From assembly GCA_977030845.1 (NCBI GenBank), contig OZ365111.1, positions 47,988,001 to 48,052,000 on the forward strand: 64,000 bases of DNA, written 5' to 3'. The translations under genes were made by a program, and so were the position numbers. Source of the DNA: Fimbriosthenelais zetlandica. Lineage: Eukaryota. Within the stretch, counting starts at the first letter, position 1. The number at the start of each line of letters is the position of its first letter. A model generated the notes under the pieces. It saw nothing but the letters and a program-made list of their open reading frames with translations, ran no database searches and was not told the DNA's origin. Shown piece after piece: positions 1-64,000 of the stretch.

Positions 1-580
1 TGTCAGCAAGGTCAAAGCCACTGCCTTTAACTAAGCTCTGAGAGAGCTAATTTGTCATCTTGAGAAAATTAATATTGGCTTGAGATTGAAAAAAACCCAC
101 ACTGATGGTGAAGCTAATAAATCTTAACAAAGATCATAATCTCACAGTTAACCCAATGTCTTGAAACATGGCAGAATGAAATTATTTTTCGTTTCAAATT
201 AATTTCTATTGCTCATAGGCTATGAAGACCTGTGCATTCGAAGGGAAATTAAGTACATGTAGAGTTACTTCAGAAGTTGTCTCTATTGCAGAAATGGCCT
301 TATTTTTTATTTCTGGCCAGAAGCTTTCATGTCTCTAAGATAATGAAATCTGACTACTTTGTCGTGACAAGGAAACTGACTTATAGTCACACTGGCCAGT
401 CATGTCTCATTTTCATGTGCACGTCATGTCTTATGAAGACATAGCACCTGTGACTCTCTGATTCCTCCAGCTTTGCCAATAAGGCGATTCTGCTGTATAT
501 CCTTCACACAGATAATATAAGAACCTTGTGCCTTAGTCACTGACGGCTCAAGGCACACTGTCCATAGAGATGCTTGGCAG

Positions 581-688
581 AACTGACCAAGATTCGTCAT
601 GTGAAAGATGTCGAGTGTGGCACTGAGGAATCAGGTGCTACTGTCTCTCTAGGAACGACGCCAAACTTTGAAGAATCCCACATCAAAG
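581..688 (+). CDS. Weak candidate internal coding exon (108 nt, phase 1-1)
   Basis: GGCAG|AACTG acceptor with a poor pyrimidine tract and an AAAG|GTAAGA donor at 689. The frame is open: (E)LTKIRHVKDVECGTEESGATVSLGTTPNFEESHIK(G). No family recognised. Confidence 0.15.
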
Positions 689-2310
689 GTAAGAGGTATC
701 CCTCATTGACGCAAAGACATATGGGCACAGGTATCAGTGATCGTAAACTCCTACTTAGATCTGGTCTCATCTAGGACAGTGGGAGGAGTTTATAGCAGAT
801 GAGCCTAGGTTGTCATCAGCCTTCAGTAAGGACATGTGGCAGACAGTTAATACGTTTTTCTGATGTTCTTCTGCTGGGATTACTGACTCTTGCATTTGGC
901 AGCATGATGTCCTGACTTGTAAAGATCGTAGCCCGAGGGCAAAGACATCGTGGTTAGACTTGGTGTTCGTGGAATAGGAGTACATCTTTCCTCCAAGGCT
1001 GCCACCGTCTGTCTATCAAATATAAAGAACCTTGATTCTGCACTTTTTCCAAAGGATGTGAAAAACGTAGGAGCTCGAACTATTTTCTTTTAAAATGTAT
1101 GCATGCACTGGAGGAGTAAGAACAACGTTACTCTCCTCAGGCATTTCCAGCTCCTCCAGGATACGTTTGAAGAAGCAAAACATTCTGCTTGGTTCTGCTT
1201 AGGATGTTAAAATAATATTCCTTTCTTTACATCAGCGACATGAAGTTGCTTTTGCCCATTACATCATGCCTTGGTGTTGCTCTTTGATTCTGTCGATAAG
1301 AACCGTTCGAGGGGCAATGTTCCAACGTGTGGAGGCCGGTTAGCCACAGGCTAAACATTAAGCAACACAAAGACAGTGACATCTGAGGCTTTGATGTTTG
1401 TGGCAAGTTTTCTTTGACAGTTCCCCAATAATGGCATTGTTCCACAGAAATCCCATTTATTCCGTTACAGCGCATGCAATGCGTTCTTTTTATGGATCTC
1501 AGCTAATGCGAGGCCTTGGAGAGAGGTGAGCAGGTGATGCCAGGGTACCCGTCAGTCCTTGGCTCAGAAGTCTTGTCAAGTCCCTGTTGTGAAAACTCCA
1601 TCATGGTATCTGAAGAACGCAATGGTCAAGAAACCATTTGTTTCCTAATAATTTCAAATTTAGTACATTACTAGTACATTCAAAAGGGTGCTGCGGGTAA
1701 GGTACGTAGTTTCAGAAGGACCCTGCCTTGCAAAACATGGTGCAAAAACAATGAGAGATGGCTTTTACAATCACTGCAGTAATGATTACTGAACTTTTGA
1801 TTGGCATGAAAACATCATGCAAGTGATCATTGATTAAATTATCAATGAAAACATCCCAGTTTTAAAGGTCTGTTTTTTTGTGTGTCCAAAATTACAAGCA
1901 ATGCCTTAAATCCTTACAGAGATGGCCGTTTAACCATCATACATTTTCATTGTCTGGGCGGATACATCTGTCTCGGATGAGACCAACTGAAAAATCTGGG
2001 CATCAGACTGTCTTCAAATCAAGCATGAATCCCTCAATGCCAAAGATCCCGATTTAAGGCTCCTTTTAGCCTCTGTACAAGGTAGGCTGAGTCCTTTTGC
2101 CTCAGGCATTTTGGGAGCAGTTCAGAGGCCCCTTCTCAATCCCCCATCACCCACCGCTTCTCTCTTCTCTTACTAGATTCTCCCCCACCCTCAACATCCT
2201 TCAGTCAACCCTACTATACCTATACCTGGCTTTTATATTTTTGTTATTTGGCCGGGTTGCCTGGTCTGTATTTGGCCGGAGTCAATTAAGGTCAGCAGGC
2301 GTGATAATAA

Positions 2311-2366
2311 CACTGTGACACTGACACTGTCACATCACTGTCACTGTGACACTGGCACTGTCACAT
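2311..2366. repeat. Two tandem copies of a 25-bp unit with internal dyad symmetry
   Basis: CACTGTGACACTGACACTGTCACAT (2311-2335) and CACTGTGACACTGGCACTGTCACAT (2342-2366), with 1 mismatch. Each copy contains TGTGACA...TGTCACA. Confidence 0.8.
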
Positions 2367-5300
2367 CTGCAAGAGTCCTATAACTTATTATTGTTTTGGA
2401 AAGTCCATTCGACACTTGGTCGAACCTTATAGTTATAGACATTAAGCTGCTGTAGAACCCTCAGTGAATTAAGCAAGTAGCCCAGAGATCTGCAGAAATC
2501 TAAGCCAGAGAATGAATACATCCAGGGACAGCACCAATAATTCCCAACAATACCTTAAGCGATGTCAACCAAAAGCAACTGACAGAGACTCGATCCATGA
2601 TGAGACAGCATGAAGGAAGTCAGTAATGAGAGAAGGCCATGAGAGAAAACGATAACAAATAGATGACATTCGTGAGAATCCTGGACCTGATTGCAACAAG
2701 CGATAGCACAATTGTTACCATGGAACGAGACATGCACATTGACTCCCTGGTCTCTTAGAGGCTGGAACACCTTGACAACTCGCTTTACATCAACTTACAT
2801 TACAGTCACGGGATTCTTGTCAGAATTGATTATTTATGGCCAGAATCCATTGAGAAAATCATGATAAAGGAGACAGTTACATGATAGGAGGCAGAGATGT
2901 GGGAGTTAGGGAGGAAATTCACCTGAGACACCTAGCAATACGACATGACATCATTCTAAAAACAAGGTGTAAATTGGCAGGCTATGAGAATAATAAATCA
3001 TAGGCTCCTTTTGAAAAGAGCTGAAGATGTGCTAAAAGTGGTCCTTATTGGATATTTAATGTTAAATGTTGATATTAGAAAGTTGCTCCGATTTGTGATG
3101 TCAAAATTGGAGAAATCATAACGGTAGAATTTAATTGTATCAGGGAGACGAATGTATTATTTAAAATGCTCCCCTGGGGACTTTTCATGTATATTCCAAG
3201 CTCACAGGCTGCCTCCGGTCCTTACCCATGGAGCTGAATCTTGGGTCACCCCTCATCATCCGATTAATGCCACCAATTGCCTATGAAACATAATTAATCT
3301 CATCACAGTGATTAGCTATTTAGCAGGCCTCTCTAGCTCTCTGCTCCACTGGTGCACACAAATTGCAATAATCATCCGAGTAGAAGAAAGGCTCAGAGAG
3401 GGGGCACCCTGCTACCCCTCTTGCCTATAAATTACCTACATCATCTTGGCAAAGGGCGACCGCACTCGCTTCTTCAAAACTACTCTACTTGTCATAAGGC
3501 CATTACATCACAATTTATGTGTCACTGGTCTTTGCGGTTGGAATCATTAATTTCTCGCGCTTGAGGAGGGCCATAATGCCAACCGTCCTATCACCCCAGC
3601 AACATGCTGCGAACATCAAGTAATCGAGTCTTTTTTACCATGCCATTCTCATCCCAGTCTTTTCTGCTAGAATGAGTATAACAGTTAATAATCATCTCGG
3701 TTTTTTGTTTTTTTGTGCTGTTTTTCAAGAGAATAACCATCATGCAGCACCATGTTGGTGATGTGACCTGTTAAGTGAATGGCCTTCATAAAGACTGAAG
3801 GTTTTTGGGGGATTGGTTTATAGGATGGTTTACTACTGAAAGGAGACTGTAGTGTACACAATTGTTTTCAATTCTACTGTTTTTTTTTATAGGATTTTTG
3901 TTCCATTTTTCAGGTATTTTACAAGATATGAGGCTTTCTTTTCCTTCGATATTTCAAAATGGAAATTTCGTATTCAATAGTTTTATCAATTCTCCAGGCA
4001 GCCACTTTTTCATTTTAATAATTAACAGCCTATAGACCCCATTATTATAGATCCCGGTACATCATTACTGAAAATAGACCATGCAGTTTAACTAGTTATA
4101 AATTGCCGTTGTCGTTCATGGCATCATATTAAATTCAGCACTACATGCCGGCATTTAATAGAACCACATGGGTTCATTCTCATAAGTCCAAGAACTAGCC
4201 CGAGAATCATAATAAAATGGAAGATTAAACCATAAAAATGCCCGAAAGCTGTGGATAGGAAAGTACCACCATGGTCAATATTGTCAAATCTCTCATTTGT
4301 TTCTCATTAGGAAATAGTTTACACGGTGCCAGCATCGTCCGTGGGTGAGGTTTTTGAATGGATATTAGTTCATTAAGTACTTGATTAGCTTGAGAGAATG
4401 GCACCGCCACGACAGCCAATTTTTCCATGAACTTTGCTGACCCTGGAGGTTTGTGGAGTGATGGATAGATCTGGCCTCCAGGGCATTAGAGGCTGCTGGC
4501 ATACTACTGGAGAATGGCTAGAGATGCTCTACACCGGAGACTACTTGGAGGACATCTATCTTAAAGGATACATCTAATCATTGCCAAAAGGCAATGATCA
4601 ATCCATGAAGATAACGGTTAGTATACCTTTAAAATGTTTGAAAATCTCTCATATGTTACTTGGGCTTTCAGCATTGGAATAGGTGGAAAATGTGTGCGTT
4701 AAATACAAATTGAAGGCCTAATTATATTTTCTGTTTAATGACCTAAAAGCACCCATTTGGAAAATTCAACACTGCATTGACTTAATTTATCTGAGCCTCG
4801 TGTTAAATGTTACTGCACAGCACACAATATAGATTATCACTTTAATTCCAAGTCTGAGTTGTGGAATTTAATGCACGAAATCATATCGTTTAACAATAAT
4901 TTACCGAAGGAGCTCACATTGAACAATATACCCCCATGTTAGCCTCGAGATATGATCGACCCACATGCAATGCATCTTTTCATGATCCACCAGATGGATC
5001 GCACTTTTTCTTGTAATAAAATATCAAAATATGCGCAAAACTTCTTGTGTTTTAGAAGAAATAAATTAGAGGACAAACAAGGCCAAACTTTGACATGTCA
5101 CTCTGATAGCAGGTATCATCCCAGCGTCCATCTTTTGTGTTAAAAGTTCTATTATAAGAATTGTAGTTGAGAATGTATTTTTCTAATTAAAAAGATGGAT
5201 TTTTAAGAGTTTTGTTATAAGAGTGCTTGGCGTCTGTTGTGGTATTGTAGCATGTGACTTGTGACATGGCATACCAGCAGGTAGGCCACCTCAGCCCCCC

Positions 5301-7642
5301 GAGGCCCACCAATGAAAATAGAGGACAGACTCCACATGTCATCCATTTGACATTTAAATGGCTGAGGAGAAACTAACGGCATCCCCCTTTGTGCCGAGGA
5401 GCCATAATATGAATCAATTATCCATAAATTTCAATATAGCCATTAAGTCTTGAAATGTACAATTGTGTCCAACTGACTTAGAAAATAGGAAAGTTCATTA
5501 TGTGCAAATGTAAGGACTTCTCTCAATTCCATTGCACCTAGGGAACCATTTTTACATGGTCTTTAAATTATTGTCTCGGAAAATATGATAAATGCCTAAG
5601 TTTAATAGGTGAAACAAAGGTAAAAGGTCATTAAACATTTGTGTTTCTCATGTCAAAAAACAGGTCATCTTTCCATTGTTAAGGGGAGGATCCAGCATTT
5701 CGGAAGCGGGGTTAGGTTTGTGGCTTGGTACATACTTTGAGCGACAAGAAATCATCTCCGACCCCCTTGGACAACAGCACCCCCATCCGCCCTTGTTATT
5801 TCCCCCAATGTTCTAGTGCCAGTTTTAATAGTACCACTATAACCATCATCTTCATCTTCCGTTTCATGGGCCGTATATGCCCATCAGACATCAGCCTCCC
5901 ATACTCTCCATGAAGTCATGCGGGCGGGGGATGAAACATGGATGTGTAACTTACATCAGTGGATCCACCCCCCACCCCCCCCCCCCCCCCCCCCACCCCA
6001 ACAAACACCTGTGTACTGTACATCCTGCAGGTGATCAAATCTTAAAACAAAGAGCTGCTGGAGCCATGGAAGCTGCCTACTGCCCCCCAATCCTCCCCCA
6101 GCCACCACCCTCAGCCCTTAGATGGAATTCTATTCATGCCCACTACCAGCTGCCCATTGCCTTGTTTGTCTACTTAAAAATGTGGCTGGAATTTGTCATG
6201 CTGGGTCATGTACATCTATAGCATGCAGGCTGGCCTTGTACTGCATGCCTCTACAAATATGACTTAAACCCCATCTTCATTACATCTTTCCATCCTCTCC
6301 AACCATTCTTTTTGCTGCAACTCTGCCACTTCTTTGACTTCCCCTACCTACCCCTGAGCTAGATCAATCCTATATCCATGTATACATGGGTGGAGAGGAT
6401 ACTATGTGCATGCATAAAATCAATCATATGAATAGGATTTACACTTTGAAATTGGTACTTTCACTAAGTTAGAATTAAGTATAAGAATTTTACAGTATTG
6501 GATTAGCCACTCCGACATTGATGCAAAAGTTGACAGTCACGGACCAGAAGTGACAGCGGTGAGGTATATTACCAGATGACAAGTAAAATTATGCAAGATC
6601 ACTTGCTGGAAAAGGTGAAAGATAGGCTAAACATAACACCCTGATAATGTGAAAAATTGATGTGCCATAAAGAAGTAAAGTTATATAATATGGATAATCA
6701 AGAAGCATGTACAGAGTCATGGGACGATCATTGACTGTCAAAGGCTTGGTGGGAGACACCCATTATTGTGTCCAGCAAGCAGGGTAATTAAAGTAACATT
6801 CACATGATGTGATGAAGAACCCCCTGTATAGGGGCAGTAAGCATGAGAGCGAGCTCAGAAGCAGGTGACTCAGACATCATTTAAAACATACCCTGGATTA
6901 CAGTCGCTGCCGCCTGACCCCATGCACATGACAAAAGCCATTATCGATCAACCATGATAGGATCTTGTGGGCCGCACCTGTTGCTGGAGTAAATATGCAA
7001 AGAGCATCTGTAACCAATAGATGCGAGGCTTCATCAATGAGATGATATTTGCCTTTCTGTTTCTGGATGCGAAGAGAAGATTAACATCGATCATTCTTAT
7101 CCAGAAAATCAAGCGCGCGAGCGAATATTAAAAAATAGAAAGCGATTAAATGGAAATGTTTGAATGAGGTGGGCTCGGAATGGATGTGGGTCTATGGGAT
7201 TGGGGTCTCTCAGCCTTGAAGCTAATCGTTGGATGGATCATTGGGTCAGTATATAATGTACACTCCTGGTAAAGTAAAATATAATGTACTATGAAATGTG
7301 GAGTGGGAGGAAATGGAAGAATTTTGAGGCATATTAAAAAAGGTACGAATTGAGGATGGAAGTAGTGTTAAACTAAAGACAGGTAGAACTATCAAATATT
7401 TTGAATCGGAATGAAGACAATTGAGGTGTTAATTAAGGGTAATCATGACCCGGTATTCAAAGGGAAAGGATTGGAAGATGGGCTCAGGAATGCAATGAGT
7501 TCAGACCTGCATGAATGCATAAGTAATAGCGCCATTAGTCCGGACGTTTGCCACATCTGCCATCCCAGTTTATCTCTACAAAATGTCACCCTGACCTCAT
7601 GCTTAAGCTGATGCAGAAAAACTCAACCCTTTTCACCTAACT

Positions 7643-7850
7643 CCATCCATCCATTCGTTCAGCCACCCATACATCCATCCATCCACCCCACCAATCCATC
7701 GAGCCAGCTAGCCACTCAATTCTTCTATCTATTCATCCAGCCAGCCACCTCGCAATCCATCCATCCATCCATCCATCCATACCCTACAGCAGTCCATTCA
7801 TACACCCAGCAACCCATCTATCCTACATACATCCATCCACCGTACATCTA
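7643..7850. repeat. Degenerate (ATCC)n microsatellite
   Basis: Runs of ATCC/ACCC/AGCC, with the purest run at about 7756-7780. Confidence 0.85.
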
Positions 7851-8282
7851 CCAGTCCCAACTTCCAGCAATCAACCATTACAAGACTGCCTTGATTGCTC
7901 CACCAACAATCAATACTAAAGTCAACTCATTCCTTAATCACTCCTAACTGCACTCCGACTTTAAAATATTACATTCACTGCATTTAGCTTTTTGCCCTGA
8001 CCAGACAAAGGTCCAATATTAAATGCCTATTACGTCAAGTTATATATGGAGAGTGACAGGGTAGGATAATAGGGTTTTGTACGGGAATTGTTGTCATTAT
8101 TATTGTGTAAGGCGGTTATTCTCAATCTTCTAAATTAAACGCTGCCATTCATGGGCTGTAGGTTGATGGATATCAATATGGCGGCTGACGGTCAGTGGTG
8201 TCCTAAGGGGATTAAGCGCTAATCGGATGTCATCTACAGTGTCTACCGTCATCTTATGACAGTACCCTGCTAGGCTAACCGC

Positions 8283-8547
8283 TACAGTGCTCCCCCACAA
8301 CAGACCTCACCCCTAAAGCGACCACCCTTAAACCGACCATGTTGTTCATGAGCCTGTTTCAAAAGGAATTAGCCATAGACTTAGCATTGCTAATATTTCT
8401 TTTGAAACAGGCCCCTAGTCCCATTTGTCTCTTATGTTTAAGATACCCCTTGAAGCGACCACCTTCTTATAGAGACCACTTTTGGTCAGTCCCAAAGGTG
8501 GTCGCTTTAGGGGAGGAGCATTATAGCATAGAGATCGGTGTACTGTA
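8283..8547. mobile_element. Tc1/mariner (pogo/Tigger-like) MITE, diverged
   Basis: Ends are TACAGT (8283) and ACTGTA (8547), giving a TA duplication. There is a perfect 17-bp inverted repeat, CCCCTAAAGCGACCACC (8310-8326) / GGTGGTCGCTTTAGGGG (8497-8513), and internal GCGACCAC/GAGACCAC repeats. No coding capacity. Confidence 0.7.
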
Positions 8548-11500
8548 GGCGGAGGAGGGATAGTACAGAGGGATGGAAAAGAGTACAGTGGCCTTGAATA
8601 AGGAATGGGAGAACAAAATGAATCACAAAAAACTGCAGAAGAATTTAAGACGGAAATAGCGAGGGGGAAATGTATGGTTGATGATGGTTTAAATAATGGT
8701 TCTAAAATGTTTAAAAAAAACTAAATAAAAAGGGATCAAGTAGACAGAGATGGTGTGGCATATTATGGACGGTGAAGGTGATGGAGAGAGAAGATGGACG
8801 CTATCACAGCTGTTTATCTCTGACTGCGAGCCTTGTCGCCTTGATGACCCATTGGGTTTAGCTGGCAAGCCTGGTCCTGGTAATGATGCCATTGGCTCAG
8901 TCTCAGACAAGAGATGAATTCACAAATATATATGGCTTGGCTTGATGTAAAGAAACAATGGACAATTACACCTATCTGACAGTGATGCCATGCAGAGGGT
9001 GGGCAAGGAAGAAGAGCTGAATGGAGAAAATGAAACATGTGCAAATTATATGCATGTTACTGGCCAGGGGAGAGAAAGGGAATTCGAAAAGCAGGGATGA
9101 TGTTGGGGATGGGGAAAGAAGGGAGGGAGGAGTAGCCATTCCATGGGACATAAAAATCTTGATGAGGGATATTGGATGCTGTTGCAGAGAACAGTCAATA
9201 AAACGGTGGATAGACCAATAAGTCTGCCCTTGGTGTGTTGGATAGCCTTAAATCCATTGTAGGCTACAGGATGGCACCAGAATAAGTCACCCTTACTCCA
9301 GGGGAAATATAGATCTATTCAGTCATTAGAATATATACGCATTTCACGGGATATACCGCCTAAAAAAGGCGTTTGTACAATGCTTTGACGTGGCATTCAT
9401 TTTTGGGATTTGAAATACATTTCCAGAAGAGAGTGTTGCCCTTGACACTTAACAATGCGTTAAACAGAGGACAATCAACAATTCATGGTATGAAACCCAT
9501 TTGAGACCGGTAGGAGGATACCTCCAGGGCAGATTCTCCATCAGCCTTGGTTCCAGCCTCCTCCTCCTCCTCCTCCCCTTTCTCTCACCCTCTATGTATC
9601 CAGACAGGCACACTGCAGTAGTAAAGGGAGAAGTATGGCTTGCCCATCCCGGTCGACACCCATTTATTCCAGCAGGCCATCCCTGGTACAATAATGATGA
9701 TGTTATAAGTAGAGACTGATAACAATTGCCATAATTTCACTCTGGATCGGCGTCTCTCCTGTCCAAAGCAGTGCGTCTAGATAGATAAGGCTTAGCGAGT
9801 GCCGGTGATTGGTAGAGATTAGGCCCCGCTCCGATCCTCCACCGGGATCTGATAACTCCAATCCCTAATCATCTTTACCGACATGCAAATGGGCAGCTCT
9901 ATTTATGGCTTGATCTGACAGATCTTTTTGATCCTCTTATCCTCTGGATTTTATTATTTTCACAAGAGACAGAGGGAGAGAATGAGGGGCGTGGAGCAGA
10001 AGACCGAGGCAGCAGGTCTGTCTTTGGAAAGAAACGATCCTCGGCGAGTAAATAGCGGAGAAATTAAATTCGCAGCGATGAATTAAGATGCCTGCGTGCA
10101 TGAATGATCCCCAAGGCAGGGGAGAAGGAGAGAATAAATATCACAAATGGCACGATTACGTGAGCACGGGAAGAGATTGGGAGGTTTTTTGTGTGTGACC
10201 AGCTCTGCAGTGTTGGCGGTGGCTGGTGCTGGTAGTGGGGGGTCCTGCAGCAGCTCTGCAAGGCAATTGCAGCAGAAGATGGAGGTTGCAGCAATGCAGG
10301 CTGGGGAGGCTAACAGAAAACATGGCCACCACTGGGTTCTGGTGCCTTCAACACGCAACAATCTTTTGTTCCCAGGCCTGAAAACAGGAAAAGTGCATTT
10401 AAGGAAAATGGTACCCTCCCCAGAACGAAATCCGGGCATTTACAACACGTGGAGAAGAAAGTGACACCGTGGAACACGGAATTGATGCATGTCAACAGCC
10501 ATTTCTCATGATCGCTGCTAGGTGAAAGAAAACTCCACTTTTAAATGACAACAGGCACCCCTCTTTAAAGGCGGAAAACACTTTGGTGTAAATAAACGCC
10601 AGTGTCTGAATTCTAACGTGTTCGGGGCTATGATTATGTCCAGCATATCATCTTTTAATTAGCTTCCTTTTCAAAACCGAAAACGAATAGCAGTCTTTAT
10701 GCTGAAAATTGCCTGTAAACGAAGTTTTGATTGGCTTGATTGGTATCTTTCTTGCTCGGACACATAACTGAAAAATCAACGAAATATGTTGAGATTAATG
10801 GTTCTGGGTGTAAGGATTTTGGAAAATGAACTCCGAATATACTACAAAAATGGTAAAATATAGGTGGGATATCTTCTAATAGAGCTGTTGCTTCCAGTCC
10901 AATCTACTGTCAAGAACATGTGTCGCAAGCACTGATGCAGGGTCTGGGCTTCAATATCCAACAATGTAAATTGAGTGTACATAGAGAACAGAGAGAACTG
11001 TGCTGCCCCCTATTAGGCGTATACATAACAGTAGGTTCTGTTGCTGTATACACTGCAAGGCACATTTTGTTGCACGGAGTGGCCCGGAGCTGCTACTCAG
11101 AGAACATATGTTCACCCCTTACTATGAAAATGGGTACGTTTTTGTATCAAAAGTAATGAGAGTAAAATGAAAGTTAAGGGGCTATTTTTCTGACCTAACT
11201 GACTGGCAGAGAGGTATATATTGAAAAATGAATTGAATATTGGACTAACAATATGGTGTCCAAATGTTACCCACCCAACACTCCTGATTGCATCATGAAT
11301 CATTCCATGGAATTGCATAAAGTTTTCTCGATATTCACACCTAATAATTATTGTCTAAATTCAATAATTTGCCATTTAGTGTTATCCACTGGCCGACCTT
11401 TCCAACTTTCAATGTCAAGTATAAAGGTCTTCAGATTACGTTTGAGCATCATTTAGTTTCAGACATGCCCGAGTGAATTTACAGCTTGCAAAATACAGTA

Positions 11501-13327
11501 TCTCGCCTTCAATCTATGCAACTCCGTTTCGCCTGCCGCTGCCATATGCTGACGATCAATAGTGTTTGCGCAGGTAGTTCTTAAACTCCATTCTGCGATG
11601 GTTTCTCCCGATAAAAAGCGGCCCATCAATTCCGGCGAGTGCAACATCTGCTAGGCCCATTTATTTGATAACGTGGAGAAGCGTATCGACTTTTATTTGT
11701 GACAAGATTTCACAATATGGCATTTCGAAGAACGATATTAATCGTAGGCCGTGCACGGAGAGGAGGAAGAAGAAAGGTTTTTGGAGACTGAAAAGCCAAT
11801 ACTGCCTTCGACTCATAGCACCTGAACAAACTAAGATGGGCAAAGCAGGTTTATTCCTCGTCCAGAGCTGCTCTAAACTGGATCAAAGCGCCCTGGCAGG
11901 GCAGCCTTATACTCTCATTATTCCTGATGCATGGGATGAATATATATACTACAGGAATTCAAATATGGCACAATCGATAAATCAAGATGGAGGAAAGTTG
12001 GAGATTTATAACTGGTTCAGAATAAAAGGGAGATATATTTTCTTATTGGCCCATAACCTTCAGCTATTTTTGGTACGTGGCAGACAGTTGGGGCCTTTTA
12101 GACCCACTCTGGGATTGCCTTATGGGTGGGTGCGGCCCAGACGACATTTGGTGGCGATCTTGGAGTTTGCAGGCTCTCGCCTGTGGAACGAGGTTTGGTT
12201 GTGCGCATGCTCAATCGATCAACAGATGGCAAATAGGGCAATGCTGGCGGTCAGTGTATCGTGTTGTGCCTGTATGCAGAACTCGGTCCACACACCCTTT
12301 TCCTTGTCCCCACACCAGATGCTTTCATTCAAAAATTGATGTCCATGTACAAATGGAAATGCAGAAGTTGATGTATGACACCCACGACAACTATCATTAT
12401 AGGATTCGATTTTGCAATAAGCAGAAAACAGGTTTGCCAGGAGCAGGCTGTGACATCTCTTCTGACTGTATGTGCAGAAGCGGTTAAGACCAATCAAAAG
12501 GTTTTGCCAGAACACTTTCACTCCCTATGCCAATGTAAATGAATAAAATTCATGATTGAACTATGTTGCATCAATTTGTAATGTATCATTTGAAACAACA
12601 ATAGCCTAACAGCCAGAGTTACTCTGTCATGTTCTCCTTCATGTTCCATGGCCATTCCTTCCAGCTCTGGTATACACAAGAGAAAAGAAACCCAGGGCGA
12701 CCTTGGTGCCACTGAGAAACCTAACCCCTGGCCTTTCTTCAGAGACGAGAGGCCATATTACCAAAGGGCTTGGTCCAGTGGTACAAAGACAGGGAGAAGG
12801 AAGCCAAGGTGAGGGGGGTACACGAGAGAGGAGGTAAGATCAAACAAGGTGTATAACCTCAGCTGCACTATCTCCTCTTCCTCTCATTCCCGCATGCTCC
12901 TCTGGTCCTTCTTTGCATCTATTGTTATTCATTTCCCGTTTGCTCTACCCTTTTGACTTTCTGATTTAATATGCGTTTTCTTCTTATTGTTCTCCATCCA
13001 TTCTTTACAGGGAAATTGGTTTACAATTTAAATGAGTGTTTATGACTCAATAATCTCGATCATTAAATTCAAAGCTTTGATTATAGATGAACTTTAAGCT
13101 TTACTGAACGACCTAAATGTCTTTTCGCTCAATATACTTTCTTTTCAATTAATGGCTTGCACCATTGCACACACACAACTGGCTTCCAACCCAACACTAC
13201 ATCGACTCCATATTTAATTAAGTCTAATTGCCAATCAATAAAAGACACTGATGTAAAAGCTGGGGTCGGAGAGGGGGAAATATTTGGGCCATTCTCTGTG
13301 AAATTCAATCATGTTTTCCTTTCGTAG

Positions 13328-13368
13328 AATACATTGTACAGTTTCTCTCATCCGGGCAGCGGAGGCAG
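13328..13368 (+). CDS. Candidate 41-nt micro-exon (coding status unknown)
   Basis: Strong acceptor TGTTTTCCTTTCGTAG| and consensus donor CAG|GTGAGT at 13369. All three frames are open. Confidence 0.3.
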
Positions 13369-13411
13369 GTGAGTGAATTGAGCATGCTGGGCTGGGATCA
13401 ATGAAGGGCTA

Positions 13412-15023
13412 CAGGGCTGTATGCAGGATTTTTTTAAGGGGGGTTACAGCATGGGCAAATATGTAGGCCTATTATAGCCTGAAGAAACAAAGCACCCCCA
13501 GAAAATTTTGGAATTTAAGGTGGTATTTGGCGCATTTTGGAACAAAGAATAGACCGCCGTCATGATATCAATAATTTTCTCCAACCGCTCGATCGGAAAT
13601 TGCCGCTCTCCAGAGCGCTCCAGAGCGGCTGGTATAGAAAGGTAGGCGTAGGCCTATAGAAAGCCACACTACCAAGCACCCTGAGCGCTCGATCTGCAGG
13701 TCTGAGATGAAGTTTCTTCCGTTTCGGTTTAATATGTTTATTAACATAATTATGTTTCATAACTCACGAAAAGCAGCATCTGTTAGACATGTGACAATAT
13801 TTATAATGAGGCGAGCGCTCGAAATTGACATTGAAAAATAATAGAGGAATACTCCACAGATTATAGGCGAGCGCTCGGATGAAAATCTCAAAGAGTTATC
13901 AGTTCGATCGTACTAGTGATAACGTGGCGAGCGCCCGATCGGTTAAAATTAAAAATTTGGAGCGAGACTCCTGGGGTTATGAGCGCTTGATTGTTATTAA
14001 AGTTTTCAAAGTTTTCAGAGAGTCTGGGAAAACAAAGAACTATTTTTGATAGCATTGCGCGGCTTCAAATGGGATAAACTAGATTAGCTAGTGGAAATAA
14101 CAGAAACATGTTATGTAGGGGCCAGAAAATTGAAAGTGACAAAGGGGAAATGGCTGCAAATTAAAAGAAGTCAAAGAATGAACACAATGACAGGTAATAA
14201 CATAGTGAAGCCTAAAAGACACCATGTAATATTTAGAGTGAAATAGATCCTTTGACAAACAAGTCCAGTTCCAGTTACAACCTCCCCCCCCCCCCCCCCG
14301 CTCCGACCTCTTTCCACGGAAACCCATTCCAAATTAGTAGCTATAGTCAAGAAAACAGTTTGAGATACCTCTCATCCCGACCCCCATCCTACCCCGACCC
14401 CCTGCCCAACCCTCGATCCTAGCTCCTATCTTACCCCATTTCAGGAGTGTTTTTGTTTTAATATATTTTTATTGATGTTCAGTGTTCAAAGCGGGAACAT
14501 CAATGGTATAACCTGCACTCTTTTATTTTGTGATAAAGATTTCCAAATTTGATAAACATATATGCAAAAGTCATCGTTTGAGAATTGTAAATTTCCGGAA
14601 ATAGGTTGCTTTTTGATTTGGCGATCTATTGTGTATGACTTCAAACAATACGTGCCTGTTCTAATTATAGGCCTACACACATGTCTATTGCCGAGTCATG
14701 CCAGGCCCCCGCTACCAGATTTCAAAGACACAGGCGGAAAGTGACGCAATACCAAGCCAGTGGCCGATTCCAAATGCCACATATTAGTTGTTTTGCTTTG
14801 TATGAAAGATCGTGGTCTTGGACAAGCCAAAACAACTTTGAAATTGGTTAACATGACCATCCAAGATTTCATATTGAAATGCATACAGTCATGGATATAG
14901 CCTACAAAGAAACTAGGCAGATGACATATCTTTTATTCATTTGACTTATTCCCACACTTGAAATATTTTTGGGATCTGCAGGGGGTTACAGAACCCCTGT
15001 AACCCCCCCTAAATACAGCCCTG
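13412..15023. mobile_element. Non-autonomous DNA transposon with CAGGG termini and 5-bp TSD (superfamily unresolved)
   Basis: Perfect 11-bp TIR CAGGGCTGTAT (13412-13422) / ATACAGCCCTG (15013-15023). Direct repeat GGCTA at 13407-13411 and 15024-15028. AGGGGGGGTTACAG occurs near both ends in inverted orientation. Internal GGCGAGCGCTCG-like repeats; no transposase ORF. Confidence 0.8.
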
Positions 15024-18000
15024 GGCTAGAAGGTGGGGGAGAAGTGGGGTGGATTGATGGATGAACACCTTCCATCTGTGTACACACTCCAGCCAAGGTC
15101 TGAGGCCAGCTTCAACAACAAAGGAGACCACCAAAATCAACAGGGAAACCACACTTATTTCATTACTCGGAAACTAGTCAATATTAAACAAATTCCCTAT
15201 TTGGTACGAGGTGCTCCTTTCCACATTATTTACAGGTGTGTGCATGGGGCAGAGGAACTCTAACATTGATGATGTAATGGGTAAAATGCTCAATTTGTGT
15301 GTAAGTAGTATAAGAAATGTCACCAAGACATTTGGAGAACTTACTTGAGATCCTCTCGCTTTAAAAACACTGAAATGGTATGAGCTCATTTATTCTAAAA
15401 AATTATTTTACGGAGGATATCTAGGGTGTCCCCTTTCAAAAATATCGGAATATGGAAACTCATTTGTTTCAAAATTAATTCAAGATGAGCCCCAGGATGG
15501 CCCTCTATGATCATTTCACACCTCAGAGGATTTATATTTAGTGTCCAATATTGACTGACCATTATCTTCTGGTCAGTGGCTGCCATTAGCTTCATCACAG
15601 CTGCTGCAACTGGACGTCTGGACAGCGATCAACTGTTGATGAGGGCCACTGTCTTAAATAGGTTTAACTCATATTTGTATGTATAAACGATGTTAGAGAT
15701 GATGATTCTGCGGGTTGGATGGATACATAACCGATTCGTATGGCATAATCCATCGATGATATCGAAATCAATCAATTTTTAATAGAAATTTTCCACACTG
15801 AGCAATGAGGAATGAGCAATGATGGTTCCAAGAAATTGTCAGGTACATTTTTACCATTTGTTTAAGATATTTTAGAGATACATCAAATTTTTGAATCACT
15901 GGAAGATCCAATCCCTGCATGCAGGGGCATATTTAAGGCTTACTAGGTAAGCAAGTGAGGCGCAGGGTCATTGCTTTAATAGAATTTATGGCAAAAGAAA
16001 ATTGATTAAATTTCATCCACGTTTACAAAAATTGCACGATGGCAGCGAGAAATTGAGTGAAGGCTTGCGATCAATAGTTATCAATTGAGGACATCATCTG
16101 TGTTGGGCCAGGTGTGGAGGCCACGTCTGTTAGCCAAGAGAGAAGAATTAAACCCGGCCGAGCAAATATTGAAAGACCACCGAGGTGCTCACAGGCAGCA
16201 ACTTATTGAAAGTATATAAAACATCATCCATATCATTATGATTCATGTTGACAAATTTGGATCCAAGCGGATCTATATTGGTTAGCCTTCCTTCCAAGCT
16301 CCATGGTATTGAAAGATGAAAGTAACTTGACAATAATTAGTGATGATGACTTGTGATGATGATATAATATTATATCACTGGCAAATATTTTGTCACCAAC
16401 TAACTGCAAAGGTTGTATGAAAAATAAGTATCATCCACTTCAGTGTCCAGATTCGAATACAGCGAATTCCAAGAAATGTTCACATGGACTTCACATTGCT
16501 AATGACGCATTTGAATCGGATTCTTGATCTGATATACCTGTACATATAATTATACCTGTAATAGATCAGCTTTTAAAGATCTATACTCAGTGGCTTCAAA
16601 TAGGGGCCTATAGATACATATGAAATGTTCATTACTTCAATAGTCAATTTACTAAGTGAAGCCTTATATTATATTCAGAGAATAATCATCTGTATAATAT
16701 TATAACGTTGAATGAAGCCTTTGAATAAGAGCCTTCTCCAGATTTACAAGTCCTCAACTGATTCCAGGTAATTCCTAATATTTACTCCAACCAGCTAACA
16801 TCATGAAGCAGTTTGCCTGAAGAGGTAATTCAGAGAAGATAAATAAATAATGTCAGTCAATAGACTTCAGAGGCAGGTCACATCACTTAGTCTTAGAATA
16901 GACAGTGGGGAAATTACATGCAATTAAATCCACATCGTGGCTTCAGAGTAAGAATACATAAGCGCAGCTGCTTGCTTTTGACATTTTATCAAAGGGCCAC
17001 TGGGTGCGCTGTTTCATTATGGCAGAACGATAGCCTGCTGTCTTCTGCTGCAACTAAAGGGCCTATTTTCCATCATTACATCATGAATAAAACAACAATA
17101 TTGATCTAAAGAAAACAAGACAACCATAGTGCATCACTCCACTGAGGACAGAGACAAAAAAAGCGATCACCAGAGACATTCTTTATCTTCCGTGTCAGTT
17201 TCACTCATCAAAGGCGACCGGGGAATAATTTCAGGATGGTTCAGTCAATTTAAAGATTTCAATTGATCCCCACCTAAGATCATGGCAGAGATGGGGCGGC
17301 GTCGGCTTTGCTGTCGCCCAGATTCAGACTTCTCATCTTCAGAGTAAAAGATCGATAGTGAGCAGAAAAAGCTGCTCGAATAGAATGGAGTTTTCCTTTC
17401 TGCTGGTGCTCTGGGAATTGTCTGCCATGGAGCACCGTGTTTTTTCCCCTGAAAGCTGGAAGCAATACCTTTAAAAGCCATCTTCCCCCGTTTGTTATTA
17501 AAACACTTGGTCTTCAATTAAAATATGAAACAGGCACATTGGTGGGGGGATAGAGTCCTCCCACTCTTTGCTTCTGTCATGGTATGATAGGGGACTGCTG
17601 CCTCAGTGGGTAGGGAGGAGGAGGTGGAGGATTGGGGAGAGATGTAGGAGGAAGTGGAGGAGGGTGGCTCCCTCTTTGTAGTCCATCTCATGTTTCCCCG
17701 AGTCCCTCATCCCGAGGCACGATTCGTTCAAATAAGGCAGAAAATCTGAGATAGAGGCCTTTCATTTTCTGCGGTCAGCTGCGAAAGATGTCATAAAGGG
17801 CCATATCAATGTCTGATTGGGGGCTGGGACGACTGCCGGTGGGCTTTGAGGACAGAGGTGAAGAGAGGAGCTGAGAGGGGCTCTTGATTGGTGGAGGGGG
17901 CATGTTTGGTCAGCTTTAAGTCGTCATTACAGAGAATCAGAGGGTCAAGATGGGCGGAAATGTCATCGGTGGAGGAGGAAAGGCGAGGGCCTGTGCCTGA

Positions 18001-21000
18001 TGACAAAGACGAGGTCGACGCGGAGATGCTGATGTGCCAGATTAGGTCCAGATTGTGCCGACAAGACAAGGAAACGAATCATCAAAGCCCGCACTTGGCA
18101 AACTCTTTATCTTGCCATTACTGAACGGCAGGGGGCGATCGATGCTGAGTTGTGCCCGTCCGATCATCTCATTCGTGCTTGGCTGCGCCGCCCATTTGGC
18201 GGTGTATCGCCACAGATTGGCCTCTAATCAACCGACCACAGTCCCACCCAATTGCCTTCTACCTCTTCTTTTCGGCTCTCATCAGCCATCTTTCTGCAGA
18301 TCGTGATTCGCGGAATTAGCCTGCCGCTCGCGAAGAATCCCTTCCAGCTCAGCCAAGCACACGGCGGCATCCACCTAATGTAAATGGCTTCATAGCCTCA
18401 TTGTTCATATTTGGGATTAGGCACTGAAAAGGGTGGGGTAGAGGGGAGTGGGAGGCTCGGTAGCTGGGTAAGGAATAGCTTGCAGATAGCCATTGCACTC
18501 ACTGATCCACGTTGGCCTTTGATGGCTGGAATTGGGAGCGCAGTGAAGCGTGCTATCACAATCATGAAAGTCAATGCGCTGTAACGACTGCAAAATGAAA
18601 GACATGAGCATATTGTGGTTGCAAGTCTTCAGGTGGAAAACTGGTACTCATCCTACCCAGCCCCATCCATTATTAAACAAGGGGAAGGGCTTGGATGATG
18701 GGAAACATTCTGTCTCCCCCCACTCGCAATTTTTGCCTTTGATTGCCAGAAGGCAAGAATCCACATTGGCAGTGGAAGGAATGGTGCTTACTGATGGTAG
18801 AAGCAGGAAAGCAATGGGTGCCTAGATGGTGGAGAGGGTGGAAAAGGGAGCAAAAATCAGACGGTGGGCTGGTAGAACCACACTTAATGATAAAACGCTT
18901 GGATGACGGCCTACCTGGGCATTGAACGGGAGGGGGAACGGCCACTACTACAACATTAAGGCTTTCTGAACCAAGCACAAGGGGGCACTTTGATATGGCA
19001 CATATTAATCAATCAACTGATTCTGGCCTGAGTGAAGAGAAAGGAGGCTGTGAAAGCTGCTTCATTGTTATCCAAGTCCATACGATCGTTGAAATATCAG
19101 ACAATGTAATGCAACTGCCACCACCGCTACCACTGCCTTAGAAACAGCAACCAATACTTTGTATTGGGCCCACTGCTCTGGTGACCAGGCAACTGGAACG
19201 AAGCCTTAATGGAGTTTTACATAAAAATAGATTCTTTCCTCTCTGCAGTCTTTTTATTTCGTCTCTAAATGAATCTGCTCTCACTGCACTGATGCGGAAG
19301 ACCTGTTGTATTCTCTTTCTGCAACAGTGCGAGGACGTCACGTTTTATACTTGGGTTTTTAATCAAAGCTGAAACGCGGGCCAAACATGCGAAGGGTGAA
19401 ATATTCAATATTGGAGACGCTGGGATCTTTTCTATAAGCCACCTGAAATTATGATCTGTATTGTCTACAACTCCGCCAACCTTTGAACCACCCACATAGA
19501 CTTTAACAATCATTGAAACCATGGCTGAAGATGTCATAAAGCATTATGCACATGCGTATACATGTTGTATATTGGTGACTTGGTTCTCATAAACGTATAC
19601 TCGTATTGTAGTATGAAACAGGGTTCCTTATTATGAGCTTATGGGATGACAATGAAAAAAGGTTAATTTCATAATACAATGTCAAAGGAGATCTCATTGG
19701 AATAATGACTACTTTAGCGGGGTAGACGGGTCATGCATGAATGACTGTACCTCCACCCTCCACTGCCTTCAGTCATTGCCCTTATTGTTCTATAATTACC
19801 CCCACAACCCTATAATGCCCCCATATATCATCTTTAAACGTAGATAATTACAATAATGTATTCATGGAATCGAACAATAATATTGTTAAAAATGGACTTC
19901 GAGTTTATAAAGCCCAATATCAAAACCACATCAATGAATATTGTCTATGAATTAATGACTTCTGTATGAATTTCAAAACGTTATTGTTATATAGTCAGGT
20001 GAATTCCGTCAGAGCGTGGAACGTATTTTGGCATTAGTGCAAGAAAGTGTCATAGTAAACAACACAGCATTTGATCAATGGTAAAAGAAAGTCATATTTT
20101 CAAGTGGAAAAAAGTCAGAACTGAAACTTGACCTCTCTGGTTGTCCTCAGTCGAGATAACTAATCTATTCATTGTCACTGACAATAAATACTGCACCCGT
20201 AAGTACCTGACCCACCTCGTGGGATTTCCCCGTGCTTATTTTCCCCCCATCCCAACCAAAAACCATCGCCCCCACACACTATCTTTCTATCCCCACCCCG
20301 ACCTCAACCCCCAACATCCCAACCCACCCCCACACCACAGACACATCTCCCAATAACCAGGTGCGCCGCTGGAAAGTCGCTGACTTTTGTCTAATATTGT
20401 TTCTACGTGCCACGCTCCACCGTTTGTGTAAGACCATAAAAACACGCCCTGTCCATTGTGGTAGGAGGGCAGGCGAAATGAATGTCAACAATCGGTGTAG
20501 TTCACGAGTGGGAGACAGAGAGAGGAAGGGGACAAAGAGCATGAGGGCCAGCTGGACTGATCTGAATAGGTTCTTCACTTTGGCTTCACTGGGCGAGCTA
20601 AAGTAGTATAGGGACTTGGGAGGTTGTCTCAGGCACTCTAAACTGGGCGGTCAATACTGAGTGGTCTATAGGCCAGTCACAATGGCTGTCTTTGCAATGG
20701 CATATGCTAGTGGCTATAAGATAGGCAAGTGTGCATTTGGAGAGAGAGTGTGAGAGACAGAGAGAGAACAGCATAAGTGTGGCTTGGTGCGGTGTGGACT
20801 ATGTGGTCAATTGTATCGACTTACAAGGCATTTGTGATATGTGGTAGAGAGGGGATGTGGACCAAAGAGGTGGTGTGATGGCAGATGGTGGGGGAGGGTG
20901 GTGTGGTTTTGCTAGTGTGTGAGTTGGGGGTTTATATAGGGGGTTAGTGGGTTTATACCATGGTGGTGTCAGGGTTAGGTTTTTCGGTGTCTTGAACATG

Positions 21001-21812
21001 AATGCAATCAACACTGTCTATGCCAATTAAGGCTTCTCATGCTGCATCTTCTGTTTCAAAAAACTCGAAAGTTACTTTACTTGGAACTTACAACATACAA
21101 ATGCATATTATTAAGTTTTAAAAAAAGAATTAGAAATATATCACCTTGCCTTAAGCATCACCTTAATTTCAATCATTTCCATCTATACCTAAAAGCTCTA
21201 CATAAGGCATTATCTTAGCATCCCATTAGAAGACAGAACAAAGGGTTAACTATAAGTGCAGGTAATGAATACTAATTGGTATCACCATTAATTAATTATA
21301 AAAATACATTTCATATTTCAATGAGTGCATTTTATTTTACTTGGGTGAGGTAATTTATTTTCAATTACTAGCAGCCCTAAATAATAGCCTACACTTTTTA
21401 TCAAGATCAAAGTATGATTACATTATATGTATGAATCAATTTATGTTTGCCTTAATTATTATGGTGGTAGGGTATATATTCCTTTAGTAACATTGCTGAA
21501 TAAAGGTATGATACTGAGAGCATAATGACAGATTGATTGCTTCTGATTACAAATATGGATACCCCAAAGACAGCCTCAGATAATGACAATACAGAATCAG
21601 CCCACACAATGCACACACTCTCTCATCAATGTATACATACAAGTACTGTGTCTGTGTGTATGCCTTGCTGCTGGTGCCCTGAGGGCACCCAGGACATAAT
21701 GTTCATTCCTTCCCCTGATGCTTCATCTTGTCATTCGGCCCGCCTCAAGCAGCCCGACCAGCCAACCAGAAGCAGCTATGAACATATTGTTACCATGGTA
21801 ACCACATTTCAG

Positions 21813-21982
21813 ACAATCTTCAAAGCGCTCTCATAGAAGAAAACCTCCCTGAGGCGATTTTACAGGCAGAACTCGATCCTAATTACAGGGCAAAGATACT
21901 GAGCCTGCACGGCGAAGTGATATTTGAGGAGAGATATCCATACTTGAGCGAGGATATTCTTCCGACGTTTAATTCACACTAA
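21813..21982 (+). CDS. Candidate terminal coding exon, absent from the ORF track (no ATG)
   Basis: Acceptor CACATTTCAG|AC in phase 1. It translates to (D)NLQSALIEENLPEAILQAELDPNYRAKILSLHGEVIFEERYPYLSEDILPTFNSH*. ATTAAA lies at 22025-22030. No family recognised. Confidence 0.35.
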
Positions 21983-22734
21983 GGGACCCCCCACCCACCC
22001 CCGTATCCGGCAAGGCATTCTCAAATTAAACAAATATTTACATCGCAATTGATTCTCGACAAGGAAGGACATGGCTTATAAGTCATGTGTACTTTCGTAT
22101 CTGTTCCTTTCACTTCGCATAGACTAAGCCAATGTGAATACAATGCTATAGTCATCCTCTGATCCGTATGATAGGCATATGTTACAGTACATCTACTAGA
22201 AATATGACTCTCCCACATAACAATGGCAGTCTTATGACAATGTCTTAATTAGTTAATAATTAGCATTATTTAATTGTATATGTAACAGGAATCTATCTGT
22301 GAGAATATGAGGGGATCTACGAAACTATCACATTTCAGTGCACTATTAAATTTGATCTCAAATATGTGGAAGAATCCAAGTAAAGGAAATAACACACTAA
22401 CCAATACATGAAGGATGCATATCGATTAGGAAGACAAAGGTTTCTTCCTATAGAAAACCAAGGGAGTTGTGACTTGTAAATGGGGAAGGGGAAGTAGGAT
22501 ATGGAACATCAAGCATTGCATGCCAAGAAGCACTGTGGTGAGGGCTTTAACACATGAAAATGCATTAGAAGGTCGTGTAGCGTACCTAAGATACACTCGC
22601 TTCATCTAGATGAAAGACAGAGACTCTGCCTTGAGCACAATAACTGTTAGCACTTTCTCTGTAGAAAGCTAACATAAAATAACTGTACAAAACACGCATA
22701 TCTTACTCAAGTTGGCACATATATGTCCATCTGT

Positions 22735-23005
22735 GTTTTCCTCCTCTTCTTCCTTTATCATTATCATCGCCCCATCTTTTCTTCATAATCTTATTATCAT
22801 CATCTTCCTTATCCTCTTGGCTTCTCTTCCTCTTCTCTTCCTCTGCTCCACCGTCTATATCTTCTCTCCTCTCTTCATCACTTCACCTTCTCTCCATCTT
22901 ATTATAATCATCATCTTGGTCACTTTCATTATCCTCCCCCCCCCCCCCCACCCCCACGCCTCTTCCCTGCCTTCTCTCTTTTATCATGTCCTATCTTCAT
23001 CTTCA
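22735..23005. repeat. Pyrimidine-rich low-complexity tract (TCT/TCA/CCT triplets, poly-C)
   Basis: Degenerate TCT/TCA repeats and a C run at about 22935-22949. Confidence 0.8.
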
Positions 23006-24475
23006 AATATGTCCTTCGGACTGTTCAAAACCCTAGATTTTCCCTCATCAGCCGTAACCGGAGACAAAGGTGTAAAACACGATACCCCGAGGCTTGACAC
23101 TTTACGGCGTCTTTAGTCCCTACTTTTGATACATAAAATTGTCGAGTGTTTATGCCTTTGAGGTACCATTAGCCTTATATGTCCTTTGACTATAATTTCT
23201 TAGTAGAGATGAATATGGAAGGCAATGCCTAAAGGTCCTCTTACGGTAAATCTCCAAGCTGCCTCTTGATCGTGCTTAGCTTTTGTGAGGAAAGGCGATG
23301 TATGAAAGTGCTGGATCGAGGACATCACATATCTGATATGCATCCACTCTCATTCTGAATATCTTTCAATTATTCTTAAATCATCAAATCATCACGGGAC
23401 CCACAAGTCTTTTATTATTTTGGACCCATTGCACAACTATAGGCTAAGGCATTGTTATGCAATGACCCCCAGTTGAATGCCAAGGACATCTTTCTGTGTC
23501 CTATAGATCTACCATTCCACCCATCTCCCATGATTTCTATAATAAGGCGATAATACCCCTCATGTTCCTTCTCCTCTCCACAACCCCCACCGATCTATCC
23601 CACTTCTCCCTTATAACTGCACCTTCTACCCTACCCATTCACCCAGTATAAGCTTGTGAATTCCCCCTGACTTTCCCCAACCCTCACTACTTCCTCCGAC
23701 CACCTCTCAACACGCGAACACCTACTTTCCTCCTATTCATCGTCATTTTAGTTTGCCAGAGGCACAATAAGACATCGGACTGCACTTTAGGGCCCACAAT
23801 AGCCTTAGCTTGGCCGTCTTTCTCCCTGCCCACTCTGCATAACATCCTTCAACAGGCTTAGCCCGCCAACAAATGGCTGCTTTCCATTGACTGCCGCTGC
23901 GCCCCCTACCAGTTGGTTTTATATCTTAGACTTCCTGTCTCGATTTGGCACGTTGCATTATCGTTGTCATTTTTTCTGGAGTTTTTTTAAATCTCCCATT
24001 TTGAAACTTGCTTATCGATCGTATCCTTCCACATGATTTGAAGCCTTGGATGGAGGCAAGGCGTTTGGAATGGCGCAATTGGCATTTTGAGATTTATAGG
24101 ACTTTCAGAGTGCATGGGGGTTTTGAAAAAGAACATTGAGACCGAGCATTTTAATGTCAAATGAAATCTCAAATATATATTATATATGCTTACACCACAT
24201 AATATTCTCATATAGTAGAAAATCAAGAATGGTCATTAAATCAATTGCTGCCTCTTTACTTGGATAGGTTATTCTATAGCAAAGCAATTGACATATCCAT
24301 TCCCTTTCATCGACAATAAAAGCAACTGTCAATGCTAAAGATATGTTTCTAATGATTTCACCTCACTTGCATATACACAGTTAGATGATCTTTCCATCTG
24401 ATAATAATACAATGGTCAAATACACAATTAGACGATCATCTTTTAATTTGATGGTATAGTATTTTTATCCTGTAG

Positions 24476-25377
24476 ACCTAACCAAACATCAGAGTGAGTC
24501 TTTTTGTGATTACATGGCAAGGAGAGATCATTGGCAAGAGTTTCATTTGCCCCAGGAGGAAAGAGCGACTGATAATCTTACAAGTGACCATATCGCCAGA
24601 GAAACCGGACCAAGCGATTGTAAAAGACAAAAGCTGCCTTCGTGTCATTCCTAAACCTGATCTGAGACCAAACCTGCAAGAACAACTCCCCATCCTGCTC
24701 CTCATTGTCACTTTTTGTCTGCTTCATGTTCATTTAATGATGAAACTGACTCCAGTCTTTTGGTTACGCGAAGCTTTAAGATTACTTACTGTCAAGAAAA
24801 CCTGGCCGAACAACGAAATCGTCGACTGCGTAACCTGAAGCCACTTTTGAGACTGCCGCTGATGGAAAACGACTTGCCTTTCAATCGCCTCGCTTTCAAT
24901 AAGCATGCAAAATTAACTTCTGGAAAAAGACCTTGAGATGAGGACTCCCCTCCCCTCTGGTGGCAATCAATTGAAATGGATCAAATGAGTGATTTGAATT
25001 TGAAGCCTGAGAAGAAAGTTTGACTTGCCTTAATAAATATGTCTAGATTCAACAAGCAAGTGGACCTTCTGTGCCTGGGCAAAAGGGAGGCGCAGGTTTT
25101 ATCTTAAACCTCATCAGGCAATATGAATACTGCATTCACGCATGCCAAAGATGAAGATGTGAGGGAGTTTTTGGCTTTACAGCATATTACGTGTGAAATA
25201 ATGAAATATGGGGAGGGACACTACTGGTGCTCATCATATTTCGATGCGACCTCTATAGGAGAATCTGGGAAGCAGCACCAGATAAATAGAACATCAGACA
25301 GTATGAGCCTGCACACGATTAGGCCTACTGCGCATGCTTGGCGCTATATAGTAAGACAGAAAAATTTGGGAAAATAA
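24476..25377 (+). pseudogene. Possible decayed reading frame (300 codons, 5 internal stops) or terminal exon plus UTR
   Basis: Acceptor ATTTTTATCCTGTAG|AC. Frame +1 from 24478 to 25377 has internal stops only at 24652, 24658, 24934, 25021 and 25105. It joins the two listed ORFs 24715-24936 and 25123-25377. Confidence 0.3.
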
Positions 25378-25787
25378 ATATATCTCCCTCGAATATTTTC
25401 TATAAGGCAGTATAAACTAACCTGAAGCAATTGACCATTTATATACTACTGGCTTTTCAGCAGTGGACTGGTCCCGTGGCGAACGTTTCCATATTGAGAT
25501 CTTCATCAAGAAAGTACTGTTTCTTCTATGTCGTAAACTACATGTATTTACAAATTCTATGTCGTAAAATATTAACAATTATTTAACAACGGTGCCATAT
25601 TCATAAAATACATTGCTCAACCTTCTCGACTTTGATAGTCTATATAGAGAACTATAAGAGTATGGTTGGAGAGAGGAAGTGACGCAAGTGTTTAGATGGA
25701 TGAAGGACAGTTTGGTTGCCAGGGGGACACGTAGCACCCCCTCGGGATGAGTGACGGAGATGGATGAAGAGGAAGAAGGATATGCTG

Positions 25788-25820
25788 ACTTCCGGCCATG
25801 GAGATAAGGCATATGCGCAT
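25788..25820. promoter_or_regulatory. Compact motif cluster (ETS, GATA, NRF1-like half site)
   Basis: ACTTCCGG 25788-25795, AGATAA 25802-25807, TGCGCAT 25814-25820. Confidence 0.2.
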
Positions 25821-28800
25821 CGGAGGTCTAGCTGACAGATGGTGGGCCTCCTTGTGGGGAGCACTCCGTCTCGCTGTCACAAACTCATTTGCATATTAGT
25901 TGCCAGCTTCCCTCTCAGGTGGCGCAACACAACTTAAGGTGCAGGCAAAGTGATGCCCGCCGCTGATGGCAAGGCGATAATAGGGCAATGAGCAATGATA
26001 AATAGCAGTTTATGCAAAGGAAAAGCTTAAGCGCTCGTACGAAGGCGACCCATTTCTCACTCTCACTTCCCTGTGAGTTGATTTTGCAAATTGACTAGAA
26101 ATTTGAAAGAAAAATGACAAGCCAGGGAACATCTTGAAAAAGCATGCCGAGGAGAAGTTTCTAAATTGGCCGGGGTTCATTTAATGTGGATGGATGGTCC
26201 CTGGCAATTGCTTTATAATTCATGCAATAAGGAGATTTTCAAGAGCCATTTCTGAAGCATCATGTTTAATACTGCTTCTTGCTGGCGTATCATGCCTGAT
26301 AATGAGGCCTCTTCATGCCAAATCCTCTTCAAGATTAGGAGATGAGATGTTATTTTCCTCATCAAGATACTGCCGCCGTCTTAATGGCGGCATCATGCCT
26401 TACATGCATTAGCTCCGGCCACTTTCCATTAAGCCATTAGCATAGCAAGAAGATAGCATCAAATTGAGTTCTCATGACGGAGATCAGTCCCGATGAATGG
26501 GCATGAATAAGGAAAGAAGAGATGAATATTAGTTCTTGGGGAGAGCAATCGAAAGACATTATGGGTGTTTTGGATGCCCTGCCTTTCCTCTCTTTGTCGG
26601 CGCGATTAGCAAGTTTCTGCGATTGTCGGTTGGCCTAAGCCTTGGTTGATGTTTGTCGTCGTCGGGGCTTGAGTCTCGGGGCTCTCCCGGGCTCCAATCG
26701 CCTCATTCATCATGATAGCAGACCGGTCCTCTTGCCATACTCAATACCACTTGTCCTTCCCTAATCTTCCAATGGCACTCTGACAAATTCCATCCCGCAT
26801 CGGCAAATAAGCCAAGTTAGTTCTTGGCTTTCTAAGGACAATGCGGGGAACGGCGCAGGCCGTCAGCTTGGATTTGGAACTGGCATCTCCGGGGAATGGT
26901 GATTTGCCCATACTGAGAATCAGCCCTCAATAAAGATTTCCCCTCTAATTGTTGTCTGCTGCTAATTTCTTCTTGAGGTTATGATGGAGACAGAAGTAAT
27001 TTTTCACATGCATTTCTTGGCGGGTGCTCAAGGCCGGAGTTGGGGGAGATAAATCAGATCAGCTGCTGACCGTCCTTGACAAGGCAAGCCAGGTTGGGAC
27101 CCACGAAAACCAATAAAGAGCGACCCCTCCCACCGAGAAATAGAATTATGGTCATCCTTTGCTACAAGGAAATTCTAAATTACGCTCGATATACGCAGGA
27201 CTGCCCTGCGGGAGCCTGCACTGCCATCTATCTCCTACTTTAAATTCAGCTGGGAAGAGCCTGAGGTATTCTGGGTAAATTCGGGTGAGCTGCTCAATGG
27301 CGCCGGTGACATCTATCCAAGACCTGAGGTCCCGGTAGCCATTGTGGTCGCTGACCTTCGGTGGCGGCAAAGAATGCCAATTGCAAATACTTGATGGATG
27401 TCATTAAGGGCGCTGTCAATGGCCGTCCGACCCTGACCAGGCCTGGTCTTTAAGGAATGCCAATGGGATGGCAAGAGATGAGCAACCGTTATGACGCCTG
27501 CGAACCGCCAGGGCTTCCAACTTGCTGACAGTACAACACCGCTGGAATTAATGAGCTTTTCATTGGGTTCCTCTGAGACATCCCTAGTCCCCCTTTCCAA
27601 CAGACAATCAATTAACTTGCCATCCTCAAATGGTCGCTCAACAAATGCTGGCATCGAAGGAGCAGCAAAATTTCCTGACAATTAAAACAATCCCCTGAGG
27701 AACAGAGTTCCAATTTTCGCCACGGTTCTGGGAGCAGGCAGCCCTCAACCGTTGATTACTTCTACCGCAGCATGCTGGGAAATGAAGATAGTAATTAGAG
27801 CCATACGCTTTGTGTTGTGCGTCTAGCGGAGTCCCTCTAGTGGCGAAGAGGAGAACCATCAGAGTGTGCTGACATGTCGTAATTGCTGACCCAAGACCTG
27901 TGTATGATGTGGCTAGGGGAAGATAATTCGAGCGGCCAACCAACACGGGCCTGCTAGATTAATGAACATTAATCTTCGAGGAATGTAGGCAGGGGAACAA
28001 ACAGAGGAACGAGGCAAACGACCACCGCGGCCGCCATCATCCGATTAGGCAAACCAGGGTCATCTTAAACTTTAGAGGGGTGATAGTTGGGTATGATATA
28101 GGCATAAACAGCTTGGGGGGAAAGCATAACTATTAGGAGGACATTGTCTGATTATGTATAATCCAATCAAGAACGTTGTGCGCCGTCCAGGGCATTATTG
28201 TGTTCATTCAACTAAATTGCATTATGTTGTCTGGTGCCTATGATCTCCAAGAGGCCATTATTCTCCGATCGCAATATAATTGTCGCGTTTATCGGTGCTC
28301 TGGTGCAGGGTGCATTATGTACACTGACAACTCGTCAGAGCATGAGCGGCAGATGTAGTCTGAGAATGATCTGTTGGTCTGGTCACTGTTTGTTAGCCAT
28401 GATAGAAATGTCCAGTTGGAAGAATGATTCATTCTGGATTCACACAAATCATGCAGAGCAACAGTGAACTGCAGTGCAGTTTAATAATCACTGTTGCATT
28501 ATGCCAGTATTTGTATGATATATGTATATCAAACACATAATGATTCACACCAAATAGGGTCATTGCACGGCAATGCTTTACCATGTTTAGCAATGATCTC
28601 ATGAAACATGTATATCAAATTCAAGTTTCGTTGAAGAGATGTGCATGACTCTTTGTGCCTGAGTTTCCTTTAATATAAATCTCCGAAAGGACATTCACCT
28701 CTTCATCTGAGATGAACATTGAAAGCATATAAGTGATCCAGAGGAAACGTGAGCTCAAAGGTTATTGGTGGTCATCCTATGTCCCTAACCCCTTTTTCCC

Positions 28801-31800
28801 GATACTACTTAACCATGTAAAGGCCTGCCGAATAAGAAACAGTTTTCCTACATTATTGAGGCCAAGAAATAATACAAGGATTGCGGTTATTCCAAGTTGC
28901 TGTGATTTACACTATACAAAGTATTAGATGCATCATATCTATTATGAAATGTATATAAATAATCGCCTACGCCAGTGGGTTTTTGAGAGAACAATCCAAT
29001 ACATTTGTTTGTGTGGGTGGAGTAAAAGCTGAACCAGGGATATGGAAATTGCCAGCAAAGTAAAACATGGAGAGACATATCAGAGAAACAAATTAATTTT
29101 TATCATGTCCTCCTTTATCCCACATTTTTTGGCCTGAACACGAGATGAAGTATTGTCTAGTGTCCATAGGATCGGCCTTCCTCTGCCAGTCTTTGTACGC
29201 AATGCTGCTTGCACGCAAAGTCTCTCTTGGAGATGGACCTGACGGGCTCTAACCCCTTTTAGCACGGTCTTGCACAGCTGCAATTAATTGCAGGGGAGGG
29301 GATAAAAGTATCTACTGAAGCAGTTGACGTTCTTTGATATATTGCCTCCCCAAAGTCATGATAATTTTTCTCCTTCCATCTCTATGCCATTTTATCGATG
29401 CCTAATGACTACTTTTGTTTGGGAATGGACAGTTGAAAACAACTGAGATAGTAGATTGTAATTTTGTGCCAATATTTCAACTTGTTGAGTCAATATTCCA
29501 ATGGGATTTTTAAAAGTTTGGGGCAAAACCTCTTCTTGCGACGAGGGTGATTTATTCATATTTCATTGGCTTTGTTGCATAATACATTTCAAGTACAGAG
29601 GCAATATTTCTGTTGCATCGATAATATTGATTGGGTTTCTTGATGGTCTCAGTGGATTGAGGCAGGCTATCTGCTTGTTTCTATATGGAATGAAGAATTA
29701 GGATTGTATAAACCGTGCTGTAGTTGGATAGAAATGCTTTAAAAAGATTTCCTGCCACATACACTTACACTAAAATAGTTCCAGAAGGTGGATTCCAGGA
29801 GACATATAGCTCAGGTATAGGTCATGGCAAGAAGAATACGACTAGAATGACATGTATTTCTGCACATGTATTTTTGCATAAATACATGCATGCTTTGTGT
29901 GTATACTACGTTTGTTGTGAAAGATTATTTGTCGGTTTTATAATTCATGATCAAACACATTACAGTCATGTCACAGTGCATTGGACCTCTTAAGAATCTG
30001 TTGCCTTGCTTCGTGTTCAACCAACTGGACCAGCCACCACTGATAAGTCTGCATTGTTTCAATTATCCAGCGTCCCATGCTTCAATTATTTCATGTCCAT
30101 AATCCACGGGCGAGCAACTCAGCAAACTAGCGATGAGCTCCTTATTCTCCCGTGCCGGCCGTTTGGCGCGCCTCGGTAAGCGGTTACTGGGCACCAGAGG
30201 GCGTAGTGGAGGTTACATTTCAATTAATCACACCAGGAGCGGGGCGGCTTTATTGTAGTTGTCACATGCTCCAGTGAGAAGATGATTAACCCTGGATGGT
30301 TGGTACACACCTTAGAGAGGGTAGTAGGGGGAGGCGAGAAGAGGAGGAGCTAGGTGGTGGGTGTGGGGTGCTTGGCTCTACTGGCTCTGTCTGAGAGCCT
30401 GGGCTGCACGTTTGACACACCGACCCGTCCTGTGAATTGTGCTCCAAAATTAATGTCCCGCAGTGCATGCCTTGGGAACAATAATAAGATCTGGAAGTTG
30501 TAGATAAGGCATGATCAGAGCCTGTATTGTCTTTGAAAAATATCCATCCATCCTCGCAGTGTACAGGCCGGTCGCCGACCCCTTGGAATTCCTGTTAACC
30601 TTGGGAGACCCTGGCCCTCTGTTGCCAAGGAAATTGGCAAAGAGCCTAGGAGGCGACTTGAAGGCCAAGTCATAAGTCACTCACATTGTGCTGACATTGG
30701 GGTCGAGCAGCGCCTATAGAACACTGACTTACAGACTCCCTCCTGCCAGACACCGATAGCTCCTTTCATGATAGGAACGCCACAATAATGATTGAAAAGC
30801 CTCCATACACCTTCCCTGGCCCCATCACACTCTAACCCAGGGAATCCATTTCCTGGGTACATCACTTTTTTAAAGAAAATTTTAGAATGCTTAAGACCTT
30901 TTTTAGATATGACCACATATGAATGCTTGTGTCAATACAAATTTAATAGTTTACAGATAAAATGATGAAATGGACTGAAATGTAACTGTGTAGCAATGCA
31001 CATCACACCTGGTTAACTCCACAATTTATTGGATTAGAATATGACTGTAAATGGCCTGAGGTAAGAAACCTGATAGCCGTCTCCCGCCCCAGTTTTGACA
31101 TATCTTGTCTCCAAATAGGCTGAGAGAATAATGAGCACATGCCACATCAAACTCTACAAAACACCACAAACTACAATTGTCTGCTCTCAAACAAATGCCT
31201 GGTGCTCTTTATTCAACAAGAGAATCTTCCAGAACAAAGTTATCTTCATGTCACCACCTCATCCATAGCCACAGACCAACAAATGGAGACTATTCGCCTG
31301 TACAGACAGCACTGTGGTAAACTGGGAGTATCTCTTTCCTTTCATACAAGGCTTTTGACATTCCTCTTGTGTATTTCTCTTTTTGACCTTCTCCTTAGGA
31401 GGACGCGTGCCAGTAAGGACGCACAGACAGACATTCTGACAGCCGCCGTAACTCCATCCACCACCAAGTGTTTCCCGACTTGCCTCAGATGAAGACTCCA
31501 GCTGTCTGACAGTGACATTCAAGCCCTTATTTCGCTCTAAGCAATGTGGCAAAGTGACAGGCCTGCCTGTAAATGGCATATCAAGTACGCTTTCTTGCAG
31601 AGTTCACTTGAAAGCAAGCCCTGCCGCGAGCTACAAGATGTCAGCTCAACAGATCTTGTTGGCCGCGCCCGCCAGCCTCAATGCAAGCCGGCAATCAAAA
31701 GAAGAGGACATCAAAAGAGGCTTTGTTGGCAAGGCTCATATAAGCAGATCTCTTCCTCTCTCTACATCCTCTAAACCTTCTCTACACCCACTGCATGTTT

Positions 31801-33123
31801 ATCTTAATAACCTGGATCCACTATTATTGCCTAATGAGATCCCGTTACAGATATCCCCTCCGAATATTGTACCTGACATGGAGTCTTCTACTTCTTAATT
31901 TACAAATTATAGTACATCTGAGGTTTAAAAATCCCCAAGGTTCTTCAGACCGCACAATGTGTCATGATATACCAGAATGCTGGACTCTGATCCCCACTAT
32001 ATAAGGGTATCTGTCATAGTCCTTTGTTGACACTATTGTCTGCACATACAATTGTTCAGGTATCATTTTCGGGTGGTTTCCATTCAAGACAATAGCTTGA
32101 AAGAAAACATGACTGACAAAATCACAGGTTTGACTTAGGCCTGTACCTCATTGATCAATAACGAAATATGGGTGTTTCACATCGATATGTAGGGCTAAAA
32201 AATCTGCCAAAGGATTTTTCCTTTTCAAAAATAGCAGTAGGCATAACTAGGTACTTTAGGAAGTCACCCAAAATTTCAGGCCTTGCTGATATCCTTCAGG
32301 CAGACAGCTCAAGTGTCCCTTTACAAAGAAACCACCTGAATCCTTCCTTTTAATGTGGTCCAGAACACAAAAAGTAAGCAGGTAAAGAAGAAAACTAATC
32401 AGTGTCAGTAGAAAAGGGGGTTAGCTGGGTCTGAAGTCAGCCTTGTGTGGCCCCATCATTCTGCACCTGAGGTAAAGATGATCACCGTCTTTGGATCGGG
32501 TATCAAAGTGACAAATAATTAGGGGAAGTCTTGCCTGCCATCTCACGCAAAGACAGTTCCAAAGGAGCTGCGTGTCAAGAATGGTTGTAGATTGATTGAA
32601 AACTGATTAGGCCATAGCAATGGTTTATTCATCATCTGACAAGCATTATGTTTAGTTTTTCCACAGCAAAACCTGATGTTCATGTGGAGAGTGCCATTGT
32701 TTTATACCCAAGAAGTATACCCTGACAGGGCAGGTGCACGAGATTAACAGACATCTTCCGTGCAATGCTCCAACATGAAAGACTAACCGTGCAGAGCAAT
32801 TTCCATAAAGATTCCCTTTGTGACACAAAGTTTATATCTGATACATTTGCGATAATGGGAAGTGGCAGTATAGCAGTTACTCTAGTAGCTGGGAGACATG
32901 GAAGCGGCACTGCCAGGTGTGAATGGGTTCACACATGTTGATGACCTCAAGCAGGAAGATCGGGGCTGAACATGTCCAGAGAACACACCAACCTTACAAA
33001 CATGTATAAACTTACAAACACTCTTACTAACACCCTGACCACTACATCACATAAATCCTCACACAAGATGGCGCTGTCTCATGCGACGAGGCAATCATAT
33101 TATGTCTTGTTTGGACCTGCTAA

Positions 33124-34390
33124 CCCAGCGGGCACAGCACGTGGTAATGACGAGGAAACTTGGTGGCAATTGGGGAATTTGGTGGCACCCCCAAATAACC
33201 ACATATTTTCCACGTGTTTTGGTGACGTGGTAATGCCCACGTGAATGTCACATATTTTACATGTGAAAATACCCACGTGGGAAACTTGCCACATGTTTTC
33301 CACATGGTTTTCGTCACGTGTAATGTGGGAATGATATTCACGTGGATATGACATGGTATTTTGGTGAAAGTAACCATGTGGCGTCTGGCCACATGCTGTC
33401 CACGTGATTTTCCTCACGTGTATTTTATGGGGGGAACTGATGTGGATGTCATGTGATAGATGTCACGTGGTGAACTTGCCACGTGATATCAATGTGGTGT
33501 TGGTGACAAAAATATTGGGGAATTACAGACACGTGGATATCACATGGGTTTAACATTAAAGTAGCCACGTGGATTTTGACCATGTGTTTTCTATGTGGTT
33601 TATGTCACGTAGATATTATAGGGGGGATGTGACGTAAATATCACGTCTTTTTAGTAAAAAATTCCCACGTGGCAAATTGCCACATGTTTTCCATGTGGTT
33701 TTGGTGACATGGGTTTTAGGAGGACAAAGTGACGTGGATATGATGTGGCTCAAAGGTGGAACCAGCCTCGTGGCAAATTGCCACATGTTTTCCATGTGGT
33801 TTTGGTGACATGGGTTTTAGGAGGACAAAGTGACGTGGATATCATGTGGCTCAAAGGTGGAACCAGCCTCGTGGCAAATTGCCACATGTTTTCCATGTGG
33901 TTTTGGTGACATGGGTTTTAGGAGGACAAAGTGACGTGGATATCATGTGGCTCAAAGGTGGAACCAGCCTCGTGGCAAATTGCCACATGTTTTCCATGTG
34001 GTTTTGGTGACATGGGTTTTAGGAGGACAAAGTGATGTGAATATCACGTGGTTCAAAGGTGGAAGCAGCCTCGTGGCAAACTGGCCACATGTATTTCACG
34101 TGGTGTTGGAGACGTAGGTTTTCAGGGGAGAAAGTGACATGGTTATCATGTGGTTCTGACGTGGAAGCAGCCTCGTGGCAAACTGCCATGTGTTTTTCCT
34201 GTGGTTTAGGTGACATGGATTTTTTTGGAAAAAAGTGTAGTAGAGATCACGTGGTTCAAATGTGGAAGCTACCTCGTGGCAAACTGGCTACGTGTTTGCC
34301 ACATGGTGTTGGCTATGTGTATTTTACTGGAGAAAATGACGTGGTTATCACGTGGTTTGAAGATGGAAGTTTAACACATGGAAAACTGGG
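33124..34390. repeat. Left subterminal CACGTG-rich array of the CACTA element
   Basis: About 17 exact CACGTG by hand count plus many CACATG/CATGTG variants, with roughly 100-bp periodicity. Confidence 0.9.
33668..34376. repeat. 101-bp tandem repeat, about 7 units
   Basis: CGTGGCAAA recurs at 33668, 33769, 33870, 33971, 34072, 34174 and 34275. The first units are nearly identical and later ones diverge. Confidence 0.9.
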
Positions 34391-36800
34391 CACTTTTAAA
34401 CAACCAACTCTAAACAATTATAATATGAACAACAGGGCACTAAATTAGAGAAGGGACGCTTTCATCTATTGACAAGTCGTTGTTTAAGGAAGTGAAAGAA
34501 GTTATACAAATGTACCTGAATGGTGGGGAGCTGTACGATATATATATAGTATATATACCCCCACCATATAGACATATCTATCTATATGTCTTTAACACTA
34601 ACCTAACAAAAGTTTTCCATGCAGACTTATGCATGGGAAATGATCTAAATTTTGGTAGGTGTGTGTGTGTACATGTACATACATGTATTACGACTTGTCT
34701 CCCTCAAGAATGATAACTAATATTTGATCTCATATGGTGTATCTTGTGAAATTTTGATGGCATTATGCAAGACATAAATTCAAATTTAAGAAATTATGAA
34801 TGAATATTCCGACTATAGTGTGGAATAGTTGGTCATAAGAAGAGAATCAGAACACCAGATATCAAAATTAACTTTAAACCCTTTTCACTGATCGACTTGC
34901 CCAGGTCCCCCTTTTAGTTTTTCTTTTTGATGTTGAATCATAACATTAACAATATAATGAATGCATTGATGTTGAATAATAACAATAAAATGCATTTGCC
35001 TACCTACACGAAAAACAATGAAATAATATGCTATTACTAGGTTTGAGTTTGTTATATCGAAACGAATGTAAAGAGTGGGTTCTGTCATTGGGTTGAAATG
35101 TTAGTTTTGAAAGATATAATATTATTAATTGATCATATAGGCGGGGCAGGTCATTTGATTTACAATTGGAATTTATAATAGAGTATTAGGGGAGGTATCT
35201 ATCTACTCTTACAGTGTAGAAATAAAGCTATACCTACAAAAATATGATAAAGAATAACTAGCAATGGCAAGTCTATGTTTGACCATCGAGAGCCATGCAG
35301 TAGGTAAGGGTCAAGGGGTAAGAGATGAGGTAAGGTGGCGTGGTGGCACCCTCCGTACCCTGCTGTGTGGAGGAGTCGGGTGTGGGGAGGTATCTAGGTT
35401 GTAGGAGGCTGAGTATATGAACCAGTGAACTTCCATGACCTCTCAGACCATGAAAAAGGCGCGACAATCTTTAATGAAAGACCTCTCACAATCTTCCACC
35501 TAAATATTATCGTTATTTATTCTATGTGTACTTACTACAAATAATTAACTATATGAAATCTACCTACACCTGCCCAATATACGAGGTAGTGGATTTTATT
35601 ATCTTTCAGTCCAATCAAACATATAATACCTTTGCATTATGAATGTCTTTATAGTATTTCTCCATATATTGTTAACCAAAAGATAATGAATTGAGAAATT
35701 GATGGAAAATAAAAGGCAACACATGTGTTTGAGTGACCCCATGTGGGTAAAATATGCGCCTTCATGCATTGTGTGGAAATATATTAGAAAATGTTGTATT
35801 CTTATATTTCCTTCAGCCTTCACAAACGAATATTATTTTTAAACGCATTCTACAGATATATATTTTTGTGCTGTGATCAGATGCCGACCTCACATGCAAG
35901 ATCTGCTCACAAATCGGACCAGATCTGATCTGGCTGATCACATAAACAATATATTATATACAGATCGATGAGAGTCAGATATGTGTTAAATAGCATGTGT
36001 TTGGCTAAAATCCTTCAGAATAATTAATCCACGAACTTGCAATAAGTAGACCCCATCATTTTCATTCTTAGACAACTTATTATTCAGCACATCAGAAATT
36101 TCTCTTATATAAATCATTAATTATTAGTCATTTTCATGTAGTATTACTGGGAAATATACCTCCGACATCGCTTAAGATTATAATATTCTTTATTCTGATG
36201 ACTTGGATCTGATGGATTTGTCCTATTGTTTCACTGATAATTTAAGTCAACATATAGTTGTGTAATTATAATTTCTGTGCATTATAGGTGTGAAAATCAC
36301 CAGACGGTCTCCAATCAATTTTTGTTTCTTGAAACTGAACGGATTTGGCCTTCAGAACTTGATCCGATTTGGAGTTAATAAATTAAATGATACTAATGGC
36401 GCCTCTCCTTGAAAACTTCCTGAGATTTCTTGGATGTGGCCATGAAGACTAGTGTACTATAACAATCCAATAATATTTTGAACCTGGCTGCAGTTTAGGC
36501 GGACATCCTAAAACATGAACTTTCAATTTATACCTAAAAATGTAATAGACCTGATTGCTCCATGGGTCGAACTTTTGGGTACAAGTAATTTACATGTATG
36601 TGTATTTATATGATTGTTTCCAAGTGTCAAAATCGGCTTTTATTTCTCTTCAAAAGTGTTATAAAGTAGGATATCATTATGACAGTATATACTATTTTGA
36701 GCATCGTGTCCTTTGATATCCAGTCCATTAATGTTTCAATAACGATTCTATAGGCAGAGGGCTTAAACCTCGATATGAATAAATAACTTATATTTCAATG

Positions 36801-36930
36801 GAAACTATGGAGGTTCATAGTATTCTCAGGAGTCAACTTGCCTAAGTATCTAAATTTTCCCATAACTTGTAGTAATTTTATAGAAACTATGGAAGTTTTT
36901 GATGTACTCAGCAGTAGACTTGGCTAGGTC
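36801..36930. repeat. Diverged short direct duplication (period 82 bp)
   Basis: GAAACTATGGAGGTT...CTCAGGAGTCAACTTGCCTAAGT from 36801 versus GAAACTATGGAAGTT...CTCAGCAGTAGACTTGGCTAGGT from 36883. Confidence 0.55.
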
Positions 36931-37208
36931 AGTTTCTTTCAATCTCTTTCATGTCTAAATATAAAATAGATAACTGGTAGGTTTATTTCAGCTTCAACAC
37001 TTCGAGTCCAACTGACCAATAAATAAAATCAAGTCCTTTCCCGAGATGTACTGGGGAAAAATGCCGTGTTGGTGATGTTAGTCAATGAGCATGATATTAT
37101 GATGTCATTGGGAGGAGGGGACTGGAGTAGGAAGGATGCGGGCACGTCTACGGTAGGACTGGAGGAGGGGAGGAGGGGAGGAGGCTGAGGGGACACTCAT
37201 GGATATAC

Positions 37209-37295
37209 ATTGGGGCGGGGGCAATAAAATAAACCGTTGACCTACACCTGACCTGGAGAGACCGTGGTGATGTTATAGCTAGGGTCAAAAGGTCA
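37209..37295 (+). promoter_or_regulatory. Promoter-like module 1 inside the CACTA element, with DR5 and DR2 nuclear-receptor repeats
   Basis: ATTGG 37209, GGGGCGGGGG 37212-37221, A-rich box 37223-37233, TGACCT-ACACC-TGACCT 37238-37254 (DR5) and GGGTCA-AA-AGGTCA 37282-37295 (DR2). A donor GTAAGT follows at 37405. Confidence 0.45.
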
Positions 37296-37625
37296 CAATT
37301 CACCGGAAATGTCTAGAAAGGAAAAGCCCTTTAGCTGCCTACAGAGGTAGGATGACAGTTGACGATTTGAACTCGAGCAGTCCAGACGTGCACAGAGCGA
37401 GTGTGTAAGTATGGACTTTATATACTATTATCTTTTTAATTTGTTGGAAGGCCTATCTGGCTCAGAAAACATATGTAACCTTTCATTAAAAACAAATAAT
37501 CAAGCATTATTTAATTTGTCTATAACATACTGATATTGCACTCTTCACTAAAATACCACTTCGTTTTTGAGGGCCCTACATTGAAGCTACATGTATTATA
37601 ATGCAAACCTTTACTGATATTTCAG

Positions 37626-37686
37626 ATGCATATATAGTTCGCACATGAGGAATTCATAGACACTCGGCCAACAAAGTCATGGACAG
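37626..37686 (+). other. Candidate 61-nt exon (5' UTR or non-coding) inside the CACTA element
   Basis: Acceptor TTTACTGATATTTCAG| and donor CAG|GTATGA. All frames contain a stop. An ATG (GTCATGG) lies at 37679 just before the donor. Confidence 0.3.
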
Positions 37687-38056
37687 GTATGATTATTATT
37701 TTACTGTAATTATCAATTTATGTCACCGTTTTGGAAACTAAAAAGCACATTGTTGATTTATAGAATCAATACAAGTTTATAATGAATCAGATATTCCATA
37801 CCTTGCCTTCAGATCTCGTATACTAATCAAATTTTGTAAGATATTAAACCGTATATATTTGTTTCTTTTTACCCAGCAAACTAATTATATTTGTCTTTTC
37901 TAACTAGTTGAAGACCAACGCCCTACGGTAATGGGTCAGCTGAATATGAAGGGGCTAAACCCAGTGTGAAACTGGTCTTTGAATGGCACTCCCATCATAG
38001 GTGTGTATGAATTATTATGGCCGACATATATAAACGGGTGGAGGAAGAGGACCCCG

Positions 38057-38097
38057 GGGAGGTGGGTGGGGGTAGGGAGGTGGGTGGGGGTAGGGAG
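38057..38097 (+). repeat. G-rich 18-bp tandem duplication with G-quadruplex potential
   Basis: GGGAGGTGGGTGGGGGTA twice, followed by GGGAG. Confidence 0.7.
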
Positions 38098-38269
38098 AGT
38101 GAACTGTGGCGGGGATCACCCCCATACCAATTTTATCATTTAATGTCAGGTTTATCATCTAATTTCATTGGAAACGAAAAACATCGGGGTACGCTAATAG
38201 ACATGTATCTATAGGAGTTAAAGATTGATCCACATTTGCATGAAAGGCCCGTTACTGCCTGTTGTAACA

Positions 38270-38430
38270 CCCGCCTAACCTTCCCCGCCTATTGGTCCAC
38301 TGGGTCAGGGGGCTTGGCCCCGCTCAGCCAATCAGAGCACAGTAAACTATAAACAGATGCGAGTCGCTGGGACGCTGACCCCGTCTTGACCTGATAAGCC
38401 CCGCCTGGGTGTGTCCCTCATCCCCCGCCC
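38270..38430 (+). promoter_or_regulatory. Promoter-like module 2 inside the CACTA element, with a DR5 repeat
   Basis: GC boxes at 38270 and 38283 with two more near 38399 and 38422, ATTGG 38291, CCAAT 38329, TATAAA 38348-38353, and TGACCC-CGTCT-TGACCT 38376-38392 (DR5). Confidence 0.5.
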
Positions 38431-39158
38431 TCATCCCTAGTCTCTTCCACCCCATCTCTGCCTCCCTCGTCTCACTCAAATTTTGTTAGCTCAAAAAGTA
38501 AAGATCAAAATACACACTTAACAAATACCACGATAGGCGTCTATAATTATTGATTGCTACACTGCGACAAAGGAAAGAAACGAGTTCATGGACTGGTTTC
38601 ATAATGTGGGATTCATGTTTCCTCAATGACCAGTCATGGAGGAGAGACAGTGCGACCTCTACTCATTTTCGTATTATATGTCTATCACTATGGTTCATTA
38701 TCCTTTATAATTATGGCATCCATACATTTAGAGCAAGCATGGAAACTAGTTTTCGTGCTATGGTGGGGAAGACAGGTACTGTAGAGGCATGGTCACTTAC
38801 AAGTGGATTAGTATGCTACTGATGACTTGCACTTGCTTGTCATTAGGGAAAAGTGTGAAACGCTTATGAATTAAAATACTGACTGTAATATATCTAATAT
38901 GGGAGTTTAAATCAGACATGATTATAGACACAATTGGTTTCAGCCGAATATTTTTCGTTATTATTTTTAAAATTGAAAAGATAACATAAATTATATCCCC
39001 CTCCCCACCTACCCTGACCGCCGCCAAATCCCCCACCCTCACCCAGGCCAAATCCACGTCCCAATCATAATAAAAGTATTACTGTAGTTTTAGATTTTTA
39101 GATTTTCATTCCTAATAACATGAGCAAATAAGGGGGGAATAATATTTTTTAATTATCA

Positions 39159-39658
39159 TTCCTTTTGTGATCAATTCAGCCAGAATATGTCTAACCATTG
39201 CTGTTGTTTTACATGTTCATACAGTAATATATATACTATAATTATACTATATATATATACTATAATATATAACTTTAATCATTTTAACTTATTGAAATAA
39301 TAGGGAAGGGGGAGGAAGGGCAGGGGCGGGACAGGTTTGTGCAACCCCCAACCCCTATGAAGGTCTGCCTTATATTTCTAAAATACAAAATTATAGTTTA
39401 CACCAGCCTATATTGTCACCCCTGACTTTAGCGACACCTTTGGCGCCTTAGTTGACTTGAGCAAACACATAATATATATTAATACCTCATATATAAACCG
39501 ATCGACTTTTAAAATTATATGAGATTTTGCTAACTTTTAATCAATCAATCACTTTTTTATATCAAAAAGATATTGTACATCTTCCTTTTGTGATCAATTC
39601 AGCCAGAATATGTCTAATCATCGCTGTCTTAATATTTTACATGTTCATACAGTAATAT
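39159..39658. repeat. About 70-bp direct repeat pair (39159-39230 and 39582-39658)
   Basis: TTCCTTTTGTGATCAATTCAGCCAGAATATGTCTAA...TTTTACATGTTCATACAGTAATAT occurs twice, 423 bp apart. Confidence 0.85.
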
Positions 39659-39686
39659 TACTATAATTCAATTTTATTCATTTCAG

Positions 39687-39960
39687 AGTGTGCCCAAAGA
39701 CAATGTTGATGGCCTGAGCTTAAAAGACTACACATGGGGCCATAGGAATAGATAGAGACTACCATTTGAATGGAGCAGATATCAATTTCTTAAACATTTA
39801 TTGTTCTAAATATTGTGGAGCTATCAGCTCGTTAGAATATAAGTGACAATGTATGGTATCATAATGAAGGTGCATGTGAGTGTAAAATTGTGGACAGAAT
39901 GGAAATGTATTCATGTATATCTTCCTATGTTATTAAAAGAAATAAACATTAAAAACAACT
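39687..39960 (+). other. Candidate terminal exon with poly(A) signal inside the CACTA element
   Basis: Acceptor ATTTTATTCATTTCAG| before 39687. AATAAA at 39941-39946 sits just upstream of the right subterminal array. Confidence 0.3.
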
Positions 39961-39974
39961 TTCTATTGTCTGCC

Positions 39975-40571
39975 TATATGGATCAAATCCATGTGATTTT
40001 GACCACGTGAATTCCACGTGGGAGGAATCATGTGTATTTAGCTTGCATATATACCACCAAAATAACATGTGGCCAGACCACATGGATTCCACGTGATTTT
40101 GCTCACGTGATATCTATGGAGAAAGATTTATGGGAATTTAATGAAACATAGACCACCAAAATATCTCGTGATTTCCATGTGGCCAAAATCCTGAAAATCC
40201 ACGTGAATTGGACCATGTGATCTCCATGTGGTCAAGAACCTTTGGATTCCACATGATTTTGGCCACATGATTTCAACGTAGAAAAATTCACGTCTATTTG
40301 ATTTGCATATACCACCAACATTTCTCGTGATTTTCATGTGTCAAGACCACATGAACACCACGTAGGTTTGGCCACGTCATTCGAACCCAGCCAAAACACG
40401 TGGATAATATGTGGTTTTACAACGTGATTTTCACATGACTTGGCCACGTGTTTTCCATGTGACAAAATCCACGTCTATTTGATTTGCATATACCACCAAA
40501 AAGGTAACGTGATTTTCCCTTCACCAATCAACGTGTATACCACGTGATTTATACGTGCTGTGCCTGCTGGG
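39975..40571. repeat. Right subterminal CACGTG-rich array of the CACTA element (inverted relative to the left array)
   Basis: About 8 exact CACGTG by hand count. Recurrent CACCAA(A/C)A words here mirror the T(T/G)TTGGTG words of the left array. Confidence 0.85.
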
Positions 40572-43485
40572 AAGCCCTCGTCACCAATAAAGGTCCAACA
40601 TAAGGAAGGATCAAAGTTAACAGGATGAATACAGCCTTCCAGCCATATACAATAACAAAGGTGACAGTTGAGATGTGCGCAGTGTGAGGTATGGTAGATG
40701 TTTGTACAGATAGATTACCCATATTTTTTCTCTCTGACCTGTGTAGTAACACGGGTTGGGATATTCTACAGGGTGGTCTGCTGAGACTAGGGTACGGGGT
40801 CAAAGGGCATGTACAAAGGGAGGAATTATTGCGCTTCTCATACGATCTCTCAACTCTGAGTTAACATCCAACTTATAATGGCTTCAGTCTAGATTAGGCC
40901 ACATGTCACAAGAACTCTCGTAAATTGAACTATCAGGAACTATATCGAGCACAATTCAAGGAACTCTTGGAACTGTTCCAATCCATCATATTTCATTGAG
41001 AGACTGACCTTTTAAATAGCACAAAATCTAAAGATGTGTGCAACTTAAATGGATTTAATTATGAGGAATTATATCGATTATAATAATCCTTTGACCTGAG
41101 CTGTTTCAAGCAATATTGTATTAAACTCTATTCTATCACTTTAGTAATATTCTGAGTCAGAATACTTGAACTTTCGAGTTAATATAGCACAAAATATATG
41201 TAGAAATGTGTGCCACTCTTATATATAAGCAGGTGAAGTAGAGCTAGAGCAGCCCCACCTGAAGGGCAGGTAACATACTATCTTCATTAGAAAAATCGAT
41301 GGATGAATAAGCCAGCTTGATAGAGCTACACCGGACGATAATAGGTGGAAAATCTCAATCGATCATTATGAATCAAACGCTAAAACACAGACACGTGACT
41401 GAACCATCAGGGTGGAGCATTTTTCCTCTGAATCAACCCATACCCACTCCCCCCCACTTTTTACAAACGTTTAAATCACGACTTTTTGCTAATTACATGC
41501 TTTCAGTAGGCTCCGAAAGAGGGCATAACAATCCCAACATTGGCTGCCCCGAAGAGTTCATGCGAGGCAACAATTAAAAACTCAAGTCATACGGCTGTAG
41601 CTGGGCGTTGCTGACATGTTTAGAGATAAATAACAATTATGGCTGGTATGGCCGGCTAACCAGGCCCTACTTCCTTGTGTGTCAGGTGACCTCGCATTGC
41701 ATGATGGGCAAATCGCTCATGAGCGATAATAGGAGAGGTTTACCGTACACGCCGCAAACGCCTGTTTGTGTGGGGACCAGTGATTAGAACACTGGCACCT
41801 GGCCAGTCCCCCGGCCACTAATGTCTATACCACGTGACCATCTGAGAGCTGTTACTGACCCTACTGCTTGTTAGCTACAATTGTTACCTGAAGAAGACAA
41901 GAGTCTGTGAGCTCTCAATGAGTCAGTAGCTTCATCGTCTGACCTCCATGACGGGTCAGGGCAGATCAGCAGTGTTAGGGATGATGCTAGTCATTGTGAG
42001 AAAGCAATGCATCTTTTCTTCCCATAATTATTTAATAATTTTTACGATTATGCTGTGACTCCACTGCTGCGATTTAGCCTGCTACAAAGGTGATGTCTGT
42101 GTCGCAATAATAGTCATATGCTGTGTTTTTAAATATGCGGATATTTTAAAGATTTTTATGTACAGATATTAAATTTATGATCTTTTGAAAATAATGGAAA
42201 TAAAACATTAATATAATTACATTCATTGGGATGACGCACTGACTGACACATACCATTGTCATGCTAATGGGAAAAACTCACCTTTATCATGACTAAGTCT
42301 TTTACCTCCAATCTCAAATCAACCACTCGGACCCCCACCCATTCCCCACCCCCAACCTGCCCACCTCGAGTCCCAGAATTACCCTCCCCACTACCACCTC
42401 CTGTGAATCACAGTGGTAATTAGCATGTTGGCATGATCGCCAATAGGCCGAGAGGGGATGACTTAAAGCCTTGATATCATTATTGATAATTTGTGGGGAA
42501 TTTTCATAAATTTGTGGTTTATGTCGACACGTGCATTGGTTGATGCATTGTTATCGTTTCATTAGCCAATTAAGCAGGGATTTGTCCCATAATATCAACC
42601 GTTTTGTTAGGTCTTCTCTTAATAATTTAACAAAGTAGAATAACCTAGTTTAGTACATGTATAAAGGAATAAATAAAACACCTAATAATTCAAAAACCAT
42701 GGAATATAATGAAAACAACTTGGCAGAATAAAAGCTATTGGATCGTTATTAGATTTTATCTTCCAAGCTCCAAGCTTGAAGGTATTTTTACATCTCAGTT
42801 TCTTGAACGCATCACGCGAAATAAACAAACGTGAACACACTTCTGGAGAAGTCGATCATATGCAGGCGTCATAAAACAAAGGCGGTGTGAGGAAAAGCTA
42901 CTATATATGACAGCCACCATGCAGTCATGAGTGACTGCTTGGCAAAGACTACAACAGGACAAAAACATTCAAAGCCACTTTCCATTGTTTTAGAATTGAT
43001 TGGTTCGGAGATATTGGATTTTGAATGCAAAATAATCTGAACATAAAAGAGCAAAACATCCTCCAGGGAGCTATATATCTTATACACTACATGTATTTGA
43101 ATCATCCTTTATATCATTGCCTGGGTGTATGGTAAAATGTCATGAACTACTCACGAATCCTGGAACTCTACCTGCGAGTAGTATACTGGTAATACATTTT
43201 CGAGGCAATTTTCTTTTACGAAATAGCTTTCAAAAACAAAGTGGGATGAGGATTTTAACTTGAAAGAAATCTATGGTTTAGAAAAGGAAACACTCATTTA
43301 CACTATCATAGGACACATTTAAAGGGATAGATTTAAACCCTTTGTTCGCACCTGGTCAGGTAAAATAGTAATTGGACACCTTTGACCAGTGACTATGACC
43401 ACCTAGTGATACCTTTAACCTGACAGGTGGTGGCAGATCTGTCAAGCAGACTATAGGTGGTACACAGGCCCCCCCCCAGGTGAGA

Positions 43486-43576
43486 GGATTACCGTGTCAC
43501 CCACCCAGAGATCTCTATATCTCTAGCCCCTAATCCCTCCATAGATCGCTTATAATCTTATCACGCACCCTAATCA
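43486..43576. promoter_or_regulatory. Cluster of TAATCN (K50 homeodomain, Otx/Pitx-type) sites
   Basis: GGATTA 43486, TAATCC 43531, TAATCT 43553, TAATCA 43571. CAGGTG boxes lie just upstream at about 43424 and 43478. Confidence 0.25.
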
Positions 43577-44172
43577 CCTTAAGGTGTGATCACTCGCAAG
43601 GTGATCGTCTCTATAGCCCTGGCCAAGGTCAGGTACAGGAGGGCATGGATTGCCTGTCCCCTCAATCTGATCCATAAGCCTTGGATCTGATCTGTGCATG
43701 ATGTTCTATATATCCCATTGACACTTGCCATTGTAATCTTCATATAGAACTGAGATAGGGCCTTCCCATAGGAAAAAAACAATGTTTTTATGCCTAAAGC
43801 CTACCTGGCCAAGCATGCAAAGGCATCGGCATCACCTACCATTCAGCAGTGATTTCATTTAGAAGAGTTTGACCTTGCTCATTAAATGTAACAATAAGGA
43901 AATCTCCATGTGACTATGATGCTGATTATAACACAATTATAAGCCAATAAAAGATAGGACTTGTGACACCATCATCTTTTGTGCACGAACATAACCTGAA
44001 GGCACGATATTAGCCGGTCAAATCGCTCTGCCCACAAAAGGTGCATGATTTAATGCTGGAAATTAACAGCTATGACACGGCACGAGTAAAACAGCAGGGG
44101 GAATTAAAGTCGTAATCGGCGTGCAGACAAAATGGTGCCCGACCAAAAACTCACTGCTGTATGTACACAAAA

Positions 44173-44219
44173 CACGTGACGTCGCGTCATTGTGGACGAC
44201 GTCACACAGTTTGACGTCA
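44173..44219. promoter_or_regulatory. CRE/E-box cluster
   Basis: CACGTG 44173-44178 overlapping TGACGTCG 44177-44184, GACGTCA 44198-44204 and a perfect TGACGTCA 44212-44219. Confidence 0.35.
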
Positions 44220-45363
44220 GCAGAAAGATAGGAATCATCCCCCAGCATAATGAGCGATAATTGGGGAGAAAGCTTCCTGAGAGACTCGGGTTAGATAGCG
44301 TGTTGTTGTGGGGTGATGATTGCTTGAGGCGGGGGTTAGATGTGTGTGGGAGTGTGTTGGGGGTTGCAGAAGGGGAGCTAACCATAGCTAACCCCCTTAA
44401 CTTGTGGGTACAACACTTGGCCATTGTTTAACTATTGTTCTTGACTGTCTGGCATATGGTGTTTGAGTTGTTTTGTTTACCCCCACTTTCTCCCATGATG
44501 CCATCAGTTAGGGGTTGACAGAAGCAGTGGTAACCTCATCTTCATTAATGTAATAACGGCCATAATTGTCCAACAACCCCGGTCACACAGCTCCATTACA
44601 TATTCAAATTATGCCAAGACATTATCCAATTTAGAATAATGAGATAGTTGGAACACGGGAGGGAATGGGATTTAAAGTTGGGATCCTGGGCAGTGAATGA
44701 CAAGGGCGATGGATTTTGACAGTATAAAGATAGTCGATCATTTGGCTTTGGTTTCGAATGCATATTTTCCTCCCCGTCCTCCCCAAAACACATGATAAAA
44801 TTTTAGATAATCACGGCCGAGTAATAAGATTTGAAATCATAATTATCATCTATTAAGTTGTGTTTGGCCCCATTCCAAATTTGCATATTAATATTCTACC
44901 TAGGTATAAAGCAATTAATAATATGGAAATTGGAAAAGAACTGCACAAAGAAAGCATAGATTTACTCATTTAGGCAGAAGAATAGAGAAAGTCAAGGAAA
45001 TAAAAGCGTTATTCAACACAAGATGATGGGTTTGGCCGGAAATGACATGGAAAAGATTCGTAATTTGCACTTGCACAGGGTTTTTGTTAAGATTTAGAGT
45101 AGACGATTTATTGAACGAAGTAGGCGGGCCCCGAACTCGAAATTTAGACGATGCCTGCGAGCGCCGAAGGTGTGAAGCCCTTCACCGCTAGGGGTTTTAT
45201 CCCCTGCATAAATTGGACTGTTAACTAAATATTCATGAGCCCAAAACACAGTTAACGAAACATATATTGATGTATTTTATACCAGATATTTTTTTCAGTT
45301 CTTTTGGGTTAGCACCACAGAACGAGATAGCCTATTGCTTTAATTGTCCAGGCAATTAATTAT

Positions 45364-46160
45364 CAGGGCCGTAGCCAGGATTTTTTCGAGGGGGGCTGGC
45401 GAGTGCGGAAGGGGGTAAATGATAGCGCCGTAGGCACCCACCGGGGGGTAAAAAAAAAAATTGAAATCTAGAAACCCGGAGATGCGATTTTCCGGCACCT
45501 GGGACAGAAAATGACTGATGCTTGTGAACTCGCCTAGCGGGGGTTTACTAGGTATTTGAACATAGAGACATAGGCTTAATTGAAATGACCGAAAAAAGTA
45601 GGCCTAGCCTAGGTAGGCCTATTGGTGGCATGATACCTCAATGAGACAGCACTATAGAATAGGCCTAGCATTGGGCTCACTGACAAATAGGCACCGTCAT
45701 GATATAGCCTAACTGAAAAAAAAAAATGAAATCTAGAAGCCCGGAGATTTCCCAGCACCTGGGCAGAAAATGACTGATGCCTGTGAACTCGCCTAGCGGG
45801 GTTTTACTAGTTATTTGAACATAGAGGCATAAATTGAAATGACCAGCAATAGTAGGCCTAGCCCTAGGTAGGCCTATTGCAGGGGTCCAGCCAGACTCCC
45901 TAAGCAGGGCGACCTATACTATAAATCCATGGTTTTCTCAAATCAATCTATGTTCTATAGGCCTAGGCCTATTTTTGATATTTCAAAATAGATTAGAGTA
46001 ACGCACTATGTCAGTAGGCCTAAACTTAGCAAAAGAATCTAAACTGGGAAAAGAATCGGAAAATCGCCTGCATGGGGTGCCGCCTTAGGAGCCTAGGCCT
46101 ACTGGGGGCCAGTGACAGAACCCTTTGTGGGGGCCCAGGGGGCGAAGCCCCCGGAAGCTC
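45364..46160 (+). mobile_element. Nested, probably truncated CAGGG-family element related to the 13412 element
   Basis: It starts CAGGGCCGTAGCCAGGATTTTTT, versus CAGGGCTGTATGCAGGATTTTTT at 13412 (3 differences in 23). GGGGGCCCAGGGGGCGAAGCCCCCGGAAGCT lies at about 46128-46159. No matching right end was found, so the end coordinate is approximate. Confidence 0.5.
45449..45879. repeat. Duplicated unit of about 165-175 bp (period about 265 bp)
   Basis: Poly-A then TGAAATCTAGA...CAGAAAATGACTGATGC.TGTGAACTCGCCTAGCGGGG...TAGGCCTATTG, starting at 45462 and again at 45727. Confidence 0.85.
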
Positions 46161-49100
46161 ATGGCTTCAGCTTCTGGAAGGATTTTTAAGAGCATTTCTG
46201 GACACTTTTCTCTGTCAACCCCTATGAAAAAAAATTTCTGACGTATATGTAGTAACCCAGAGAGGGGCAGAAAATCAAGGGGGAGGGGAGGAGCATTGCC
46301 GGGTAAGAGAATGAGATGGAAGCTCTGCAGTAAGTGCCATTACCTTAGCTTTATTATGGTATCAAAGATAACAATCTAGGCTACATTTAGAAGAACAACA
46401 ATTTAGTGGCCGAAAATGAAAACACAAACTTGAAAACAACATTAAAATGACCTGTAGACTTTGAAATTTCAAGATAGGTGATAATTATGGTTAGGGCAGT
46501 ATTATTGGGAAAATGTCTCGGTTGAAAAACATTTTTGATGCTGACAGAGTAGCCGAGTCCAATGACTAAAGTAGGCGAGGAATATTCCTCGGGTCCCGGC
46601 TTCTAACACAAACCCTGCTTTTATATATTGTTCTATGATTTATAGCTGATATGCCTCACCCACTTGCTGCTTTAACTGCCACATCAAATGGCCATGAAAA
46701 CGGCAGCATTTATTCGGTGCACGACACATCCAATTTAGAAAACTACTCAACGTGAGCAAATGCAAAAGTCACTAATGAAGATGGCTCAATGATGGCGGAT
46801 CGACTGGGTATCTTCATTATGACTTATTCATTCAGGCGAACTGTTAGTCTTTTTGTGGTCGACAAAATGCCAGCCTCGGCGCTCGGGGATGTGAAATGGA
46901 AAGGCGGCGGGCAAAGTCCAAAGTTAAGCATCATTTGACATGCAAACAGGCCCGAGAGGCCATACCTGGCAAAATATCTATTAAAACATTAATTATTCAA
47001 CAAACATAGGAACTGATTGGAAGGGTAAATGGGAGGCTTTTTGTTCGCTGCCTCCATTTTCCTGATAGGTAACACGGGGCTTCAGGTGAAAGAGCCACCA
47101 CCGACGTTATCGCAATTGTTCCCGACTTTCTGCTCTCTCCCACAATGCACTTGGCCATATGTTTTACTTTTGGAACTCTCCAAAGAGGAGCGTCGGAAAG
47201 TCATTTGGCTGATCACTCTGGATTACAATGGCACAGCCCTTAGAGCTTTAATATTGCATCCATAGATACCGAGAACGCCGCTCGGAAACATGGGCCCAAT
47301 CCATCAGGAGGACGAGGGACAAAAGTAGGAAGTGAAAAGGTGCATTTTAGATTGCAATTTGTGGACTTGTTCTTGGAGAGGCTTCAATTTTGCAATGAGG
47401 ATGGAGCAAAAGGCCATGCCATAAAAGTATCCCAACCATATGATGCTCTCATAAATAACCTAAACAAAATGTTTTGAAATATTAAAAAAATTAAAAATAC
47501 AAATTCTTAACTCGATCTATACTTCCTCAACTTGGACTTTTAAAAGCTTTACAGACAAAAACAGATCAATATCACGGCGGATATCAATCGATGTGTAAGA
47601 TAGAGATGAAATGGTCCAATCGATCATCATTTTCATATAAATAACCCACAAATATGAATTAATTACTAAAGGTAAAATCAATAGAGTCCTTCCCAGCAAG
47701 CAGAGCAACCTTTAACTACATCTGCTGATTCACTTAATAGGCCCCCCTTCCTCTTATGGAGCCCCAGCGTCGATCGATAGCAGAAGGTAAAATATGGGAC
47801 TGCAGGTGCAAATCTTTGATTCCAATCTTCTACCTAAATCATCTAGCCAGGCAATGTGATCTGCCAACAGACGCGATCAGGTAGAGCAGATTAAGAGCAA
47901 CTCAGGGCAGGAATCACATTAAATCACCGCAAACAATGCTGCATCAGAAGATAACTCCATTTAGATATTGAACTGCTGCAGGGGAAACATGCGAAACTAA
48001 TGTCTGAGGGAGAACTGATCGATAAACTTTCTAATCAAGCATGATGATGCGGGCCCGAGGGGCGGGAACCCGGCCTGGCACGGCTTCTTGTCGCTGTCAG
48101 CCTTACTCACCATTCCTTCCAGGCATCATTTACTCCCTCCAGATCTCCAAATCCACCATAATCCATGCAGGAACTTTCTAAATCATGTCTTTTCTTCAAT
48201 GTTCAGACAACAAATCAAAGCTACAGCTCCAAGTGAGAGACTATAAAACATTATACAATCATAGGTCAAAGCATTGTTGTATAATGCCTTCTGTACTAAT
48301 TTAAATGCTGCAGCCACTACTCATCAAATCAAGTAGTAAGCATTTCAGACTCGCTTCCTTCAAATTATGTTTTGCTTTTGATAAGCAATTTCCATCTACT
48401 ACATAATTTCTTAGCTCTTTTCCCACTTCCATGCTTCTGTGTGTAACGGAGCACCAACTATACCCCAAAAGAGAAGCATACACATGCAACTCCCAACTCC
48501 AATACCTTCACATAAGGACCAAAATAGCGACCAACAGAAAGAAGGTGCGACAACAACTGACTTCAGACTATAAGTCAAGTCATGTTACTTCAACTTCTCT
48601 CACCTTTATCAGATGTGGCTGTCTGGACAGAAAGAGCACCCCACTAAAAAAAGAGTAGGAAGAACGACCGGGTGAATTTTTCACATAATGACATTGCATG
48701 TTGTACGACAGATGCATCTTTCCTGGTGGCCACCTTTGCTTGACTAAGGTCAAGCACAACAATTGCATCCATGAAACATTCGGTTGAAAGGTGGCTTCAA
48801 GACGTCCCTCTTTCGTGTGGCACCTGCACGTGCATAAAAATCCCCCTCGCGGGTTCAGTTTTTACCCAAGAACTTCTACTCTCTATTACATTTTATGTAT
48901 AAAGAAGGTGACACTTTGATTGATATTTCTATTATTCCACCCCTCTTCTCAGACTCCCTCCTCAGTGATGGCTTTATGGTTATGCTTGTTATGAATAATT
49001 TATTATCTTCGCATGTTATCGACCATGTCAATTGGGGTCCCAAGCCTGTATTTTGCATTCATGATTCCAACGGTTCTACATGCTGATAATAATATACATG

Positions 49101-49390
49101 TCAATGATAATTTACATGCCAATGAAAATACATGTCACCGGCCCAAACTGTTATTATAGCATTAATGCATTCATAATAGGTAACTTCGCTATCTAGAATT
49201 AAGAAGTGCATATTTGCGTATAGATATATTCGCTGACAAGTGCATCCGTTTGGTATAATGAACTTTTGAATGCTAGTTATTGCACCTGTTGTTAAGAAAA
49301 GGTGTGCCATGTCAGTGTATCCCACCTGTTTGTGATTAAGCCAACTGTGCTGCGTATCTAAACTATGCATTGATATCATATTTGCAATCA

Positions 49391-49484
49391 TTAAAGGGAC
49401 TATATATAGGGATGAAAACAGCTTTCCATGAACAAAAATAGACACAAAATATTAGCAATAACCCAGGATAGTCATTCCCTTTAA
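49391..49484. mobile_element. Possible 94-bp Kolobok-like miniature element
   Basis: TTAAAGGGA at 49391 and TCCCTTTAA ending at 49484, with GACTAT/ATAGTC just inside. TTAA ends with AGG/CCT termini fit Kolobok-type MITEs, but the match is short. Confidence 0.3.
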
Positions 49485-50045
49485 ATTTTAATCATAGAAA
49501 TCGAAACCAGACAAATTACATACTGCACATATAAACAAAGTTGGATTAGTTGCTGAAACGTGTAGGAGCCTTCGGGTATCTATTCCCATACTATTGGCAC
49601 TATCAGTGACTTGGATCTTTCTTGCCAAGGCGCCTAACAGCACGGCTTATCAGCAATAGGCCCGAACAGGCGGAAGGGACGGGCGAGAGATGGCCAATCA
49701 TGGTTCATCTTCCTGATCACGCTTTTCCAATTCCACACCCGATCTTGTTCTTTGCTCGAGGCTACATCGCCTGGAAACATTCTCCCTCCAATCAGCGAGC
49801 AAGTTATACTAAACAACAGGCTTTTAATGCGCCTGCGCACCGGAAAGGCGGCTGGTACGGCCAAGGACAAGAGGGCGCTGTTTTCTGTGATAATTACCCG
49901 CGCTTTAGTTAAAATGCCCACCGCTAGGTGGAACTAATGACTCCCTCGACAGCAGCGCCCATATAATTGTCCCTTACCCCTACGGTTTAGTTATCAACTC
50001 TTTTGTTTTCCTACATGAGCATTTCCAATCTGCTTTCCCGCGAGG

Positions 50046-51022
50046 TAAATTGTGTTTGGATACTTTTGAAATTATACTCGAGTGAGCTGGCGGTGGGTGG
50101 GGTGGTAAGGGGAGGAGGCTGGGGATGATGGGGATAGGTTTGAATGATCGCCACGGCTCTCTTAATTTATGATCCCTGTTTCTATAGGGGTAGCTAGAGA
50201 TGATCAATTAGATATTGACTTCAGACTGTCGGATAATTTAGTCGCGCTAGCACAGGCGGATGTCTTAATGGCCTGGAGTCATTAAAACGTGGCATATTGA
50301 ATTGGAACCGTTTATTGTTGCGGGCTTCTATGGGCCACTTCCCTATAGGATGGCGGCAGGGGGGGGGGGTGTCTGTTGCCTCTATGGGGTTTATGAATTC
50401 ATTTATGGTCCAGGGAATTCATCTTCCAAATGTGAATTCGTATTAAGGCGTGAGAGCGGGAGGAACAAATTGGATGTATAGAAATGACACTCGTGCTTGG
50501 TACCGTCACTTTCCCTGTCATATGTCATCAGACAAAACCTTCTCCCTGCACATATTCAGGGGGATTCAGAGAGGGATGAATTAGAGGAGTGGTAAACTAG
50601 ATTACATATCTGTAGTTAAAAGATGTTTCCAGCCGGTACTAATAGGTTGATTTCGCAAACTCAGCTATAATATTTTCTATAAACAAAACCGGGAAGTAAG
50701 AACCAAGTACCGGGTACCATATTGGAAACGTGTGCAGAACAGCACACAGTCAGACATAGAGATGAATACATTGTATTCAATCAACAGAGGAAGTAACAAA
50801 CTAATAAACGTGAGAAGGAAAGCGAGATACTGCAAACCTTCTGAATCCCACGCTTTCAACTTTATTTTTTCCCACGCCAATAAATTCAACCAGCTTTGGA
50901 ACCATGTGATAAATTGTGTTTGGATACTTTTGAAATGGTTCTCGAGTGAGCTGGTGGTGGTAGGGTAAGATGGGAGATGGTGGGGAAAGGTATGATCTTT
51001 GTTTCCATATCGGGGTATAGCT
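50046..51022. repeat. Diverged direct repeat pair (50046-50195 and 50910-51022)
   Basis: TAAATTGTGTTTGGATACTTTTGAAAT is identical in both copies, followed by CTCGAGTGAGCTGG, a G-rich tract and TATGATC..TGTTTC.ATA..GGGG..TAGCT. Confidence 0.8.
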
Positions 51023-54000
51023 CGGGACTTATTCAATACCAGAACTAATCGTACATGACATCAGTATTCTTTCACTCTGTTTTGTTAGTGACTTACATGT
51101 CTTTGGACAATCAACCTCGCAACAACACATGGAAACCAAGTCAACACCAGAGAAAGCCCATCCATCTCTACCATAGCATGACCACTGTCGATACGGATAC
51201 AATGACTAGCAACTCATCTTAGACTTTGACACTTAGAGAATGAAGGCCTTCGGCTCGATAACAATACACAAAACCCACAGCCCACGAAAGGTTGAAAGAA
51301 AAATCAATCTCGGAGCTAACACACCACAACATGCCATTTCCTTGGCCAACGGGAGCAAGCATGCAAGGCCCTGCGTACATGCATTTACACATGCACGCGC
51401 CTTGCAAGTAAGGTCGAGCATTTAAAACAAGGGGTGTGGTGAGGCTAGGTCGAAATCACCTCTCCCTACAATAGGAGTGCATGTCAATGGCCTATATCAT
51501 TGTCATGATGAAACCATAGAAACTGAGGCTTATATCTGTTGACTTTCTACCCACATGGTTATTGTCTCTGATTTTAGTTTCAGAGAAAGTCCTTCAGGTC
51601 TATGGAGGACTTTTTGCATTTGGTAAGCAATGACTGGTTTCAGTTTTAGGTTATAACCAATAGGTTATTTTGTATCCGGTGGGGACTAATCATGTATACA
51701 TAGTGATTTATAAGTGTTGGCTTCAGTTTTAAGTTTTCCAAAGTCGTAAAATTCGGTTTGTATCTAAATTGGAGGCAATAGGGAACAAGTTGTCAACTCC
51801 TTCTTTAAGCTTTTAAGAAGATATGTTCCAAAACACCATAAAAGTCGCAGCCTTCCTGCTTCCAAGCATACAACATTTCCCCTGGGTTACCATAGAAACA
51901 ACCTCAGTGGCTAGTTAAGCTGAATCCTGCCTTATAAATACTAATAAGGCTCAGTCGTAATGTCTTCTTCCTAACTCCTGTTCCCCATCTCTAAACCAAG
52001 GGTCATGGATTCTTAGGGAAAAATGAGTCTATTTATATTCACGGAGCTGTGTTCTTAACGGTGGGTCATTGGGGGCCTTGCTATGGGGTTTTAACAGAGA
52101 TCTAGGGCCAACATGCGACCAATTTGCCTGCCAAGTGGGCACTCATTTCCTTTAATGCCTTGACCAAACCATAGATCAATTGCTGCTGTCTTAGAGGCGT
52201 GGCAGACGACTCAGAGCACCCATCTTCCCGCCTCGCCGCCGCCTCTCTATCCTGATAGGTTGATAGCAGTTGATTGCCGGTAATGGGCAAGGATCGCAGC
52301 TGCTTTGCAGGCTCTTGAAACAAATTGGTTTTTGCTAAGTGACAAAAGGTTGTAAAACACTCACATATGTAAGAGTTATATTATGTAGAATATAAACTCA
52401 CATATGTTGATGAATAAATAATGTTGGATGTTGGGAAATGGAACTTTTGAAAAGTGGTATGTTGACCAAGACGGCTGTAAATCTATTGGCTGATTTGAAT
52501 AAACATTGTATAGTCTAGGCTTGCTGCACTTATGTTCCCTTCCGTGAAATCAGTGAAAATTCTATTGGTTATTGCACAATTTATGTAAAAGTTTATAGTG
52601 ATGTAACATTAAAGATCAATAAAACTGAAAGTTTCCAAGCTCTAGAGTTTGAAAGGGTTCGATGTAGATGACTGATCATTGGCCACTTATACTGACGCCA
52701 CTGAGTGCCACAAAACTTACCATATCCATTCATTGGCCAGACCAATTTGTTCTGATCAACATCTCTATCTCCATTATAAGTAAAGCGGGTTGCCCAACAT
52801 TAGCAAATCATGTCATCGATGTCAGTGATACGCTCCGCATGTTAGTACCACTTTTCAAAAGTTACATTTCCCTACCTGCGACATGAAAGGGCAACATTAA
52901 ACATATATCAATTATTCAGAATTGTTTTCAGCATGCACGTTTGAAATTTGAGTTAATTTCTTCACCTAGTGTTGAGCCGATAGTGACCCGTGCACCTTGG
53001 ATTGTGCCTTTACCGCAGTGGTACCACCCTTATTATCCACCGGCGATCAGCAATACAATACCAGAGCATTATCAATATCTGATCACCATGCTGGTGTGTT
53101 GCAGACTGCGCCATCAGCCTTAATAGAAAGCCTTCTCTTTTTTTAATCGCCTGCACCATAGCATGTAAGTGAGATGTATAATTGCCTGCTTTTGGCCATG
53201 GCATGCCATTCAAGTGACTCGTGCGATGAAATGGATTTGCGACAAATAATGAATTTGCAGCGTGTATCTGAGTGTCCTGCGGGTAGGTTAGTATACCCAA
53301 GTGGATATAGTCATAAACACAAAAATCAATGTGATAGGGCCGACACAGAACCCAACCTTCTTAAAATAAAAAAAAATACATTGAAGGTACTTAGGTCATC
53401 AGTGACCGAAAATGGACCTGCATGCAAAAATATTCATTGCTTTTGGTGAGTGATAGGATCTAAATGGATCAGGCTGCTTGCGAGTCTGGTCAGGGCAACT
53501 TGGAAAGTAAGATTTGTACCACGATAAACTTGTATGCAAGCATTTGTGACTACTTATAGACTTCACAGGCCAGAAACTTTCCATAACTTCCTGCTCAGGT
53601 CCATGACACTGCAACCTCCGTGCCACAAAGACATATGCGTTAATTATGCATGCTCTTATACTTGATTGACATATCGATTGGTAAAGGCCGCATAAAATCA
53701 CCATTGGGCTTTGCATAAAACGAAAATGCACATTGTCCCGCAAAATAAGCATTCTTCATGATGGCTAAGAGTCGGGGGACAACGGGCAGGGGTATGAGAG
53801 ATCATTGCATGCTCTTTTATAGACAGGTAAGTGTTGGTTGCCTTTATCTCCCAAACGTAAGCCTCGGCAGCTAGGTGAACCAATGCATTAGGCCCACAAT
53901 GCCGACCACTAAGTGCAACACTGAAAAGACACAAAAGTCCAAAATGGCATGGTTTTGTTGGCGCCGTGACATTGTCTCCCCAGTGACTTTCTGTCATGAT

Positions 54001-55268
54001 CAGAAAAAGCTGCGGCCCTTTTGTAACCTTCCGCCAGCCCCGTGCAGTAAATGGAGGGAAACTATCTATCTCCTCTGATCGCCCTTCATTCATTCCACCC
54101 TTACCTGGGGATTGTTAACGTTTAATGTCTTATTAATGCATATGAATTTGCTTTGAATGAGTGGATTTTAAGGTGCTCATTCAAGGTCACCCCATCCGTC
54201 ATTAAAGCTTTTGTTCCTTTGCCATCATGCGGCGATGATAACATTATGGACACTATCGTCGTCAGCCTAGCACAGAAGTTTTTTTGGGGCGGACAGAAAG
54301 CCCAGAACAGAATGTTTTTCTGCATATTCTCATCAGTCTGTCAGCCTTGCCGATATGGATGCACTTAAAATATTGGGATAATGGTGGCAACTTTGTCTTA
54401 TAGTATTTGAATGTTTCATTACTTTCTGCTGCATGATGGGCGAAACTCAAAAGAGATATGATTACACTATGATCATAGGCAAGAACGAGGGAAGTCTATA
54501 GTAAATTGTGTATCATCAGATGATTTTACTGACTGGTTTTGCCATACTTCTGCCAACTTTGAGGCAATTCTGAGTTTTCGCCTCACGACGAAGTACAGCC
54601 ACAGCAAGTAGCACTCAATGACTCTCAAAGCAACAATTGTTCCCATCTTCTCCAGGGTCAACCGGGGACAGAAAATTACAAGACATCGTCAGGCCACACC
54701 CTGTTCAGGCAAGTGCATCGGTAATGTGGAAGAATTGAATGTGGTAGTTTCCCTCCATGGGAATGTTGAAGCAGCTATCAATTTGTAAGACGGTTACCTG
54801 GGCTGAAGTCGGAGCCGTTGCCAAGTACATTTGCCGGCCACGTGAGGGACACACGTTTCCTGTGGCCATGATTGCAATGATCAAGAGCGAAACTCTCAAA
54901 TAAGGAGCCTACCTGGCGGTGCGAAATGATACCCTTTTAGACGCAAGGACTGAAGTGGGGAGCTCCGATTTAATAATGCGAAAAGTTGCTCGTTCCAGTG
55001 CGTTAGCGACCATTTTTACGATCACCTGCCTCCACTGTACTTGCCAGCCCCTGACGCGCTGCACCCAAATTATAGCTCTCGGGCCCGGTCGGCCGCCAAG
55101 CTGAATTCCATTTTCACAGATGATTAAAATCGGATTGGAAGCCTCAAGATTACGCTTCTAATCGGATGGAGGCGTAGCAAGTATGGAAATGACGCTAAGT
55201 TTATTTAGAGAACGCCCTCAGGTGTTATGGGGGGAATTTCTCCATCAGGCCAAGTTGTTGGCAGGAGG

Positions 55269-55332
55269 TGACGTCATCAAATGGTTATTGATGTCATTGT
55301 TTCAGCAAGGTTTAACATTTAAAAGATGGCGG
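55269..55332. promoter_or_regulatory. CRE plus YY1 consensus pair
   Basis: TGACGTCA 55269-55276 and AAGATGGCGG 55323-55332. Confidence 0.25.
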
Positions 55333-58150
55333 AGATCCGTGGGTGTCGGTCTACAATGCACGAGGTAACCTTTAAGTGGTGGACACACAATGCTTCTCAA
55401 AAAACGATCAATATTGGTTGTCTGGACAGTAAAAGTTACTTTAGACCAACTTACTACATTATACTAAATGTCAAATGAAGAACTTGGTAACATTAAAGCA
55501 TTCAATTGCTTAAACATTAAAATAAAAAAGATCAGTGATTTATAACAAATCACTTAACCCTTTAGTGTAATTGTTCCTTTCCCTCAGTACAAATTTTGGA
55601 AATAAATGTGGAAAATCAATATTAATATTGATTTTAAATCATACAGTTATTCGAACATGAATTTGTTATTCTTTCCAAGACATTGCATTTTAAGAACTCG
55701 TCTTTTTTTCCTCAGTAACTCAGCATTGTAGTTTTGTACATCTTGCAGGTGCTGTTCTGAATGTCTTCCTTCTCATTGGTCCTGCTTTCAGCCTATGTGA
55801 GCAGTGCTTGGAGCCACGTCTCAAGCAATGTGCTGGAGCAGCTAAGAAACCTCTCTTGCCTCCAGTAGCCAGTCACACTGCCGATAGTCTTAAAGAAGGC
55901 CTTCTCCCGTACCAGCCTCCCCACTCAGCCCCGCCCCCTTCCTCGCCCTAAGTGCCACCCTAAACGTCTTGATGGCTGCAGATTTGATCGTCTTCCTCCT
56001 GTCAGGCAAACACACAAGACGATCGATCTTCGCCTTAAAGCAAAGCGATTAAGGCATTTTCCCCCCGGAGGCGAGTACTGCTTCCTCACTCAATTAGAGT
56101 GATGATAAGATTACTGCGGGTTGAGGTGGGTGCCTAATTCCCTCAGAGCCTCTTAAGGTGGCCTGCCTCTCCGGGGTGGCATGCCATGGGATCGATCCGT
56201 CTATACATGTCCCCGGCCCCTTTAGGCCATCAGGGGGCGGTGGCCTCGGAGAATCTTAAGTAATCACAGGGCGGGTTCTTGTGTTGGTACAGGCGGCTGG
56301 TTTGTTGGCAGCTCTGATTATGGCATTCATCATCATGTTTGGAATCTTTATTGATGGTTTGTATCTGATTCATGACAAGATGAGCATGTCATTGAATGTC
56401 TTGAGATCATTCATTAGGGTGGGAAGGTGCGGTGTGAGGCGTGCTCTCACGGCAGTCAATCATGGTTCCATCGAGACGCTAGTCGTGCCCTTCATCACGT
56501 CCTTTAAGGAAGCTGTCAGATTAAGTGGTGATGTTCCTCCGGGCTGTAAGCTGGCTTCCTTCACACAGCCGCGTCTGTCTCCAGTCATCAATCTCACCGC
56601 TTCCGACACTGGTTATAAGGAAGAAATCAAACGCTGCCGGCGCACAGCAAGGCGGGGAGAGGGGGAGCCAGCCAATGGCTTCCTTAAGGCTGGCTCAACA
56701 CTTAAAGAGGCGTGTCTTAAGGAAGCAAAGCAGAGGCTGGAGAAGATCAGTGTATACGGGCAAATGTAGCCAAACCAAAGCAATCGAAATCAGTCAGTTA
56801 TTACAAATAACAAACAACACCTGGTGTTTGTTGGGGAGGTCTACATGGGGACGTTGTGAATAGAGGCTGCATAGCCAGTAATTCAAGTACAATGCATTTT
56901 ATGGTTAAAAAATACCGGGGGAATTCGCAGGTCAGACTACCGAAGGGCAATCACTTCAGTAGGTTGCTTATTTCTCCTGAGAAATTGATCGTTCATATAT
57001 TCATGGATTAGGATGAATTATATGCCTGACATCAACTGAAATGAAAGAGCAATTTCCATTTTGTCTCGTTTGGCTATACAATTCAAGATACCAGCAACAT
57101 CATAGGTTTTAATCAGTTGTAGGGTAAACGTTTCAAAAGAAATAGTTTATAACATTTGATACTGCCACACGTTTGGCATAGAGGACGGACAAGAGTCAGT
57201 ACCAATGATTTGTGTTTATGAGCGCAATCGGTGGCTGAATATGACAGCGGTTGCCGTTTTCTTGGAATAGCTTTCATATATATTGAGGACAATATACCCA
57301 ATAGGGGGAACCATTGTCTTCGCTCCCCCACTATGGTGAAGCCATAGTTTGAGCACTTGGGCAGGCTCATCAGGAGAACTGTCCGTGTCGTTCAGGGAGT
57401 GACAAGCATAGCGTCGTGAGACGGCCAGGAAATGAAGGGATGACCCGTGTGGGTGGCCAAGTCTTGCCAGGGAAGCCAGTGGTCGGCTACCAATTACTTG
57501 CTCATTAGTAGAGACAAAGGCCCCTGCAATGGCAGGGTGAGGCGTAGGTGAGGGCCTCACCATGGCCAGTCATCATATCACACAGCGAGGGACGAGGGAG
57601 TGTACGAGCGAATTAGCTCATATCACCAGCATGATGAGCTCCTCAAAGACATAATGAGAAGCTCAAGAGGTACAAGGGCTCAACACTCATCATGCTGGCT
57701 GTCATTTTATAGTCGTGACTGTCTAAGCTGCTTTGAGATGCAAAAGAATACCCAAAGTATCTGAAATGCAAGGACCGACTGATATTTTTCCCCCTGGGGT
57801 CTGTATTTAATGAGAAATAGAATCATATTTTTCCCATGTATATATATATGGCCACATTTAGTTTGATGGTTCTGTATAATAAAATTCCACTTTCAAGTAG
57901 ATATATTTTCCTCATAATTTGGACACCGCCAAGCTGATGTTTAGGCTATGTCATGCAACTTTTACAAAGAAGAAAACATAGATTGCTTCAGAAAATAAGA
58001 GGACTTGCCATGCCCGGAATATCCTAATATTCCTCAGAAGTCCACTTCCCTGTGAGAAAATGGTCCCTGAGCATGTGGAACATTTTTATGTTCCTGTTAG
58101 GGGAAGAAGTATAGACTAGATGAGAGTGCATATTTCCCCCAAGCTCCATG

Positions 58151-58280
58151 TTCCGGAAGTACAAGAAATGGCCGCTGGTAGGGAGCTTGAGTGTGTCCGG
58201 TGTCTTTAAGCTGAAGAAGGCCTTGTTCTAATGCGCCCGTCAAGGGCCGTCTTGCGTGTCAGATTGCCGGGCCGGAAGAC
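58151..58280. promoter_or_regulatory. ETS/YY1-like promoter motif cluster in a CpG-richer patch
   Basis: TTCCGGAAGT 58151-58160, AAATGGCCGC 58166-58175 and a second CCGGAAG at about 58273. Confidence 0.25.
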
Positions 58281-58989
58281 GGACCATGTCCGGGGAAATT
58301 CACCACCTCCTAAGGCTTAGCCGCATGATGGGTCAGGGGTGGGGCTGACATGCAGGCAGGTCCTTAGACAACACGCAGACACATGTGTTGAGCCAGTGCC
58401 TCGGTGCTCCGGGCTTGTTTAAGTGACTACGGTGAAGGGAAGGAGCGACTTGTCACGAGAAGTAGACATTACCAATCTAACCAACTCCAGATCAATACAC
58501 AGTTAAATGATTCATTGTGTCTTCGCCAGTTCCCAGACTTTACCGTGTTCCAAAGAGGATAATAAGTGATACTTCTTTTACTTTTTTTGAAGTATATATA
58601 GGGTAAAAGTTATACCGGTACTCTATAAATTGATAATATCAAATAGCCTACAATATTTAATGCCAACAAAAATGTTCAGTTTTATGGGAATTATTTCGGA
58701 TCGGGTTTAGGAAATTATCATGTGTAAACAAATATTGTTACACATATTGACATAATTGTCCAATACAAGGTAGTGAAACAAAAACTGAATCAATCATATT
58801 TCTTTCATGGCTGGTTGCTGGCATTCATTTTATTTAATATCTGGTGATTTTATCAAAATCGGTGTCCATTGCCAATACTGGAGAATCCAATAAAACAACC
58901 AGATATTCTAGACGGTATCCAAAGAAAACCAGAGTGTTCTTGTTTTTATTCTGGTGGGATGCTTGCTTCATGTTTGTCTCTCCTCTCAG

Positions 58990-59190
58990 CAGGAGGTGTC
59001 AGGGCTTCCAGCACGCCGGTATCGCCCTCTTGTGCCATTTTGCAGAACTGATGAAGGATTTTGGACTGCGTCTTCAGGGAAGCCAGAATGACCGAGAGAT
59101 CATTTGAAAGAAATCTTTGGAACAATTGGGATTTATTTAATAAAGCCTATAGGTATTGATTTGTCGCTTTAATGGTCTCACTAGGTCAAG
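58990..59190 (+). other. Weak candidate non-coding or UTR exon
   Basis: NAGNAG acceptor TTTGTCTCTCCTCTCAG|CAG| and consensus donor AAG|GTAAGT at 59191. No frame I checked stays open across it. Confidence 0.15.
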
Positions 59191-62100
59191 GTAAGTAAGT
59201 CTATTTAAGGCTACCTTTTGTTACTGAAGCAATAGTTACCTCTGAGCATGGTCAAGTCATGAAAACATGAATAATCATAATGCAATACTTTTGCTATTAA
59301 TTGACTAGGACAATGAGGATTAGCTAACAATCATAGATACAGACTGACTTCTGATAAAGTCTCATTGTCCTTTGTCTGTGTCACCGGAGTATTGGTTAGT
59401 CACAAAGACTCTGAATGCCTTGCAAAATGGGGGTCATGCTCAGGCGATCAAGGGGCCAATATGAAGAATGGCCTCTCAGTCATAACTATATTACGACTTG
59501 CATCCCTGAGAAAATTATCTCTCCTCTCCTGCATAGATGGTCGATCTCTGGAGGGACAGAAACTAATGACCAACTGGCATTAAAGGCCAAGGCATGACCC
59601 ACTCAAGGCTCCCTCGAGATGTCAAAAACATTGATGTACTTTAAGACACAAAAGTAGTTCGTGATCTTCGAACGCTGACGGTGCCTTCATCAAAGACTCA
59701 GGGCGAGGTTCTCATCGCTCTCGCGGGATCCTCGTGTCAGGGGTCAGAAGCATACGACCCCTAGCGGTCAAACGATAGCCAGCCTGTGTCAGTTGTGTCC
59801 ACTAGCAAATTGATATAATGGACACAGAACAGACGGCCACTCGGCGCCTGGACACCCTCAAGGTCAGGGCTGAGAGTCAAAGGTCATCTACGAGATGTGA
59901 CTTCCGGTAGGTTGGTGTCGCGGTGGTTTTATGCCGCCTGAATAATGCAGGAATGATAGAGGCCTAGTGGCCAGTTAGAGACCTTGGTGCAGGGCCAAAG
60001 CACTCTGGTTTGTATCCGATTAGCAAGGAGGGAAGCAGTGATGTGTGAGGGAGATAGAAGGAGCAGGACTTGGAGTTGAGTTTAGCCACGAGCAAGAGTT
60101 GAGAGAAAGTTAGATGCCAACAAGTTGAACGCGTCTTCTATAAGGAAATCAGTGTATGAGGCGGTGGAAATTTTACACAGCAGATAGTTCAAGTCATCCT
60201 TCAAATATTTCTTCTTAGATTCAAAGGTTCTCTGAGTCTCAGTACACTTTTAGTGTACTACTCAAAGCTTCTGCCATGAAGAAACCAACATTTCCATATA
60301 CTACTTAGCCCAATTGCACTTTGACGAAGAAGCATTTCCTAAGGGAAATAACGAGATTTTTTCTAGACATTAGGCCTACATCTTAAATAATCTGTGCAAA
60401 ATATGATTGGCGCTTTCCTTGCTCTCACACAGCGCACACTTGGTGTCGTTTGTTACATTATGAATGTGTGTTTGCCTAGCCAAGTGATAAGACTCGCTGA
60501 CCCTAACCACTCTTGTCTCACAGCCACTCAGTCCATCCATATTTCATATTTTCCCTCTCGGACCTCCTTGTTGCTCTCCGGCACGGTTTCCCCCGCCTCA
60601 AAACCACCTAGGGAAACAATGTGGGTTCGCAATTTTCGTATCAGAGACCTCTGGGGGCAACCGCGAAGCACTAAATCAGAACACTTATCAAGAACAAAAA
60701 CCACAGTGGCTGACTCTGGTTGCCATGGCAGCCATAAGGTTACCATGGTAGGGATGATTTATGGTCCTTATCGGGACTTTTGGCTGGCGTGTTCCGCTTG
60801 GAGGAGCGCTGGAAGCGTTATTGCTCAGAGACAATGCGGAGTGGGAGCGTTTGACTTGGAGGAACACGTCTCGCCTCTTCAAGCTTCGCAGACTAACAAC
60901 CAAAGCTCATTTCTCAGACCGCTCTGTGAGTGGGGTGAGACGCGGATAGGGCGCGTAAAGGGTGGGGGAGCACGATCCAACAGGCGACAGGGCGTGCAAG
61001 ACCCCGCAACTTGGCGAATGAATAACAAGGGGAAGAGGTGAGGGCACAACCTTTAAACACTGAGAGAATGGGGTGTTTTCCTACAGTCATTGGTCATCAA
61101 ATGGTCCTCTCAGTTGCAGTGCTCACCAGAATAGCTTTGGCAGCATACATGTTGATTTCATTTGTTACAGCCATTACATTGTTTTGACAAACCTCTGAAA
61201 AGCAATATCTCTTATCAATGTCCTTAGGCTATATATTCACATTTCCATTTCTCATTGGCTGGTAATCGTTAGAAGAGGATATTATCTATGAGCTCTCGTT
61301 TTGAAAACGTCATTACATACAAAAGCACTAGCAATCAATTTCAGGAACACACTATAATTTGGCATTGTTCAAAGAAAATTGCAAAAGAATTGCTATTGCA
61401 AGTTTCTAATGGCTTCTAAACTTCAAACAAGGGTCTGCATACGCCTAAACACGAACCCAGTCCCCTCCATAACCAGCCTACGCCAGTCATATCCCTGGCT
61501 CCATCTCATGGCAGGATTATGAACTGTCCATGGGTCAATACCCATCCCTCCTGCCCTCCCACCACTCCTCATTTCAGTAGACATACAAAAAACAAATTTG
61601 CGGCCGTTCCAATAAGGTTTCCTTGGCAGCAGGGGGTGGTCGGCAAAGATAATCATGCTGCCAGGATGGAGAGAGTGCTCCCTTGGGCCCTCGGCGCAAT
61701 TGGAATCAAAGTCCAAAGGGGATGTGTTTAATTACCAGAAATGTGGCGTTCCTTCAACGCAAGCCATTATGTCCGCCTGAAAAGCTTAACTTTGGAGTTT
61801 TGTTTTGTAATTGATGGGTGCCCGAGGAGTCGTGGGCTGGCTTCACCAAGCACAAAATGAAATACTCGTTAATATGTGGAGGGCAGGGACGAGGTGGCCA
61901 ACTTGTGGCTGGGTCGGTGCTAGCTTGGGCACTATCTGACTGACCAAGCACACATTGACATTCCTCGCCCGCGTCTCAAATAATAGAGAAGACAGATGAC
62001 AACGCCAAGTCCATTTGCTATTGGACAATCGGTCTTGTAACCTCGCCGCGAGAGGTTAAAGGTCGCAATATCCTCGTGCGACTCGGGACGCAAGATTGAT

Positions 62101-64000
62101 GCGCAGACGACCACGGCGCAGGAGGTCTGCATTTAGCGAGGATTCCTCGCGGTGGTGGAGGGAGAATTTAAAGTGGAGGATAGATGGGGCGATGTGCTCC
62201 CCATCGGCTTCCACTCTTGTATATCAGGAGCAATTTAGAATTTCCTTGTAGCAAAGGACGGGAATAATCCCATTGGCCTGGCCATCGAGTAGTTGTTTAT
62301 TGGTTTTGTCCTCGCTCCTCTGTCACGACCTCGGTCGCGCCATCCTGCTCACTCCTACCCTGATCTGATTTATCTTGGCAATGAGAGTCACCAAGGAAGC
62401 ACACAGACAAATTACCCCAGGCATTTACATCGCCCACCAAGCAGTCCACTAATACAATGTGGCGCTGCCTGATCTACAAGAGAACTTTATTGCCCCATGA
62501 CCAAGAAGAGTTCCAACACTACCAATATGGCCTCTGCTCCCCCCAGACCCCGGCCCTGGCATGGCGCCCCCCTGTGGTCTCATTTCCGTTCTCTCCAAAA
62601 TTAAGGCTGTAGTAAACGAGACAGAGAGTAGTTGTGGATGCTCTATGCGCACATCCCTGGACCTTTCATGTCCCTTCGTGGCATTCTTAGCTTATCTACG
62701 GTCATATTGCATTCCTGCTCCCATTTTCTCTGAGCCGAGTATTTGCAGGGTTCATTATGTGACATATGGCCGCCATTATCCTGGTGGATATTCATAATAA
62801 TCAAGAATAAAGATAAAGGAGTGACTTATGGAACTCTCGTTTACAGTTTTTCCGCAATGTGGAAGTAAATCAGTGATGAGCTTTATTCACACAATAAGAT
62901 CCGCTGCCTCGATCGGAAAGTGGAAGACAAAGGTAATAAAAATATGATGAATTCGTGCTCAGGCACTTTTGTAATAATATTTGGAAAATTATCAGTTTTC
63001 CACATTTCAAGCTGCTTGAGGTCGTCTAATTGACAAGAGAAGAAAATGTGGTGTTTCCATGCACGTGAAGTTAAAAACAGACTGAGGCACGCCAGGGGAT
63101 TATCTCACTTTTAGATCGAGTTTTCAGTGATGGATGACAACTTCCCATACTCCTCCAAACTTGCACTCTGGGGCAATAACCCTAATACATAAACTGGTTG
63201 GTAGTCATTAACGGTGAGCGCTTCAGACTATCACCCCCTCTGCCTACCAAACGGCAGCTGAAGATGAGGAGGGGTTTCTATCTGGGCCAGTGTTTCTGTT
63301 CATTAAGATAAGACCGTTTCATCACTTGTAACAAATGGCTTCCGCTTCGACCCGCCCTCCACCATCACATAAGACAAGCAACTGTGACCCGACCCGATCA
63401 ATAACTAACTCCGATGCCATCTCTGCCTTTTCGTTAACAACATTAACCTAGGTGGCAGTCACTCTGCCAGTCTTTCAAACTGCGGAAATAACTTTGCGGG
63501 ATTGCATGGCAAGGACATCCACTTTTGAAATCACATTGCCACTCTCTATCTCTTTATCCTTCCTCTCTGCATGGCGTTCCCTCTCCGGCGCTTGCTCCAG
63601 CTCACTCTCTTTCCCAGAGGCCAGATAATGTCGGAGCGATGCTTCCTGGCATATCTTAATTAAATCCTTTGTTTGTGATAATGAGTGACGGGTTGTAGTG
63701 TAATTGAGAGGAGGCTGGCTTCCTCTTGTGGTTTTGTCGCTGATGTTGCGGTTGTCATTTTCTCTTGGCAGGAAGGGAGAGGAGCGATGCACACGACGAT
63801 GGGTTCACATGTTTTCCGACAGGGTGACAAGAGAGTGTGCTTTGAAGATTACAACTGGTGCAGACGTCACCAGTTCGTCTGAATTGTCCCATGTGGGTTA
63901 GAAAGCAAGTATAACTGATAAGGCCGACCCAACTTGATGGTCTCTTGTCACATTTCAATGTCAAGACCTTGATGGAATGCATGGCCCCTAGCAACAAGAA

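What the first reader, a model, noticed from the sequence alone, without database searches (positions are those of the whole stretch)
37209..38430. Two perfect DR5 repeats and a DR2 (retinoic-acid-response-element geometry) in twin promoters inside a transposon
Seen: TGACCT-N5-TGACCT (37238-37254), GGGTCA-N2-AGGTCA (37282-37295) and TGACCC-N5-TGACCT (38376-38392). Each DR5 lies just downstream of a GC-box/CCAAT/AT-box set. Under equal base frequencies a perfect RGKTCA-N5-RGKTCA is expected about 0.015 times in 7.4 kb. Known: DR5 and DR2 are the canonical RAR/RXR spacings, though other nuclear receptors also use such half-sites. Inference: a nuclear-receptor-responsive cassette that transposition could spread. 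This is the most novel-looking signal in the window.
Basis: partly seen in the sequence, partly recalled or inferred. Interest (0 to 1): 0.7.

Follow-up and report, generated by a model that had tools for sequence, protein, structure and literature searches.

The report
Nuclear-receptor half-site pairs inside a transposon
Three perfect hormone-receptor-type motif pairs do sit in the non-coding cargo of a jumping gene and are denser there than chance predicts, but nothing shows that they form a repeated, mobile or retinoic-acid-responsive switch.

Summary
TGACCT-n5-TGACCT lies at 37238-37254, GGGTCA-n2-AGGTCA at 37282-37295 and TGACCC-n5-TGACCT at 38376-38392. They sit inside a 7.4-kb element bounded by terminal inverted repeats (33124-40571).

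The clustering beats shuffled sequence. At least 5 direct repeats within 7.5 kb occurred in 0 of 1000 shuffles. Nulls taken from the real sequence are much weaker. RGKTCA is in the top 0.6% of 9,216 equally degenerate patterns inside the element. It is unremarkable over the whole window.

The "twin promoters" share no detectable sequence similarity. They have no CpG-island signature and no downstream coding frame. No second copy exists in the window. No sequencing run was listed, so transcription and conservation across copies could not be tested.

Most likely (about 0.5) these are consensus-grade but unselected, latent sites in GC-rich, promoter-like patches of the cargo. Receptors would bind them in vitro, as they do Alu DR2 sites. 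Genuine nuclear-receptor-regulated promoter modules remain possible (about 0.3). A retinoid-specific cassette spread by transposition is unlikely (about 0.07). The scan has flagged nuclear-receptor half-site pairs elsewhere in this genome; those notes are unchecked. Interest is low to moderate.

The parts
37238..37254 (-). Perfect DR5: TGACCT-acacc-TGACCT (RGKTCA read on the minus strand). It starts 5 bp after an AATAAAATAAA box.
   Evidence: Read directly; listed.
37282..37295 (+). Perfect DR2: GGGTCA-aa-AGGTCA, in the opposite orientation to the DR5 27 bp upstream.
38376..38392 (-). Perfect DR5: TGACCC-cgtct-TGACCT. It starts 22 bp after TATAAA (38348-38353).
35418..35441 (-).
37209..37233 (+). 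First motif set: ATTGG (37209-37213), GGGGCGGGG (37212-37220) and two overlapping AATAAA (37223-37233). It can be read as a promoter or as a poly(A) signal.
   Evidence: It is one of only two loci in the window with CCAAT, a strict GC box and an A/T box inside 80 bp.
38270..38353 (+). Second motif set: CCCGCC-type boxes (38270, 38284), ATTGG (38292-38296), a GGGTCA half-site (38302), CCAAT (38328-38332) and TATAAA (38348-38353).
   Evidence: It qualifies only with the loosened GC-box definition.
35140..35153 (+). GGCGGGGC directly abutting a single AGGTCA half-site, inside a third CCAAT/GC/AT motif set (35093-35219).
33124..33142 (+). Left terminal inverted repeat, CCCAGCGGGCACAGCACGT.
   Evidence: It matches the right end at 18 of 19 positions; 0.01 matches expected by chance.
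40553..40571 (-). Right terminal inverted repeat, CCCAGCAGGCACAGCACGT on the minus strand. AA flanks both ends.
33668..34368 (.). 5' subterminal tandem array: 6.9 copies of a 101-bp unit rich in CACGTG/CACATG words.
39990..40550 (.). 3' subterminal region of shorter, irregular CACGTG/CACATG-bearing repeats. It contains no RGKTCA half-site.

Best explanation
The motifs are real, consensus-grade nuclear-receptor direct repeats. They lie in the non-coding cargo of a non-autonomous transposon with terminal inverted repeats. They concentrate in three short patches that are GC-richer than the AT-rich cargo around them. These patches also carry CCAAT, GC-box-like and A/T-box words.

Most likely the sites are unselected, latent sites. 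An RXR heterodimer would bind them in a test tube: RAR/RXR on DR5 and DR2, other partners on DR4. They are not parts of a duplicated, conserved or mobile retinoid-responsive cassette, and by themselves they do nothing measurable at this locus.

Shown: motif presence, local excess, position inside the element, lack of homology between the two 'promoters', absence of coding capacity. Inferred: in-vitro binding competence, by analogy with annelid and oyster receptors, and lack of selection.
For: The motifs are at the stated coordinates.

The two 'promoters' do not align, and BLAST with word size 7 at E<=1 finds no similarity between them or with the 35.4-kb cluster.

There is no other copy of the terminal repeat or the interior in 64 kb.

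CpG o/e is 0.57-0.74 in the patches against 0.54 for the window, so there is no protected-promoter signature.

No open frame longer than about 93 aa lies in the 34.4-40.0 kb interior. None of the window's 137 frames of 75 aa or more hits Pfam.

Nulls from the real sequence are modest. Short-range word pairs are generally twice expectation. TGACC is tied for ranks 5-10 of 501 words in the interior. RGKTCA is in the top 0.58% of same-shape patterns in the interior and 12.8% in the whole window.

Mammalian genomes hold 5,786 (human) and 8,846 (mouse) consensus DR5s, so such matches are abundant genome-wide (PMC1785376).
Against: Shuffle-based tests are strongly significant. Five direct repeats within 7.5 kb occurred in 0 of 1000 shuffles. 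Given 22 half-sites placed at random, the expected number of direct repeats is 0.38 and 5 or more occurred in 0 of 20,000 trials.

Five of the window's six direct repeats lie in 8.7% of its length.

Only five non-low-complexity patterns of 9,216 reach this level in the interior, and two of those are this same signal.

Three of the window's four CCAAT/GC/AT motif sets lie in the interior. Each carries half-sites, and both DR5s fall in such sets, which cover under 1% of the window.

The spacers between half-sites are unrelated, so only the half-sites repeat. That is the pattern expected of binding sites, not of slippage.
Confidence: 0.5

Rival explanations
1. Genuine regulatory modules. The GC-richer patches are real promoters or enhancers, either captured from host genes (a Pack-type element) or left over from the element family's own gene promoters. 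Their direct repeats are working sites for some nuclear receptor (an RXR heterodimer, COUP-TF or another), not necessarily RAR.
For: Direct repeats of half-sites exceed every shuffle. The signal is among the top few non-low-complexity patterns in the interior. Half-sites co-locate with rare CCAAT/GC/AT motif sets. Both DR5s have the same orientation and lie 5 and 22 bp downstream of the A/T box, that is, around a predicted start site. The spacers are unrelated, so the half-sites alone repeat. An unchecked note describes another element in this genome carrying a CCAAT/GC-box promoter and a mini-gene (s1-223635).
Against: There is no transcript evidence, since no run was listed. There is no CpG-island signature and no gene downstream. 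The modules are unrelated in sequence. No second copy is available to show conservation. The first A/T box is equally a double AATAAA poly(A) signal. Both the motif class and the motif-set definition were chosen after seeing the sequence.
Confidence: 0.3
2. One reading: a retinoic-acid-responsive (RAR/RXR) cassette of twin promoters that belongs to the transposon family and is spread by transposition.
For: DR5 and DR2 are the RAR/RXR spacings (PMC1785376). Annelid RAR/RXR binds DR1, DR2 and DR5 in gel-shift assays (PMC5821490). Oyster RAR and RXR bind DR0-DR5 in yeast one-hybrid (PMC9656583). The motifs lie between intact terminal repeats.
Against: The 'twins' are not homologous. No other copy of the element or its cargo was found. 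The additional cluster includes a DR4, which is not a retinoid spacing. DR spacings are shared by many receptors. Whether this animal has a ligand-binding RAR is unknown.
Confidence: 0.07
3. Replication-slippage or micro-duplication origin: each pair arose by tandem duplication of an 8-11-bp unit, so the pairing is mutational rather than selected or random.
For: Short-range direct pairs of 5-mers are twice expectation in this window, so such mutational processes do act here. A degenerate third unit (GACC) follows at 4-5 bp in two of the clusters.
Against: The bases after each half-site do not repeat: ACACC against GGAGA, and CGTCT against GATAA, at most 1 of 5 identical. Tandem Repeats Finder reports nothing at these sites.
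Confidence: 0.04

Closest known systems
Alu-borne DR2 retinoic acid response elements of primates (Laperriere et al. 2007, PMC1785376)
   Same: Consensus RGKTCA direct repeats lie inside a mobile element. Most such sites are latent, and only some are occupied by receptors.
   Different: Alu DR2s are part of the family consensus and occur in over 100,000 copies of a SINE. Here the sites lie in the apparently unique cargo of one DNA transposon copy, no second copy is known, and the spacings are DR5, DR2 and DR4.
Canonical RAR/RXR response elements (DR5, DR2, DR1 of RGKTCA); the same spacings are bound by annelid RAR/RXR (PMC5821490)
   Same: Exact half-site consensus, direct orientation, and 5-bp and 2-bp spacers.
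   Different: Binding, ligand response, linkage to a target gene and evolutionary conservation are all untested. Here the DR5s would straddle a predicted start site instead of lying upstream of it.
Pack-type non-autonomous DNA transposons (Pack-MULE, Pack-CACTA) that carry captured host fragments
   Same: Intact terminal repeats and subterminal repeat arrays enclose non-transposase DNA that contains promoter-like motif sets.
   Different: No recognisable host exon or parent locus was found, so capture is not shown. The termini begin CCCAGC, not CACTA.

Membership tests
Retinoic acid response element (RAR/RXR site) | Two RGKTCA half-sites in direct orientation with 5, 2 or 1 bp between them | tested here: met
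   DR5 at 37238 and 38376, DR2 at 37282 and 35418.
Retinoic acid response element (RAR/RXR site) | Bound by the RAR/RXR heterodimer of the species | not testable with these tools
   The organism is not known to me. Only analogy is available: annelid and oyster receptors bind such repeats (PMC5821490, PMC9656583).
Retinoic acid response element (RAR/RXR site) | Confers a ligand-dependent response on a linked promoter | not testable with these tools
   No expression data; no sequencing run was listed.
Retinoic acid response element (RAR/RXR site) | Half-sites and spacing conserved among copies or orthologues | tested here: inconclusive
   No other copy in the window. The single metagenome hit was a chance match. 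The viral scan was empty.
Transposon-borne hormone response element (Alu-DR2 kind) | The motif lies within the boundaries of a mobile element | tested here: met
   All sites lie between the terminal repeats at 33124-33142 and 40553-40571.
Transposon-borne hormone response element (Alu-DR2 kind) | The motif is part of the family's shared sequence and recurs in many copies | tested here: inconclusive
   The interior has no similar sequence elsewhere in 64 kb. The rest of the genome could not be searched.
RNA polymerase II promoter (CCAAT/GC-box/TATA type) | CCAAT, GC box and A/T box within about 100 bp in a consistent order | tested here: met
   The first site meets the strict definition. The second meets only a loosened GC-box definition.
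RNA polymerase II promoter (CCAAT/GC-box/TATA type) | A transcription start and a transcribed unit downstream | tested here: inconclusive
   No RNA run was listed. There are no coding frames downstream and no Pfam hit. GT/AG-bounded blocks at 37.3-38.0 kb do not give an open frame when joined by eye.
RNA polymerase II promoter (CCAAT/GC-box/TATA type) | CpG retention relative to surroundings (protected from germline methylation) | tested here: not met
   CpG o/e is 0.57-0.74 against a window mean of 0.54.
CACTA/EnSpm (CMC) transposon (context element) | Termini beginning CACTA or CACTG | tested here: not met
   The termini begin CCCAGCRGGCACAGCACGT; CACAG starts only at base 10.
CACTA/EnSpm (CMC) transposon (context element) | Subterminal repeat arrays | tested here: met
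   A 101-bp array of 6.9 copies at the 5' end and shorter CACGTG-bearing repeats at the 3' end.
CACTA/EnSpm (CMC) transposon (context element) | Target-site duplication of 2-3 bp | tested here: inconclusive
   AA flanks both ends, but the 3-bp flanks differ, TAA against AAG.

The most novel reading that the evidence does not exclude
The cargo of this invertebrate DNA transposon consists of working promoter modules wired to RXR-heterodimer (possibly retinoid) signalling. The element family carries them to new loci, which would make it a cut-and-paste counterpart of the Alu-DR2 story.
Probability: 0.07. Interest if true: 0.6.

Novelty: new member of a known kind. Interest (0 to 1): 0.25.

Why it matters
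If the sites were bound and the cargo recurred in other copies, this would be an invertebrate DNA-transposon example of mobile elements seeding hormone response elements. That process is documented so far mainly for primate Alu SINEs. As it stands, this is one locus with untested consensus motifs. It mainly shows that shuffle-based rarity estimates overstate significance compared with nulls drawn from the real sequence.

Tried and rejected
(1) RNA or DNA read evidence. The look-up of sequencing runs listed no run, so read laying could not be used.

(2) Other copies in the window. Self-BLAST of the interior and a terminal-repeat pattern search with 3 mismatches found only the element itself.

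(3) Other copies in public collections. A 22-nt flank of the first DR5 gave one metagenome hit (L001). On reading, it is a chance match in an unrelated contig that looks bacterial and coding. The terminal-repeat core gave nothing in viral contigs. No eukaryotic genome collection is on hand.

(4) Reaching copies through spurious ORFs. Ten ORFs of the region are not in the protein collection, so I did not spend homology searches on them.

(5) Coding content or organism identity. None of 137 stop-to-stop frames of 75 aa or more gave a credible Pfam hit; the best E-values were 0.004-0.005. Rfam found nothing.

(6) Homology between the G/C-rich patches. MAFFT alignment of six patches shows only low-complexity resemblance. 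Nineteen such patches occur across the window.

(7) Slippage origin. Rejected because the spacers do not repeat.

(8) Earlier-findings search by sequence.

(9) Extended half-site readings. Checked by eye against my recalled RORE/Rev-erb (WAWNT-RGGTCA) and NR5A/ERR (TCAAGGTCA) consensus for the DR2. Neither fits.

Full report
**Observation**

Reading 36900-38700 confirms every motif at the stated base. TGACCT-acacc-TGACCT is at 37238-37254. GGGTCA-aa-AGGTCA is at 37282-37295. TGACCC-cgtct-TGACCT is at 38376-38392. That cluster is TGAACC-ag-TGAACT-tcca-TGACCT at 35418-35441, a DR2 and a DR4 sharing the middle half-site.

**Setting**

All four clusters lie inside a 7.4-kb element bounded by 19-bp terminal inverted repeats. 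These are CCCAGCRGGCACAGCACGT at 33124-33142 and 40553-40571. They match at 18 of 19 positions, and 0.01 matches are expected by chance.

- The element has a 101-bp tandem array of 6.9 copies at 33668-34368. It has shorter CACGTG/CACATG-bearing repeats at about 39990-40550.
- The termini do not begin with CACTA. Only AA is shared by the two flanks. The 'CACTA-type' label of the neighbouring note (s1-191797) is therefore not verified.
- The interior has no frame longer than about 93 aa. None of the window's 137 stop-to-stop frames of 75 aa or more gives a credible Pfam hit. Rfam finds nothing.
- The element is thus non-autonomous and its cargo is non-coding.

**Is it more than chance?**

Half-sites are not enriched in the window as a whole: 61 and 60 per strand against 60.2 expected.

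Against dinucleotide shuffles:

| Test | Shuffle result | Observed |
|---|---|---|
| DR5 in the window | mean 0.16; P(>=2) = 0.01 | 2 |
| DR0-8 in the window | mean 1.5; P(>=6) = 0.007 | 6 |
| 5 or more direct repeats within 7.5 kb | 0 of 1000 shuffles | 5 |
| Half-sites in the interior (34401-39950) | 11.2 +/- 3.4; P = 0.0025 | 22 |
| DR0-8 in the interior | mean 0.115; 0 of 2000 shuffles reach 5 | 5 |
| DR0-8 with 22 sites placed at random | mean 0.38; 0 of 20,000 trials reach 5 | 5 |

Shuffles ignore the fact that real DNA is rich in short-range word repeats. Nulls drawn from the real sequence are weaker.

- Direct pairs of 5-mers at gaps of 0-9 total 1647 against 799 expected in this window.
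- In the whole window, 25% of 5-mers as abundant as TGACC have at least as many pairs. In the interior, TGACC is tied for ranks 5-10 of 501.
- Among all 9,216 patterns with the same degeneracy shape as RGKTCA, 53 (0.58%) reach 5 or more pairs in the interior. Only five of these are not low-complexity, and two of the five are this same signal.
- In the whole window, 12.8% of patterns reach the observed count.

The excess is therefore real and local, at roughly the 1e-3 level per region. The motif class was picked after seeing the sequence, and this genome alone has 685 windows with notes. Mammalian genomes carry 5,786 (human) and 8,846 (mouse) consensus DR5s (PMC1785376), about 2-3 per Mb. That matches my shuffle rate.

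**Are there twin promoters?**

- First site: ATTGG, GGGGCGGGG and AATAAAATAAA lie at 37209-37233, directly before the first DR5.
- Second site: CCCGCC-type boxes, ATTGG, CCAAT and TATAAA lie at 38270-38353, before the second DR5.

Such sets are rare. With a strict GGGCGG box there are only two loci in the window, one of them the first site. With a loosened box there are four, three of them in the interior, and each of those three carries half-sites. This is the best argument for real regulatory modules.

Several points count against the reading.

- The two regions do not align. BLAST with word size 7 at E<=1 finds no similarity between them or with the 35.4-kb cluster. They are 'twins' only by motif content.
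- CpG o/e in the patches is 0.57-0.74 against 0.54 for the window, so there is no protected-promoter signature.
- The A/T box of the first site is a double AATAAA, so it reads equally well as a poly(A) signal.
- The GT/AG-bounded blocks at 37.3-38.0 kb give no open frame when I join them by eye.
- No sequencing run was listed, so transcription is untested.
- G-rich and C-rich low-complexity patches like those flanking both sites occur 19 times across the window. They align only as low complexity.

**Origin of the pairs**

The spacers after the two half-sites of each DR5 are unrelated: ACACC against GGAGA, and CGTCT against GATAA. Tandem Repeats Finder reports nothing at these sites. Slippage duplication is therefore unlikely. 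Only the half-sites repeat, which fits either binding-site selection or coincidence.

**Copies elsewhere**

- There is no second copy of the terminal repeat or the cargo in the window.
- The one metagenome hit to a 22-nt flank is a chance match in an unrelated contig.
- A viral-contig scan with the terminal-repeat core is empty.
- ORFs of the region are not in the protein collection.
- Other first-stage notes in this genome mention paired nuclear-receptor half-sites (s1-189702, s1-217088). Another mentions an EnSpm-like element with a CCAAT/GC-box promoter (s1-223635). All three are unchecked leads.

**Mechanism and comparison**

What follows from established knowledge is limited. RGKTCA direct repeats spaced by 5, 2 or 1 bp are RAR/RXR sites, and DR4 and DR3 serve other RXR partners (PMC1785376). 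Annelid RAR/RXR binds DR1, DR2 and DR5 in gel shifts (PMC5821490). Oyster RAR and RXR bind DR0-DR5 in yeast one-hybrid (PMC9656583). If this animal has these receptors, the sites should bind them in vitro. That step is inferred, not shown.

The closest precedent is the Alu DR2. It too is a consensus site inside a mobile element and is mostly latent. Alu DR2s, however, belong to the family consensus and occur in over 100,000 copies. Here the sites lie in the apparently unique cargo of one DNA transposon.

**Verdict**

- Observation: confirmed.
- Interpretation: cannot be decided, and its 'twin' and 'spreadable cassette' parts are weakened.
- Best reading (0.5): unselected, latent, consensus-grade sites in promoter-like GC-richer patches of the cargo.
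- Genuine nuclear-receptor-regulated promoter or enhancer modules: 0.3.
- Retinoid-specific mobile cassette: 0.07.
- Slippage origin: 0.04.
- The remainder is unassigned.
- Interest is low to moderate. The kind (transposon-borne hormone response motifs) is known, and no function is shown.

Noticed in passing
window 35418-35441: Three RGKTCA half-sites in a row (a DR2 and a DR4 sharing the middle site). They lie 20 bp after a G-rich patch ending GGAGGCTGAG, the same 10-mer that ends the G-rich patch before the first DR5 (37181-37190).
   Followed up: partly
window 33124-33142 and 40553-40571: The element's terminal repeats begin CCCAGCRGG, not CACTA, and the only shared flank is AA. Its assignment to the CACTA/EnSpm superfamily, as in the neighbouring note, is not established by its termini.
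   Followed up: partly
window 33280-34372 versus 39990-40550: The subterminal regions are asymmetric. The 5' end has a regular 101-bp tandem array. The 3' end has irregular 85-260-bp-spaced repeats. Both are built around CACGTG/CACATG words, which may be transposase-binding motifs.
   Followed up: no
window 38057-38097: A perfect 18-bp tandem repeat, GGGAGGTGGGTGGGGGTA, in 2.3 copies, inside a G-rich patch between the two 'promoters'.
   Followed up: no
window 39159-39243 and 39582-39668: An approximately 90-bp direct duplication (88% identity) 423 bp apart within the cargo.
   Followed up: no
window 45451-45863: Two copies of a repeat of about 260 bp (88-94% identity in blocks), outside the element.
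   Followed up: no
whole window: There are 19 G-rich or C-rich low-complexity patches of 40-80 bp, and CpG o/e is 0.54 overall. No Pfam-recognisable coding frame of 75 aa or more lies anywhere in the 64 kb.
   Followed up: partly
L001 2158-2179: The only metagenome match to the 22-nt flank of the first DR5 lies in an unrelated contig that looks bacterial and coding. It is a chance hit and is not used as evidence.
   Followed up: yes
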